Positions 1 through 64,000 of a DNA stretch of 64,000 bases are shown here, one piece after another; the stretch's first letter is position 1, and every line of letters begins with the position of its first letter. A program made the translations under genes and the position numbers. Source of the stretch: Waddliaceae bacterium (GTDB taxonomy: Bacteria > Chlamydiota > Chlamydiia > Chlamydiales > Waddliaceae); contig CAVRUH010000001.1 of NCBI GenBank assembly GCA_963724325.1, forward strand, positions 320,001-384,000, read 5' to 3'. The notes under the pieces are model-generated. The model was not told where the DNA came from, did no database searches, and was given only the letters and a program-made list of their open reading frames with translations.

Positions 1-935
1 TCCGCCCGCAACAAATGCGGCCATGTAAAAACAAAGTTATAAGGTCCCTTGTCAACCTGCGGACAAGTGCCTCGCACAAGTTCCATGAGCCCATAAGTAC
101 GCTTGACGCCTGGAGCAAATGATTCCTTTGTGTCAGAACGCTGCACCACTCGATACGGATCGGGCATAATTTTTTCAGGAGGACGCGATAACCCGCCATC
201 TTTGCGAATTCTCCAAAAATGAACGCCAATCAACGTACCTGTCAACAAAGGCAACGCGGCAACATGCAGAACATAAAAACGAATCAAAGCATCCTGTCCT
301 ACGTTTGTGGAAGCCAAGAGCATCACGCGGTTGACATTGTATTCAAAACCTGGGAGATTCGGAGCATATCCGGCAATATTAGTACCTACAGTAATAGCCC
401 AAAAGGCAAGCTGGTCCCATGGGAGCAGATATCCAGTAAACGAAAGAATCAAGGTCAAAACCATCAAAATGACTCCCACAGCCCAGTTAAACTTTCGCAT
501 TCCTTTATATGATCCCGTATAAAATACACGAGACATATGCAAGAAGACAAAGAGGACCATCATGTGGGCGCTCCATCGATGCATATTGCGGAACATCATG
601 GCAAAAGGAGTCGTATCCTGCCAATCCTTCATAATATCAAATGCCCGATCCTCAGCAGGGATGTAATAAAACATCAAAACTACACCTGTAATCGTCAGAA
701 GAAGAAACAAACTTGCACTGATTGTTCCCAAGCCTAATGTATAAAAAGGATCAAGAGAATTCTTATGGCATTTCACTGGATGAAAATGGAGGAAAAAGTT
801 TTTAAAGACAATTTCTGAACGGTCAACATCATTATTTGGATAATTATGACGAAAAATGGAACGGACAAAATCCCTCGGAAGATTTCTTAAATGTTGTCCC
901 AAAGTAGGTTTTGGCTTCCCTTTTAGTGCAGTCAT
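1..935 (-). CDS. Cytochrome b of a Rieske/cyt b complex (b6-like domain continuing into a subunit IV-like region); runs off the left edge
   Basis: Not in the ORF track. Hand translation from ATG at 935 gives MTALKGKPKP...MHRWSAHMMVLFVFLHMSRVFYTGSYK...GYLLPWDQLAFWA...LHVAALPLLTGTLIGVHFWRIRKDGG...TWPHLL, with four heme-b His ligands. The frame is open to position 1. Confidence 0.93.
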   Translation of the reverse strand, partial: MTALKGKPKPTLGQHLRNLPRDFVRSIFRHNYPNNDVDRSEIVFKNFFLHFHPVKCHKNSLDPFYTLGLGTISASLFLLLTITGVVLMFYYIPAEDRAFDIMKDWQDTTPFAMMFRNMHRWSAHMMVLFVFLHMSRVFYTGSYKGMRKFNWAVGVILMVLTLILSFTGYLLPWDQLAFWAITVGTNIAGYAPNLPGFEYNVNRVMLLASTNVGQDALIRFYVLHVAALPLLTGTLIGVHFWRIRKDGGLSRPPEKIMPDPYRVVQRSDTKESFAPGVKRTYGLMELVRGTCPQVDKGPYNFVFTWPHLLRA

Positions 936-943
936 AATATTTC

Positions 944-1456
944 CTAAGCAACTGGCGTATACCAGGCTTCATCCCAATTTAGCGTTGTTTTATTCTTATC
1001 TACCATCAAGTCGCCCGAAGCACCTTTAAATACATGAAAAAAAACCAAGGGCAGTGGAGCCGGCCCACCTGTGTTTTTCCCATACCGATCATATGTCGAA
1101 CCATGACATGGACAGGCATAACCTGTTTCCACCATATTAACGGTGCATCCCAAATGAGTACAAACAGCCGTTTGGACTCTCACCTTTCCCGACAATGTCT
1201 CAATAAATACTTTTTGCTTCGGATTAAACACTTTGCCATCGCGCGATAGAACTTCCTCTGGTCTTCCAATCGAAAATACACTTGGAGGTATTTTCATCGC
1301 ATTCGGATAGAGAAATCCAAGTAAAGAGGCATTAAATACTCCTCCCGCTCCCAACAAACATGCGCCGGCTCCCATCAATGCTAAAAATGACCTGCGAGTA
1401 ATCCTAGGATCATTATCGTCCTTGTCGATATTCAGCGAATTCCTATATTTCGGCAT
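944..1456 (-). CDS. Rieske 2Fe-2S protein with twin-arginine signal
   Basis: CTHLGC and CPCHGS motifs; TRRSFL Tat motif followed by a hydrophobic helix; directly upstream of cytochrome b. Confidence 0.95.
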
Positions 1457-1594
1457 CTAATCCGTCTCCTCATTACGAAACATCTGGTACTTAACGTCCT
1501 CTGGATCCTCAAATTGTCCATTTCGCAGATAATAGATATAAATCAGCATCCCTGACAATGCAAATGAAATCGTTCCTGCTAAATACAAAATCAT
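1457..1594 (-). CDS. Small membrane protein, CcoS/FixS-like (45 aa)
   Basis: Not in the ORF track. MILYLAGTISFALSGMLIYIYYLRNGQFEDPEDVKYQMFRNEETD has one TM helix then a GQF(D/E)D motif. Its ATG overlaps the upstream TAA and its TAG abuts the Rieske ATG. Confidence 0.75.
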   Translation of the reverse strand: MILYLAGTISFALSGMLIYIYYLRNGQFEDPEDVKYQMFRNEETD

Positions 1595-3465
1595 TATCCT
1601 ATCCACCTAAAAGAGTAATTCATTGCATCCATTGTTACCGCCTGTGTAGGGCATTTTTCAGCGCAAAGTCCGCATCTAATACATAAATCTTCATTTTTTA
1701 ACATAGCTGACCCCATTAAATCCATCTCTTCTTCATTCATACTTGCTGAATCCACTCCATATAGGTTGTCAACAGCTTTTCTAAGGTTTCCTTCTCCTAA
1801 ATCGAGATTCAATTTACTAATCGGAATCAATTTTAAGCAGTTACAAGGGCATACATCGACGCATCCATTGCACTTAATGCACAATTCTCCATTAAAAACA
1901 GGGCTTACATGACACTGTAGACACCGATTTGCCTGTTGATGCGCTGCTTCTGGAGTATAATTATTCTCTACCATGTCATTATTATGGATTCGTTGACTTA
2001 CAGGAAGCATTGTAGGCAGCGCCCACTTAGTTCTAAGATATGTTTTATCTCGAATTGGTGTGATCTCTGTAAATTCTCCCACAAACTCACGATAAGGAGT
2101 CGTACCTCTAAGGTCGGCATCTATGGCTCTTGCGGCATCCTGCCCATGCCGTATGGCTGTGATAAATAACGCTGGTCCAAAGGCAGCATCCCCTCCTGCA
2201 TAAATTCCAGGCACCGATGTGCGCCCTGTTTGTCTTTCAGTTTGTATCACACCTCGATCGATTTTGAGTTTTTCCTTATTTTTCCATCCATCGAGAAAAC
2301 TTGCATCCATCCCTTGACCAATAGCTAACGCAATAGTGTCGCAAGGAATGACATATTCAGTATCAGGTATCACTTGCGGATTAAATCTTCCATTATGCTC
2401 AAAGAGCCTTAAAATGCGTTCTACGCGCAGCCCAATTACTTTTCCATCGGGACCTCGTTCTATAGCTTTCGGAGCAACTCGATTTATAATCGTGATCCCT
2501 TCTTCAATGCCGTCCTCGATTTCAAATTCATCAGCTGTCTGCTCATCTCTCGATTCCAAACAAACCATCGTAACTGTCTTAGCCTTATTTCTTACCGAGG
2601 TACGGGCAACGTCAAAAGCAACGTTTCCACCCCCGACGACAACGATATGTTCTCCTATTTTCCATTCACCATCAACGCACCTCACTGCCAAATAATCAAT
2701 ACCACGGATGATGTCCGGAGCATCCGCTCCAGGAATAGGCAAATCCCTCGATTTCCAAAGTCCAACACCCAAAAAAATGGCATCATAATTCTCTTCAAGC
2801 TCATTCAAGGTGATGTCTCGACCTACTTTTTGATTACACAAAACTCTAGCACCCAGGTGTTCAATGGCATGGCACTCATTTAAAGGAATGTCTTTCTTTA
2901 ATCGATACGGAGGCACCCCATAAATCAACATGCCTCCAGGCAAAGGCATCATTTCGTAAATATCAACAGCATAACCTAGGCGGAGCAAGTCATGTGCAAC
3001 AGCATAAGAAGCAACTCCTCCTCCTACACAGGCCACCTTCAACCCATTCGGAGTAGGTTTCGTAGAACCCCGAGAGTAACTCATTTCCAATGATTTAATA
3101 TGAGCTTCCTCATCCAACCCAAACCATTCATCCAAAAATCTCTTTTGAGCTCTGATGGTCAATGTCTTATCAACCCGATCTCGTCGACAAGATGTTTCAC
3201 ACGGCGCACCGCAAATCATCCCGCAAATAGAAGCAAAAGGATTCGGTCCCCTCGCAATTTTATACCCTTCAAGATAATTCCCTGCATGCAAGGCAATCAT
3301 GTAGGCTCTGGGGTCTGTATTGACAGGACACCCATCCCGGCAGTCAATCTGCCGAATATAATAGTCTAAATCCGGTATGACCACATCGTAAATGTCCCTA
3401 TATGCAGCTTTTACCTGTTCGTCCGACAACGCAAACTCCCCACATTTAAACTGGAAATTTACCAA
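1594..3465 (-). CDS. FAD/NAD(P)-dependent Fe-S oxidoreductase (GltD/NfnB-like) with a C-terminal 2x[4Fe-4S] domain
   Basis: N-terminal CRDGCP...CGMICGAPCETSC cluster motifs, GGGNVAFDVAR nucleotide-binding motif, RCLQC, CIKCNGCVDVCP and CIRCGLCAEKCP. Confidence 0.9.
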   Translation of the reverse strand: MVNFQFKCGEFALSDEQVKAAYRDIYDVVIPDLDYYIRQIDCRDGCPVNTDPRAYMIALHAGNYLEGYKIARGPNPFASICGMICGAPCETSCRRDRVDKTLTIRAQKRFLDEWFGLDEEAHIKSLEMSYSRGSTKPTPNGLKVACVGGGVASYAVAHDLLRLGYAVDIYEMMPLPGGMLIYGVPPYRLKKDIPLNECHAIEHLGARVLCNQKVGRDITLNELEENYDAIFLGVGLWKSRDLPIPGADAPDIIRGIDYLAVRCVDGEWKIGEHIVVVGGGNVAFDVARTSVRNKAKTVTMVCLESRDEQTADEFEIEDGIEEGITIINRVAPKAIERGPDGKVIGLRVERILRLFEHNGRFNPQVIPDTEYVIPCDTIALAIGQGMDASFLDGWKNKEKLKIDRGVIQTERQTGRTSVPGIYAGGDAAFGPALFITAIRHGQDAARAIDADLRGTTPYREFVGEFTEITPIRDKTYLRTKWALPTMLPVSQRIHNNDMVENNYTPEAAHQQANRCLQCHVSPVFNGELCIKCNGCVDVCPCNCLKLIPISKLNLDLGEGNLRKAVDNLYGVDSASMNEEEMDLMGSAMLKNEDLCIRCGLCAEKCPTQAVTMDAMNYSFRWIG

Positions 3466-3751
3466 GGTAACGGATTATTTTAAAGGTAAATTAAAAACAC
3501 AAGATATTGAATTGCTGTACAAGATAAGCTCGCTGGAATGAGTTCAATGCACTTGAATTAAAAAAAATTACTAAGTTAAATTTAAATATAAGCCATTTAT
3601 TTTCAATTAGTTAAAAATTTAAAATGCACTGTAAGACATAGATACTCTAACTTTATTAGTTAAAAAAATTATTACATATGTTATTATGAAGTTAAGTAAC
3701 AAATGTTTTAGGTCCATCATAAAAATCTAAAGCCTTCAGGGAGGTTGTACA

Positions 3752-3913
3752 ATGTCAACTCATGAGAGGAATAAAATAAAAGGTGCTACGATGATCGAGT
3801 ACGCAATCATCGTGGGTCTGATTGCTATCGCAGTCACCGCCATTGTAACCACATTGGGTAAAGATGTTAAAACATTATTTACTACAATTGACACGGCTGT
3901 AAAGGCTGCATAA
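3752..3913 (+). CDS. flp: Flp pilin 1 (53 aa)
   Basis: Not in the ORF track. MSTHERNKIKG|ATMIEYAIIVGLIAIAVTAIVTTLGKDVKTLFTTIDTAVKAA has the Flp G|xxxxEY motif; GGAGG RBS upstream. Confidence 0.93.
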   Translation: MSTHERNKIKGATMIEYAIIVGLIAIAVTAIVTTLGKDVKTLFTTIDTAVKAA

Positions 3914-4031
3914 GGAGAAATGATATATTTGTTAAAAAAAATATTTTATATGTTATATGTTATTTAGAGTCATAAATCGGCAAAAAGATTGCTGATCGAC
4001 AAATTTAGAAAATAACCATAAGGAGGTTTGT

Positions 4032-4193
4032 ATGACAAAGTATTCAAAAAATAAAATTAAGGGTGCTACAATGATCGAATATGCGATTATCGTAGGCTTG
4101 ATTGCTATTGCAGTTACTGCCATTGTGACAACATTGGGTAAAGATATTATAACACTATTTACCTCAATCGATACAACTGTAAAAGCTGCTTAA
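4032..4193 (+). CDS. flp: Flp pilin 2 (53 aa)
   Basis: Not in the ORF track. MTKYSKNKIKG|ATMIEYAIIVGLIAIAVTAIVTTLGKDIITLFTSIDTTVKAA; AGGAGG RBS. Confidence 0.93.
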   Translation: MTKYSKNKIKGATMIEYAIIVGLIAIAVTAIVTTLGKDIITLFTSIDTTVKAA

Positions 4194-4208
4194 TAGCAAA
4201 CACATACT

Positions 4209-4236
4209 TTTAAGGCCTGTCTTAACAGGCCTTAAA
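4209..4236. terminator. Hairpin after flp2, probable terminator
   Basis: TTTAAGGCCTGT-CTTA-ACAGGCCTTAAA, a perfect 12-bp stem. A degenerate copy follows flp3 at about 4452-4479. Confidence 0.6.
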
Positions 4237-4274
4237 TTAATTTAAATTATTGCTAAATAATCATGGGGATTTAT

Positions 4275-4436
4275 ATGACAAAGTATTCAAAAAATAAAAT
4301 TAAGGGTGCTACAATGATCGAATATGCGATTATCGTAGGCTTGATTGCTATTGCAGTTACTGCCATTGTGACGACATTGGGTAAAGATATTATAACACTA
4401 TTTACCACAATCGACACAACTGTAAAAGCTGCTTAA
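4275..4436 (+). CDS. flp: Flp pilin 3 (53 aa), near-identical duplicate of flp2
   Basis: Not in the ORF track. Differs from flp2 by one residue (FTTID vs FTSID). Confidence 0.93.
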   Translation: MTKYSKNKIKGATMIEYAIIVGLIAIAVTAIVTTLGKDIITLFTTIDTTVKAA

Positions 4437-4474
4437 TAGCAGAAATATACTTTTAAGGCTAGTCTTGACAAGCC

Positions 4475-5188
4475 TTAAATTATTTTTGCCAATATTAGGT
4501 AGTTTGCCATTATGGCGACAATTGTTGCCGAGCAAGCGTAGGGAACTTCTTTGTATAGGAAGTTCTCTTCATCATTTTTCTTGTTCAACAGTACATTTAG
4601 AATGTTCGTAACAATTAATAGAACCAAAGAAATGGCTAGGATGGGGATTAATAACTTGACTCCCACGCATGCGCCTATTCCCGCATTCAATTTGAAATCT
4701 CCAGGATACATTCCCTCCATACCCCGAAAATGGCGATAAATCTCATTAAACATCCAAAAGATGCCATATCCGAAAATTGCCCCTGCAATACTTTCTGAAG
4801 GGCTGATAATAATCGAAAAAAGAGAACCGATCAACCCTAGCCACACAAAAGAAAGTGTCAATTGATCGGGTAGTATTCCATATTCGTAATCAGTAAAAAA
4901 GCAACATATCAGAATGCAATTAGCAGATAATAGAAAAATAAGGGATATCTCAAGGGGAAAAATCAATGCTGAAAAACCAAAAAGAATTGCCATTAGCCAC
5001 TGGAATAAGAATATTTTTGTGGTTTTTGGAATTTTATCTTGAAAAAACCACCCTATAATATTGCGGGGCTCTCGACCCTCATCGCATCCCTCAAGAAGGA
5101 TTTCTGGGAGAAATTGAACCGTCAGCCCCATAAACCGCCCGGTAAAATATCCCAAAATCATCGCTAAAATGGTATTCAATAAAATCAT
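4475..5188 (-). CDS. Prepilin peptidase (A24 family)
   Basis: Multi-TM protein with FTDYEYGILPDQLT and GMYPGDFKL motifs carrying the two catalytic Asp; adjacent to the flp genes. Confidence 0.88.
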   Translation of the reverse strand: MILLNTILAMILGYFTGRFMGLTVQFLPEILLEGCDEGREPRNIIGWFFQDKIPKTTKIFLFQWLMAILFGFSALIFPLEISLIFLLSANCILICCFFTDYEYGILPDQLTLSFVWLGLIGSLFSIIISPSESIAGAIFGYGIFWMFNEIYRHFRGMEGMYPGDFKLNAGIGACVGVKLLIPILAISLVLLIVTNILNVLLNKKNDEENFLYKEVPYACSATIVAIMANYLILAKII

Positions 5189-5403
5189 AAACTCGATATA
5201 TCAAAATAACATTTTTTTAAGCAAGCTTGATGCTGTAGAAAATTTTAATATTTATATTATTAATGTACGTAGATTTGGAATGAGGCATAGGAGGGCTGCC
5301 TATTTTTTCTTATGCTTCCTGTGATTTTTATTTCTAGATGACCAATAAAAATTGTAAAAAAATAATGTATTTGTTATGGCTATCTTCAGGAAGATATAAA
5401 TAT

Positions 5404-5817
5404 ATGAAAAAAATTTTGGGACAGTCAATGATTGAATTTGCAATAATGCTTCCTATTTTGATATTACTCGTGACTGGGATTCTTGAATTCAGCATACTTT
5501 TTTATGACAAGGGAGTCATCAGCAGTGCAAGCAGAGAAGGTGCACGGTATGGCATTACGAAAGGCAGCTCAGGCTACCCAACGGCGGCTCAGGTAATTAC
5601 TTACACCAAGACATTTTGCAATAATAATCTCATTACTTTTAGTTCAACTGCTACTTCCCCGACGGTTACTGCTACTCCATCCCAAAGCTCTCCTGTAACG
5701 GGAAGCTCTTTAACTGTCACTATAGGTTATACGTATAAAGATCTTATCCTCCACAACCTCATAAATGAATCGCAGACATATAATTTATCTGAATCTGCAA
5801 CCATGATTTATCAATAA
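5404..5817 (+). CDS. tadE: TadE-like minor pilin
   Basis: G|QSMIEFAIMLPILILLVTGILEF...ASREGARYG. The start is moved from 5338 to the ATG at 5404 to give a short prepilin leader. Confidence 0.88.
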   Translation: MKKILGQSMIEFAIMLPILILLVTGILEFSILFYDKGVISSASREGARYGITKGSSGYPTAAQVITYTKTFCNNNLITFSSTATSPTVTATPSQSSPVTGSSLTVTIGYTYKDLILHNLINESQTYNLSESATMIYQ

Positions 5818-5826
5818 GAGAAGAAA

Positions 5827-7092
5827 ATGGACAAAAAATTAGGAAAAAAGAAAAAAGGCAGTGTGATGATACTACTAGCGATCCTTCTCCCCTCGCTTTT
5901 AGGATTTACCTCAATGGCTATCGATGTAGGAAATATCTATTTCGTTCATAATAAAATGCAAACTGCGGCGGATGCTGCAGCTTTAGCAGCAGCTACTAGT
6001 GTAAACACAATCACACCCGGAAATAATTCTAGCGCTTCTACCTTAGCACAACAGATCGCAACCAAAAATAATTTTACAAATGGCTCTAACAATACTGTAG
6101 TCACCGTCTCTATTCCCCCGGGCAATCCCTATGGGCATTCTAGTTCTTATGCCAATAATTCAAATTATGCGCGAGTCCAAATCAGCCAACCGGTCGCCCT
6201 ATTTTTTGGAGGCTTCGTGGGGATTTCTACAATGGCCGTTAGCACCAATGCCGTTGCAGGTCCAGGTTCAAGCGCTCCAGTTGTTGTTTCCTTAGCAACT
6301 TCAGGCAGTGGACTGAATATACAAGGTAGCTCCTCGATTACCGCGGTTGGAGGCACAATCAATGTGAATTCAACCAGCTCTAGTGCAATAGTACTCACTG
6401 GAACATCTACCATAACAGCAAGCCAAGTTAACGATGTCGGAGGTTTTAGCGGGTCTACAAATTATGTTCATGGGACATTAAATCAAAACTATTCTACACC
6501 TGCATCGGATCCATTTGCTAGTATCTCTACACCATCAGCGCCATATACTTGCAATTACACAAACTATAATGCCGGCGGAGTCACTGTAGCAACACTATCC
6601 CCCGGCGTCTATTGCGGCGGAATTAATATCGGGGCTAGTGCTAAAGTAACATTTAATCCAGGCTTATATATTATATATGGAGGTGGTTTCAGCGTCAGCG
6701 GCGCCGCTACAGCAACTGGTTCAGGCGTCACATTTTTTAATACAGGCACTGCCAGTGGTACATATAAATATGGCGGCATAACTGTGGCTGGTTCAGCTGC
6801 AGTAACACTTTCTGCCCCAACTTCTGGCACATACACTGGAATGTTGTTCATGCAAGCCCCCCAAAATACCGTTGCAGCATCACTTTCTGGAGCTACAAAT
6901 AGTTTTTATGAAGGAAATTTGTATTTTCCAGGCGCAGCCATAACAATTTCGGGAAGTTCAAGTTTAGCACAACCTGTTGGTATTACCGCGGCGCAAAGTA
7001 TTAATATAACCGGTGCAAGCAGTATAACATTTACCAATTCATATGGTGGAGGATCATCTGTCAGCAGCAGCGGCATTGTGTTGTATGAGTAA
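5827..7092 (+). CDS. tadG: TadG-like minor pilin/adhesin with a Ser/Thr/Gly-rich C-terminal domain
   Basis: KG|SVMILLAI...AIDVG...MQTAADAAALAAA N-terminal TadG signature. Confidence 0.85.
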   Translation: MDKKLGKKKKGSVMILLAILLPSLLGFTSMAIDVGNIYFVHNKMQTAADAAALAAATSVNTITPGNNSSASTLAQQIATKNNFTNGSNNTVVTVSIPPGNPYGHSSSYANNSNYARVQISQPVALFFGGFVGISTMAVSTNAVAGPGSSAPVVVSLATSGSGLNIQGSSSITAVGGTINVNSTSSSAIVLTGTSTITASQVNDVGGFSGSTNYVHGTLNQNYSTPASDPFASISTPSAPYTCNYTNYNAGGVTVATLSPGVYCGGINIGASAKVTFNPGLYIIYGGGFSVSGAATATGSGVTFFNTGTASGTYKYGGITVAGSAAVTLSAPTSGTYTGMLFMQAPQNTVAASLSGATNSFYEGNLYFPGAAITISGSSSLAQPVGITAAQSINITGASSITFTNSYGGGSSVSSSGIVLYE

Positions 7093-7099
7093 CGAATAC

Positions 7100-7513
7100 C
7101 TACTCATAAGTCATCATAGAGGTTGCAGTTAAAAGATCATTTTTATTAGTTGCAATCCAATTATACAGAATGAGACCGCCATAGGTATAAGAAACTTTGA
7201 CAGTAATCGTAGAGCCTTGTACTGGCGGGGTGGCAGATGTCGATACAGCAACCGTAACAGTTGAAGAACTTCCGAATGTAATCAAGAACTTGCCGCAATA
7301 GTTTTGTATAAATGTATTAACCTGAGCACTAGTCGCAAATGGGGTAGAATTGACAATCCCATATCTAGCCCCTTCCTTAGCAGCATTCGTAATTATAGCT
7401 AAATCATAATACATGACGCCGAATTCAATAATTCCGCAGATTAATATCAATAACAACGGAGTAATAAGAACAAATTCGATTAATGCTGTGCCAAAACTAG
7501 ATTTTTTTTTCAT
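7100..7513 (-). CDS. tadE: TadE-like minor pilin, second copy
   Basis: G|TALIEFVLITPLLLILICGIIEF...AAKEGARYG; paralog of 5404..5817. Confidence 0.88.
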   Translation of the reverse strand: MKKKSSFGTALIEFVLITPLLLILICGIIEFGVMYYDLAIITNAAKEGARYGIVNSTPFATSAQVNTFIQNYCGKFLITFGSSSTVTVAVSTSATPPVQGSTITVKVSYTYGGLILYNWIATNKNDLLTATSMMTYE

Positions 7514-7521
7514 TTTTTATT

Positions 7522-9066
7522 CTACCTAACCGAGTTATTGACCTGAATAAACAAAGGAGCGAACACAAAAAACAAAAAGAGCGGGAAAAATGAGAGTACA
7601 ATAATCGGAATTACTATCTGGCCAAGTGTTACAGCCTTTTTCTCAATAAGAGTCATTTTCTTTACTTGGTAACCGTTAGTCATTTGAATCACCTCGTGAA
7701 CAATCGATTCTCCGTGTGTAGGGGCAATTACCATGATTTCGCAAAAATCTATAATGGTTTGAAATGGAAGCTTTTCGGCAAAACGCTGCCAGGTAACGGA
7801 ATGCTTTTCTCCGCATTCCATCGCGAATTTGACTCTTGTCAGCTCCTGCATCAATAATCTTGGAGCCGATTCCTTAACAGAATCTTTTGCAAATTGAAGG
7901 GCCATAATTGTGTTCAAACCTGCATTTAGACCAATTACAAAGACCCGAAGCACATCGGGAAAAGTTTCTACCGTTCTGACCAATTGATCTTCTACAAGTC
8001 CCTTTAATACGTATATTGCAAGCTTATAAGCGATTATTCCTCCCACCAAATATCCAACTATAAGAGCCCCCATGCTTGTTGCATACAGGGAAAAAACGTA
8101 GGTCATGGCAAAACCGCCAAAAATCGGCATGCAATGATAGAGATTCTTTTTCCATGGACTCCAGTCAAATCCAGAATAATCCATTAGATCATCTACGGTC
8201 AATTTTTTACCTTCAAGAAAGTGCTGGGTAAAGCTTCTCAAAGCAAATGTCTTAGCAAATTCCATCCCGGTGATGCGTGACATGACAAATATTCCGACTG
8301 CTGCCCATACAATCAAAAATATAAAATAGGGTTTTAATTGAGGAGAAAATAATTTTGTAATTTGATCTCGAAGCATCAAAGAGAGTGCCAGAAAAATAAA
8401 GACGAACATGCCTATGGACATTCGAGCATAACTACTGCCTGCAGCTAAAATTGTCCGAATTTTTTCTTCCGATTCCTCTTTGACAGTCAAGGCTTCGGCA
8501 ATTTTCTTTAAAAGCGGACTGATGCCTACGCCAAGATCATGATATTCTTCTAAAAGCGATATCATGTAACTTAGGCCAGTATTAGGAAAACGTTCATCCA
8601 AACGACGCAATAGTCCTCCAAGCTCAATTCCTAAGGCATTTTTTATCATAAGTTCATTAAAAGCAATTTTAATTTTTCCTTTAAGATAATATGCAGACTG
8701 CTCAAAAGCTTGCTCAAGGGTCATTCCAACTGATAGTCCATTAGCAAGAGCATCGGCAAAAAATGGGATGGAGTGGGCAGTTACTAATCTTTCTTTTTCA
8801 GTTATTTTTAGACGCCAATTATAAAAGTAATAAACAGGAGGAAAATAGACAAGAACCATCCAATATTCAAAATTTACTCCTGCAACAGCTGCCAAAAATA
8901 GAAAATAGGCAAAAACGCAATTTATATATGTCCATGAAACATTAATCTGCGGATCCATAAGATAATCATTCACCATGCCGCCAATTAATGATGCTTCAGT
9001 CACTTTTTTAACACCCATTGCCTTTGATCTAAGCGACTTGTGCTTTTTTAACGACAGGGTTTTCAT
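7522..9066 (-). CDS. Fused TadB-TadC inner-membrane platform protein
   Basis: 514 aa with two T2SSF-like repeats (IPFFADALANGLSVGMTLEQAF and FPDVLRVFVIGLNAGLN); overlaps the tadA stop. Confidence 0.8.
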   Translation of the reverse strand: MKTLSLKKHKSLRSKAMGVKKVTEASLIGGMVNDYLMDPQINVSWTYINCVFAYFLFLAAVAGVNFEYWMVLVYFPPVYYFYNWRLKITEKERLVTAHSIPFFADALANGLSVGMTLEQAFEQSAYYLKGKIKIAFNELMIKNALGIELGGLLRRLDERFPNTGLSYMISLLEEYHDLGVGISPLLKKIAEALTVKEESEEKIRTILAAGSSYARMSIGMFVFIFLALSLMLRDQITKLFSPQLKPYFIFLIVWAAVGIFVMSRITGMEFAKTFALRSFTQHFLEGKKLTVDDLMDYSGFDWSPWKKNLYHCMPIFGGFAMTYVFSLYATSMGALIVGYLVGGIIAYKLAIYVLKGLVEDQLVRTVETFPDVLRVFVIGLNAGLNTIMALQFAKDSVKESAPRLLMQELTRVKFAMECGEKHSVTWQRFAEKLPFQTIIDFCEIMVIAPTHGESIVHEVIQMTNGYQVKKMTLIEKKAVTLGQIVIPIIVLSFFPLFLFFVFAPLFIQVNNSVR

Positions 9067-10400
9067 TTTGCCCTCTCATCTTTAATGTTGAGCAGCTCTA
9101 AATAATCTTTCAAAAGGCCTGATGTTACGAGTTTATTATAATTTTTCATTGTAGGTTGTACGTTAAACTGCTTGAATTCTCCGACGAGCTCCTCCGCAGT
9201 GATCTTTTCAATTTCAAATTTAAAAATTTCTTCAATCACAAGCTCTCCTTTCATACTGCAAGATACTTGAGAAATTGTCATGACTCTTCTAGCACCACTG
9301 ACGAGTCTGCTAACATAAATAATCAAATCAAGTGCACTTCCAATTTGCTGCTGAATGCTTTCGACAGAAAGAGCATATCTAGCCATTAAAATCATGTTGA
9401 GTAATCGAGAAATAACTTCCTCAGCACCACTAGCATGCAGTGTGACCATAGAACCATCTTGCCCGGTGTTCATAGCATGCAACATGTTAAATGCTTCGGC
9501 TCCTCTCAATTCCCCCAAAATTACACGGTCAGGACGCATACGCAATGCGTTAATCATGAGGTCAGCCTGAGTTACAGCTCCCTTTCCCTCAGGGTTCGGA
9601 AGCCTTGTCAACAAACGTACGGTGTGATGGTGAACCAATTCAAGTTCGGGCGTATCTTCAATTGTAATCATTCTTTCCCCGTGTCTAATCGAGGTTAATA
9701 ATGAGTTCATCAACGTCGTTTTTCCCGAACCAGTACCCCCGCAGACAGCAATGTTAAAACGAGCCTTAACAGCTATTTGGAGCAGACGCGCCATAGTTTC
9801 CGTGAGTGCTCCAGTTTCGACAAGACGATCGAGATTCAACTTCGAGAATTGATATTTTCGTATCGAAACTTTAATACCATCTATAGCAACGGGTGGAATG
9901 ATTGCATGGATACGGCTTCCATCCTCTAATTGAGCATCAAAGTAGGGAGTTCCTAAGTCAAGGTGCCTTCCTGCCTTCGACGCGACCCTTTGCACCAACC
10001 GAAAAATGTGTTCGTTATCAAGAAATCGAACATTTGATTTTTGAATTCTTCCAAGCTTTTCAATATAAATTATATCAGGTGAGTTCACATAGATATCAGT
10101 TATGTCTTCGTCTCTGAGTAAAGGCGCCAGCGGTCCAAATCCTGTGACCTCATCATAAATTGCGTCAACCAGCTTTTTGCTTACTTCTCCCTTAGGAAGC
10201 ACTTCACTAGTTGCAATAAGTTGTTCAATGTGGTGAAGCAAATAGAGATTTAGAGCTTCCGGATCATCTTGGAGTTTATCAATTTGATTATAGTTAAGAC
10301 TTTCGAGCAACTGCGTATGGACATAATGAACCTGTTGTAAAAATTCGAGATCCACTTGATCTTCTTTTTTTATTTCAGTTTCAGGAGTTGTCATATACAC
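9063..10400 (-). CDS. tadA: TadA/CpaF pilus assembly ATPase
   Basis: GFGPLAPLL, Walker A GGTGSGKTT, TIEDTPEL, ALRMRPDRVILGELRG, AMNTGQDGSMVTLHA. Confidence 0.95.
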   Translation of the reverse strand: MYMTTPETEIKKEDQVDLEFLQQVHYVHTQLLESLNYNQIDKLQDDPEALNLYLLHHIEQLIATSEVLPKGEVSKKLVDAIYDEVTGFGPLAPLLRDEDITDIYVNSPDIIYIEKLGRIQKSNVRFLDNEHIFRLVQRVASKAGRHLDLGTPYFDAQLEDGSRIHAIIPPVAIDGIKVSIRKYQFSKLNLDRLVETGALTETMARLLQIAVKARFNIAVCGGTGSGKTTLMNSLLTSIRHGERMITIEDTPELELVHHHTVRLLTRLPNPEGKGAVTQADLMINALRMRPDRVILGELRGAEAFNMLHAMNTGQDGSMVTLHASGAEEVISRLLNMILMARYALSVESIQQQIGSALDLIIYVSRLVSGARRVMTISQVSCSMKGELVIEEIFKFEIEKITAEELVGEFKQFNVQPTMKNYNKLVTSGLLKDYLELLNIKDERAK

Positions 10401-10522
10401 CTAATTGTTTTTTAAAATGTCACCATACCTGAACGTCATAATGCAAGTAAATATTTTTCTTGTTGCATCGATCCGATCAAATCGTTATTGTTACCTTTTA
10501 AAGAAAAAGGACAAATAATTTT

Positions 10523-12136
10523 ATGGCTCGAGACAGATTACTTTTCCTGATATCCTTCGCTCTTCTAGGGCTCGTAGGCGCCTTTCTATTCCGCCGCGAC
10601 GAAAGACCCCCTGTTGCCCTGGCACAAGTTCAAGATCTGCCAAAAGATAAAGACGGCCCTGCACAAGTAGTTCAGCCTGTTGACCCAAATGCAAAATCTC
10701 GCAATCATGTGTCGGGTAAACTTGCACCAGGAAAACGTGCTGTTCCTTTTGAACTCAATGCCAGGTCAGGCATCGCCCAGTTTATGACCCCTGGCATGTA
10801 TGTGGATCTTACATTTACATCAAAACCAGATTCCGGTTTTGGCTCTGTAAGCTTAAATTTAATAAAAAATGTCCGTATACTTGCCATCGGCGTCACCGTC
10901 GACGGTGTGGCCGTTGAAAAGAATACAACTGGATTTAAACCGAATTCACCTATTGAAGTATTACTTGAAATGACACCGAAACAAGCCGAAATTCTCTCTT
11001 TCGCAGAAAGGGCCGGCATAGTCTCTCTTGACCTCATGGATACCGAACAACCTGAGGAAAAGGGTAATTTTATTGAATCATTGTTAGATGCAGACTCAAC
11101 GGGTGACTTTCAATCAGCTTTGATAACTTACATGATGCGCGGCCTATTCTCCAACGTTAATATTTATGTCCGCGCTACACCCAAGGGATATATTGTCTCA
11201 GGAAAAGTGCCAGATCCGCAAATGGCAGGAAAAATAATTGAAGTTCTCACAAAGCTTTCACCAGGTGGAGATACCGCTATTGTCGACCTTATGGAAGTCG
11301 ATCCCCAACAAGTGCTCATATGTGTAAAAGTAATGGAAGTGACAAAAAATATCATGGCAAACTCAGGACTCAACTGGCAACTATTATATCAAAACGCTGG
11401 AGAAGTCGTGGGTGTTGCATCATTTTACCCGCCCTCGGGAACACAAAGTGCTGCATATCTTTTGAGCGGCAGCGGTATTAACTTCGGTAAATTTGCTCTT
11501 TCTTACCTAATAAATTTGCTTCAACAAGATAATGTCGGCAAAGTACTTGCTGAGCCCAATTTAACAACTGTATCCGGTGCCACAGCTCACTTTTTTGCAG
11601 GTGGTGAATTCCCAATTCTAATTCCACAAGGCGGAAACCTCATTGGAACCGTAACTGTAGATTTTAAAAAATTTGGCGTCCTTCTGGATTTTACCCCAAC
11701 GGTAGATCTTAACGGCCTCATTACCATGCACATAGTACCCGAAATTAGCACCATTGACCCAAGCCTTAGCGTTACGCTGCAAGGTTTTGTTATTCCTGGA
11801 TTAGTCACTAGACGGGTAGATACAGTGGTAAAATTGTGGCCAGGACAATGCTATATCATAGGAGGAATGCTCCAAGATGAACTTACGGAAGAGGATAGTC
11901 ACCTCTTCGGGCTAAGCAAACTCCCCGTCATAGGCGCTCTATTCAGCTCCAAATCATATCAAGACCAGCAAACTGAATTAGTACTCATAATTACCCCCTA
12001 CCTAATAACAAGCGAAAAAGAAGAACCTTGCGAGACTGCCTGTGAATACCTTCAAAGAGAACAAGAAAGTTTTGATTTAGAAGTTGAGTATCAAATTGAA
12101 GAATGTACTATTGAATCATTTATGTTTGGAACTTAA
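10523..12136 (+). CDS. Fused CpaB/RcpC - CpaC/RcpA secretin
   Basis: The N-half is RcpC-like (LAPGKRAV...PGMYVDL...NVRILAIG...LEMTPKQAEILSFAERAG). The C-half is a secretin (LAEPNLTTVSGATAHFFAGGEFP, FGVLLDFTP, LPVIGALF...TELVLIITP). Confidence 0.85.
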   Translation: MARDRLLFLISFALLGLVGAFLFRRDERPPVALAQVQDLPKDKDGPAQVVQPVDPNAKSRNHVSGKLAPGKRAVPFELNARSGIAQFMTPGMYVDLTFTSKPDSGFGSVSLNLIKNVRILAIGVTVDGVAVEKNTTGFKPNSPIEVLLEMTPKQAEILSFAERAGIVSLDLMDTEQPEEKGNFIESLLDADSTGDFQSALITYMMRGLFSNVNIYVRATPKGYIVSGKVPDPQMAGKIIEVLTKLSPGGDTAIVDLMEVDPQQVLICVKVMEVTKNIMANSGLNWQLLYQNAGEVVGVASFYPPSGTQSAAYLLSGSGINFGKFALSYLINLLQQDNVGKVLAEPNLTTVSGATAHFFAGGEFPILIPQGGNLIGTVTVDFKKFGVLLDFTPTVDLNGLITMHIVPEISTIDPSLSVTLQGFVIPGLVTRRVDTVVKLWPGQCYIIGGMLQDELTEEDSHLFGLSKLPVIGALFSSKSYQDQQTELVLIITPYLITSEKEEPCETACEYLQREQESFDLEVEYQIEECTIESFMFGT

Positions 12137-12138
12137 TT

Positions 12139-12543
12139 ATGGATAATCCAGAAATTATTGCAACTTTAAAAAAGGTAAGCGTATTCTCTAAACTTTCCTA
12201 TGAAGCCTTAGAAGACATCGCAGGAGTAATGGTTTTGGAAAATGCCTCAAAAGGGGAGGTGATTTTCAACCAAGGAGATGAAGGTGATGGCTTTTATATC
12301 GTTGGGCAAGGATTAGTTTGCATTACACGCGATGGCAAAGAACTAGCCCGTTGCCAATCCTGTGAGTTCTTCGGAGAACTTTCACTCCTTAACAACGCTC
12401 CAAGAGCTGCCACAGTCACAGCTCTGGAAGATACTCAGTTATTATTTCTCAATAAGGAAGACTTTAATGACCTAACAGAGGTCTTTCCCGAAATACTAAA
12501 AATCTTCGTCAAATCAGCCCTCTCCTACCTACGCAAAACCTGA
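12139..12543 (+). CDS. Stand-alone cyclic nucleotide-binding domain protein
   Basis: IFNQGDEGDGFYIV, FFGELSLL...PRAATVTA phosphate-binding cassette; 2 bp after the secretin stop. Confidence 0.9.
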   Translation: MDNPEIIATLKKVSVFSKLSYEALEDIAGVMVLENASKGEVIFNQGDEGDGFYIVGQGLVCITRDGKELARCQSCEFFGELSLLNNAPRAATVTALEDTQLLFLNKEDFNDLTEVFPEILKIFVKSALSYLRKT

Positions 12544-12547
12544 ATTG

Positions 12548-13018
12548 TTAAGGCCCAACGGTGTACGTAACGGTGTTTGTTGCATTTGTTACGGCCATGG
12601 CTTCGACTGTTGCACATAAGCAATAAGTAATAGTGAGTCCCGATTCTGCAACATTAGTAACCCCAGAGACTAAACTTTGAGGCGTAGTAGTAAGAATTAC
12701 CTCCGAAGCAGACGTCCCTCCTGAAGGGGCAACTAAACTAGCTCCCAAAGTGACCCCCGTCGGTAATGTCGAATCCAACGAAGCATAAATATTTCTTCCA
12801 GTATTGTTAGTCGTGATAGCATAACTAGTTGAAGAATCCAGACACATGGTTGGTGGTTGACCTGGTGTAGCTGCACCTACAGATAAAGTTGCTGGATCAC
12901 CAGAAATAGAAATACAATCAATTGAACCCACAGAATAGGTAATATTGGCTGTACAATTTGTCGCACTGAATAATTGTTGAGTTATAAGCATGGATAAGAG
13001 TAATAAAATATTTCTCAT
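12548..13018 (-). CDS. Secreted beta-rich, fimbrial subunit-like protein
   Basis: Signal peptide; Thr/Ser-rich beta-strand pattern ending in TVTYTV. Confidence 0.5.
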   Translation of the reverse strand: MRNILLLLSMLITQQLFSATNCTANITYSVGSIDCISISGDPATLSVGAATPGQPPTMCLDSSTSYAITTNNTGRNIYASLDSTLPTGVTLGASLVAPSGGTSASEVILTTTPQSLVSGVTNVAESGLTITYCLCATVEAMAVTNATNTVTYTVGP

Positions 13019-13097
13019 AAGAACTCCATTTTAAAAGAATTTATACTACAATTCAATCAGTAATGGATTAAAGTATTTATTACAATGTTTTTCTTCT

Positions 13098-15809
13098 CTA
13101 CCAGTTGTTAACCGGGAGCAATGAGCTTGGATGGCTAATCACAAAATTAGTGAAATTATCGCTGCCCTGAATGATATCAACTACACCTTCCCTGCAAAAG
13201 AATTTTGGTATTCCCCATACATAACTAATTTTGATCAGTAAATGTTCATGCTCATCATTTATGACCCAGTTTAAATCTCCGACGTTAATTAATAAAGGCA
13301 ACTTCTTAACATCACAAATACACAATTCTAATTGATAAGGATTCACCACTTGAATGCCCTCCTCAATAAGGGCTAGACGCAATTTTTTCGCCAGAACTGA
13401 TGGACTCAATTCATCACATGGTATAACCCTAAATAATTTCTCTAATGCTTTAGACAAAATTTTAATCCCTAGGCGTGCTAAAATCTGAGTCAAATCATTT
13501 AAGCTAATAGACACCTTCGAAAATTCATCCTCTATGATATCTTTTACAAGCTGAATGTGATCATCGTCTGTATGGCTGATAAGTTCATCTCTAAACATAG
13601 CAAAAGTCATATTACCCTTGTCAGAAAAGTATGATGTCATTTTTTCCGTCGTGATTCTATCTTTGGCAAATCTCTTAATGACATTTCTAATAAGTTGAGG
13701 GGACACAAGACTAGCCAACCTTTTCTTAGCTGGATCAAACATAGTTTCTTGAATAAAATTACGGAAAGAATTTCGATACTGCAATAAAAGCTCCCAACAA
13801 CTTGGAGTAAGGGTCCACGAATGGTTTCCTCTTGTAGATATCAATATTTTTGGAGCACGGCGAATGTTATCGAGATTCATGGATTGCATCCATTTTAACA
13901 AATTTTCTAAAAATTGATAGGGCGAAAGGCATTGATCTATCCGATGCTTAGATATTTCAATTCCATATACTAACCTAAGAGAAATACTTTCTATCCCTCC
14001 TCTCTGATTCAATATCATCAAATCTGCTTTCTTCAAATCCTCAGCCTCAATTTGTTCATCTTTTATTTTTTTAGCACAAAAATTTGCCAAATATGTTTTA
14101 TATCTTTCGGATTCAACCACCTTAAGAATTCCTTTCTTTTCCTGCTCCCTGCTCCTTCCAGTAAAAGAAAGTTCCTTGATGGCCTCTTTTACTACTTCTA
14201 TTACCACATCTTTCAAGTCTGAAATGGAATAAATAAGATGATATCCTCCACGACTATCTAACGAAATGACTCGCAAAGACCTTTCTAGCAGTCTAAATAA
14301 GGCCTCTAACTTTTTTCCACTTCCTTTTAAACCTCTAATTTTCTGAGTCCCTACCCAAAGTTCACCTCCCTCAAAACGGACACCACTTTCACAACGATTT
14401 TCCAACCACAATTGAGCACTTAATTTGTCTTCAATTTTCGTTCGCACATCTTTTTGAAGTTTTAAATATCCACCATCTTCAATCCCCGCAATGCAAGCCT
14501 CAATAACCTCATGCCTATGTTTTGTATCAATAGAGTTCGTATACATGAATTCAATAAGAGCAACTTGCATGTGCATCAACCCACTATATTTATAGCAATA
14601 AAACATCTGTTCTACAAAACGCCCCTCTTCCGCAACATTCAAAAGCTCTTTTAATGTTACTTTCGGCTTTTTCCATTTAATAGTTTCAGGCAGGTCCAAA
14701 ACCCCCCTCATATGTTGTATAGGCACAGCCCCCTTAATTTTCACAGGATCTACAAATATTTCAAAATCTTTTGAATTCGACAACCGCTCTTCAATCAAAG
14801 GACAAATCGGTATCGAATTTAATTCCCCCATTAAACAATGACCAGTCTTAAGCCAGTCTAATATCTTATTAAAAACGTCATAGGTGTTGTTTTCAGTCGC
14901 GTAAATCAAAGAACTAACCGCATAGCAATTAGGCGTATTTTCCTGTCTGACATCTGCAAAAAGAGCCATCAAACAATCATAAAAGACATGAACAGATTCA
15001 ACCCCTTCGATCCTGGCCAGCTTCAAATCAAGCCTTATAAGATCTTCTAGTGACTTATGAACTGTGACCTTGCTGTTGAAGAGCTTTTCAAAATTGTTAT
15101 CGGAAAGAATCTGCCGTACAATAATAACGATATGTGCCGCGTGTTCCGGCTGTAGATATTTTACAATTTTATGACAAGCCACTGTGAGAACAGTCTCAAT
15201 TGCAACAAGCCCTCCTCGATTAAAAACCTGCATAGATGTTAATGCCATGTGAGCAAATGCCCTCAACAAATAATGGGTTGCTCCATTCGGAATTCTAGAA
15301 TCTAGTTCATTATCCTTATGACTTCGTATATACGAATCCGCTTCTTTTTGAAGTACCTTTGCACGGTATGCGACAAGCAACTCTTCGTCAGGTATATCAT
15401 TTGAAGAATCCAAATAAAATAATATCATTCCTAATTCTGATATTTTATAATCGTAATCGCCATTATACAAAAGGCCTCGAATTCTAATTCGACATTTTTC
15501 ATTTAATTCAACATTGTCGAGTCGATACAACATTTTTTCTATTTCCATTACCTGATCGCGAATAGCAAAAAAGTTTTTGACATTAACTCCAAAAGGTGGA
15601 AAAGAAAAATTATATTGATAGTTTTTGAACAAGAACTTGTCAGTTATTTCAATAGTCACTGGGACATCGACCTCAGCTGGTAATTCATCCAGACAGATCA
15701 TCCTTACTTTTCGCACGGTGTGTTCTAATTTATCCAGATTTTTTAAAGGACTTGTCCACTTGCCATTTTCATTTTTTTCAAAAGATCTATCAAGAAAATT
15801 TGCTATCAT
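13098..15809 (-). CDS. Large hypothetical protein (903 aa), divergent paralog of 41212..44037
   Basis: Colinear motifs shared with the 41212 protein: IRLDL/IRDTL, RQ...C, GG, NHSW/THAF, GDLNW/ADTNW. Confidence 0.7.
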   Translation of the reverse strand: MIANFLDRSFEKNENGKWTSPLKNLDKLEHTVRKVRMICLDELPAEVDVPVTIEITDKFLFKNYQYNFSFPPFGVNVKNFFAIRDQVMEIEKMLYRLDNVELNEKCRIRIRGLLYNGDYDYKISELGMILFYLDSSNDIPDEELLVAYRAKVLQKEADSYIRSHKDNELDSRIPNGATHYLLRAFAHMALTSMQVFNRGGLVAIETVLTVACHKIVKYLQPEHAAHIVIIVRQILSDNNFEKLFNSKVTVHKSLEDLIRLDLKLARIEGVESVHVFYDCLMALFADVRQENTPNCYAVSSLIYATENNTYDVFNKILDWLKTGHCLMGELNSIPICPLIEERLSNSKDFEIFVDPVKIKGAVPIQHMRGVLDLPETIKWKKPKVTLKELLNVAEEGRFVEQMFYCYKYSGLMHMQVALIEFMYTNSIDTKHRHEVIEACIAGIEDGGYLKLQKDVRTKIEDKLSAQLWLENRCESGVRFEGGELWVGTQKIRGLKGSGKKLEALFRLLERSLRVISLDSRGGYHLIYSISDLKDVVIEVVKEAIKELSFTGRSREQEKKGILKVVESERYKTYLANFCAKKIKDEQIEAEDLKKADLMILNQRGGIESISLRLVYGIEISKHRIDQCLSPYQFLENLLKWMQSMNLDNIRRAPKILISTRGNHSWTLTPSCWELLLQYRNSFRNFIQETMFDPAKKRLASLVSPQLIRNVIKRFAKDRITTEKMTSYFSDKGNMTFAMFRDELISHTDDDHIQLVKDIIEDEFSKVSISLNDLTQILARLGIKILSKALEKLFRVIPCDELSPSVLAKKLRLALIEEGIQVVNPYQLELCICDVKKLPLLINVGDLNWVINDEHEHLLIKISYVWGIPKFFCREGVVDIIQGSDNFTNFVISHPSSLLPVNNW

Positions 15810-15907
15810 AATAACACCACCTAATTAATTAATAAAAATATAAACAGAAACTCATTTATGCACAATTACTTTTAACGAAAGTCGCTTATTATGATAAACT
15901 TAAGACC

Positions 15908-16894
15908 CTAACGATTCTCAAATGAGAATGATGTGATAAGCTCTTTGACCTCTTCTATACACGAGGCTTTGCTTATAGAACCTCGAAATTCCCGCGCGTT
16001 GCGCGACTTAGTGAAATACCAACACCCTACCCTGCGCATGTCGATTAATGCCCCAAGTTCAGACTTATAGGCAATAGAATGATTAAAATGCTCCAAAAGA
16101 CTGCTTCTGCGCTCTTCAACGCTCCGTTCTATGCCCTCAAGGCCATCAAAATAACGGATAATATCCTCAACAATCCAAGGATGCCCCATAGTCCCTCTAG
16201 ACACCAGCACCGCATCACAACCCGTATATTCAAAAATTCGCTTAGCGGCATCAGGATCAAATACATCGCCATTTCCAATAACCTTGATATCTTTGGCAAC
16301 ATCTTTGCAACTTTTAATATGATCCCAATTCGCTGGCCCGGTATATCCCTGTTGGCGCGTCCTGCCATGAATTGTAATTGCCTTTGCACCAGCCTTTTCT
16401 GCAATCTTAGTGACCTCAGGCGCCACTATCGAATTCTCATCCCACCCCGTCCTAATCTTCACCGTCACAGGAATCTTCACAGCAGCAATCATATTAACCA
16501 ATATTTCACCAATCATCTCAGGATTTTTCAATAATCCCGAACCACTTCCATCTTTCGTCACCTTGTCTACAGGACAGCCGCAATTCAAATCAAGAACATC
16601 AAACCCTTTTTCTTCAATCATTCTAGCTGCTTGAGCCGCAATTTTGGGATTGCTGCCGACAAGCTGACCACCAATAGGCCGCATAGACTCATCATAATCA
16701 AGCATGGACAACGATCTCTCATTACTCCTTATGATTGCGTCCATTTTCACCATCTCACAATACATCAAGCCCGGATTAAATTTAGCCGACATCATCCGGA
16801 ACGGATAATCGGAACATCCAGCAAGCGGAGCATAAAAAATGTTATTCGGCAGGACAGTGTCCCCTAAAGCAAATGGTCTTTTCAGGTATTTCAT
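15908..16894 (-). CDS. dusB: tRNA-dihydrouridine synthase
   Basis: APLAG, DLNCGCP, VTVKIRTGW, IHGRTR, GNGD motifs. Confidence 0.92.
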   Translation of the reverse strand: MKYLKRPFALGDTVLPNNIFYAPLAGCSDYPFRMMSAKFNPGLMYCEMVKMDAIIRSNERSLSMLDYDESMRPIGGQLVGSNPKIAAQAARMIEEKGFDVLDLNCGCPVDKVTKDGSGSGLLKNPEMIGEILVNMIAAVKIPVTVKIRTGWDENSIVAPEVTKIAEKAGAKAITIHGRTRQQGYTGPANWDHIKSCKDVAKDIKVIGNGDVFDPDAAKRIFEYTGCDAVLVSRGTMGHPWIVEDIIRYFDGLEGIERSVEERRSSLLEHFNHSIAYKSELGALIDMRRVGCWYFTKSRNAREFRGSISKASCIEEVKELITSFSFENR

Positions 16895-16895
16895 A

Positions 16896-17156
16896 TTAAT
16901 AAAACAGTTTGATTATAAGTTGGTTAACAAATGAATTTATGACTCCAAGACTCAAGAATGCGAAAACAGGACTAAAATCCATCATTCCCAATGGGGGTAT
17001 AAATCTTCTAAAAAAATTTAGATAAGGATCCGTGTAATAATTGATAAATTGCATGACCCTATACTGTTGAAATTCAGGAACCCACGAACCCAACACTCTG
17101 ATGAACAACATCATCGTGTACACAAAAAACAACCTGTCAATAATAATGATTAGCAT
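16896..17156 (-). CDS. yggT: YggT family membrane protein
   Basis: TDPYLNFFRRFIPPLGMMDFSP signature. Confidence 0.92.
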   Translation of the reverse strand: MLIIIIDRLFFVYTMMLFIRVLGSWVPEFQQYRVMQFINYYTDPYLNFFRRFIPPLGMMDFSPVFAFLSLGVINSFVNQLIIKLFY

Positions 17157-17267
17157 ATTTATCTATAATTTTATATAACTAGTGTCAGATATTTGACAGT
17201 ATTTGTCAATGATTAATTACTGAGAATTGCATGCCGTGGGACTCGGCATGCCGCAAAAACGGACATC

Positions 17268-18053
17268 ATGTTAGAAATTTATACAACCAACATCCTCTGG
17301 GTATTCGTACTCATGACCTACTTTTGGATCCTCGGAACCCGAATTAAAAATATAAGTGTAGTCGACATTGGATGGGCCTTCGGATTCGTCGTCTGCGGCG
17401 TTAGCGCTGTTGTTTTTGGACAAGGCGATCCATTAAAGAAAGGAATTCTCCTTCTCATGGTCCTCATTTGGAGCCTTCGTTTGGGATTCTATCTTATAAA
17501 AAGATTCCGTCTCAATTACGAAGACCCCCGCTATACTCAAATAAAAAAGAACATGGGAAGCAAATGGATAAATTCAAAAATATTACTTATGTTCTTATTT
17601 CAAGGGTTTTTGGTCGTCGTTTTATCCACTCCATTTGTCATTGTTTCTACAAATTCAATCTCCAATTGGAGCATTTTCGAATTTGCAGGTATTCTGATTT
17701 GGACTATCGGTCTAATTGGAGAAACCATTGCCGACCAGCAAATGTCAAAATTTAAAACCATCCATAAGGGTTCGAAAAAAGTCTGTGATATAGGCCTGTG
17801 GAGATACTCAAGGCATCCCAATTATTTCTTTGAATGGGTGATTTGGATCGGATTCTCCCTATTTGCTCTGCCTGCATCATATGGATGGACATCTATCATT
17901 TCAGTCGCCATCATGTATTACTTGCTCAGATACCTCTCTGGAGTCCCCCCATCCGAGGCCCAGGCCCTAAAAACCAGGGGGCGTGCCTACAAAGAATATC
18001 AATCAAAAACTAGCATTTTCTTCCCCCGCATGCCTAACGGGCGTCAACAATAA
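17268..18053 (+). CDS. DUF1295 / steroid 5-alpha-reductase-like membrane protein
   Basis: SVVDIGW, EDPRY, ETIADQQ, GLWRYSRHPNYFFE. Confidence 0.88.
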   Translation: MLEIYTTNILWVFVLMTYFWILGTRIKNISVVDIGWAFGFVVCGVSAVVFGQGDPLKKGILLLMVLIWSLRLGFYLIKRFRLNYEDPRYTQIKKNMGSKWINSKILLMFLFQGFLVVVLSTPFVIVSTNSISNWSIFEFAGILIWTIGLIGETIADQQMSKFKTIHKGSKKVCDIGLWRYSRHPNYFFEWVIWIGFSLFALPASYGWTSIISVAIMYYLLRYLSGVPPSEAQALKTRGRAYKEYQSKTSIFFPRMPNGRQQ

Positions 18054-18073
18054 CCGTCCCTACCCAGCAGCAG

Positions 18074-18148
18074 CATCCTTCATATCCTGCCGCTTTGCGA
18101 TCATGCATATCTTGTTATTCCTAGGGATAACAGGATATGCATGATCGC
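18074..18148. repeat. Palindromic repeat family, copy A (right arm truncated)
   Basis: CATCCTTCATATCCTGCCGCTTTGCGATCATGCATATC-TTGTTATTCCTAGGGATAACAG-GATATGCATGATCGC. Confidence 0.9.
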
Positions 18149-18162
18149 TCTACCCCCAACCC

Positions 18163-18297
18163 CTCTTTTGACAAGTCAAATATTACATCTTCCCATCCTT
18201 CATATCCTGCCGCTTTGCGATCATGCATATCCTGTTATCCCTAGGAATAACAAGATATGCATGATCGCAAAGCGGCAGGATATGAAGGATGGGAGGA
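18163..18297. repeat. 27-bp leader plus ~105-bp palindrome, copy B (3' flank of GxxExxY)
   Basis: CTCTTTTGACAAGTCAAATATTACATC, then 41-bp perfect arms TCCCATCC...GCATATC / GATATGC...GGATGGGA. Confidence 0.92.
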
Positions 18298-18309
18298 AAT
18301 GATGGTTAT

Positions 18310-18717
18310 CTATATGCTGTGGGTGGCATAATGGTCAGGATGATAAAGCCTCCTGTATTCCACTTTTCGTTTTCCAAAATTAACCAGCAGCCCTATATAT
18401 GTATCGGAAACTTTCAGATAGTTGATTAATTGTGCTTGGTGTTCGCCAAGTAACGATTCACAGCATTTCAATTCAACAATTACAACACCATTAACAACAA
18501 TATCTGCAATATACAAACCTATTTTCCTTCCCCTGAATAACACTTCAAACCTTTTTTCTACTTCTACCTCAAATCCCTTCTCTTTTAAAGCAATGAAAAG
18601 AGCATTTTTATAAACCGATTCTAAAAAGCCAGAACCAAGCTCATTCATCACATCAAAACAGCATCCCAAAATTACTTCAGTTTCATTCGACAACAGCGAC
18701 TGACCATTTTGCATCAT
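18310..18717 (-). CDS. GxxExxY protein (PD-(D/E)XK-like)
   Basis: GFLESVY matches GxxExxY; also ADIVV...VELK and QLINY. Confidence 0.93.
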   Translation of the reverse strand: MMQNGQSLLSNETEVILGCCFDVMNELGSGFLESVYKNALFIALKEKGFEVEVEKRFEVLFRGRKIGLYIADIVVNGVVIVELKCCESLLGEHQAQLINYLKVSDTYIGLLVNFGKRKVEYRRLYHPDHYATHSI

Positions 18718-18762
18718 TTTCTATTTCCCACATTTATCGATGATACATTTTACACAAAACCG

Positions 18763-18907
18763 CTCTTTTGACAAGTCAAATATTACATCCTCCTATCCTC
18801 CTATCCTTCATATCCTGCCGCTTTGCGATCATGCATATCTTGTTATTCCTAGGGATAACAGGATACGCATGATCGCAAAGCGGCAGGATATGAAGGATGG
18901 GAGGATA
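18763..18907. repeat. 27-bp leader plus ~115-bp palindrome, copy C (5' flank of GxxExxY)
   Basis: The leader is identical to 18163-18189, exactly 600 bp away; palindrome at 18794-18907. Confidence 0.92.
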
Positions 18908-19029
18908 AGATGAAATAATGATCGCTTAATTGCCGTGAGCTACCTCGAACCTGTACCCCTCTTTTATCTTGTAATAACTATCACTGATGGGATATGATGT
19001 TAATTTAATATGAGGACGTAAGAACATAG

Positions 19030-20733
19030 ATGCGAGAAATACCAACGGCATACCACACATTAGGGCTGCAACTAAGTACATCGTCTATAAAAGGGGCAGA
19101 ATTAATCCTGCGAAAAAATATACCTCAACTCATCGAAACATTCGAAGTCAATGTAAAGCCGCTTTACATTGGAGATGAACAAAATAAATTAAAGACATTG
19201 CTAAGCAAGACACTCACTATAACTTGCCTAGAGACCTCTGAGGTTCTGGCTAGAACGCTTGAGCTAGAACTGACTAAGGAAAATGACATCGACGCTGTGC
19301 TAGAGTTCCAGGCTGAGCCATTGTTACCCTATCCAACAAATGAAGGACTCATCGACCGCATCATTGTTGAGAAAGAAACAGAAGGGACATCCCTAACTGT
19401 TGTGGCTGCAAGAAAGGACTTCGTCGCAAAGCACCTAGAAAGATGGCATGAGTACGGAGTTGAGCCCGAAACTATCAGTTGCATCCCCGCCGCGCTTGCT
19501 GAGTTTTCAAAATATTTTTGTCCCATCGATACCGCGCATCTTGTAGTATATTTTGGAGAAGACTCAACAACATTTGCTTTAGTTAAATCTGGGAAGCTGC
19601 TATCAGCACAGTCACTCAATTTTGGAACTAATGACCTTATGAAGGCATTCTCCGAAAACACACATATTACTCCAAATGCCATTTTGGGAACGTTTTCAAA
19701 ACTTGATTTCGCAGAATTCGACAGGGAGCATTATCCTAAACTCACTGCTGCCATCAATGGATTTACACTGGAAGTTGCTAAGAACTCCATGTCGCTTATC
19801 AAGAAATTTCAAGAATACGAAGTATCTAATGTCTTTGCTACAGGAGAAGGAGCGACACTGCTCAATTTTGTAAAAGTTATTTATCAGAATCAGAAATTAA
19901 CTCCGCTGCAGCCCCTCGTAAAATCAGAATTTCAAACCACTCCAGAAACGCTTCACAAATATGCCATACCTATAGGAGCCGCCCTGTCGGGACTTCATGG
20001 AAATAACAACGGGATAAACTTCCGGCAGAATGAATACAGTTATCCTCACCCCTGGAAAAGACTGCAAAAACCTTTAATCGCCTACTTTTCCCTGTGCATC
20101 GGTGTTGCCCTATCCATTTATCTAGTCGGCAACGCTTATGTTGCAAAGCAAGACGATAATTTACGAACCGAGTATGTCCACCTCTTAGCATCGATGAAAA
20201 AGCCCTATAGTCAATTTGAAACCGAATTTCTTGAAGCAACACAACCCAATAAGAAGCCAGAAACGGCAAAGGTTGATATATTAAGCCTATCACAGAACGA
20301 TATCCTATACCGCCTCGATTTCCTTAAGAAAGAGCTCAATAGCACACCAGACATGTTTCCATTACTCCCAAATATTCCACGGGTCACCGATGTTTTGGCA
20401 TGGTTATCGAATCTCCCTGCGGTGAAAGCAGCATCTGAATCATCGGAAATAGAAGATAGCAAGATACAGCTTACTAGTTTTAGCTATAAGATGATGAAAC
20501 GTCCCGAATTTAATAAGAAAAAGGAACCCTATCAGGCTAAAGTTGAACTAGAATTTACTACAGCCGTTCCGAGAAATGCACGAGAGTTTCATGATGCCCT
20601 GTTGGAGCCCAATAATTTTGTTGACCCCACAGGAGAAGTCAAGTGGAATGCTGAGCGTGGAAAATATCGAGTTTCTTTCTTCCTGAAGGATAAAACGTAT
20701 TATCCTTCAAAGTCCGGGGGTTCCAGTGTTTAG
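19030..20733 (+). CDS. PilM/GspL-like protein (actin-like cytoplasmic domain, TM helix, periplasmic domain)
   Basis: LEFQAEPLLPY, GVEPETISCIPAAL, IPIGAAL...INFRQ followed by a TM helix; occupies the conserved chlamydial yggT-recA interval. Confidence 0.65.
   Translation: MREIPTAYHTLGLQLSTSSIKGAELILRKNIPQLIETFEVNVKPLYIGDEQNKLKTLLSKTLTITCLETSEVLARTLELELTKENDIDAVLEFQAEPLLPYPTNEGLIDRIIVEKETEGTSLTVVAARKDFVAKHLERWHEYGVEPETISCIPAALAEFSKYFCPIDTAHLVVYFGEDSTTFALVKSGKLLSAQSLNFGTNDLMKAFSENTHITPNAILGTFSKLDFAEFDREHYPKLTAAINGFTLEVAKNSMSLIKKFQEYEVSNVFATGEGATLLNFVKVIYQNQKLTPLQPLVKSEFQTTPETLHKYAIPIGAALSGLHGNNNGINFRQNEYSYPHPWKRLQKPLIAYFSLCIGVALSIYLVGNAYVAKQDDNLRTEYVHLLASMKKPYSQFETEFLEATQPNKKPETAKVDILSLSQNDILYRLDFLKKELNSTPDMFPLLPNIPRVTDVLAWLSNLPAVKAASESSEIEDSKIQLTSFSYKMMKRPEFNKKKEPYQAKVELEFTTAVPRNAREFHDALLEPNNFVDPTGEVKWNAERGKYRVSFFLKDKTYYPSKSGGSSV
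19149..19171. promoter_or_regulatory. Perfect palindrome, candidate protein-binding site (copy 1, intragenic)
   Basis: CAATGTAAAGC-C-GCTTTACATTG; the central 21 bp are identical to 38388-38408. Confidence 0.7.
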
Positions 20734-21352
20734 TAATATTCCAAAGCAAAGAGTGTTGCTTTACTTGCTTATTCTAGGGATTATTCCCTCTATTTTTACT
20801 TTCATGAATGTTTATGGTAAAATTAAAGAAGTAAGGGCAGCGCAGGAACAAGTTGCCATGTTAGGCGACCAAGCCTTTATTCTTGAAAAAAAGCAATCGG
20901 TGAATATAGCAGTAAAAGAGTACTACATGGACTCAGAACACTTCTACCTCGATAAATATCTGGAAAAGCTAAAATTTCTTGAGCCCGAAATTGAAAGTTT
21001 GCATAAGCTTGAGAGCAATAAAAATTTTGCCGGCGACGAAAATGTCAAACAGCGGATCGAATTCCTTTCTGGAGATGGCAACTCCATGCTCTTTTCTGAA
21101 GGCAATATGCAATCGTATCAGTATCTACAAGAGACAATCGCCACACTCGTCCATCCGGTCGAAGTCAATCTTTCCGACCTAAAAAAGGTACTAACTATGA
21201 TTGAGGGGATTGACATTCCGCCAAATGTTTCGCCCTCGGAAAGACCGCAATTGATAATTCTTGATCTACGCTTGGATAGAAAGGACATTACTTTTAATAA
21301 CCAAGTTTTTGTTTTAAACCTAAAACTCTTAGTACGTGAATATACGCCATGA
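20726..21352 (+). CDS. Hypothetical membrane-anchored protein
   Basis: N-terminal TM helix; overlaps both neighbours, consistent with an operon. Confidence 0.75.
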   Translation: MFSNIPKQRVLLYLLILGIIPSIFTFMNVYGKIKEVRAAQEQVAMLGDQAFILEKKQSVNIAVKEYYMDSEHFYLDKYLEKLKFLEPEIESLHKLESNKNFAGDENVKQRIEFLSGDGNSMLFSEGNMQSYQYLQETIATLVHPVEVNLSDLKKVLTMIEGIDIPPNVSPSERPQLIILDLRLDRKDITFNNQVFVLNLKLLVREYTP

Positions 21353-22614
21353 AATACCTTTACTTAGTACCTTTACTATTTTGCGCCAGTTGTTCAACCA
21401 TGGATTACGGAAATAATGGCCCGCAACTGACAACCATTAATATTATCGACCGAAATGGAATGTCGGAAACGATCAGTAATCCAGATCGATTAAAACAATA
21501 TTCAAATGTTGACTTCCTTAAACAGCAGCCTTATCAAAAAGTTCTGCAAATTTATAACCGCGATGAAATGGGGGACATTGCTTCATTCGTGACGAGTTAC
21601 CATCCCAATGGACAGCCTAAACAGTATCTAGAAGTTGTAAACACAAGAGCATTTGGTAATTATAAAGAATGGCACCAGAATGGGACCCTAAAATTGAATG
21701 CAACCATTATTGGCGGAGAGCCTGATATTAGCCCGTCAGCCGCAGAAACATGGCTCTTTGATGGCCAAGCACTTGCTTGGGACGAAGAAGGAAACTTGAT
21801 TGCGGATATCAGTTACCTCAAGGGAAACCTTCATGGAGACAGCATTTATTATCACGCGAATGGAAAAATCTGGAAGAAAATCAATTATGTCTCCAATGAG
21901 ATCACTGGGACTTTTGATCTTTATCTCGAAAATGGAATGCTTCTACAATCTACAGCCTTTCAATCTGGCGAGAAAGAGGGAAATTCGGTTCGCTATTGGG
22001 AATGCGGCAGGATTGCCTCCAAAGAGGAATATGTTGATGGCAGGCTTATGAAAGCTACCTACTACGATATTGATTCCAATATTGTTTGCCAAATCACAAA
22101 TGGAAATGGGTTTAAAGCAGTATTTGGAAAAGAAATTATCTCTGAATTAGACGAATATAAAGAGGGCATCCAAGAAGGAATCGTCAAAATCTTTGGATCA
22201 GACCAGTTGGTATTGCGATCGCATCACATCAAAAATGGGATCAAACATGGGGAAGAAATTGAATACTACGATACCCCGGCTATCCGAAATCTGCCAAAAC
22301 TGTCGATCAATTGGCATGAGGGAAAAATACAAGGCACTGTAAGAACCTGGTATGATAATGGCATGCAAGAAAGCCAGCGAGAGATGAGCAATAACAAGAA
22401 AAATGGAATTGCGTCCGCTTGGTATCGCGATGGAAGCTTAATGATGCTTGAGGAATATGAGCAGGGAAAGCTTACAAAAGGCGAGTATTATAGAAAGAAA
22501 GATCGTATGCCGATAACTACAATAGAGTTAGGGGAAGGCGTGGCCACTATGTTTGACTCGGAAGGAAACTTCGTCAGAAAAATCAACTACCGCAGCGGAA
22601 TACCTCTTGGATAA
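21349..22614 (+). CDS. MORN-variant repeat (YwqK-like) lipoprotein
   Basis: Lipobox-like CASC; repeated YxxG...G...(W/Y)xxNG units. Confidence 0.8.
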   Translation: MKYLYLVPLLFCASCSTMDYGNNGPQLTTINIIDRNGMSETISNPDRLKQYSNVDFLKQQPYQKVLQIYNRDEMGDIASFVTSYHPNGQPKQYLEVVNTRAFGNYKEWHQNGTLKLNATIIGGEPDISPSAAETWLFDGQALAWDEEGNLIADISYLKGNLHGDSIYYHANGKIWKKINYVSNEITGTFDLYLENGMLLQSTAFQSGEKEGNSVRYWECGRIASKEEYVDGRLMKATYYDIDSNIVCQITNGNGFKAVFGKEIISELDEYKEGIQEGIVKIFGSDQLVLRSHHIKNGIKHGEEIEYYDTPAIRNLPKLSINWHEGKIQGTVRTWYDNGMQESQREMSNNKKNGIASAWYRDGSLMMLEEYEQGKLTKGEYYRKKDRMPITTIELGEGVATMFDSEGNFVRKINYRSGIPLG

Positions 22615-22624
22615 CTATTTAGAA

Positions 22625-23053
22625 ATGAAAGTCGTAGAAATTAGTCAGCCCGAAGGGGACTCCATCCAACTTTTTCCTGCCTTTTTATCAGGGGTTCAGG
22701 CCGGTTTTCCATCGCCAGCAGATGATTATATCGAAAATAGGTTGAACATCAATGATCTTGTCATTGATCATCCTGCCTCCACATTTTTCGTTCGCGTTGA
22801 AGGGGAATCCATGAAGGATGCCAATATTCAATCTGGAGATATTCTTGTTGTTGATCGTTCTATTGAGGCCGCAAATGGAAAAATTGTTATCGCCATCATC
22901 AACGGTGAATTCACCGTCAAGCGATTCCAAAAAAATTCCTCCGGCACGTTTCTTATTCCAGAGAATCCAAAATTTCCAACCATTAAAATTGAAGAAGATA
23001 CCGATTTTCAAGTTTGGGGAATAGTCACTTTCGTTATTCACAAAGCACGATAA
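22625..23053 (+). CDS. umuD: UmuD-like S24 autopeptidase (Pol V subunit)
   Basis: AGFPSPA cleavage site, GESM Ser and TVKR Lys. The start is moved to the ATG at 22625, after the upstream stop. Confidence 0.92.
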
Positions 23054-23055
23054 CT

Positions 23056-24309
23056 ATGTTTGCTCTCATCGATTGCAATAACTTTTACGCATCGTGCGAA
23101 AGAGTATTTAATCCAAAATGGAAAAATAAGCCTATCGTTGTTCTATCCAATAACGACGGATGCGTCATAGCCAGATCAAATGAAGCAAAAGCTCTTGGAA
23201 TTCCAATGGGCGCCCCATATTTTCAATTCAAGGACCTCATGAAGGCTCATGACGTTATTGTATGCTCCTCAAATTTTACACTTTATGGAGAAATGTCAGC
23301 ACGGGTTATGCAAACTTTGAGGCAGTTCTCACCTGATGTGCAAATTTACTCTGTCGACGAGGCTTTTCTTATCCTTGAAGGAGAAAACCTAAAAGAGCAA
23401 GGGTTGAAAATCCGGGAAACTGTACTTAAATGGACTGGAATCCCTGTTTCTGTCGGCATTGCACGCACCAAAACTTTATCAAAAGTCGCCGGAGAACATG
23501 CGAAAAAAAATACGTCTACGCAAGGTGTATTTATTTTGCATGGATCCGAACAAGTCGACTCAGTTCTCGATGATTTACCCGTTACAGAACTGTGGGGAAT
23601 AGGAAATCGTTTGGGAAAGAAACTCAACACTTTAGGAATATTTACAGCAAAACAATTTAAAGATGCTAATGACCACCTCATCCGCAAACATCTCACTGTC
23701 GTAGGTCTGCGCACAGCCATGGAATTGCGCGAAATTAGCTGCCTTCCACTAAACGAAATACCAGCTCCAAAAAAATCAATAACACACTCTAGAGGCTTTG
23801 GAAGGCCAATCGATTCTTTTGATGAATTATGCGAATCCATTTCCACATATGCGGCTGAGCTGGAGAAAATTCGCTCCCAAAATACGCTTGCAACAGAAAT
23901 GACGGTATTCATTGAACTTCATCCTTTTCGCCGTGATGTCCCCAATAGTTTCTATTCCAAAATCATTTTTCCCCAACCTACAAACTACACTCCGCATCTA
24001 ATTACCTATGCAAAAACTATTCTCAAACAACTATATATAGCTGGAAATAGCTATCGAAAATCTGGCATCATCCTCGATGGCTTGGTACCCGATGATTGCT
24101 TTCAACAAGATCTATTTTCTTCTCCAAATATCAGTAACGAAAAACAAAAATCTATTATGTCGACAATTGATCAAATTAATGCTGATTTCGGCTACGACAT
24201 CGTCCATTCTGCTGCCGAAGGCGTCATCAAAGGGTGGGACATGAAACGACAACTCCGAACCTCACGCTTTACAACTCGATGGAATGAACTGCTCACCATA
24301 AAAATCTAA
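23056..24309 (+). CDS. umuC: UmuC-like Y-family DNA polymerase
   Basis: [31 protein letters not shown]-terminal [19 protein letters not shown]. Confidence 0.93.
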
Positions 24310-24379
24310 TCGACACGATTCCCAATTTTCCGTATTCTATATAATCGAGCATTAAATCAAATTTCAGGAGAAATAAGTT

Positions 24380-25438
24380 ATGTCACAACAACCCGATAGC
24401 GAACGCAAAAAAGCCTTGGAGCTTGCGGTCGGCCTCATAAAAAAACAATTTGGCGATGGCGCCATTATGACCTTAGGACAACGCCCTGTGCATGAAGCCA
24501 GCGTCATTGAAACCGGAGCCCTTGCACTTGATGTCGCTCTCGGCATCGGCGGCGTTCCCAGAGGGAGAGTCGTAGAACTCTATGGTCCCGAATCTTCAGG
24601 TAAATCAACCTTAGCTTTACATATCGTAGCCAACGCCCAGAAAAAGGGAGGGCTTGCAGCCTATATCGACGCAGAACATGCACTGGATCCCGGTTATGCC
24701 GCAAAAATTGGAGTCAATATTGACGACCTCATTATCTCGCAACCAGATTGCGGAGAAGAAGCACTTAATATCGTTGAAATGCTTGCCCGTTCAAATGCGG
24801 TTGATGTCATTGTTATTGACTCAGTGGCTGCATTAGTACCTAAGTCTGAATTGGAAGGTGAAATCGGTGATGCATTCGTTGGTCTCCAAGCCCGCATGAT
24901 GTCCCAAGCTCTTAGAAAACTAACAGCAACCCTTTCGCGAAGCAATACCTGCGCCATTTTCATTAACCAAATCCGTGAAAAAATCGGCGTGATGTATGGC
25001 AGCCCAGAAACAACAACAGGTGGCCGCGCCCTGAAATTCTATTCGTCAATTCGTATGGAAATCCGCAGAGTTGGCGGCATCAAAGGGGCCGACGCAAAAC
25101 CCGATGGAGCTAAAGGAACAGAAACTTCAGAAGTTGGCAACCGCGTAAAAGTAAAAGTAACTAAAAACAAGATGGCGCCTCCATTTAGATCCGCAGAATT
25201 CGATATTCTCTTCAACGAAGGAATTTCCCGCACCGGTTCGGCAATTGATATGGCAACCGAACTCAACATCATCGACAAAAAAGGTGCCTGGTTCAGCTAC
25301 AACGGCGCCCGTCTCGGCCAAGGCCGCGAAGCAGTCCGTGAAGAACTCAAAACCAATACAAAGCTTCTCCAAGAGCTCGAACAACTCATCATGGAAAAGT
25401 ACAAAGAAAAATCCAAAGCCGCCCCCGTCGAGGCCTAG
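24380..25438 (+). CDS. recA: Recombinase A
   Basis: [26 protein letters not shown]. Confidence 0.98.
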
Positions 25439-25448
25439 CAGCGACCCA

Positions 25449-25478
25449 GCCCTCTCCTTACAACCCTAAGGAGAGGGC
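25449..25478. terminator. Hairpin after recA
   Basis: GCCCTCTCCTTA-CAACCC-TAAGGAGAGGGC, a 12-bp stem without a clear U-tract. Confidence 0.5.
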
Positions 25479-25481
25479 ATC

Positions 25482-25615
25482 ATCATCTCCCATCTTCTTC
25501 TATCCTGCCCATCATGCCGCTTGCGATCATGCATATCCTGTAAATTCCAAGGAAAACGGGATATGCATGATCGCAAGCGGCATGATAGGCAGGATGGAAG
25601 AAGATGGGAGATGAT
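25482..25615. repeat. Palindromic repeat family, copy D (between recA and ispA)
   Basis: ~57-bp near-perfect arms containing GCCGCTTGCGATCATGCATATCC / GGATATGCATGATCGCAAGCGGC around a 20-bp spacer. Confidence 0.9.
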
Positions 25616-25617
25616 TG

Positions 25618-26490
25618 TTATTGACTGATGTTATTTATAAGTTGAAGTAATTCATCACTGTTGAGGGGAAGCTGCTTAAGCGAACGCTCAAATTCCCTAA
25701 GTTCCACGTGGAACATTTCTAAAGCTTTCTCATAGCCCAGAAGATTTGCCATGTTGATCTGCCTTTCATTAGTAATGTCCTGTTGCATATCCCCTAGATC
25801 GTCTCCAATTTGAAATGCCATGCCAAAGTGATAGGCCGTTTTTTTCACCTGATCAACTAATTCTACAGGTCCGCCCCCGAAAAGCCAGCCGAACATGAAA
25901 GCATTCTCAAAAAGGGAGACTGTTTTCATTTCCATGACCTCCCGAATAGTTTTTTCGGTAAGATCCGGAGGATAAATATCCAAGAATTGACCACCAGTGG
26001 CTCCAAAAACACCTGAATTGTGAGCAGCATTTCCTAAAGCCAAAATTCCAATTTCGTGCCCTCGTGATGCAAACGCAAGTGTCGAATTATTAACGACTTG
26101 CGCATTTCTTGCAATGCATTCATTTCCTCCAGCGATCAAAGCATAGGTAACCAAAAGAGCTGTTGCCTCTCCATAAACCTTATGAACGCTCGGCTTTTGT
26201 CTGCGCTCGTCATCGTCATCCATCGAAGGAAGATCGTCAGCAACTAAAGAGGCTGTATGAAATAATTCAAGTGAAAGAGCGGCATATGACACATCCGAAC
26301 CGAAGCCGAGTGCCTTGGCGACCATAAGTACAAGCGCTGGACGGAAACGCTTCCCTCCATTCGTCAGAGCATAATGGCAAGCTTCCGCAAGCTTATTGCT
26401 AGAACCAAATAGCGAAAGATTTTCTTCGATGATCCGTTCCACTGCAGCCTGATATTTCGAGAGAATATTTGTGTTTTTTAAGATTGGCAA
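25618..26490 (-). CDS. ispA: Polyprenyl (geranyl/farnesyl) diphosphate synthase
   Basis: GGKRFRP, DDLPSMDDDDERR, GGQFLD, KT, FQIGDD. Confidence 0.9.
   Translation of the reverse strand: MPILKNTNILSKYQAAVERIIEENLSLFGSSNKLAEACHYALTNGGKRFRPALVLMVAKALGFGSDVSYAALSLELFHTASLVADDLPSMDDDDERRQKPSVHKVYGEATALLVTYALIAGGNECIARNAQVVNNSTLAFASRGHEIGILALGNAAHNSGVFGATGGQFLDIYPPDLTEKTIREVMEMKTVSLFENAFMFGWLFGGGPVELVDQVKKTAYHFGMAFQIGDDLGDMQQDITNERQINMANLLGYEKALEMFHVELREFERSLKQLPLNSDELLQLINNISQ
25700..25715. promoter_or_regulatory. parS site inside the 3' end of ispA
   Basis: AGTTCCACGTGGAACA matches the chromosomal parS variant TGTTCCACGTGGAACA at 15/16 positions; it translates as MFHVE in IspA. Confidence 0.75.
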
Positions 26491-27119
26491 ATGAATCCTC
26501 CTATATTTTTACAGGGATGACAAAGAGTGTTTTTACATAAGATCGTCCCCGGATTCATTACTGAATTACAGCCGGTTTGAGCATCATCGCCAACAATCGC
26601 CCCAAATTTCTTAAGTCCGGTATTGAAGGACACATCATCGACATGCACCTTCACAGAGCCTCTATCGAACCTCAGGTTCGCACAAACCGTGCCAGCCCCT
26701 AGGTTGATGCGATTTCCAAGAATAGTGTCCCCAACGTAAGCAAAATGAGCCGCATGAGCATCGTTCAAAAAAACAGCATTCTTAACTTCTGTGTCATGAC
26801 CAATCACACAACTGTCACCGGCAATCAAGTTGCCGCGGATGTAAGCCCCCTGACGGATCGAACAATTTTTCCCAATCACACAAGGGCCCTTGATATAAGC
26901 TCCTGGTTCAACGATTGTTCCAGAACCTATCGAAATACTTTCAGGGTTAACGAGATGTGCACCATCGGGGATTGGCACCTCGATTTTTCCAAGCTTCAAC
27001 GATTTAAGATAGGAATCAATTTTGGAAATCGCCTCCCAAACATAGGTGATATCTGCAAACAAGCTTGCGTGCTCGAACGAATTCAGGTCGAAAAAGTAAG
27101 AAGGTTTGAGCTTGTCCAA
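26478..27119 (-). CDS. Hexapeptide-repeat acetyltransferase (GlmU C-terminal-like)
   Basis: LbH repeats, HFAYVGDTILG, NLGAGT. Confidence 0.85.
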   Translation of the reverse strand: MDKLKPSYFFDLNSFEHASLFADITYVWEAISKIDSYLKSLKLGKIEVPIPDGAHLVNPESISIGSGTIVEPGAYIKGPCVIGKNCSIRQGAYIRGNLIAGDSCVIGHDTEVKNAVFLNDAHAAHFAYVGDTILGNRINLGAGTVCANLRFDRGSVKVHVDDVSFNTGLKKFGAIVGDDAQTGCNSVMNPGTILCKNTLCHPCKNIGGFICQS

Positions 27120-27179
27120 TCTATGATCTCGGTTTTTATACTAGATTTTGAACGGAATCATGAATAATTTCAACACCTT

Positions 27180-27745
27180 CTTTAGAAGAATAATATAAAT
27201 ATCTCTTTTTTCTTCTTCTTCAGAGCCTGTGGAAATGTTGACAACCCTTATGTTTCACGAGAGAATCCTGCCGTTCATAACTGTTTCACAAAGTGTCTAT
27301 AACCTCGAGTTTATGAACAAAATTCAGTTGTGAACTGATCCATGAACAATTCTATGAACTAAAAAGGGGTGGGTTATGAACCATTTCTGTGGAAAAATGA
27401 AAAATCTAAGGATCGACGAGTTCGACAGCCCCTAAAGAAGAAGAATACTAGTATATCTTATTTCTTCTTCTTCAGAGGCTGTGGAAAAGTTGATAACCCC
27501 TTGTTTTTCCGAGTAAAACCCTCTGTTTATAACTCGTTCACACCTTGTTGATAAAGCTTGACTTGTGAACAAATTTTCATTGTGAACGAAACCATAAACA
27601 AAGTTATCAACCAAAAAACGGGTGTTATGAACAGGAATTGTGGAAAGATAGGGAAAAAGGACCAAAATGACCAAAGAAATATAGGGATTATTTTAGATCC
27701 TTTTTATCTTGTCTTGATAATCCTTTTTCAAATAATATGACCCTC
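27180..27745. other. Candidate replication origin oriC
   Basis: Lies in a ~650-bp intergenic region with DnaA-box matches: TGTGGAAAA at 27388 and 27480, and single-mismatch boxes at 27228, 27546, 27564 and 27639. It has a duplicated module and AT-rich flanks; parS is 1.5 kb away. Confidence 0.65.
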
Positions 27746-27771
27746 CAGCCTAATTCTAGATAGGGAAAATA

Positions 27772-28302
27772 ATGAATAAAAATATAGTTGAAACAACTCA
27801 CCATCAAACTTTTGAGTCACTAAAACAAGAGGAAAATGGTTGCGAATTTTGGAGCGCCCGCAAATTGTCGAAGGCCCTTGAATACTCTGAATATCGTCAC
27901 TTTTTACCAGTCATTGAAAAAGCAAAAGAAGCCTGCAAAAACAGTCGTAGCATTATTGAGGACCATTTCGAGGATATCCTCGATATGGTCGAAATAGGAT
28001 CCGGGGCACAGCGTCGCATTTCAGACATACGATTATCACGCTATGCATGCTATTTGGTTGTCCAAAACGGTGATCCGGCTAAGCCGGTAATAGCCAATGG
28101 CCAAACATACTTTGCGATGCAAACGCGTCGGCAGGAACTTGCTGACAATCCAAGCTTCCAACAGCTAAAAGAAGATGAAAAGCGTCTCTATCTTCGAAAC
28201 GATCTTCGGGAAAACAACAAAATACTCGGAGAAACAGCTCAACAGGCTGGCGTAGAAACGAGCGTTGATTTTGCCATATTCCAATTGAAAGAAATTAACT
28301 AA
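27772..28302 (+). pseudogene. dinD: DNA-damage-inducible protein D, C-terminally truncated
   Basis: FWSARKL, LSRYACYLVVQNGDPAKPVIA, FAMQTRRQE. It stops right after DFAIFQ, where full-length DinD proteins continue. Confidence 0.7.
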
Positions 28303-28316
28303 GAAGGAGATATATC

Positions 28317-28658
28317 ATGACAAAAAGTTATAAAGAAATTACAGCTGACATATCCGTTTCGCTGGCAAAATTGCGAAAAGAGATCCCCGATGTAATGAAT
28401 GGTTTTGGAGCATTGGGCCAAGCTGCCGCAAAAGATGGAGCTCTTAACAAAAAGACTAAGGAGTTAATCGCCTTGGCCTTAGGCATAGCCTCCCGTTGTG
28501 ACGGATGCATTGGCTTCCACACACAAACATTAGTGAAGTTAGGTGTTACCCGTGAAGAACTTCTCGAAACCCTCGGCATGGCCGTTTACATGGGCGGAGG
28601 CCCCTCGCTTATGTACGCCGCAGATGCACTCAAAGCTTTTGAAGAATACACGATGTAA
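28317..28658 (+). CDS. Carboxymuconolactone decarboxylase / AhpD-like protein
   Basis: KELIALALGIASRCDGCIGFH, MGGGP. Confidence 0.9.
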   Translation: MTKSYKEITADISVSLAKLRKEIPDVMNGFGALGQAAAKDGALNKKTKELIALALGIASRCDGCIGFHTQTLVKLGVTREELLETLGMAVYMGGGPSLMYAADALKAFEEYTM

Positions 28659-28787
28659 AAAATTGTACAAAGTTGATTTCATAAAATACTTCTAATTTTT
28701 TATGTTGTTTGTTAAAATAAATGTTTTTTTTATTGAAAATAAAATATATAAAATGTTATTGTGATAAATAACAGAAATGGAGAGAGT

Positions 28788-29027
28788 ATGTCAATAATAA
28801 AAAAAACATGTAGATCGTTAGTGGTTATTGCAACCACTATATATTCCTTCTTAAATTTGGATGCTTCGGCTATAAAACAACAAAAAAATGGAACCACCTG
28901 GATTAATGTAAAGCTCGACAGTAATACAATGGACTATTTAAAGAATATTCAGTCGTTAAAAGGTAAATGCGATGGGTGTAGCACTGGACCCAAAAAGGAT
29001 GGATGGGATGGAGATTGCTCGGGGTAA
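28788..29027 (+). CDS. Small putatively secreted peptide with a Cys/Gly/Asp-rich tail
   Basis: GGAGAG RBS before ATG 28788; signal-like N-terminus; ends CDGCSTGPKKDGWDGDCSG. Confidence 0.6.
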   Translation: MSIIKKTCRSLVVIATTIYSFLNLDASAIKQQKNGTTWINVKLDSNTMDYLKNIQSLKGKCDGCSTGPKKDGWDGDCSG

Positions 29028-29033
29028 TAAGCT

Positions 29034-29540
29034 ATGATTTCAAATAATGATTTATTGAAAAATTATCTTCCACTGAAGATGGAAAAGTATTTTTATAAAA
29101 AACTTCCATCGGAAAATCCTGAAAATATTAAATTGAAAATTATTGAGTTTTTGAAATATGTCTTATTGTCTGAATATAGTGGTGGCCCAATTCCGTTTTC
29201 AAATGAAATAGATGAGATTTGGCATTTATGGATTTTGCAAACCAGACAATATCAGGAATTAATGAATGCCTTACCACACAAAAGATATTTTCATCATTGT
29301 TCCAATTCCTATTATGATCCGGGAGAAAACATGGTCGATCAAGAAACCGAAATTAATCGTCAGATCTCAATTTTAGTTTCTTACATATACTCTTTTGGAC
29401 CATTCAAAGAGGCAGTGCTCCATTTTTGGCCCACAGCCCTCAATTTGTATCACTTGCATGAAGATAATCTTGAAAAAATGAATACTTACTTGATATCTTT
29501 GGGTAAAAAGTCAGACTCACGTTCTTCTTCGACAGAATGA
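29034..29540 (+). CDS. GRDP-like (glycine-rich-domain family) protein
   Basis: EFLKYVLL...IDEIWHLWILQTRQY...YFHH motif. Confidence 0.6.
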   Translation: MISNNDLLKNYLPLKMEKYFYKKLPSENPENIKLKIIEFLKYVLLSEYSGGPIPFSNEIDEIWHLWILQTRQYQELMNALPHKRYFHHCSNSYYDPGENMVDQETEINRQISILVSYIYSFGPFKEAVLHFWPTALNLYHLHEDNLEKMNTYLISLGKKSDSRSSSTE

Positions 29541-29766
29541 TTTGGTTGTAAGTGAAAAGAGCCGGACCTGCAATAGGCATAAATGAATTATGCCTAATGA
29601 TGGCCCAGCCCCATTTCTTAATCCATTAGTAAATTTGGGAGGACAAATCTGATCTCAAGAGATTTTAGATAAATCGTTTGATTATAATCATCTTCATTTC
29701 CTAGCATCATGGAAAGCAACAGCTGCCTGCCCCTTTATAAACGGTGAAATAGACAAATCGGGTCGA

Positions 29767-30417
29767 ATGGATGAAGAAATATTATGTAAGAAAGCTCGTA
29801 TTGAAGAAAATATTCAAGATCGTAAACTAGCTCGAAACTACCTGAGAATGGTAAGATTATTAAGAGTCCCCACGTTTGAATGCAATCAGCATGAATGTGA
29901 TAGAGCTATAATGTTGCTGGCATATGTATTAATTCAGTCTAACTCGGTAAAGTTTAGACAGTTAACATTATCAAATGTGATTGATTTAACTGTTTCTTCA
30001 TTCCCCACTGATTATATATTCCCAATTTATAAGATTACATCGATTGGGAAAAAAGTCTTTAGTTTTGATAACGATCTATTAAATAAATTGAATGATAATT
30101 GTGATGTTAAAAAATTCCGTATTGGAAACTTTGAGGAAGTTGCGCGAAAGATTTTGTTTTATGATTCGGATAATAATTATAACCCTGGGCACAAACAATA
30201 TATTTTAGAAATCGATGATTTGACTGAGGTTCCATTTGAGTATGAGGCAGCACGCACTATCTATGCAATTTGGAAGTTTCGAAAGGATTCATGCTTCAGA
30301 GGGATGCCAAAGGACATTGTAAATAAAATTATAAACATTGTGATGTACAATCCAAGTCTAAAAGCCAAGCTGATAAGAAATATTGATAAGTTAATTCCAA
30401 GATATAACGTTTATTAA
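29767..30417 (+). CDS. Hypothetical protein with a C-terminal F-box-like motif
   Basis: GMPKDIVNKIINIV near the C-terminus; otherwise unrecognised. Confidence 0.45.
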   Translation: MDEEILCKKARIEENIQDRKLARNYLRMVRLLRVPTFECNQHECDRAIMLLAYVLIQSNSVKFRQLTLSNVIDLTVSSFPTDYIFPIYKITSIGKKVFSFDNDLLNKLNDNCDVKKFRIGNFEEVARKILFYDSDNNYNPGHKQYILEIDDLTEVPFEYEAARTIYAIWKFRKDSCFRGMPKDIVNKIINIVMYNPSLKAKLIRNIDKLIPRYNVY

Positions 30418-30442
30418 GTTAGCCTTTCTATTGAAATAAATG

Positions 30443-32098
30443 TGTTAGCGCAAAATAGAAATGATCCCTTTCCGACAAATTAGAAATGATCCCTTTCGAG
30501 ACATCTTCATTATAGCATAAAACCTTTTATTTAACATCTATGTAGTTTTAAGACTTGAACGTAAAGATAAACACTTCAGGAGAGGTTTGCAAAGGGGGCG
30601 AGGAGCCCCCAATTATTTGGGTGTCCAGAGGGCCCTGCCCTTTGGCGCAGGGGAGGGCGAGGGGGGCGCGGAGCCCCCCTCGCCCTTTTGCAGGGACGAG
30701 TCTGAAGTTATAAGCTTATAGTTAGCACCTTTCCATTGTTTTGGGATTAAGCTTATGTCTTTTCCAAGGGTGACCTTTTCCAGGGTTGTGTTTAACTCTT
30801 TCCTTCCAATTCTTAAGCCTTTCTTCTTCAGTTACTTGATTTGGCTTATATGGTAAATCATCAAATATTTGATATTCAATCATTATCCCCTGGTATTGAA
30901 ATATCAATTCATTATCAAGAGTCGTAATGGCAACAATCATTGCCCGTTTTAGTGCCTCCCGTAGATGTTCGGGTGGATTAAGTTGATAAGTTATCTTATT
31001 GTATTGAATTTCTAGGTTTTGTGTTACTTTACATTGTTCCTTTTTACAAAGTGTGTACTTTAAAGACTGGTTTTGCTTTAATTTGCGATGTGCATTGAAA
31101 GTGTTGGCGGGTTCAACCCTGAACCGTTTGTTAAAGTTCTCGATGAAGTTAGGCAAAAACTTATTGGCTTCTTTGATAGTGGAGATACCTGCAATACGCA
31201 TCTCCCATACCAAACGTTCTTGAAGAGTTCCAAAGACCCTCTCAATGCGCCCTTTTGCTTGTGGCGAATGAGCGAAAATTATTTTTACATCAAGCTCCTT
31301 CATAGCTCTTGAAAATTGTGTTTCGGCCCCCTCTTTTCCACCTTGATTAACTTTAAAAGTCCCTCTTTTGTCTGCGTAAAGATTAATAGGAAGTCCTCTA
31401 CTCGAAAAATAAGGCAAACATGTTTGAAAATATGCCTCGGTCGTCTCTTCCTTAGCAAAATATGCACCATAAATGGTTGAGGATGCATCATCAATCAGGA
31501 GATGGAGATGACATTTTGCCCCTCTTTCTTCAAACCACTTATGGTTTGATGCATCAATTTGTACAAGTTCTCCTTCACATTCCCTTCTTTCTCTACGTTG
31601 ATGAATGCTTTTTTTAGACTTCTTTGGGGTCCATAAATGGTACTCAATCATTAACTGCCTTATGAATTCCGATGAATATTTGATATCATGTGCTTCTTCA
31701 AGTTTCTCCGAAATGAATAAAGGGGCGAAACCCTTGTAATATTCACTAATGATTTTCTCTATTTGTTGGCGTCTTTCAAGGGGAATGGCACGGTTACTTT
31801 TTTTACCTCGTTTCTTGGATGCAAGGCCTTTTGCACCTTCAATTTTGTACTTGGCCCACAGCCTTTTAGCCTGTGGATAAGATATACTTAAAAGTGCAGA
31901 TGCCTGCTTTAGGCTAATTACTTTAGATTTGACATTCTCGAGCGTCAATGCTCTTTGAATCTCCTTAGAGCTCATAAAAAGATCCTCCAATTTTACCTCC
32001 TATTGGCTTCTCTTATTAAAAGAAGTCATAATAGGATTTTCTTAATTAGGGATCATTTCTATTTTGTTGAGAGGGATCATTTTTACGTTGCGCCTACA
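30443..32098 (-). mobile_element. Complete IS1202-like (ISNCY) insertion sequence, 1656 bp, with a 16-bp target duplication
   Basis: TGT...ACA ends with 24/30-bp inverted repeats; TA(G/A)AAATGATCCC occurs twice at each end; TCTATTGAAATAAATG is duplicated at 30427-30442 and 32099-32114. Confidence 0.9.
30722..31990 (-). CDS. DDE transposase, ISNCY/IS1202-like
   Basis: GELVQIDASNHKWFE, LIDDASS, YADK, SPQAKGRIERVFGTLQERL. Confidence 0.92.
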   Translation of the reverse strand: MEDLFMSSKEIQRALTLENVKSKVISLKQASALLSISYPQAKRLWAKYKIEGAKGLASKKRGKKSNRAIPLERRQQIEKIISEYYKGFAPLFISEKLEEAHDIKYSSEFIRQLMIEYHLWTPKKSKKSIHQRRERRECEGELVQIDASNHKWFEERGAKCHLHLLIDDASSTIYGAYFAKEETTEAYFQTCLPYFSSRGLPINLYADKRGTFKVNQGGKEGAETQFSRAMKELDVKIIFAHSPQAKGRIERVFGTLQERLVWEMRIAGISTIKEANKFLPNFIENFNKRFRVEPANTFNAHRKLKQNQSLKYTLCKKEQCKVTQNLEIQYNKITYQLNPPEHLREALKRAMIVAITTLDNELIFQYQGIMIEYQIFDDLPYKPNQVTEEERLKNWKERVKHNPGKGHPWKRHKLNPKTMERC

Positions 32099-32188
32099 TC
32101 TATTGAAATAAATGTTGTGAAAAATGATCAAATGTATTAATATGGTTAGTAATTAAAATTAATTTAACAAGATAACAATAAGGAAATT

Positions 32189-32986
32189 ATGATATTAACA
32201 ACAATAACAACATTAGTCATTTTTAAACAAGCAAATACAGTGGAAAAAACTCCAGTTTATCCTAATCCAGATCGTGTAGTGGCCAGCCATAAAGAGTTTG
32301 AAATTAGTGCGAAAGGTCAGGTGCAGATTAAGGATTTAGCAGATCAATTAGGAGTGTATACTTTTGAAGCTTTAGCTACATCTCCACAGTCTCGGGCAGT
32401 AAAAACAATTACACCTATATACGAAAAGATCAAAGAAAAAAATGCGAACATAACATTGACCAAAATCAATGAGTGGGAAGAGGTGAATATGGGAGATCTT
32501 GACGGTTTAACACCAAATGACATTAAAAACCTATACCTTAAGCATTTTCCAACAGAAAAAGCACCTGCGGATTTTAATGATTGCATGAATAAAAAATGGC
32601 CGGTTATTGACGAAAAAGAATATCATTTTGAGACATATCCTGAATTCGGTAAAAGAATCAAAAATGCGACAGAAAAAACCGTAAAACTATTTGCTGGTAA
32701 AACAGTAGGACTTTGCACCCATACTGAAGATATCCGAAATTTGGTTATGGATTCGGTTGGCACCCCAGAATTTTTGGGAACTGAATTTGGAAAAGATATC
32801 TTGAATAAATTACAGGTGAAAAATGGTGATAACTTTAAAGTAGAAGATATTTATCAAAGAACGCTTGGTGAGTTAGGACTTGTTCGAGCGGATTTTAAAC
32901 CTGATGATGCATCGTGGATGAGAATAACCGTCGGGAATGATGGTGTTTTGCGCTTGCATGAAAACCATCGATTCATCGTTCGTTAA
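32189..32986 (+). CDS. Histidine-phosphatase-fold protein with a degenerate active site
   Basis: SPQSRAVKT, EVNMGDLDG, ETYPEFGKR, LCTH; KQA occupies the RHG position. Confidence 0.65.
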   Translation: MILTTITTLVIFKQANTVEKTPVYPNPDRVVASHKEFEISAKGQVQIKDLADQLGVYTFEALATSPQSRAVKTITPIYEKIKEKNANITLTKINEWEEVNMGDLDGLTPNDIKNLYLKHFPTEKAPADFNDCMNKKWPVIDEKEYHFETYPEFGKRIKNATEKTVKLFAGKTVGLCTHTEDIRNLVMDSVGTPEFLGTEFGKDILNKLQVKNGDNFKVEDIYQRTLGELGLVRADFKPDDASWMRITVGNDGVLRLHENHRFIVR

Positions 32987-33002
32987 AGGTATTCAAACGA
33001 CC

Positions 33003-33028
33003 CCTGCATCCCTCTCGGGGGATGCAGG
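33003..33028. terminator. Hairpin between convergent genes
   Basis: CCTGCATCCC-TCTCGG-GGGATGCAGG. Confidence 0.6.
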
Positions 33029-34633
33029 TTAAAAAACAATTTTTTTGTTGAAACAGTCAAGTGCTAATATCTTAAGAGATATCTTTTCTATTTGGTTAAG
33101 GACTCTTATGCCTTCATTATCAAACTCTAGGCTTTTTAAAGGGGAAATTGGCAAAACAATTCTGGAAAAAACAATGAAAAACTTTGCTCTATAATAGGGG
33201 TCTTTCATTTTCTTAACAATTTCGATTGCAAGCTCTTGATCGTACGGAAACATTTTTTTCGAATCATTACCAAGGACAAAATCTTCGCTATTAGACTCTT
33301 CAATATGCTTAAGAGCATTTTTGAATAATTCTTTTCTCTTTGCTGGATATGCTATTCCCATGTCGATAAAAATATCAGAGTATAGTGAACTGGAACTTAT
33401 CAAATTCAGTGTTTTGATTGCTAGTTCTGGATCTATTTCAGGAAGTTTTTTGCAAAAATCGATTAGTCTAAAATCCCGAATTTTATGGGATTCAATTTCA
33501 TCTATTGCCTCCATTGCCGATTTAAAAACTACTTCTGCAATTTCTGGTGCCCATAAAGTGAAGGCATATGCAATGCTTCCAAGAGCCTTTGATCTATTTG
33601 AAGGGTTATTAATTTTGCTGGCCAAAATATGGGCCTCATTCAGCATTTTGATCGCTATTTTATAGTCGGATGCTGCGAAATTCTCAGTGATTATGCAACA
33701 TGATGTGATTCGAAAGAAGATATCCTTGATTGATTCGAGCAGGGGTATCGCCAGAAATGGATTTATCTTTGCGATGATAAATATGATATCTTCGATGACC
33801 GCGTCATGAATTTTTGGATCTAATTGTTCCTTTACAATAGTGATCATATTTTCGAAGCATTCCACTGCTTTCTTTTCCTCTAAATTTTTAGCTGTTTCAC
33901 ATAACATGAGTATCTTCATAGCTGGATCGTCTATTAGACTAGCAGTCTTAAGACATAGATCTAATACTTCATTTTTTTGTTTATCCTGTAGCATTTTGGC
34001 AACACATAATAACGCTTTGGTTTTCTTAACCTGATCTGTAATTGTTAAAGCAAAACTCAAAGCTAGTTGTGGATCACTCTTAGAACATTTTCTTGCAAGA
34101 AATTTAATTAGATCATCTATTTCGTTTAGATAATCAAGGGTTAAAGCATATTTATGGGCTTCAATAAATATTTCAGAGCTTGCTTGTGGATCGAGAAATT
34201 CTGCGATATGAATAAGAGCTTCAATTTGGCAATATTGATTTGTGATTCCTCGTGCTATCGTAAGAGCATCTTTAAGGGTACCCGTGAGAGCATAAAATTT
34301 AGGAATCAGCCTTAGAGAGTTAACGGCTATTTTGTCCCCTTCAGATTTCATAATTGCACCAATGATATTGCAATGTCTTTTGTTTAAAATTTTTTCGACA
34401 TACGAGGCATCATTAAGGAGTTGGCGACAGAGAACTTTTTCCGTTGCAAAAGGCAGCAAATGAGGAACCTCGCACAAAATAGGGGCAACAAGCTTCGGAT
34501 CCAACCATATAACTTTTCTATGATACCAATTTGTACAGGAAAAGCTGATGCGATCCTTAAAATCTAAATGACTTATGATATTCTGAAGTATTTCTAGGGG
34601 TAGTGTAGGGTATATTGTTTCATTACTGACCAT
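33029..34633 (-). CDS. F-box protein with a helical (TPR/HEAT-like) repeat C-terminus, putative effector
   Basis: LPLEILQNIISHLDFKDRISFSCTNWYHR at the N-terminus; repeated A..I.D....AL..IA helices. Confidence 0.8.
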   Translation of the reverse strand: MVSNETIYPTLPLEILQNIISHLDFKDRISFSCTNWYHRKVIWLDPKLVAPILCEVPHLLPFATEKVLCRQLLNDASYVEKILNKRHCNIIGAIMKSEGDKIAVNSLRLIPKFYALTGTLKDALTIARGITNQYCQIEALIHIAEFLDPQASSEIFIEAHKYALTLDYLNEIDDLIKFLARKCSKSDPQLALSFALTITDQVKKTKALLCVAKMLQDKQKNEVLDLCLKTASLIDDPAMKILMLCETAKNLEEKKAVECFENMITIVKEQLDPKIHDAVIEDIIFIIAKINPFLAIPLLESIKDIFFRITSCCIITENFAASDYKIAIKMLNEAHILASKINNPSNRSKALGSIAYAFTLWAPEIAEVVFKSAMEAIDEIESHKIRDFRLIDFCKKLPEIDPELAIKTLNLISSSSLYSDIFIDMGIAYPAKRKELFKNALKHIEESNSEDFVLGNDSKKMFPYDQELAIEIVKKMKDPYYRAKFFIVFSRIVLPISPLKSLEFDNEGIRVLNQIEKISLKILALDCFNKKIVF

Positions 34634-34696
34634 TATTGGCTCCCTGTTACGAAGACAATATCATGATATTTAATGATAAATCTATAAGAAAAAGTA

Positions 34697-34771
34697 TCTG
34701 GGTGACAGGATTTGAACCTGCGACCCCTTGCCCCCCAGGCAAGTACGCTAGCCAAGCTGCGCTACACCCAG
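34697..34771 (-). tRNA. tRNA-Pro(GGG)
   Basis: Reverse complement CTGGGTGTAGCGCAGCTTGGCTAGCGTACTTGCCTGGGGGGCAAGGGGTCGCAGGTTCAAATCCTGTCACCCAGA folds as a cloverleaf; CCA is not encoded. Confidence 0.95.
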
Positions 34772-34781
34772 ATAAAAATGA

Positions 34782-35036
34782 TCAAATCGACTGCAATCCT
34801 TCAAACTGAAGGTTTGAGTTTTTTACTTCTTTAACAGCAAGATCTGCCGCTGCTTTAATGATATCCTCTAGAGTATCACTTGGATCTACCTCAGCATCCA
34901 ATATAGCCACAGAAATAGATGCGGTATAAGATGTTCCGCCTTTTACGCCTTTTGCCTTAAAATTTGCAAATAAGCCCTCTTTTTTTCTGCTTATGTTCTT
35001 AAAACGTATAAGATTATTTTCTGCCAAGTCTTTCAT
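34782..35036 (-). CDS. Small hypothetical protein
   Basis: 84-aa ORF with an AAAGGA RBS, between tRNA-Pro and ung. Confidence 0.7.
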   Translation of the reverse strand: MKDLAENNLIRFKNISRKKEGLFANFKAKGVKGGTSYTASISVAILDAEVDPSDTLEDIIKAAADLAVKEVKNSNLQFEGLQSI

Positions 35037-35117
35037 GTGAGATATCCTTTGTTTTACGCACTGATCTTAGGCGTTTTTTCCTTTATAGTCAATTGAAAAT
35101 AAGCTATTCTCTATAGA

Positions 35118-35801
35118 ATGTTTAAGCTTCAATTAGAATCGAGCTGGGATATAATGTTAGGCGAAGAGCTTCAAAAACCCTATATGGTCAAGCTTTTCGC
35201 ATTCTTAGAAAAAGAATATGCTGGCAATATTCCTATATATCCTCCAAAAGAGCAGATATTTAATGCCTTTTCAATGACCCCTTTTGATGAAGTCAGGGTA
35301 GTTATCGTTGGTCAAGACCCTTACCATGGGCCTGGGCAAGCGCATGGTCTATGCTTCAGTGTTCCGGAGGACGTTCCCTTGCCTCCGTCGCTAAAAAATA
35401 TATTTAAAGAAATACAGGTCGATCTAGGACTTTCTGTACCGGAAAATGGATGTTTAGAACATTGGGCTAGACAAGGGGTGTTGTTGCTTAATACAACGCT
35501 TACAGTTTCGCAAGGGAAGCCCCTATCACATCACAGAAGAGGATGGGAGCAATTTACTGATGTGGTGCTAGAAAAGCTTGCAAATCGAAAAGAACCTGTA
35601 GTTTTTGTCCTATGGGGAAATAATGCGATAAAAAAATGTTCTAGCATCGCCCATTTGAATAATCATCCTCAGCACCTGGTCCTCACCGCCGCACACCCTT
35701 CCCCCCTCTCAGCTAGAAGAGGCTTTTTTGGCTCCCATCACTTCTCTAAAATAAATCAATTTTTAAAAAAACCAATAAATTGGCAACTCAATCCAAAATA
35801 A
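35118..35801 (+). CDS. ung: Uracil-DNA glycosylase
   Basis: GQDPYH, PPSLKNI, HPSPLS. Confidence 0.96.
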   Translation: MFKLQLESSWDIMLGEELQKPYMVKLFAFLEKEYAGNIPIYPPKEQIFNAFSMTPFDEVRVVIVGQDPYHGPGQAHGLCFSVPEDVPLPPSLKNIFKEIQVDLGLSVPENGCLEHWARQGVLLLNTTLTVSQGKPLSHHRRGWEQFTDVVLEKLANRKEPVVFVLWGNNAIKKCSSIAHLNNHPQHLVLTAAHPSPLSARRGFFGSHHFSKINQFLKKPINWQLNPK

Positions 35802-35871
35802 CCCTGTAAAAATAATTTGTAATTTGTTATAATGAAGTTAGAGGCTGGATGGTATTGTAGTAGGAGTTACT

Positions 35872-36276
35872 ATGATAGTAGAAAAAGAGCTAAAAAAATT
35901 GGTTTTAGATTTATCTCAGAAGAACCGAGCTGAGATAGATCTATCTGGCTTTGCAATTATAATTGAAACATATGAAAGTAATTCGTGGGTTTCAATTTCA
36001 ACAACCGTCTATTTCGGCGGTGACTATATTCCACCAAGTGTTCGAAAGTGCGTATCCGAGAAGCCCTTGTTCCTTCGAGGAGCATTGGGTGCCGATCTAA
36101 AGATTTTTGAGGAGACATTTCAGATTAAGTTAAGCTATCTAGGGCAATTGGATTGTGTCGATTGTCCAAAGTTCTTCCAAGCCTTGGAAGATTTCAGGTG
36201 GCTCGCCGAGCAATGGCGCGACTACCTTGACGAACACGACAATAACGATCTCGTCTACATCTACAAAAACCGATAG
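35872..36276 (+). CDS. Hypothetical protein
   Basis: 134-aa ORF with an AGGAG RBS. Confidence 0.7.
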   Translation: MIVEKELKKLVLDLSQKNRAEIDLSGFAIIIETYESNSWVSISTTVYFGGDYIPPSVRKCVSEKPLFLRGALGADLKIFEETFQIKLSYLGQLDCVDCPKFFQALEDFRWLAEQWRDYLDEHDNNDLVYIYKNR

Positions 36277-36294
36277 TACTCACAAATTCCCCCA

Positions 36295-36682
36295 ATCTTC
36301 CTCTTATCCTGTCGCTTGCGATCATGCGCATCCTCTTAACCATTCTCATAATCATCCTCCTCTTATCCTGCTTATCCTGCCGCTTGCGATCATGCGCATC
36401 CTGTAATTTCTGTGCATGCAAACTATTAACAGGATATGCATGATCGCAGGCGGCAGGATAAGCAGGATAAGAGGAGGATGATTATGAGAATGGTTAAGAG
36501 GATGCGCATGATCGCAAGCGGCAGGATAAGCAGGATAAGAGGAGGATGATTATGAGAATGGTTAAGAGGATGCGCATGATCGCAGGCGGCAGGATAAGCA
36601 GGATAAGAGGAGGATGATTATGAGAATGGTTAAGAGGATGCGCATGATCACAAGCGGCAGGATAAGCAGGATAAGAAGATGA
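36295..36682. repeat. Palindromic repeat family, expanded array (68-bp units)
   Basis: Two inverted units at 36295-36402, a spacer, then 68-bp units starting at 36431, 36499, 36567 and 36635 (partial). Each has the core GCATGATC(G/A)CA(A/G)GCGGCAGGATA. Confidence 0.92.
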
Positions 36683-37423
36683 TTAATGAGAAGCATCCCT
36701 GATGGATTTTGAGTATAGTACTCTAGCCTTGGAATATAGAATGGAAAGTTCGTACATGGCGATGAGAGGGATGGCGAGCATGAACTGAGTAAATACGTCG
36801 GGAGGGGTGAAGAGAGCCCCTAAAACAAAGGCAGCAACAATGGCGTGGCGACGCTTGGCCGCCAGTGTTTGTGCTGAAAGAATTCCAAAATGAACAAGAA
36901 AGAAAAGTATCACACACATCTCCATAGCCAAAGCATTCGCCAGTACCAAAATAAGGGTATAATCCAGATAGTTAGAAAGAGTCCATAGGTTGATTCCTAT
37001 CTCCTGATTAAATGAGCTTAGAAACTGATTCGAAAGTGGTATCGTAACAAAATAGGAGAAGAAAACCCCTATTGTTAGAAAAATCATCGAAAGAATCACA
37101 AATGGAATGGCCCAGCGCTGTTCGTTTTTCCTGAGAGCAGGAGCTATAAATTCAAGAATGTAAAATATCCATATAGGCGAAGTAGAAACCATGCCCACCC
37201 AAAAACTTAGTTTCAATGTAGTAATAAATCCTTCTATAGGCCCTAAAACAACTAATCCATTTTGTATTTTTAGCGCTGGCGATATCACAAGATTCAAAAT
37301 TTCTTTATAGAAAAAAAGAGAAATGGCAAGCCCAATGGCAATGGTGTAAATAATTTTAATTAGAGTTTTACGCAGATCCTCTATGTGCTCCCAAAACAAT
37401 GCCGGGGTTTCTATTAAAGGCAT
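36683..37423 (-). CDS. tatC: Twin-arginine translocase TatC
   Basis: HIEDLR, FIAPAL, KRRHA, TPPD...YELSI. Confidence 0.93.
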   Translation of the reverse strand: MPLIETPALFWEHIEDLRKTLIKIIYTIAIGLAISLFFYKEILNLVISPALKIQNGLVVLGPIEGFITTLKLSFWVGMVSTSPIWIFYILEFIAPALRKNEQRWAIPFVILSMIFLTIGVFFSYFVTIPLSNQFLSSFNQEIGINLWTLSNYLDYTLILVLANALAMEMCVILFFLVHFGILSAQTLAAKRRHAIVAAFVLGALFTPPDVFTQFMLAIPLIAMYELSILYSKARVLYSKSIRDASH

Positions 37424-37430
37424 TGAAATA

Positions 37431-37604
37431 TCAATCTTTGGATTTTGATTGTTCTTCTGCGTCCTCTATAGGCTCTCCGGCGGCAGCTTTTTTGAATTCA
37501 CGGATCCCTTTCCCAAGATTTCTGGCAAACTCCGGAAGCTTTTTTCCTCCAAACAGGAGCATAATGATGCATAAAATAACGATAATTTCACCGGATCCGA
37601 TCAT
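37431..37604 (-). CDS. tatA: Twin-arginine translocase TatA (57 aa)
   Basis: Not in the ORF track. [39 protein letters not shown]...; GAGGAGG RBS. Confidence 0.93.
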
Positions 37605-37624
37605 ACTGTCCTCCTCTTAAAAAT

Positions 37625-38374
37625 TTAAACGCTCTCTACTTGGTCGACCAAATCACGCAAATATTCGATTAAATCCAATATTGACTTTTTCTGCTTTTTG
37701 GTGATGCCTAGATTAGGTCTGGTAAATTGATTACAGAGTCTTTGAAGTCCATTGAGAGCGGTTTCTCCGTGGCTAGGGCGCCGTTTGTCGTCCACAGAAA
37801 TGGGAAATGTCTCTCTAATGACACTGAGTATTTGCGCCTTGGTCTCACCTTTGTAATTTTCAACAATCTCTTTCTTTTTTTCTATCGGTCCTGCTCTGCT
37901 TGCTAGTGTATATACCGCTTGCCGAGGCATGGCTTCAATTTGGAGCCTTAGGGGTTTTGGCATCACTTGATAGAACTCGTAGTATTGAAGGAAATTATAA
38001 GGAGTTTGACGGTTCCCATAGGTCCCCATAAGCCATGTTGTAAAGGCCCCTTCTTTATATTTAATCAATATATCATGTGCTTTCTTAATGCGTTCTCCGT
38101 GTAAAATAGCTGCCTGATTGTTGATAGCTTTGACTTCTGAGGTAATTGATATCAAAGCGGGCAGATCATCTGTTATATTGCCTTGGCCTATGGAGTATTC
38201 GCTTAGAATGGCTTCTAAAAATCCCTTTTCATTCTCACTGAGTTCCGAAACACTGAACATACCGCTAAATCCGCTTAGGTTTCCATTGGCTGACTGTTTA
38301 GACATCTGCGCCATCTTAGTCGACGAGTCTGTCTTGTTAAGTCGTTTAGAAAGAAGTGTGTTTACGTCTGACAT
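37625..38374 (-). CDS. Chromosomal pGP6-D paralog (CT583-like)
   Basis: EVKAINNQAAILHGERIKKA, YGNRQTPYNFLQYYEF, MPRQAVYTLASR. Confidence 0.88.
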   Translation of the reverse strand: MSDVNTLLSKRLNKTDSSTKMAQMSKQSANGNLSGFSGMFSVSELSENEKGFLEAILSEYSIGQGNITDDLPALISITSEVKAINNQAAILHGERIKKAHDILIKYKEGAFTTWLMGTYGNRQTPYNFLQYYEFYQVMPKPLRLQIEAMPRQAVYTLASRAGPIEKKKEIVENYKGETKAQILSVIRETFPISVDDKRRPSHGETALNGLQRLCNQFTRPNLGITKKQKKSILDLIEYLRDLVDQVESV

Positions 38375-38387
38375 GATTATTTCCTGT

Positions 38388-47530: not shown

Positions 47531-48331
47531 CTATGCTCTTTCCACTTTGTTGATTTCTATGGGGATGCCGAGAAAACCTTTGCCCATGGTCTGGAAGCGG
47601 TGTGGATCATCAGAGACGAAAAAACGTTGGAAAGACCTTTGCTCTTGAGTATTGGCCAAATCACTCTTATGGAGAACATGGCGAAGCCGTTGGGCACAGG
47701 CTGAGGCTGAGTTTATTACTTTTTTATCTGGCCCTACCTCTTCCTGTATCAAATTGGCCAATAAAGGATAATGTGTGCAGCCCAGCAAAACTGTATCTAC
47801 ATTGCTTTCGATAATCGGCTTTAAATAGTCTTTTAGAATCATACGTGTGACGGCATGATCGATGAAATTTTCTTCAACCAATGGAACCAATAGAGGGCAG
47901 GCAATGGGCAAAATAATTGCCTCTGGCTTTCTTTTCCAAATTTCTCTCGAATACACCCCCGAATTAATGGTTCCACGGGTTCCTAAAACAGCAATATTTC
48001 CTGTTTTGCTTAATTCAATAGCTTTCTCAACGCCAGGCTCAATGACTCCAATCAAGGGAATTTGAAATTGCTTTCCAAGTTCATCAATAGCGAGAGCTGT
48101 TGCTGTGTTGCAGGCAACTACGATTGCTTTTACGTCGTGAGAAAGTAGAAAATGGGTATTTTCAATAGAATAGCGAATAATGGTTTCAGGACTCTTTTCT
48201 CCGTAGGGAAGCCTTGCGGTATCCCCGAAGTAAATAATGTTCTCCTGGGGCAGCGTATGCATTATTTGTTGCATTACGGTGAGCCCGCCTATTCCTGAAT
48301 CAAAAATGCCGATGGCCTTTGTTTTTGTCAT
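47531..48331 (-). CDS. murI: Glutamate racemase
   Basis: FDSGIGG, VACNTA, LGCTHY. Confidence 0.96.
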   Translation of the reverse strand: MTKTKAIGIFDSGIGGLTVMQQIMHTLPQENIIYFGDTARLPYGEKSPETIIRYSIENTHFLLSHDVKAIVVACNTATALAIDELGKQFQIPLIGVIEPGVEKAIELSKTGNIAVLGTRGTINSGVYSREIWKRKPEAIILPIACPLLVPLVEENFIDHAVTRMILKDYLKPIIESNVDTVLLGCTHYPLLANLIQEEVGPDKKVINSASACAQRLRHVLHKSDLANTQEQRSFQRFFVSDDPHRFQTMGKGFLGIPIEINKVERA

Positions 48332-48933
48332 GGAAGCTTCAAAATTTGGCCGATAACAATTTTTTCGCCTTTCAAGCTATTTAAAGCAATCAGTTCTTTT
48401 ACAGAGGTTTTATTTTTTCGGGCAATTTTTTCTAAAGTGTCACCCGACATAACTGAATATATTTTTGTGCTGGCTGCAAGATTTACTTGCATTGCTTCCA
48501 TGAGGGTTTTTAGTGCACCCTGAAGGGCTTCAGTATTATCTGAAAGCTCGCCGATCTTTTGTTTGTATTGTTTGAGAGCGTTGGCCGATTCATTTTGGTG
48601 TGTTTGAATTTGTTTGATGTCGGCTGTTATAGTTTTTAGGCTGGATTCTAAAGAAAGAATGCGGTTTTCGAGACCCACAGATTGACCTCTTACGGCATCT
48701 TTTTGGGCTTTTGCGGCATCTTGAACTTGGTCGCGCATGGATTCAAGGATTGTCAATGAGTTGTTGAGCTTTTCATCAAAAATTCGAAGTTCAGTCGTGT
48801 GGTTAGAGACCTCCATTTGGAGGTCGTCTACTTTGTCTTGTATGCTATAGGGCTTTTTGGGCACCGCATGGGCATACAGGACTATTCCAAAAGAAAATAG
48901 TAAGATCCAAACAGTTTTCATTCTTAGCGCCAA
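48328..48933 (-). CDS. Coiled-coil protein with a C-terminal LysM domain
   Basis: YSVMSGDTLEKIARKNKTSVKELIALN. Confidence 0.88.
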   Translation of the reverse strand: MALRMKTVWILLFSFGIVLYAHAVPKKPYSIQDKVDDLQMEVSNHTTELRIFDEKLNNSLTILESMRDQVQDAAKAQKDAVRGQSVGLENRILSLESSLKTITADIKQIQTHQNESANALKQYKQKIGELSDNTEALQGALKTLMEAMQVNLAASTKIYSVMSGDTLEKIARKNKTSVKELIALNSLKGEKIVIGQILKLP

Positions 48934-49616
48934 TAAACCTTAAATTCTGCTCGTCTATTTACTGCCCAAGATTCTTCGTCGTGTCCAGGAACAACCGGCC
49001 TTTCTTTACCATAGGATACGGTGAAAAGACGTTGTTGGTCGATGCCATGTTTAATGAGCTGTTCAGTGACAGAATTGCATCTGCGAGAACCTAGAGCAAA
49101 GTTATAGGCTTCTGCACCTCTTTCATCGCAGTGACCTTCGACAAAGACGTATGAGTTTTCATGCGCTTTCATGTAGTCAGCAATTGCACGAACCGTATTC
49201 ATGTTTTCGGTGCCCTTGATCAGACTGCTATTATAGGGGAAGGAAATGTTATTAAAAATTCCTGCTAGTTCCGGCATGTTTTTCGGATCTAGGAAATTTT
49301 CAATGCCAGGAACTGCGCTTCCGGGATCGCCTGGACTAATTTGAGCAGTAGCGCCTTCGGGTATGACTTCGCCGGGGATTGATATAAAATCTGGGTCAGC
49401 AATGGCCACCTCATCGGAGCCATCTTCTTTGCACAAAAAGTCTTCTCTGCGGTGGATGGGGCGTGAGCCATCATTCATTCCCATGAGGCTTTTGATTCCG
49501 TGCTTCATGTGTCTGCTTGCGGTTTTTGTATCGTCCCACACATCTTCTGAGGAGCGGGTGCATCCTGTGAATGTTAGGAGAACAAGCAACAGTGATAATA
49601 TTTTGAAAGTTTTCAT
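48924..49616 (-). CDS. pal: Peptidoglycan-associated lipoprotein
   Basis: Lipobox FTGC; EGHCDERGAEAYNFALG, SYGKERP, NRRAEF. Confidence 0.92.
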   Translation of the reverse strand: MKTFKILSLLLVLLTFTGCTRSSEDVWDDTKTASRHMKHGIKSLMGMNDGSRPIHRREDFLCKEDGSDEVAIADPDFISIPGEVIPEGATAQISPGDPGSAVPGIENFLDPKNMPELAGIFNNISFPYNSSLIKGTENMNTVRAIADYMKAHENSYVFVEGHCDERGAEAYNFALGSRRCNSVTEQLIKHGIDQQRLFTVSYGKERPVVPGHDEESWAVNRRAEFKVYWR

Positions 49617-49682
49617 TTGAACCTCGTCCTTATTTTCATTGGAAATGGATAATAACAGATTTCATAAAATTCATCAAAAAAA

Positions 49683-50951
49683 TTAAGGCATAAAGTTAGG
49701 AAAATGTTTCTCTCCGGTTCCGGAGGAAATTTTAACTGCCTTAGGTTGTTTAAGATTAACAAGATATAACTCGCTGTTATTGGTGCCTGTCGAGTTAAAT
49801 ATCAGGTGCAAGCTGTTGCGGGCCCAGGTTGGATTCTCTTTATTGCCTGGACCTTGGGTTAATTGGGTCTCGGTTTTCTTGGTTACGTCGTAGATCCAGA
49901 TTTGCCTGACTCCCTTTGTTGTGGCGCAAAATGCGATTTTGGTACCATCTGGAGACCATGCGGGGGCTGTGCTTTCTTGGCAAGCTTTTGATATTAATTG
50001 GGGCTTTATATCCTTCAGGGCAGTTTCTGGAGAGGGTATGTTCAGGATATAGATTCTGGGTGCGCCATCTTTGTTGGAAACAAAGGCAATTTTTTTGCCA
50101 TCGGGACTGAATGTGGGAGTGCCTTGTGTTGCTTGACCGCTTGTGAAGATTTTTCTAGGTTTGCCTTGGGGGCCGGTTTCAGGAGAATATGGGAGGATAA
50201 AGAGGTCGGGATTTCCTGTGATGTCGCTTATGAATGCTACTTGATCTCTTTGACGAGATAATGTGGGCATGAATTGGTTGCCGCCTAGATAACTAAGACG
50301 TTTTCCTGCGCCATCTTGGAGGGAAGCAAAGAATATTTTCGGCTGCCCCATTTTGTATGAAACGTAAAAAAAGGCGCCGGGAGCTTTTCCTGGGCTAGGG
50401 GGCATGTAGGCTGGGGTGACGCAGTACCCGCCGTTTTTAGTCACTTGACGTGCGTTGCATCCGTCGTAATCTGCTTCCCAAACTTCTGAGAATGGCTTTC
50501 CGCCTTTCATAGTTTTGACTGTGTATAATACACGCGTTGAGGCAATGCCTTCGATGCCGAATAGTGTTTTTTGGATGGAATCGGCAACTTTGTGGATGAC
50601 ACGACGATCTTCGTTTAGAATCCCGCTTAGGGGGATGTCGCGAGTTGAAGTTCCCCCTTTGCCTGTTTTTGAAGTGACATTGGCATCAAGTTTTTTGTCA
50701 TGAACGCGGACTTCAATGGAGAAAACCCCGTCGGTTGAAAGGGTGCTCATGCCGTTATTGTTCATATCGAAGCGGAAAACTTCTTCTAGTTTTTTGACAT
50801 AGCCATTTTCGAATCCCGATTTTTCTTCTTTGAATGGGGTTAGGGAAATGGGAGTTAATGTGTTTTCAGTCCCTACTTGGACGATAATTTCTTCATCAGC
50901 TTCAAGAATAAAAGGTAAACAAGTCAAAATGACAAAAAGTATATGCATCAT
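49683..50951 (-). CDS. tolB: Tol-Pal beta-propeller protein TolB
   Basis: PD40 repeats (PTFSPDG, PAWSPDG); tol-pal context. Confidence 0.92.
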   Translation of the reverse strand: MMHILFVILTCLPFILEADEEIIVQVGTENTLTPISLTPFKEEKSGFENGYVKKLEEVFRFDMNNNGMSTLSTDGVFSIEVRVHDKKLDANVTSKTGKGGTSTRDIPLSGILNEDRRVIHKVADSIQKTLFGIEGIASTRVLYTVKTMKGGKPFSEVWEADYDGCNARQVTKNGGYCVTPAYMPPSPGKAPGAFFYVSYKMGQPKIFFASLQDGAGKRLSYLGGNQFMPTLSRQRDQVAFISDITGNPDLFILPYSPETGPQGKPRKIFTSGQATQGTPTFSPDGKKIAFVSNKDGAPRIYILNIPSPETALKDIKPQLISKACQESTAPAWSPDGTKIAFCATTKGVRQIWIYDVTKKTETQLTQGPGNKENPTWARNSLHLIFNSTGTNNSELYLVNLKQPKAVKISSGTGEKHFPNFMP

Positions 50952-51062
50952 AATATTTCTTCCGTTATGACCAATATAAAACCTGAAAAGGTAATTATCG
51001 GCAAGGTTTTTTATGTAAAAAGGCGTGTGTTGTAAATGGCTTTGCGGGATGGCGAGGATTTT

Positions 51063-51866
51063 TTATTCATTTTTCAGTGTTATTGAAAATGAGTACTTGT
51101 CTTCTTTGATGAAGGAGTCGAAGCTAGGGAATAATATCTTTGGGAGTGAGTTTTTTACATATTTGCGGTTTTCTTCGCTTTGAGTTGAGAGGACATCGAC
51201 TTTAAGGACTTTGCCAGAATTTGCTAGCATCAACTTGATTTTCACTTCACCATATTCAGGAAGTTTCAGTACATCACGAAGGTGTGAAGCCAATATATCC
51301 TGATAGCACCTTTCTTTTTCAGGGAGGTTTTTAGGGCCATCAAACACTAATTTGTTGATGGTAGGAAGCGATGATGCATTTGATTTAGTCCCTACTTTTG
51401 CGACCATTGCTTGAGCTTTAGCAAGAAGTTCCCGTTTTTTAACATCTTCCTTGGAAATTTGGGGCTTTGCGGGTTGCGTAGCAGGTTTTTTGGGGGCTGG
51501 GGCAGCAACAGGCTTTGCCTCCTTTTTTGGTGCAGGTTTTGAGACTGGCTTTGGAGCAGGCTTTTGTACGGCTTTTTGGGGTTCGGGCTTAGGTTCTGGT
51601 TTCTTTGGAACAGGCGCAGGCTCTGGTTCAGGCTCAATGACTGGCTCGGGTTCCGGTTCGGGTGCGGGGGGTGGAGGCTCTGCTATAGCTACGGGAGGCT
51701 GAGGTAAAGGTTTTGGAGTGGAAAGGGAGACTGTTTTAACGATGAGTTTTTCTTTTGGCTTTTGTGGTGCTGCAAGATTTCCAGACCAAATGCACCAGAC
51801 GACGCCCATTAGATGAAAGGAAATAACTATTAAGCAGATATTTCGAAATGTGTTTTTGTGTGACAT
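51063..51866 (-). CDS. TolA/TonB-like protein
   Basis: N-terminal TM helix with SxHL, a Pro/Glu/Lys-rich linker, and a position between tolR and tolB. Confidence 0.8.
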   Translation of the reverse strand: MSHKNTFRNICLIVISFHLMGVVWCIWSGNLAAPQKPKEKLIVKTVSLSTPKPLPQPPVAIAEPPPPAPEPEPEPVIEPEPEPAPVPKKPEPKPEPQKAVQKPAPKPVSKPAPKKEAKPVAAPAPKKPATQPAKPQISKEDVKKRELLAKAQAMVAKVGTKSNASSLPTINKLVFDGPKNLPEKERCYQDILASHLRDVLKLPEYGEVKIKLMLANSGKVLKVDVLSTQSEENRKYVKNSLPKILFPSFDSFIKEDKYSFSITLKNE

Positions 51867-51873
51867 AGTTTTT

Positions 51874-52299
51874 TTACGACGGTCTTAAAACGATTTCAAG
51901 TTCATCAAAGCCCGCCATTTCAGCGGCATTTTTCACCGATTGATACGTACCAAAATGTGCTTTTTTATCGTGGAATACCTGGGGTTTTGCTTCGGGATAT
52001 TTTCTTCTTTCGAGCTTTAACACCTCTGTTAATTGATTTATTGCAATTCTCCGATTATTCAAATAGATCGTATTATCGGCCTTTACATGAATTGTAATTG
52101 GTCCATTGTCTTTCATAGTAATATTTCGATCATTGGGACTTTGCGATGCTCCGGCTAATTCTATATTATCGACATTCAAAATGGGAGCTATCACAATGAA
52201 AATGATCAAGATAACGAATACTACATCAATGAGGGGCGTAAGGTTCATTACAGGTTCTTCGGCTGCAGAATCTTTAGCACGTTGAAATCGATGTCTCAT
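51874..52299 (-). CDS. tolR: TolR/ExbD family protein
   Basis: NLTPLIDVVFVILIIF. Confidence 0.88.
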   Translation of the reverse strand: MRHRFQRAKDSAAEEPVMNLTPLIDVVFVILIIFIVIAPILNVDNIELAGASQSPNDRNITMKDNGPITIHVKADNTIYLNNRRIAINQLTEVLKLERRKYPEAKPQVFHDKKAHFGTYQSVKNAAEMAGFDELEIVLRPS

Positions 52300-53015
52300 T
52301 GTTTGTCCACTTTGCGATATTGAAGTTCAACTGCAGATAAAATCATAGTGGAGAATCCTTCCATATCTGTTGTCAGGTCGCGAATCGAACTTTTAAGATA
52401 GTTATATGCTATCAAGGCAGGAATCGCTGAAATTAAGCCAAGCACTGTAGTGGTCAAGGCAAGGGAAAGTCCGCCGAGCATTTCTTGGCTGTTTCCACCG
52501 CTTTGATTTTGTAAATCGGAGAATGTGATTAAAATACCCCAAACGGTGCCAAGCAGGCCTAATAGGGGAGCCAGTCCAACAATTGTTGAGAGCAAATAAA
52601 GGTTTTTCTCCAAGCCTTTTGTTTCGTTGGCAATGCTAACCATGAGATGAGATTCGAGGAAATTAATATCATTTGAGGAGAGATATGCTGCTTCTCCCTC
52701 TTGCTTTGATCCAAATTTACGATTTTTGTACAATAAATCAATCGTTTGTTTCTTTAGGACCGTGTAAATTTGGTAAAAGGGATTAGGTTGATTTTTGTTA
52801 ATTTGCCCATCATTTTGTATGTCTAATGGCCTATTTATTTGATTTTGAAAGATTGATTCAAATTCCATTGAGTATTTCTTTGCCCATTTTGTCATTAACA
52901 CCTTGTGTATCAAGGTGATCCAGCAACAAATTGATGTTGCAAAAAGAGCCAAAAATATCAATTTTCCAAGGAAATCTGATGTATTAAAGGCCAAAAAGAA
53001 AGGGTTGTTTTCCAT
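52296..53015 (-). CDS. tolQ: TolQ/ExbB family protein
   Basis: APLLGLLGTVWGI, ALTTTVLGL..AIPA. Confidence 0.88.
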   Translation of the reverse strand: MENNPFFLAFNTSDFLGKLIFLALFATSICCWITLIHKVLMTKWAKKYSMEFESIFQNQINRPLDIQNDGQINKNQPNPFYQIYTVLKKQTIDLLYKNRKFGSKQEGEAAYLSSNDINFLESHLMVSIANETKGLEKNLYLLSTIVGLAPLLGLLGTVWGILITFSDLQNQSGGNSQEMLGGLSLALTTTVLGLISAIPALIAYNYLKSSIRDLTTDMEGFSTMILSAVELQYRKVDKQ

Positions 53016-53087
53016 ATAATTCCTTTACAAAAATTTAACAATTTGGTACAATGTTTATCTAATACTAATGCTAACTGGATACCTTAA

Positions 53088-54815
53088 ATGAATAAATTTG
53101 TCAATAAATGGATGAGCCTCGTGCTCTTTGTAATGATGATAATCACCTCTCAGGTGTTTGCGGCTGATCCGATATCCGCCGAGCTTGTGTACCAAGATGG
53201 TACCATTCAACCTGGGCAGCCAATTAATATAGCCATCCGATTGCACATGGAAGGCACCTGGCATACTTATGCCAATATTCCTGAATATGAAGGCATGGCC
53301 CCTATGGTCAAGTGGACTCTCCCCGATAATTTTATTGCAAGCGACTTAATTTGGCCTGAACCCAAGCCTCTTGGCGAGATCATCGGCTATGAAAAAGAAC
53401 TTATTCTGCATGCGACGATAACACCTCCTGCACATTTATCCGGCGATACTGCTAAAATTTTGGCAAATATTGCGTGGGTTTGTTGTAATGACTCGTTTTG
53501 CGCTCCTCAAACTGCAGCCCTTTCCCTAGTTATTCCACAGAATGGCAGCGTTCAAGATGGATTTTTGCTTACACTTGGCCTGGCTTTTCTTGGTGGATTG
53601 ATTCTAAATCTAATGCCCTGCGTTCTTCCAGTCATTTCCTTTAAGATCCTCAGTTTTGTGAAGATGTCTGGACAGAACAGAAGCCTTATATTGAAGCATG
53701 GATTAGCCTTTTCGGCCGGAGTTATTTTATCGTTTTGGGTCTTAGCCGGCGTCATTTTGGTTCTTAGTGCATATGGTCATTCGGTGGGTTGGGGATTTCA
53801 GTTGCAGGATCCGCTTTTTGTGGCGATTTTAGCGACTATTATCTTCATTTTTAGCTTAAGTCTTTTTGGATTATTTGAGTTAGGTGCAGGCCTTGCTTCA
53901 AGGGCAGGTGCAGCGCAGGGAAAACCGGAAGGTTTGACCTCTTCGTTTATGAGCGGAGTTTTGGCAACGACGATAGCAACTCCTTGCACGGGACCATTTT
54001 TGGGGACTGCTATAGGATTTGCGGTGACTTTATCTGCTCCTTTGGCATTGCTTGTCTTTACATCGATTGGCATGGGCATGGCGCTTCCGTATATGTTGAT
54101 TGGTGCATTTCCAAGCCTTATTCGATTCTTGCCTAAACCAGGAAATTGGATGGTTACCTTTAAAGAAATTTTGGGTTTTGTGATGCTTGCTACGGTTTTG
54201 TGGCTGGTTTGGGTCTTTACGGCACAAACGGATGAAACGTCGCTCATTTACCTTCTTATTGGATTTTTCTTCTTTTCAGTAGGTTCGTGGATCTATGGGA
54301 AGTGGGGATCGCCGATTAATAGCGGCACGGTTCGCCGCATTGGAATTTTGTGTTCTGTGGTATTCATGGGGTTTGGAGGCTATTCCGTTTATCATGCATC
54401 CTCAACGATGCCGAATCAGCCAATTATTGAAGGGGCAGAGGTTGCGATGGCGGATATAAACGAACCACCAACGACATGGATTAATTATTCTCCTAAACAA
54501 TTGGACGAATTTCAGAAGGCTGGGATTCCTGTATTTGTCGATTTTACAGCTAAGTGGTGTCTGATTTGTCAGACCAATCATATTTCTTTGACAACGCCTG
54601 AAGTTGATCGCCAATTTACAGAAAGCGGCATTGTGCGGATGAAGGCCGATTGGACCAAGAAAGATCCTGCCATAGGTGAGGCGCTTCGCAAATTTGGTCG
54701 TAACGGAGTTCCTCTTTACGTTCTTTATGTGCCTGGTGCCGAGCCCTATGTATTTCCACAAATTTTGACACCCGAGACCATCCTAGAACAAATCAGGGAT
54801 ATAAAAAGGACATAG
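53088..54815 (+). CDS. dsbD: Thiol:disulfide interchange protein DsbD family
   Basis: LNLMPCVLP, ATPCTGP, C-terminal thioredoxin domain with WCLIC. Confidence 0.9.
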   Translation: MNKFVNKWMSLVLFVMMIITSQVFAADPISAELVYQDGTIQPGQPINIAIRLHMEGTWHTYANIPEYEGMAPMVKWTLPDNFIASDLIWPEPKPLGEIIGYEKELILHATITPPAHLSGDTAKILANIAWVCCNDSFCAPQTAALSLVIPQNGSVQDGFLLTLGLAFLGGLILNLMPCVLPVISFKILSFVKMSGQNRSLILKHGLAFSAGVILSFWVLAGVILVLSAYGHSVGWGFQLQDPLFVAILATIIFIFSLSLFGLFELGAGLASRAGAAQGKPEGLTSSFMSGVLATTIATPCTGPFLGTAIGFAVTLSAPLALLVFTSIGMGMALPYMLIGAFPSLIRFLPKPGNWMVTFKEILGFVMLATVLWLVWVFTAQTDETSLIYLLIGFFFFSVGSWIYGKWGSPINSGTVRRIGILCSVVFMGFGGYSVYHASSTMPNQPIIEGAEVAMADINEPPTTWINYSPKQLDEFQKAGIPVFVDFTAKWCLICQTNHISLTTPEVDRQFTESGIVRMKADWTKKDPAIGEALRKFGRNGVPLYVLYVPGAEPYVFPQILTPETILEQIRDIKRT

Positions 54816-54865
54816 AGAAACTATAATCCCAAAGTTGGCAGATGCATCGTCCTAAAATATCTTTT

Positions 54866-54950
54866 ACCACAGAGAACATGAGAGAACACAAGAGAGATCA
54901 TTGAGTATAAAATAGCTCTGTGCTACCTCTGTTTTCTTGTGAACTCTGTA
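54866..54950. repeat. Degenerate inverted (CACAGAG/CTCTGTG)-type repeat
   Basis: ACCACAGAGAACATGAGAGAACACAAGAGAG ... CTCTGTGCTACCTCTGTTTTCTTGTGAACTCTGT. Confidence 0.45.
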
Positions 54951-55004
54951 TTAGATTTTTTTTAAATTAATGCATATGTCTACAGTTGTGGCTTTGGCAT
55001 ATTT

Positions 55005-55052
55005 TTTTTTCATCCAAATTGAGTAGTCGACTACTCAATTTGGATGAAAAAA
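55005..55052. repeat. Perfect 48-bp palindrome with no spacer
   Basis: TTTTTTCATCCAAATTGAGTAGTC|GACTACTCAATTTGGATGAAAAAA. Confidence 0.9.
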
Positions 55053-55111
55053 CAAGATTTTTATAGTCAAAATTGATAATATTAGATACGATAAGAAAAA
55101 AAAGTAGAGTT

Positions 55112-56290
55112 ATGTACAAGCGAAAAATTGAAAAAGAACTTTTGGCCGCAGCAAAGTCATATCCGGTTGTTGCTGTCTTGGGGCCTAGGCAAGCAGGAAA
55201 GACAACATCCGTCAAGTCTGCATTTCCACATTATAATTATGTCTTGCTTGAAGAGATAGATATGCGAGAATTTGCTATTTCTGATCCCAAGGGATTTTTA
55301 GAATTTTATAGAAATGATCATGGATTGATCATTGATGAAGCCCAGCATGCACCAGATCTTTTTTCGTATATACAGGGAATTGTAGACAAAGAAAATATTC
55401 CGGGAAGGTTTATCCTCACTGGATCGCAAAATTTTTTATTAAACCAAAAAATTTCTCAAACTCTTGCAGGAAGGACTTGTATTTTAACACTTCTGCCATT
55501 CTCTATCGAGGAGCTAGAACAATATGAACGATTGCCGAAACGGTACGAATCGTTGATTTTTCAAGGATGTTATCCTAGAATCCATTTTCAAGATTTTGAC
55601 CCAAAGAAATGGTACCAGAATTATATTACCACCTTTGTGGAGAAAGACATTAGGCAGATTCATAATATTTTGGATCTTCATTTATTTCAAAAGTTTATTG
55701 CAGTCTGTGCAGGGCGTAGTGGACAACTCATTAATTGGTCGGACATTGCGAGGGATTGTGGAATAACAACAAAAACTGTTCATTCTTGGATTTCTCTTCT
55801 TGAAGCAAGTTATGTTGTTTTTCTTTTGCAGCCTTATTTTGAGAACTTTAATAAGAGACTTGTAAAGTCAGCAAAACTATATTTTTATGATACCGGATTA
55901 GTTTGTTCATTATTGAGAATTCAATCTGAGCATGAGCTGGCTAATCATTATTTAAAAGGTCCTCTTTTCGAGACATTGGTTATTTCAGAAATTATGAAAT
56001 TCTATCTAAATCAGGGGTTGAAACCCAATCTTTATTTCTGGCGTGATAAAGTTGGTCTTGAAGTTGACTGTTTGATTGATCATGGTGTAGATGTTATTCC
56101 AGTAGAAATCAAATCGAGTAGAACCATTAATTCCGATTACTTCAATAGTTTAGTTAAATGGAATCTATTATCTAATAAAAATCCATCCAACTCTTTATTG
56201 ATTTATGGGGGTGAAGAGAATCAGAAACGCACTAATGGGCGTGTCATAGGCTGGTCTCGAATATCTAGAGAATTGACTAATATTTCCTAA
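55112..56290 (+). CDS. AAA+ ATPase (AAA_14 plus DUF4143-type) with a C-terminal PD-(D/E)XK-like motif
   Basis: GPRQAGKTT, IDEAQ, LTGSQ, LAGR, KLYFYDTG, EVDCL...VEIK. Confidence 0.88.
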   Translation: MYKRKIEKELLAAAKSYPVVAVLGPRQAGKTTSVKSAFPHYNYVLLEEIDMREFAISDPKGFLEFYRNDHGLIIDEAQHAPDLFSYIQGIVDKENIPGRFILTGSQNFLLNQKISQTLAGRTCILTLLPFSIEELEQYERLPKRYESLIFQGCYPRIHFQDFDPKKWYQNYITTFVEKDIRQIHNILDLHLFQKFIAVCAGRSGQLINWSDIARDCGITTKTVHSWISLLEASYVVFLLQPYFENFNKRLVKSAKLYFYDTGLVCSLLRIQSEHELANHYLKGPLFETLVISEIMKFYLNQGLKPNLYFWRDKVGLEVDCLIDHGVDVIPVEIKSSRTINSDYFNSLVKWNLLSNKNPSNSLLIYGGEENQKRTNGRVIGWSRISRELTNIS

Positions 56291-56302
56291 ACTAGAATTC
56301 TG

Positions 56303-64000: not shown

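Follow-up and report, generated by a model that had tools for sequence, protein, structure and literature searches.

A GxxExxY nuclease gene bracketed by inverted arms of the dominant hairpin repeat in a Waddliaceae genome, a candidate cassette with likeness to REPIN/RAYT systems

The DNA analysed in this study, called the window below, is a 64-kb stretch (G000:C1:320001-384000) of genome G000, which comprises 2.37 Mb in 11 contigs with about 40% G+C. The locus of interest contains one small nuclease gene, three palindromic hairpins and two copies of a short leader. Its surroundings are protein-coding, with a DUF1295 gene and a PilM-like gene as the flanking genes. The features are listed below in window coordinates, with the strand for the gene and its promoter-like site; the hairpins and leaders have no assigned strand.

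18074-18148: hairpin A, truncated, the outer part of one arm gone; inverted copy of hairpin B at 18217-18291
18163-18189: leader copy 1, 27 nt; matches the promoter leader, the adjoining -10 region (18148-18162) having diverged
18187-18304: hairpin B, the gene's 3'-side arm; inverted relative to hairpin C
18310-18717, minus strand: GxxExxY / PDDEXK_3 nuclease gene, 135 aa, intact, with profile matches
18774 to 18747, minus strand: promoter-like site TTGTCA-16-TAAAAT, 10 of 12 positions matching, internal to the arms
18763-18789: leader copy 2, 27 nt, an exact repeat in the promoter region of the gene
18791-18912: hairpin C, the gene's 5'-side arm; inverted relative to hairpin B
25495-25601: single gene-less hairpin of the same family, directly past the stop codon of a gene
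36301-36680: gene-less array of the same family with six arms, the first two on one strand and the remaining four on the opposite one

The 27-nt leader CTCTTTTGACAAGTCAAATATTACATC was found exactly at 18163 and 18763, a spacing of 600 bp for which the chance expectation is 0, and no further copy was found in the 2.37-Mb genome with up to 5 mismatches allowed. Hairpin A was 100% complementary to positions 18217-18291 of hairpin B over 75 nt, including the asymmetric centre, and hairpins B and C were 96% complementary across 116 nt; hairpin B is therefore inverted relative to A and C. DNA folding gave -58.3 kcal/mol (z -17.9) for hairpin B, -56.9 kcal/mol (z -15.8) for hairpin C, -21.7 kcal/mol (z -7.8) for the truncated hairpin A and -69.6 kcal/mol (z -17.6) for the hairpin at 25495-25601. 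The array at 36301-36680 has a period of 68 bp and forms a large compound palindrome right after a gene end. Hairpin B begins 6 nt past the stop codon of the nuclease gene, and no terminator-like T-run was found at the cassette. Hairpin A, leader copy 1 and hairpin B together are a neighbouring gene-less partial cassette, a deletion derivative in which the 27-nt leader is kept and the gene is absent.

A preliminary description of this DNA had reported the leaders and their spacing, the truncated third palindrome, the flipped centre of hairpin B and the gene-less relatives at 25.5 and 36.3 kb, and all of these were recovered. Its reading of the locus as two directly repeated modules stood in part: the leaders repeat exactly, but the layout is better read as the inverted arms B and C plus the gene-less A-leader-B unit. 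A pure 600-bp tandem duplication was rejected as the full origin of the modules because B and C are inverted and the gene-plus-arms unit also occurs elsewhere. The preliminary description had also suggested that the upstream leader may supply a -35 for the gene. The TTGTCA-16-TAAAAT site is present, and its -35 overlaps the small palindrome TTTGAC-TT-GTCAAA, but the region contains 2 promoter-like sites against a shuffle mean of 3.6, that is, no excess.

No known transposase was found inside the unit, and the nuclease was the only ORF of at least 60 aa between the arms with a family match. The Rfam search gave no rRNA match in the window and one tRNA only for the window as a whole. Public reads were compared with window positions 17600-19400. 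Seven runs, with no RNA run among those listed, contained only 6–9% of the sampled words; four of them assembled only into short pieces, without joints or a bridging contig, so that these reads have no bearing on excision or expression.

The 135-aa protein matched PF13366 PDDEXK_3 (E 5e-38) and TIGR04256 GxxExxY (E 4e-38), in agreement with the first assignment of the gene as a PD-(D/E)XK-like GxxExxY nuclease. The profile score of 130.4 bits was above the cut-offs of both Pfam (22) and NCBIfam (35). The residues of the GxxExxY motif and the D...ExK core (G30, E33, Y36, D72, E82, K84) are present. Across 33 sequences G30, E33, Y36, D72, K84 and Q96 were invariant, and E82 was conserved in at least 90%. 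The AlphaFold model was confident (pLDDT 91.9). A sequence search of solved structures gave no match to the nuclease; the best solved folds for the model were Cas4 SSO0001 (E 8e-5, TM 0.53) and lambda-type exonucleases, with Hjc resolvases lower. The predicted fold confirms a PD-(D/E)XK nuclease core and does not indicate a substrate. Judged from the conserved residues, the model and the nearest folds, the enzyme looks active. No PADLOC or PHROGs family matched the nuclease. In its published description the PF13366 / GxxExxY family is listed with function unknown and multiple transfers (PMC3424549).

The 10-nt core of the hairpins, which the preliminary description had proposed to count, was present in 96 exact copies at 37 loci of the genome. 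In the window the core pattern gave 14 matches against 0.04 expected. A profile search with the arm detected 247 arms distributed over 82 loci; 243 of them lay outside crude ORFs. Convergent genes enclosed 37 of the 82 hairpin loci, compared with 297 of 1793 intergenic regions genome-wide, and divergent genes enclosed only 6; promoter regions are avoided. All twelve of the most frequent 14-mers in G000 belong to this family, among them GATCGCAAGCGGCA with 167 occurrences, and the family is the most abundant repeat of the genome. The arm consensus consists of phased 9-nt units, namely CTTATCCTG, CTTATCCTG, CCGCTTGCG, ATCATGCAT and ATCCTGTTA. A conserved GTAG/CTAC tetranucleotide at the hairpin foot is a feature of REP sequences; the 54-nt consensus built on 96 arms contains neither GTAG nor CTAC.

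The two arms of the cassette are each a full hairpin of about 120 nt built of phased ATCCTG-type units of about 9 nt. They are the source or the twin of the dominant hairpin repeat. The window locus is the only one of the 82 hairpin loci that holds a GxxExxY gene, and the arm subtype of the cassette, GCTTTGCGATCATGC, is minor (about 10 of 247 arms). The second full-length GxxExxY gene of G000 (C5:248284-248640) is without arms, and its bracketing score, defined below, was 10, the level of the controls. A weak PF13366 match (22.6 bits) within a 542-aa frame at G000:C1:510825-511013 may be a fused or decayed copy.

Hairpin arms were contained in 22 of the 62 tandem arrays of G000 with a period of at least 60 nt. 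The array units include unique flanking DNA, in one array with the 5' piece of a tRNA gene and in others with gene ends. These hairpin arrays (G000:C5:4407-5547, C7:10999-12028, C7:447963-448710 and 19 more) have 2–6 copies with periods of 68–248 bp and 93–100% identity.

Other mobile elements of G000 were compared with the hairpins, since a RAYT or IS transposase with the same ends would provide them with another owner, and none was found. An IS of about 1.89 kb encodes a 534-aa large serine recombinase with Resolvase, Recombinase and Zn_ribbon domains and is present in seven copies, as follows.

L086 (G000:C1:23800-26200): serine-recombinase IS copy
C1:26015-27838: serine-recombinase IS copy
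C1:27909-29732: serine-recombinase IS copy
C1:440992-442815: serine-recombinase IS copy
C7:112451-114274: serine-recombinase IS copy
C7:230245-232068: serine-recombinase IS copy
C7:257358-259181: serine-recombinase IS copy

This IS has ends of its own, and in 7/7 copies both ends adjoin the arm at an invariable position, overlapping by 2 nt (CA). The hairpin arms are therefore a site-specific target of the IS, and the IS was rejected as their owner. In its published description, ISPpu9 similarly sits in REP sequences (PMC8450116). A second IS type is located in a hairpin-array spacer of G000. With two other IS types in hairpin loci, the hairpins attract mobile genes.

The only Y1_Tnp (IS200-like) match in G000 was a 180-aa ORF (E 7e-7) at C5:207304-207846 (L085:505-1047, minus strand). 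Beside it lie tandem arrays of 106–112 bp with another palindromic repeat, GGAGTGACCCAATTCATTGGGTC (G000:C5:207909-209473), which is the second commonest word family of the genome. The Y1 gene and these arrays are likely a genuine RAYT/REP pair. The sole Y1 gene has another repeat, so the hairpins do not belong to a RAYT.

Genome G001 belongs to the same genus but is distant (its PilM-like protein is 58% identical), and exact insertion junctions or a target-site duplication are beyond the reach of the comparison. It has four GxxExxY genes, one of which encodes a protein 69% identical to that of the window (74% over aligned columns). Inverted arms of the hairpin family seen in the window enclose this gene; they match at 92% over 49 nt, and the match continues to about 80 nt. 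Both cassettes are collinear from end to end: an arm is followed by a stretch rich in units, a small palindrome covering the -35, the -10 box, the gene, further units and the second arm. The -10 box TTTGTGTAAAAT is identical at 12 of 12 positions, and the G000 cassette differs from that of G001 solely in that both its ends have an additional outer half-hairpin.

The two cassettes occupy different places, and empty sites, which the preliminary description had suggested looking for in relatives, were found reciprocally. The G001 cassette adjoins gatC. At the site of the window locus, G001 has 275 bp between a YGGT-like and the PilM-like gene, with no DUF1295 gene, cassette or hairpin. Between the 451-aa gene and gatC in G000 the cassette is absent, and the motif CTTGCAGGTTTTT, which lies beside the end of the G001 cassette, is common to both genomes. 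The comparison shows gene, promoter and arms to be one heritable, relocating unit. The gene-less copies in G001 are elements of 180–250 bp whose inverted ends are long and whose AT-rich centre varies; in the cassette the gene takes exactly this central place. The DUF1295 gene next to the cassette (window 17268-18053) is also missing at the syntenic G001 site; the presence/absence difference therefore comprises 17157-19029 and goes beyond the cassette alone.

A tree of the 39 GxxExxY loci of the phylum grouped the protein of the window with those of G001, G006, G133 and G158 (support 0.996). Members of this clade were 62–74% identical to the window's protein, and all other proteins were at most 42% identical. 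AGGAT-type units were found in the arms of 4/5 clade loci vs 0/34 others, counts that overstate independence because the compared genomes are kin. The arm unit of the fifth clade member, AACGATA, is a one-letter variant, and CACAGAG units were found at 11 loci, all outside the clade. The covariation of repeat and protein, which the preliminary description had proposed to test, is thus shown for arm unit type and protein clade as far as these sequences represent them; co-inheritance of the gene with its arms would by itself be enough to produce it.

The flanks of the five clade cassettes, from five genomes and two families, had no homology to one another (tblastx, 1e-6). With up to 2 mismatches, the 18-mer GATCGCAAGCGGCAGGAT had 202 occurrences in G000, 233 in G001 and 11 in G006. 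The genome G133, which belongs to another family, has it just twice, as the exact core of the two arms of the orthologous gene, and no arm-core copies were found there outside these arms. The repeat core therefore travels with the gene, even without a repeat family. Gene-less copies of a cassette's own arms were present in its genome for 6 of the 7 cassettes tested; matches to arms numbered 247 in G000, 233, 33 and 6 for three families in G001, 78 in G099 and 28 in G121.

Bracketing was scored as the strongest inverted match between the two 300-nt flanks of a gene, and the controls were taken from these loci too, with windows of identical geometry shifted by 800 or 1000 nt. The window locus scored 103.5, whereas no control scored above 14.5. 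Of the 39 loci within the phylum, 27 were above the 95th percentile of 139 controls and 25 were above the control maximum; significant arms were absent at the other 12. The 39 loci exclude two with the gene at a contig end (L016, L077), two weak matches (L019, L030), three fragments (L025, L028, L029) and three identical copies of L015 (L020, L026, L031).

The cross-phylum sample was the best 80 of 594 relatives of the CACAGAG-clade alignment and is biased to that clade. It came from Bacteroidota, Acidobacteriota, Chloroflexota, Planctomycetota, Verrucomicrobiota, Cyanobacteria, Proteobacteria, two archaeal MAGs and others, and one of the 80 loci was dropped because its flank was too short. 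Among these best 80 of 594 relatives, 65 of the 79 scored loci were above the 95th percentile of 277 controls, 49 were above the control maximum, and significant arms were absent at 14. Enrichment of inverted repeats around GxxExxY genes was thus found both within the phylum and beyond it; the preliminary description had proposed to test their flanks for palindromes. Many of the arms among the best 80 of 594 are similar whatever the host and begin with TTCACC[AG]C[AG]GAG. The comparison shows an inverted-repeat-bracketed architecture that is general for the GxxExxY family. The window locus fits this class of cassettes by its PF13366 gene, an inverted repeat above controls, phased short units and gene-less copies.

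The GxxExxY proteins of loci L087-L166, from many bacterial phyla and the two archaeal MAGs, are 53–75% identical to the chlamydial CACAGAG-clade consensus, and such identity across phyla indicates very wide horizontal transfer. In G007 a 1.76-kb IS630-type element (DDE_3 transposase, 345 aa; L015:1287-3053), present in about 35 identical copies, contains, as a passenger, a complete GxxExxY cassette with CACAGAG arms. Multiplication of the cassette by this IS630-type element accounts for the 50 PF13366 matches of the 1.6-Mb genome.

We speculate that the window locus is the single gene-bearing cassette of the dominant hairpin family of G000, in which the nuclease has its own arms as substrate and the gene-less hairpins move through its action in trans. 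We give this reading roughly an even chance. Each arm of the cassette would have grown into a full hairpin of about 120 nt. In its own arms the nuclease would recognise either the phased units or the extruded hairpin and would cut at that place, and the cassette could then be copied or moved by host repair, recombination or replication. The gene-less hairpins would be derivatives mobilised in trans, which would make the system a PD-(D/E)XK analogue of REPIN/RAYT. A gene-plus-arms unit that moves between genomes points to an undescribed kind of selfish DNA.

The main rival reading is that the gene is an independent selfish or hitch-hiking gene, similar to a homing endonuclease, which landed in pre-existing hairpins that had been spread by other means. 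The behaviour of other elements agrees with this: the serine-recombinase IS entered one fixed arm position in 7/7 copies, a second IS lies in an array spacer, and the G007 cassette rides in an IS630-type element. The gene is also found at just 1 of 82 loci and in a minor arm subtype, and in G001 it occupies the place of the variable AT-rich centre of the gene-less copies. However, the exact 18-nt core in G133 is confined to the gene's two arms, so that there was no pre-existing family to land in. The arm unit type tracks the protein clade across families, cassettes from many phyla share TTCACC[AG]C[AG]GAG-type arms independently of the host, and the single copy of the gene gives no sign of successful homing. 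We consider such a landing unlikely.

The arms might instead act on RNA or transcription, as an RNase III stem like that of 23S rRNA intervening sequences, or as a terminator or an insulator of an acquired gene, with the nuclease having a cellular or defence role unrelated to the repeat. The avoidance of promoter regions, with 37 of 82 loci convergent and 6 divergent, would suit such a role, as would the position of hairpin B 6 nt past the stop codon, and a plus-strand read-through transcript would pair B with C. By contrast, the cassette promoter is internal to the arms, so the mRNA contains one arm only. A T-run of terminator type is absent, the arms have no Rfam match and the protein has no PADLOC or PHROGs match. 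The joint relocation of gene and arms and the more than 200 gene-less copies per genome would also be left unexplained. As the whole explanation this is quite improbable in our judgement; an RNA-level role of the arms is possible as an added function. That the gene is a bystander caught by chance in the palindrome-driven local duplications common in G000, where 22 of 62 arrays include arms with unique flanks or a tRNA piece and where leader plus hairpin were duplicated at 600 bp spacing, is highly improbable and may be regarded as excluded by the comparative data, given the recurrence of this gene with these arms at a different locus of G001 and in three more genomes, the 27/39 and 65/79 loci (the latter from the best 80 of 594 relatives) above controls, and the inverted, not direct, orientation of B and C.

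By analogy, the architecture of the proposed cassette resembles REPIN/RAYT with a different enzyme, and the RAYT/REPIN-like layout suggested in the preliminary description is borne out by the inverted arms and the gene-less copies. REP/REPIN-RAYT systems (PMC8266576, PMC8049555) have one gene per family flanked by inverted copies of a hairpin repeat, a cognate repeat for each gene, and gene-less copies that are far more numerous, intergenic and often in arrays, all as in the cassette family. In contrast to these systems, the cassette enzyme is PD-(D/E)XK and not an HUH/Y1 transposase, with PDDEXK_3 as its only Pfam match. The arms of about 55 nt and hairpins of roughly 110 nt consist of phased units of about 9 nt and lack GTAG in their consensus, the cassette gene changes its locus between congeners, and G000 has a separate Y1 gene with another repeat.

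Three other systems share some of these features. IS elements with their MITEs are similar in having a gene-bearing unit whose terminal inverted repeats are common to many shorter gene-less copies, here including the adjoining deletion derivative; the cassette differs in lacking a DDE, HUH, serine or tyrosine transposase and in encoding a protein of just 135 aa. Some 23S rRNA intervening sequences carry a small ORF for S23p, a four-helix-bundle protein. Like the cassette, they have a small ORF in inverted arms that could form a long stem and are distributed sporadically, but the cassette lies between protein-coding genes, encodes another fold and has its own promoter inside the arms. Free-standing homing endonuclease genes, some with the PD-(D/E)XK fold, are also small selfish nuclease genes with heavy horizontal transfer; unlike them, the cassette is not in an intron or intein and has its own inverted arms, a single gene copy and many gene-less arm copies. 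In the literature on the GxxExxY/PF13366 family, on Parachlamydiaceae palindromic repeats and on REPIN/RAYT, no description of a nuclease-hairpin pairing was found.

A broader proposal, which we make tentatively and hold to be somewhat doubtful, is that GxxExxY nucleases are the mobilisers of an unrecognised class of hairpin repeats in bacteria and archaea, each clade reading its own unit (ATCCTG-type here, CACAGAG-type in most phyla). In G000 such a nuclease would have seeded the dominant repeat of more than 200 arms and thereby created landing pads for the serine-recombinase IS and hot spots of tandem duplication.

The window locus is a suitable test case. Its arms are long, near-perfect hairpins, no repeat family of the genome is larger than the cognate one, a congener with reciprocal empty sites is available, and the separate Y1/REP-like pair provides an internal control. 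If members of the family act on the arms that surround them, this would give a function to the widespread PF13366 / GxxExxY family. It would also add a new enzyme class to the few proteins that spread bacterial repeats, and it would explain the origin of the abundant intergenic hairpins in many genomes.
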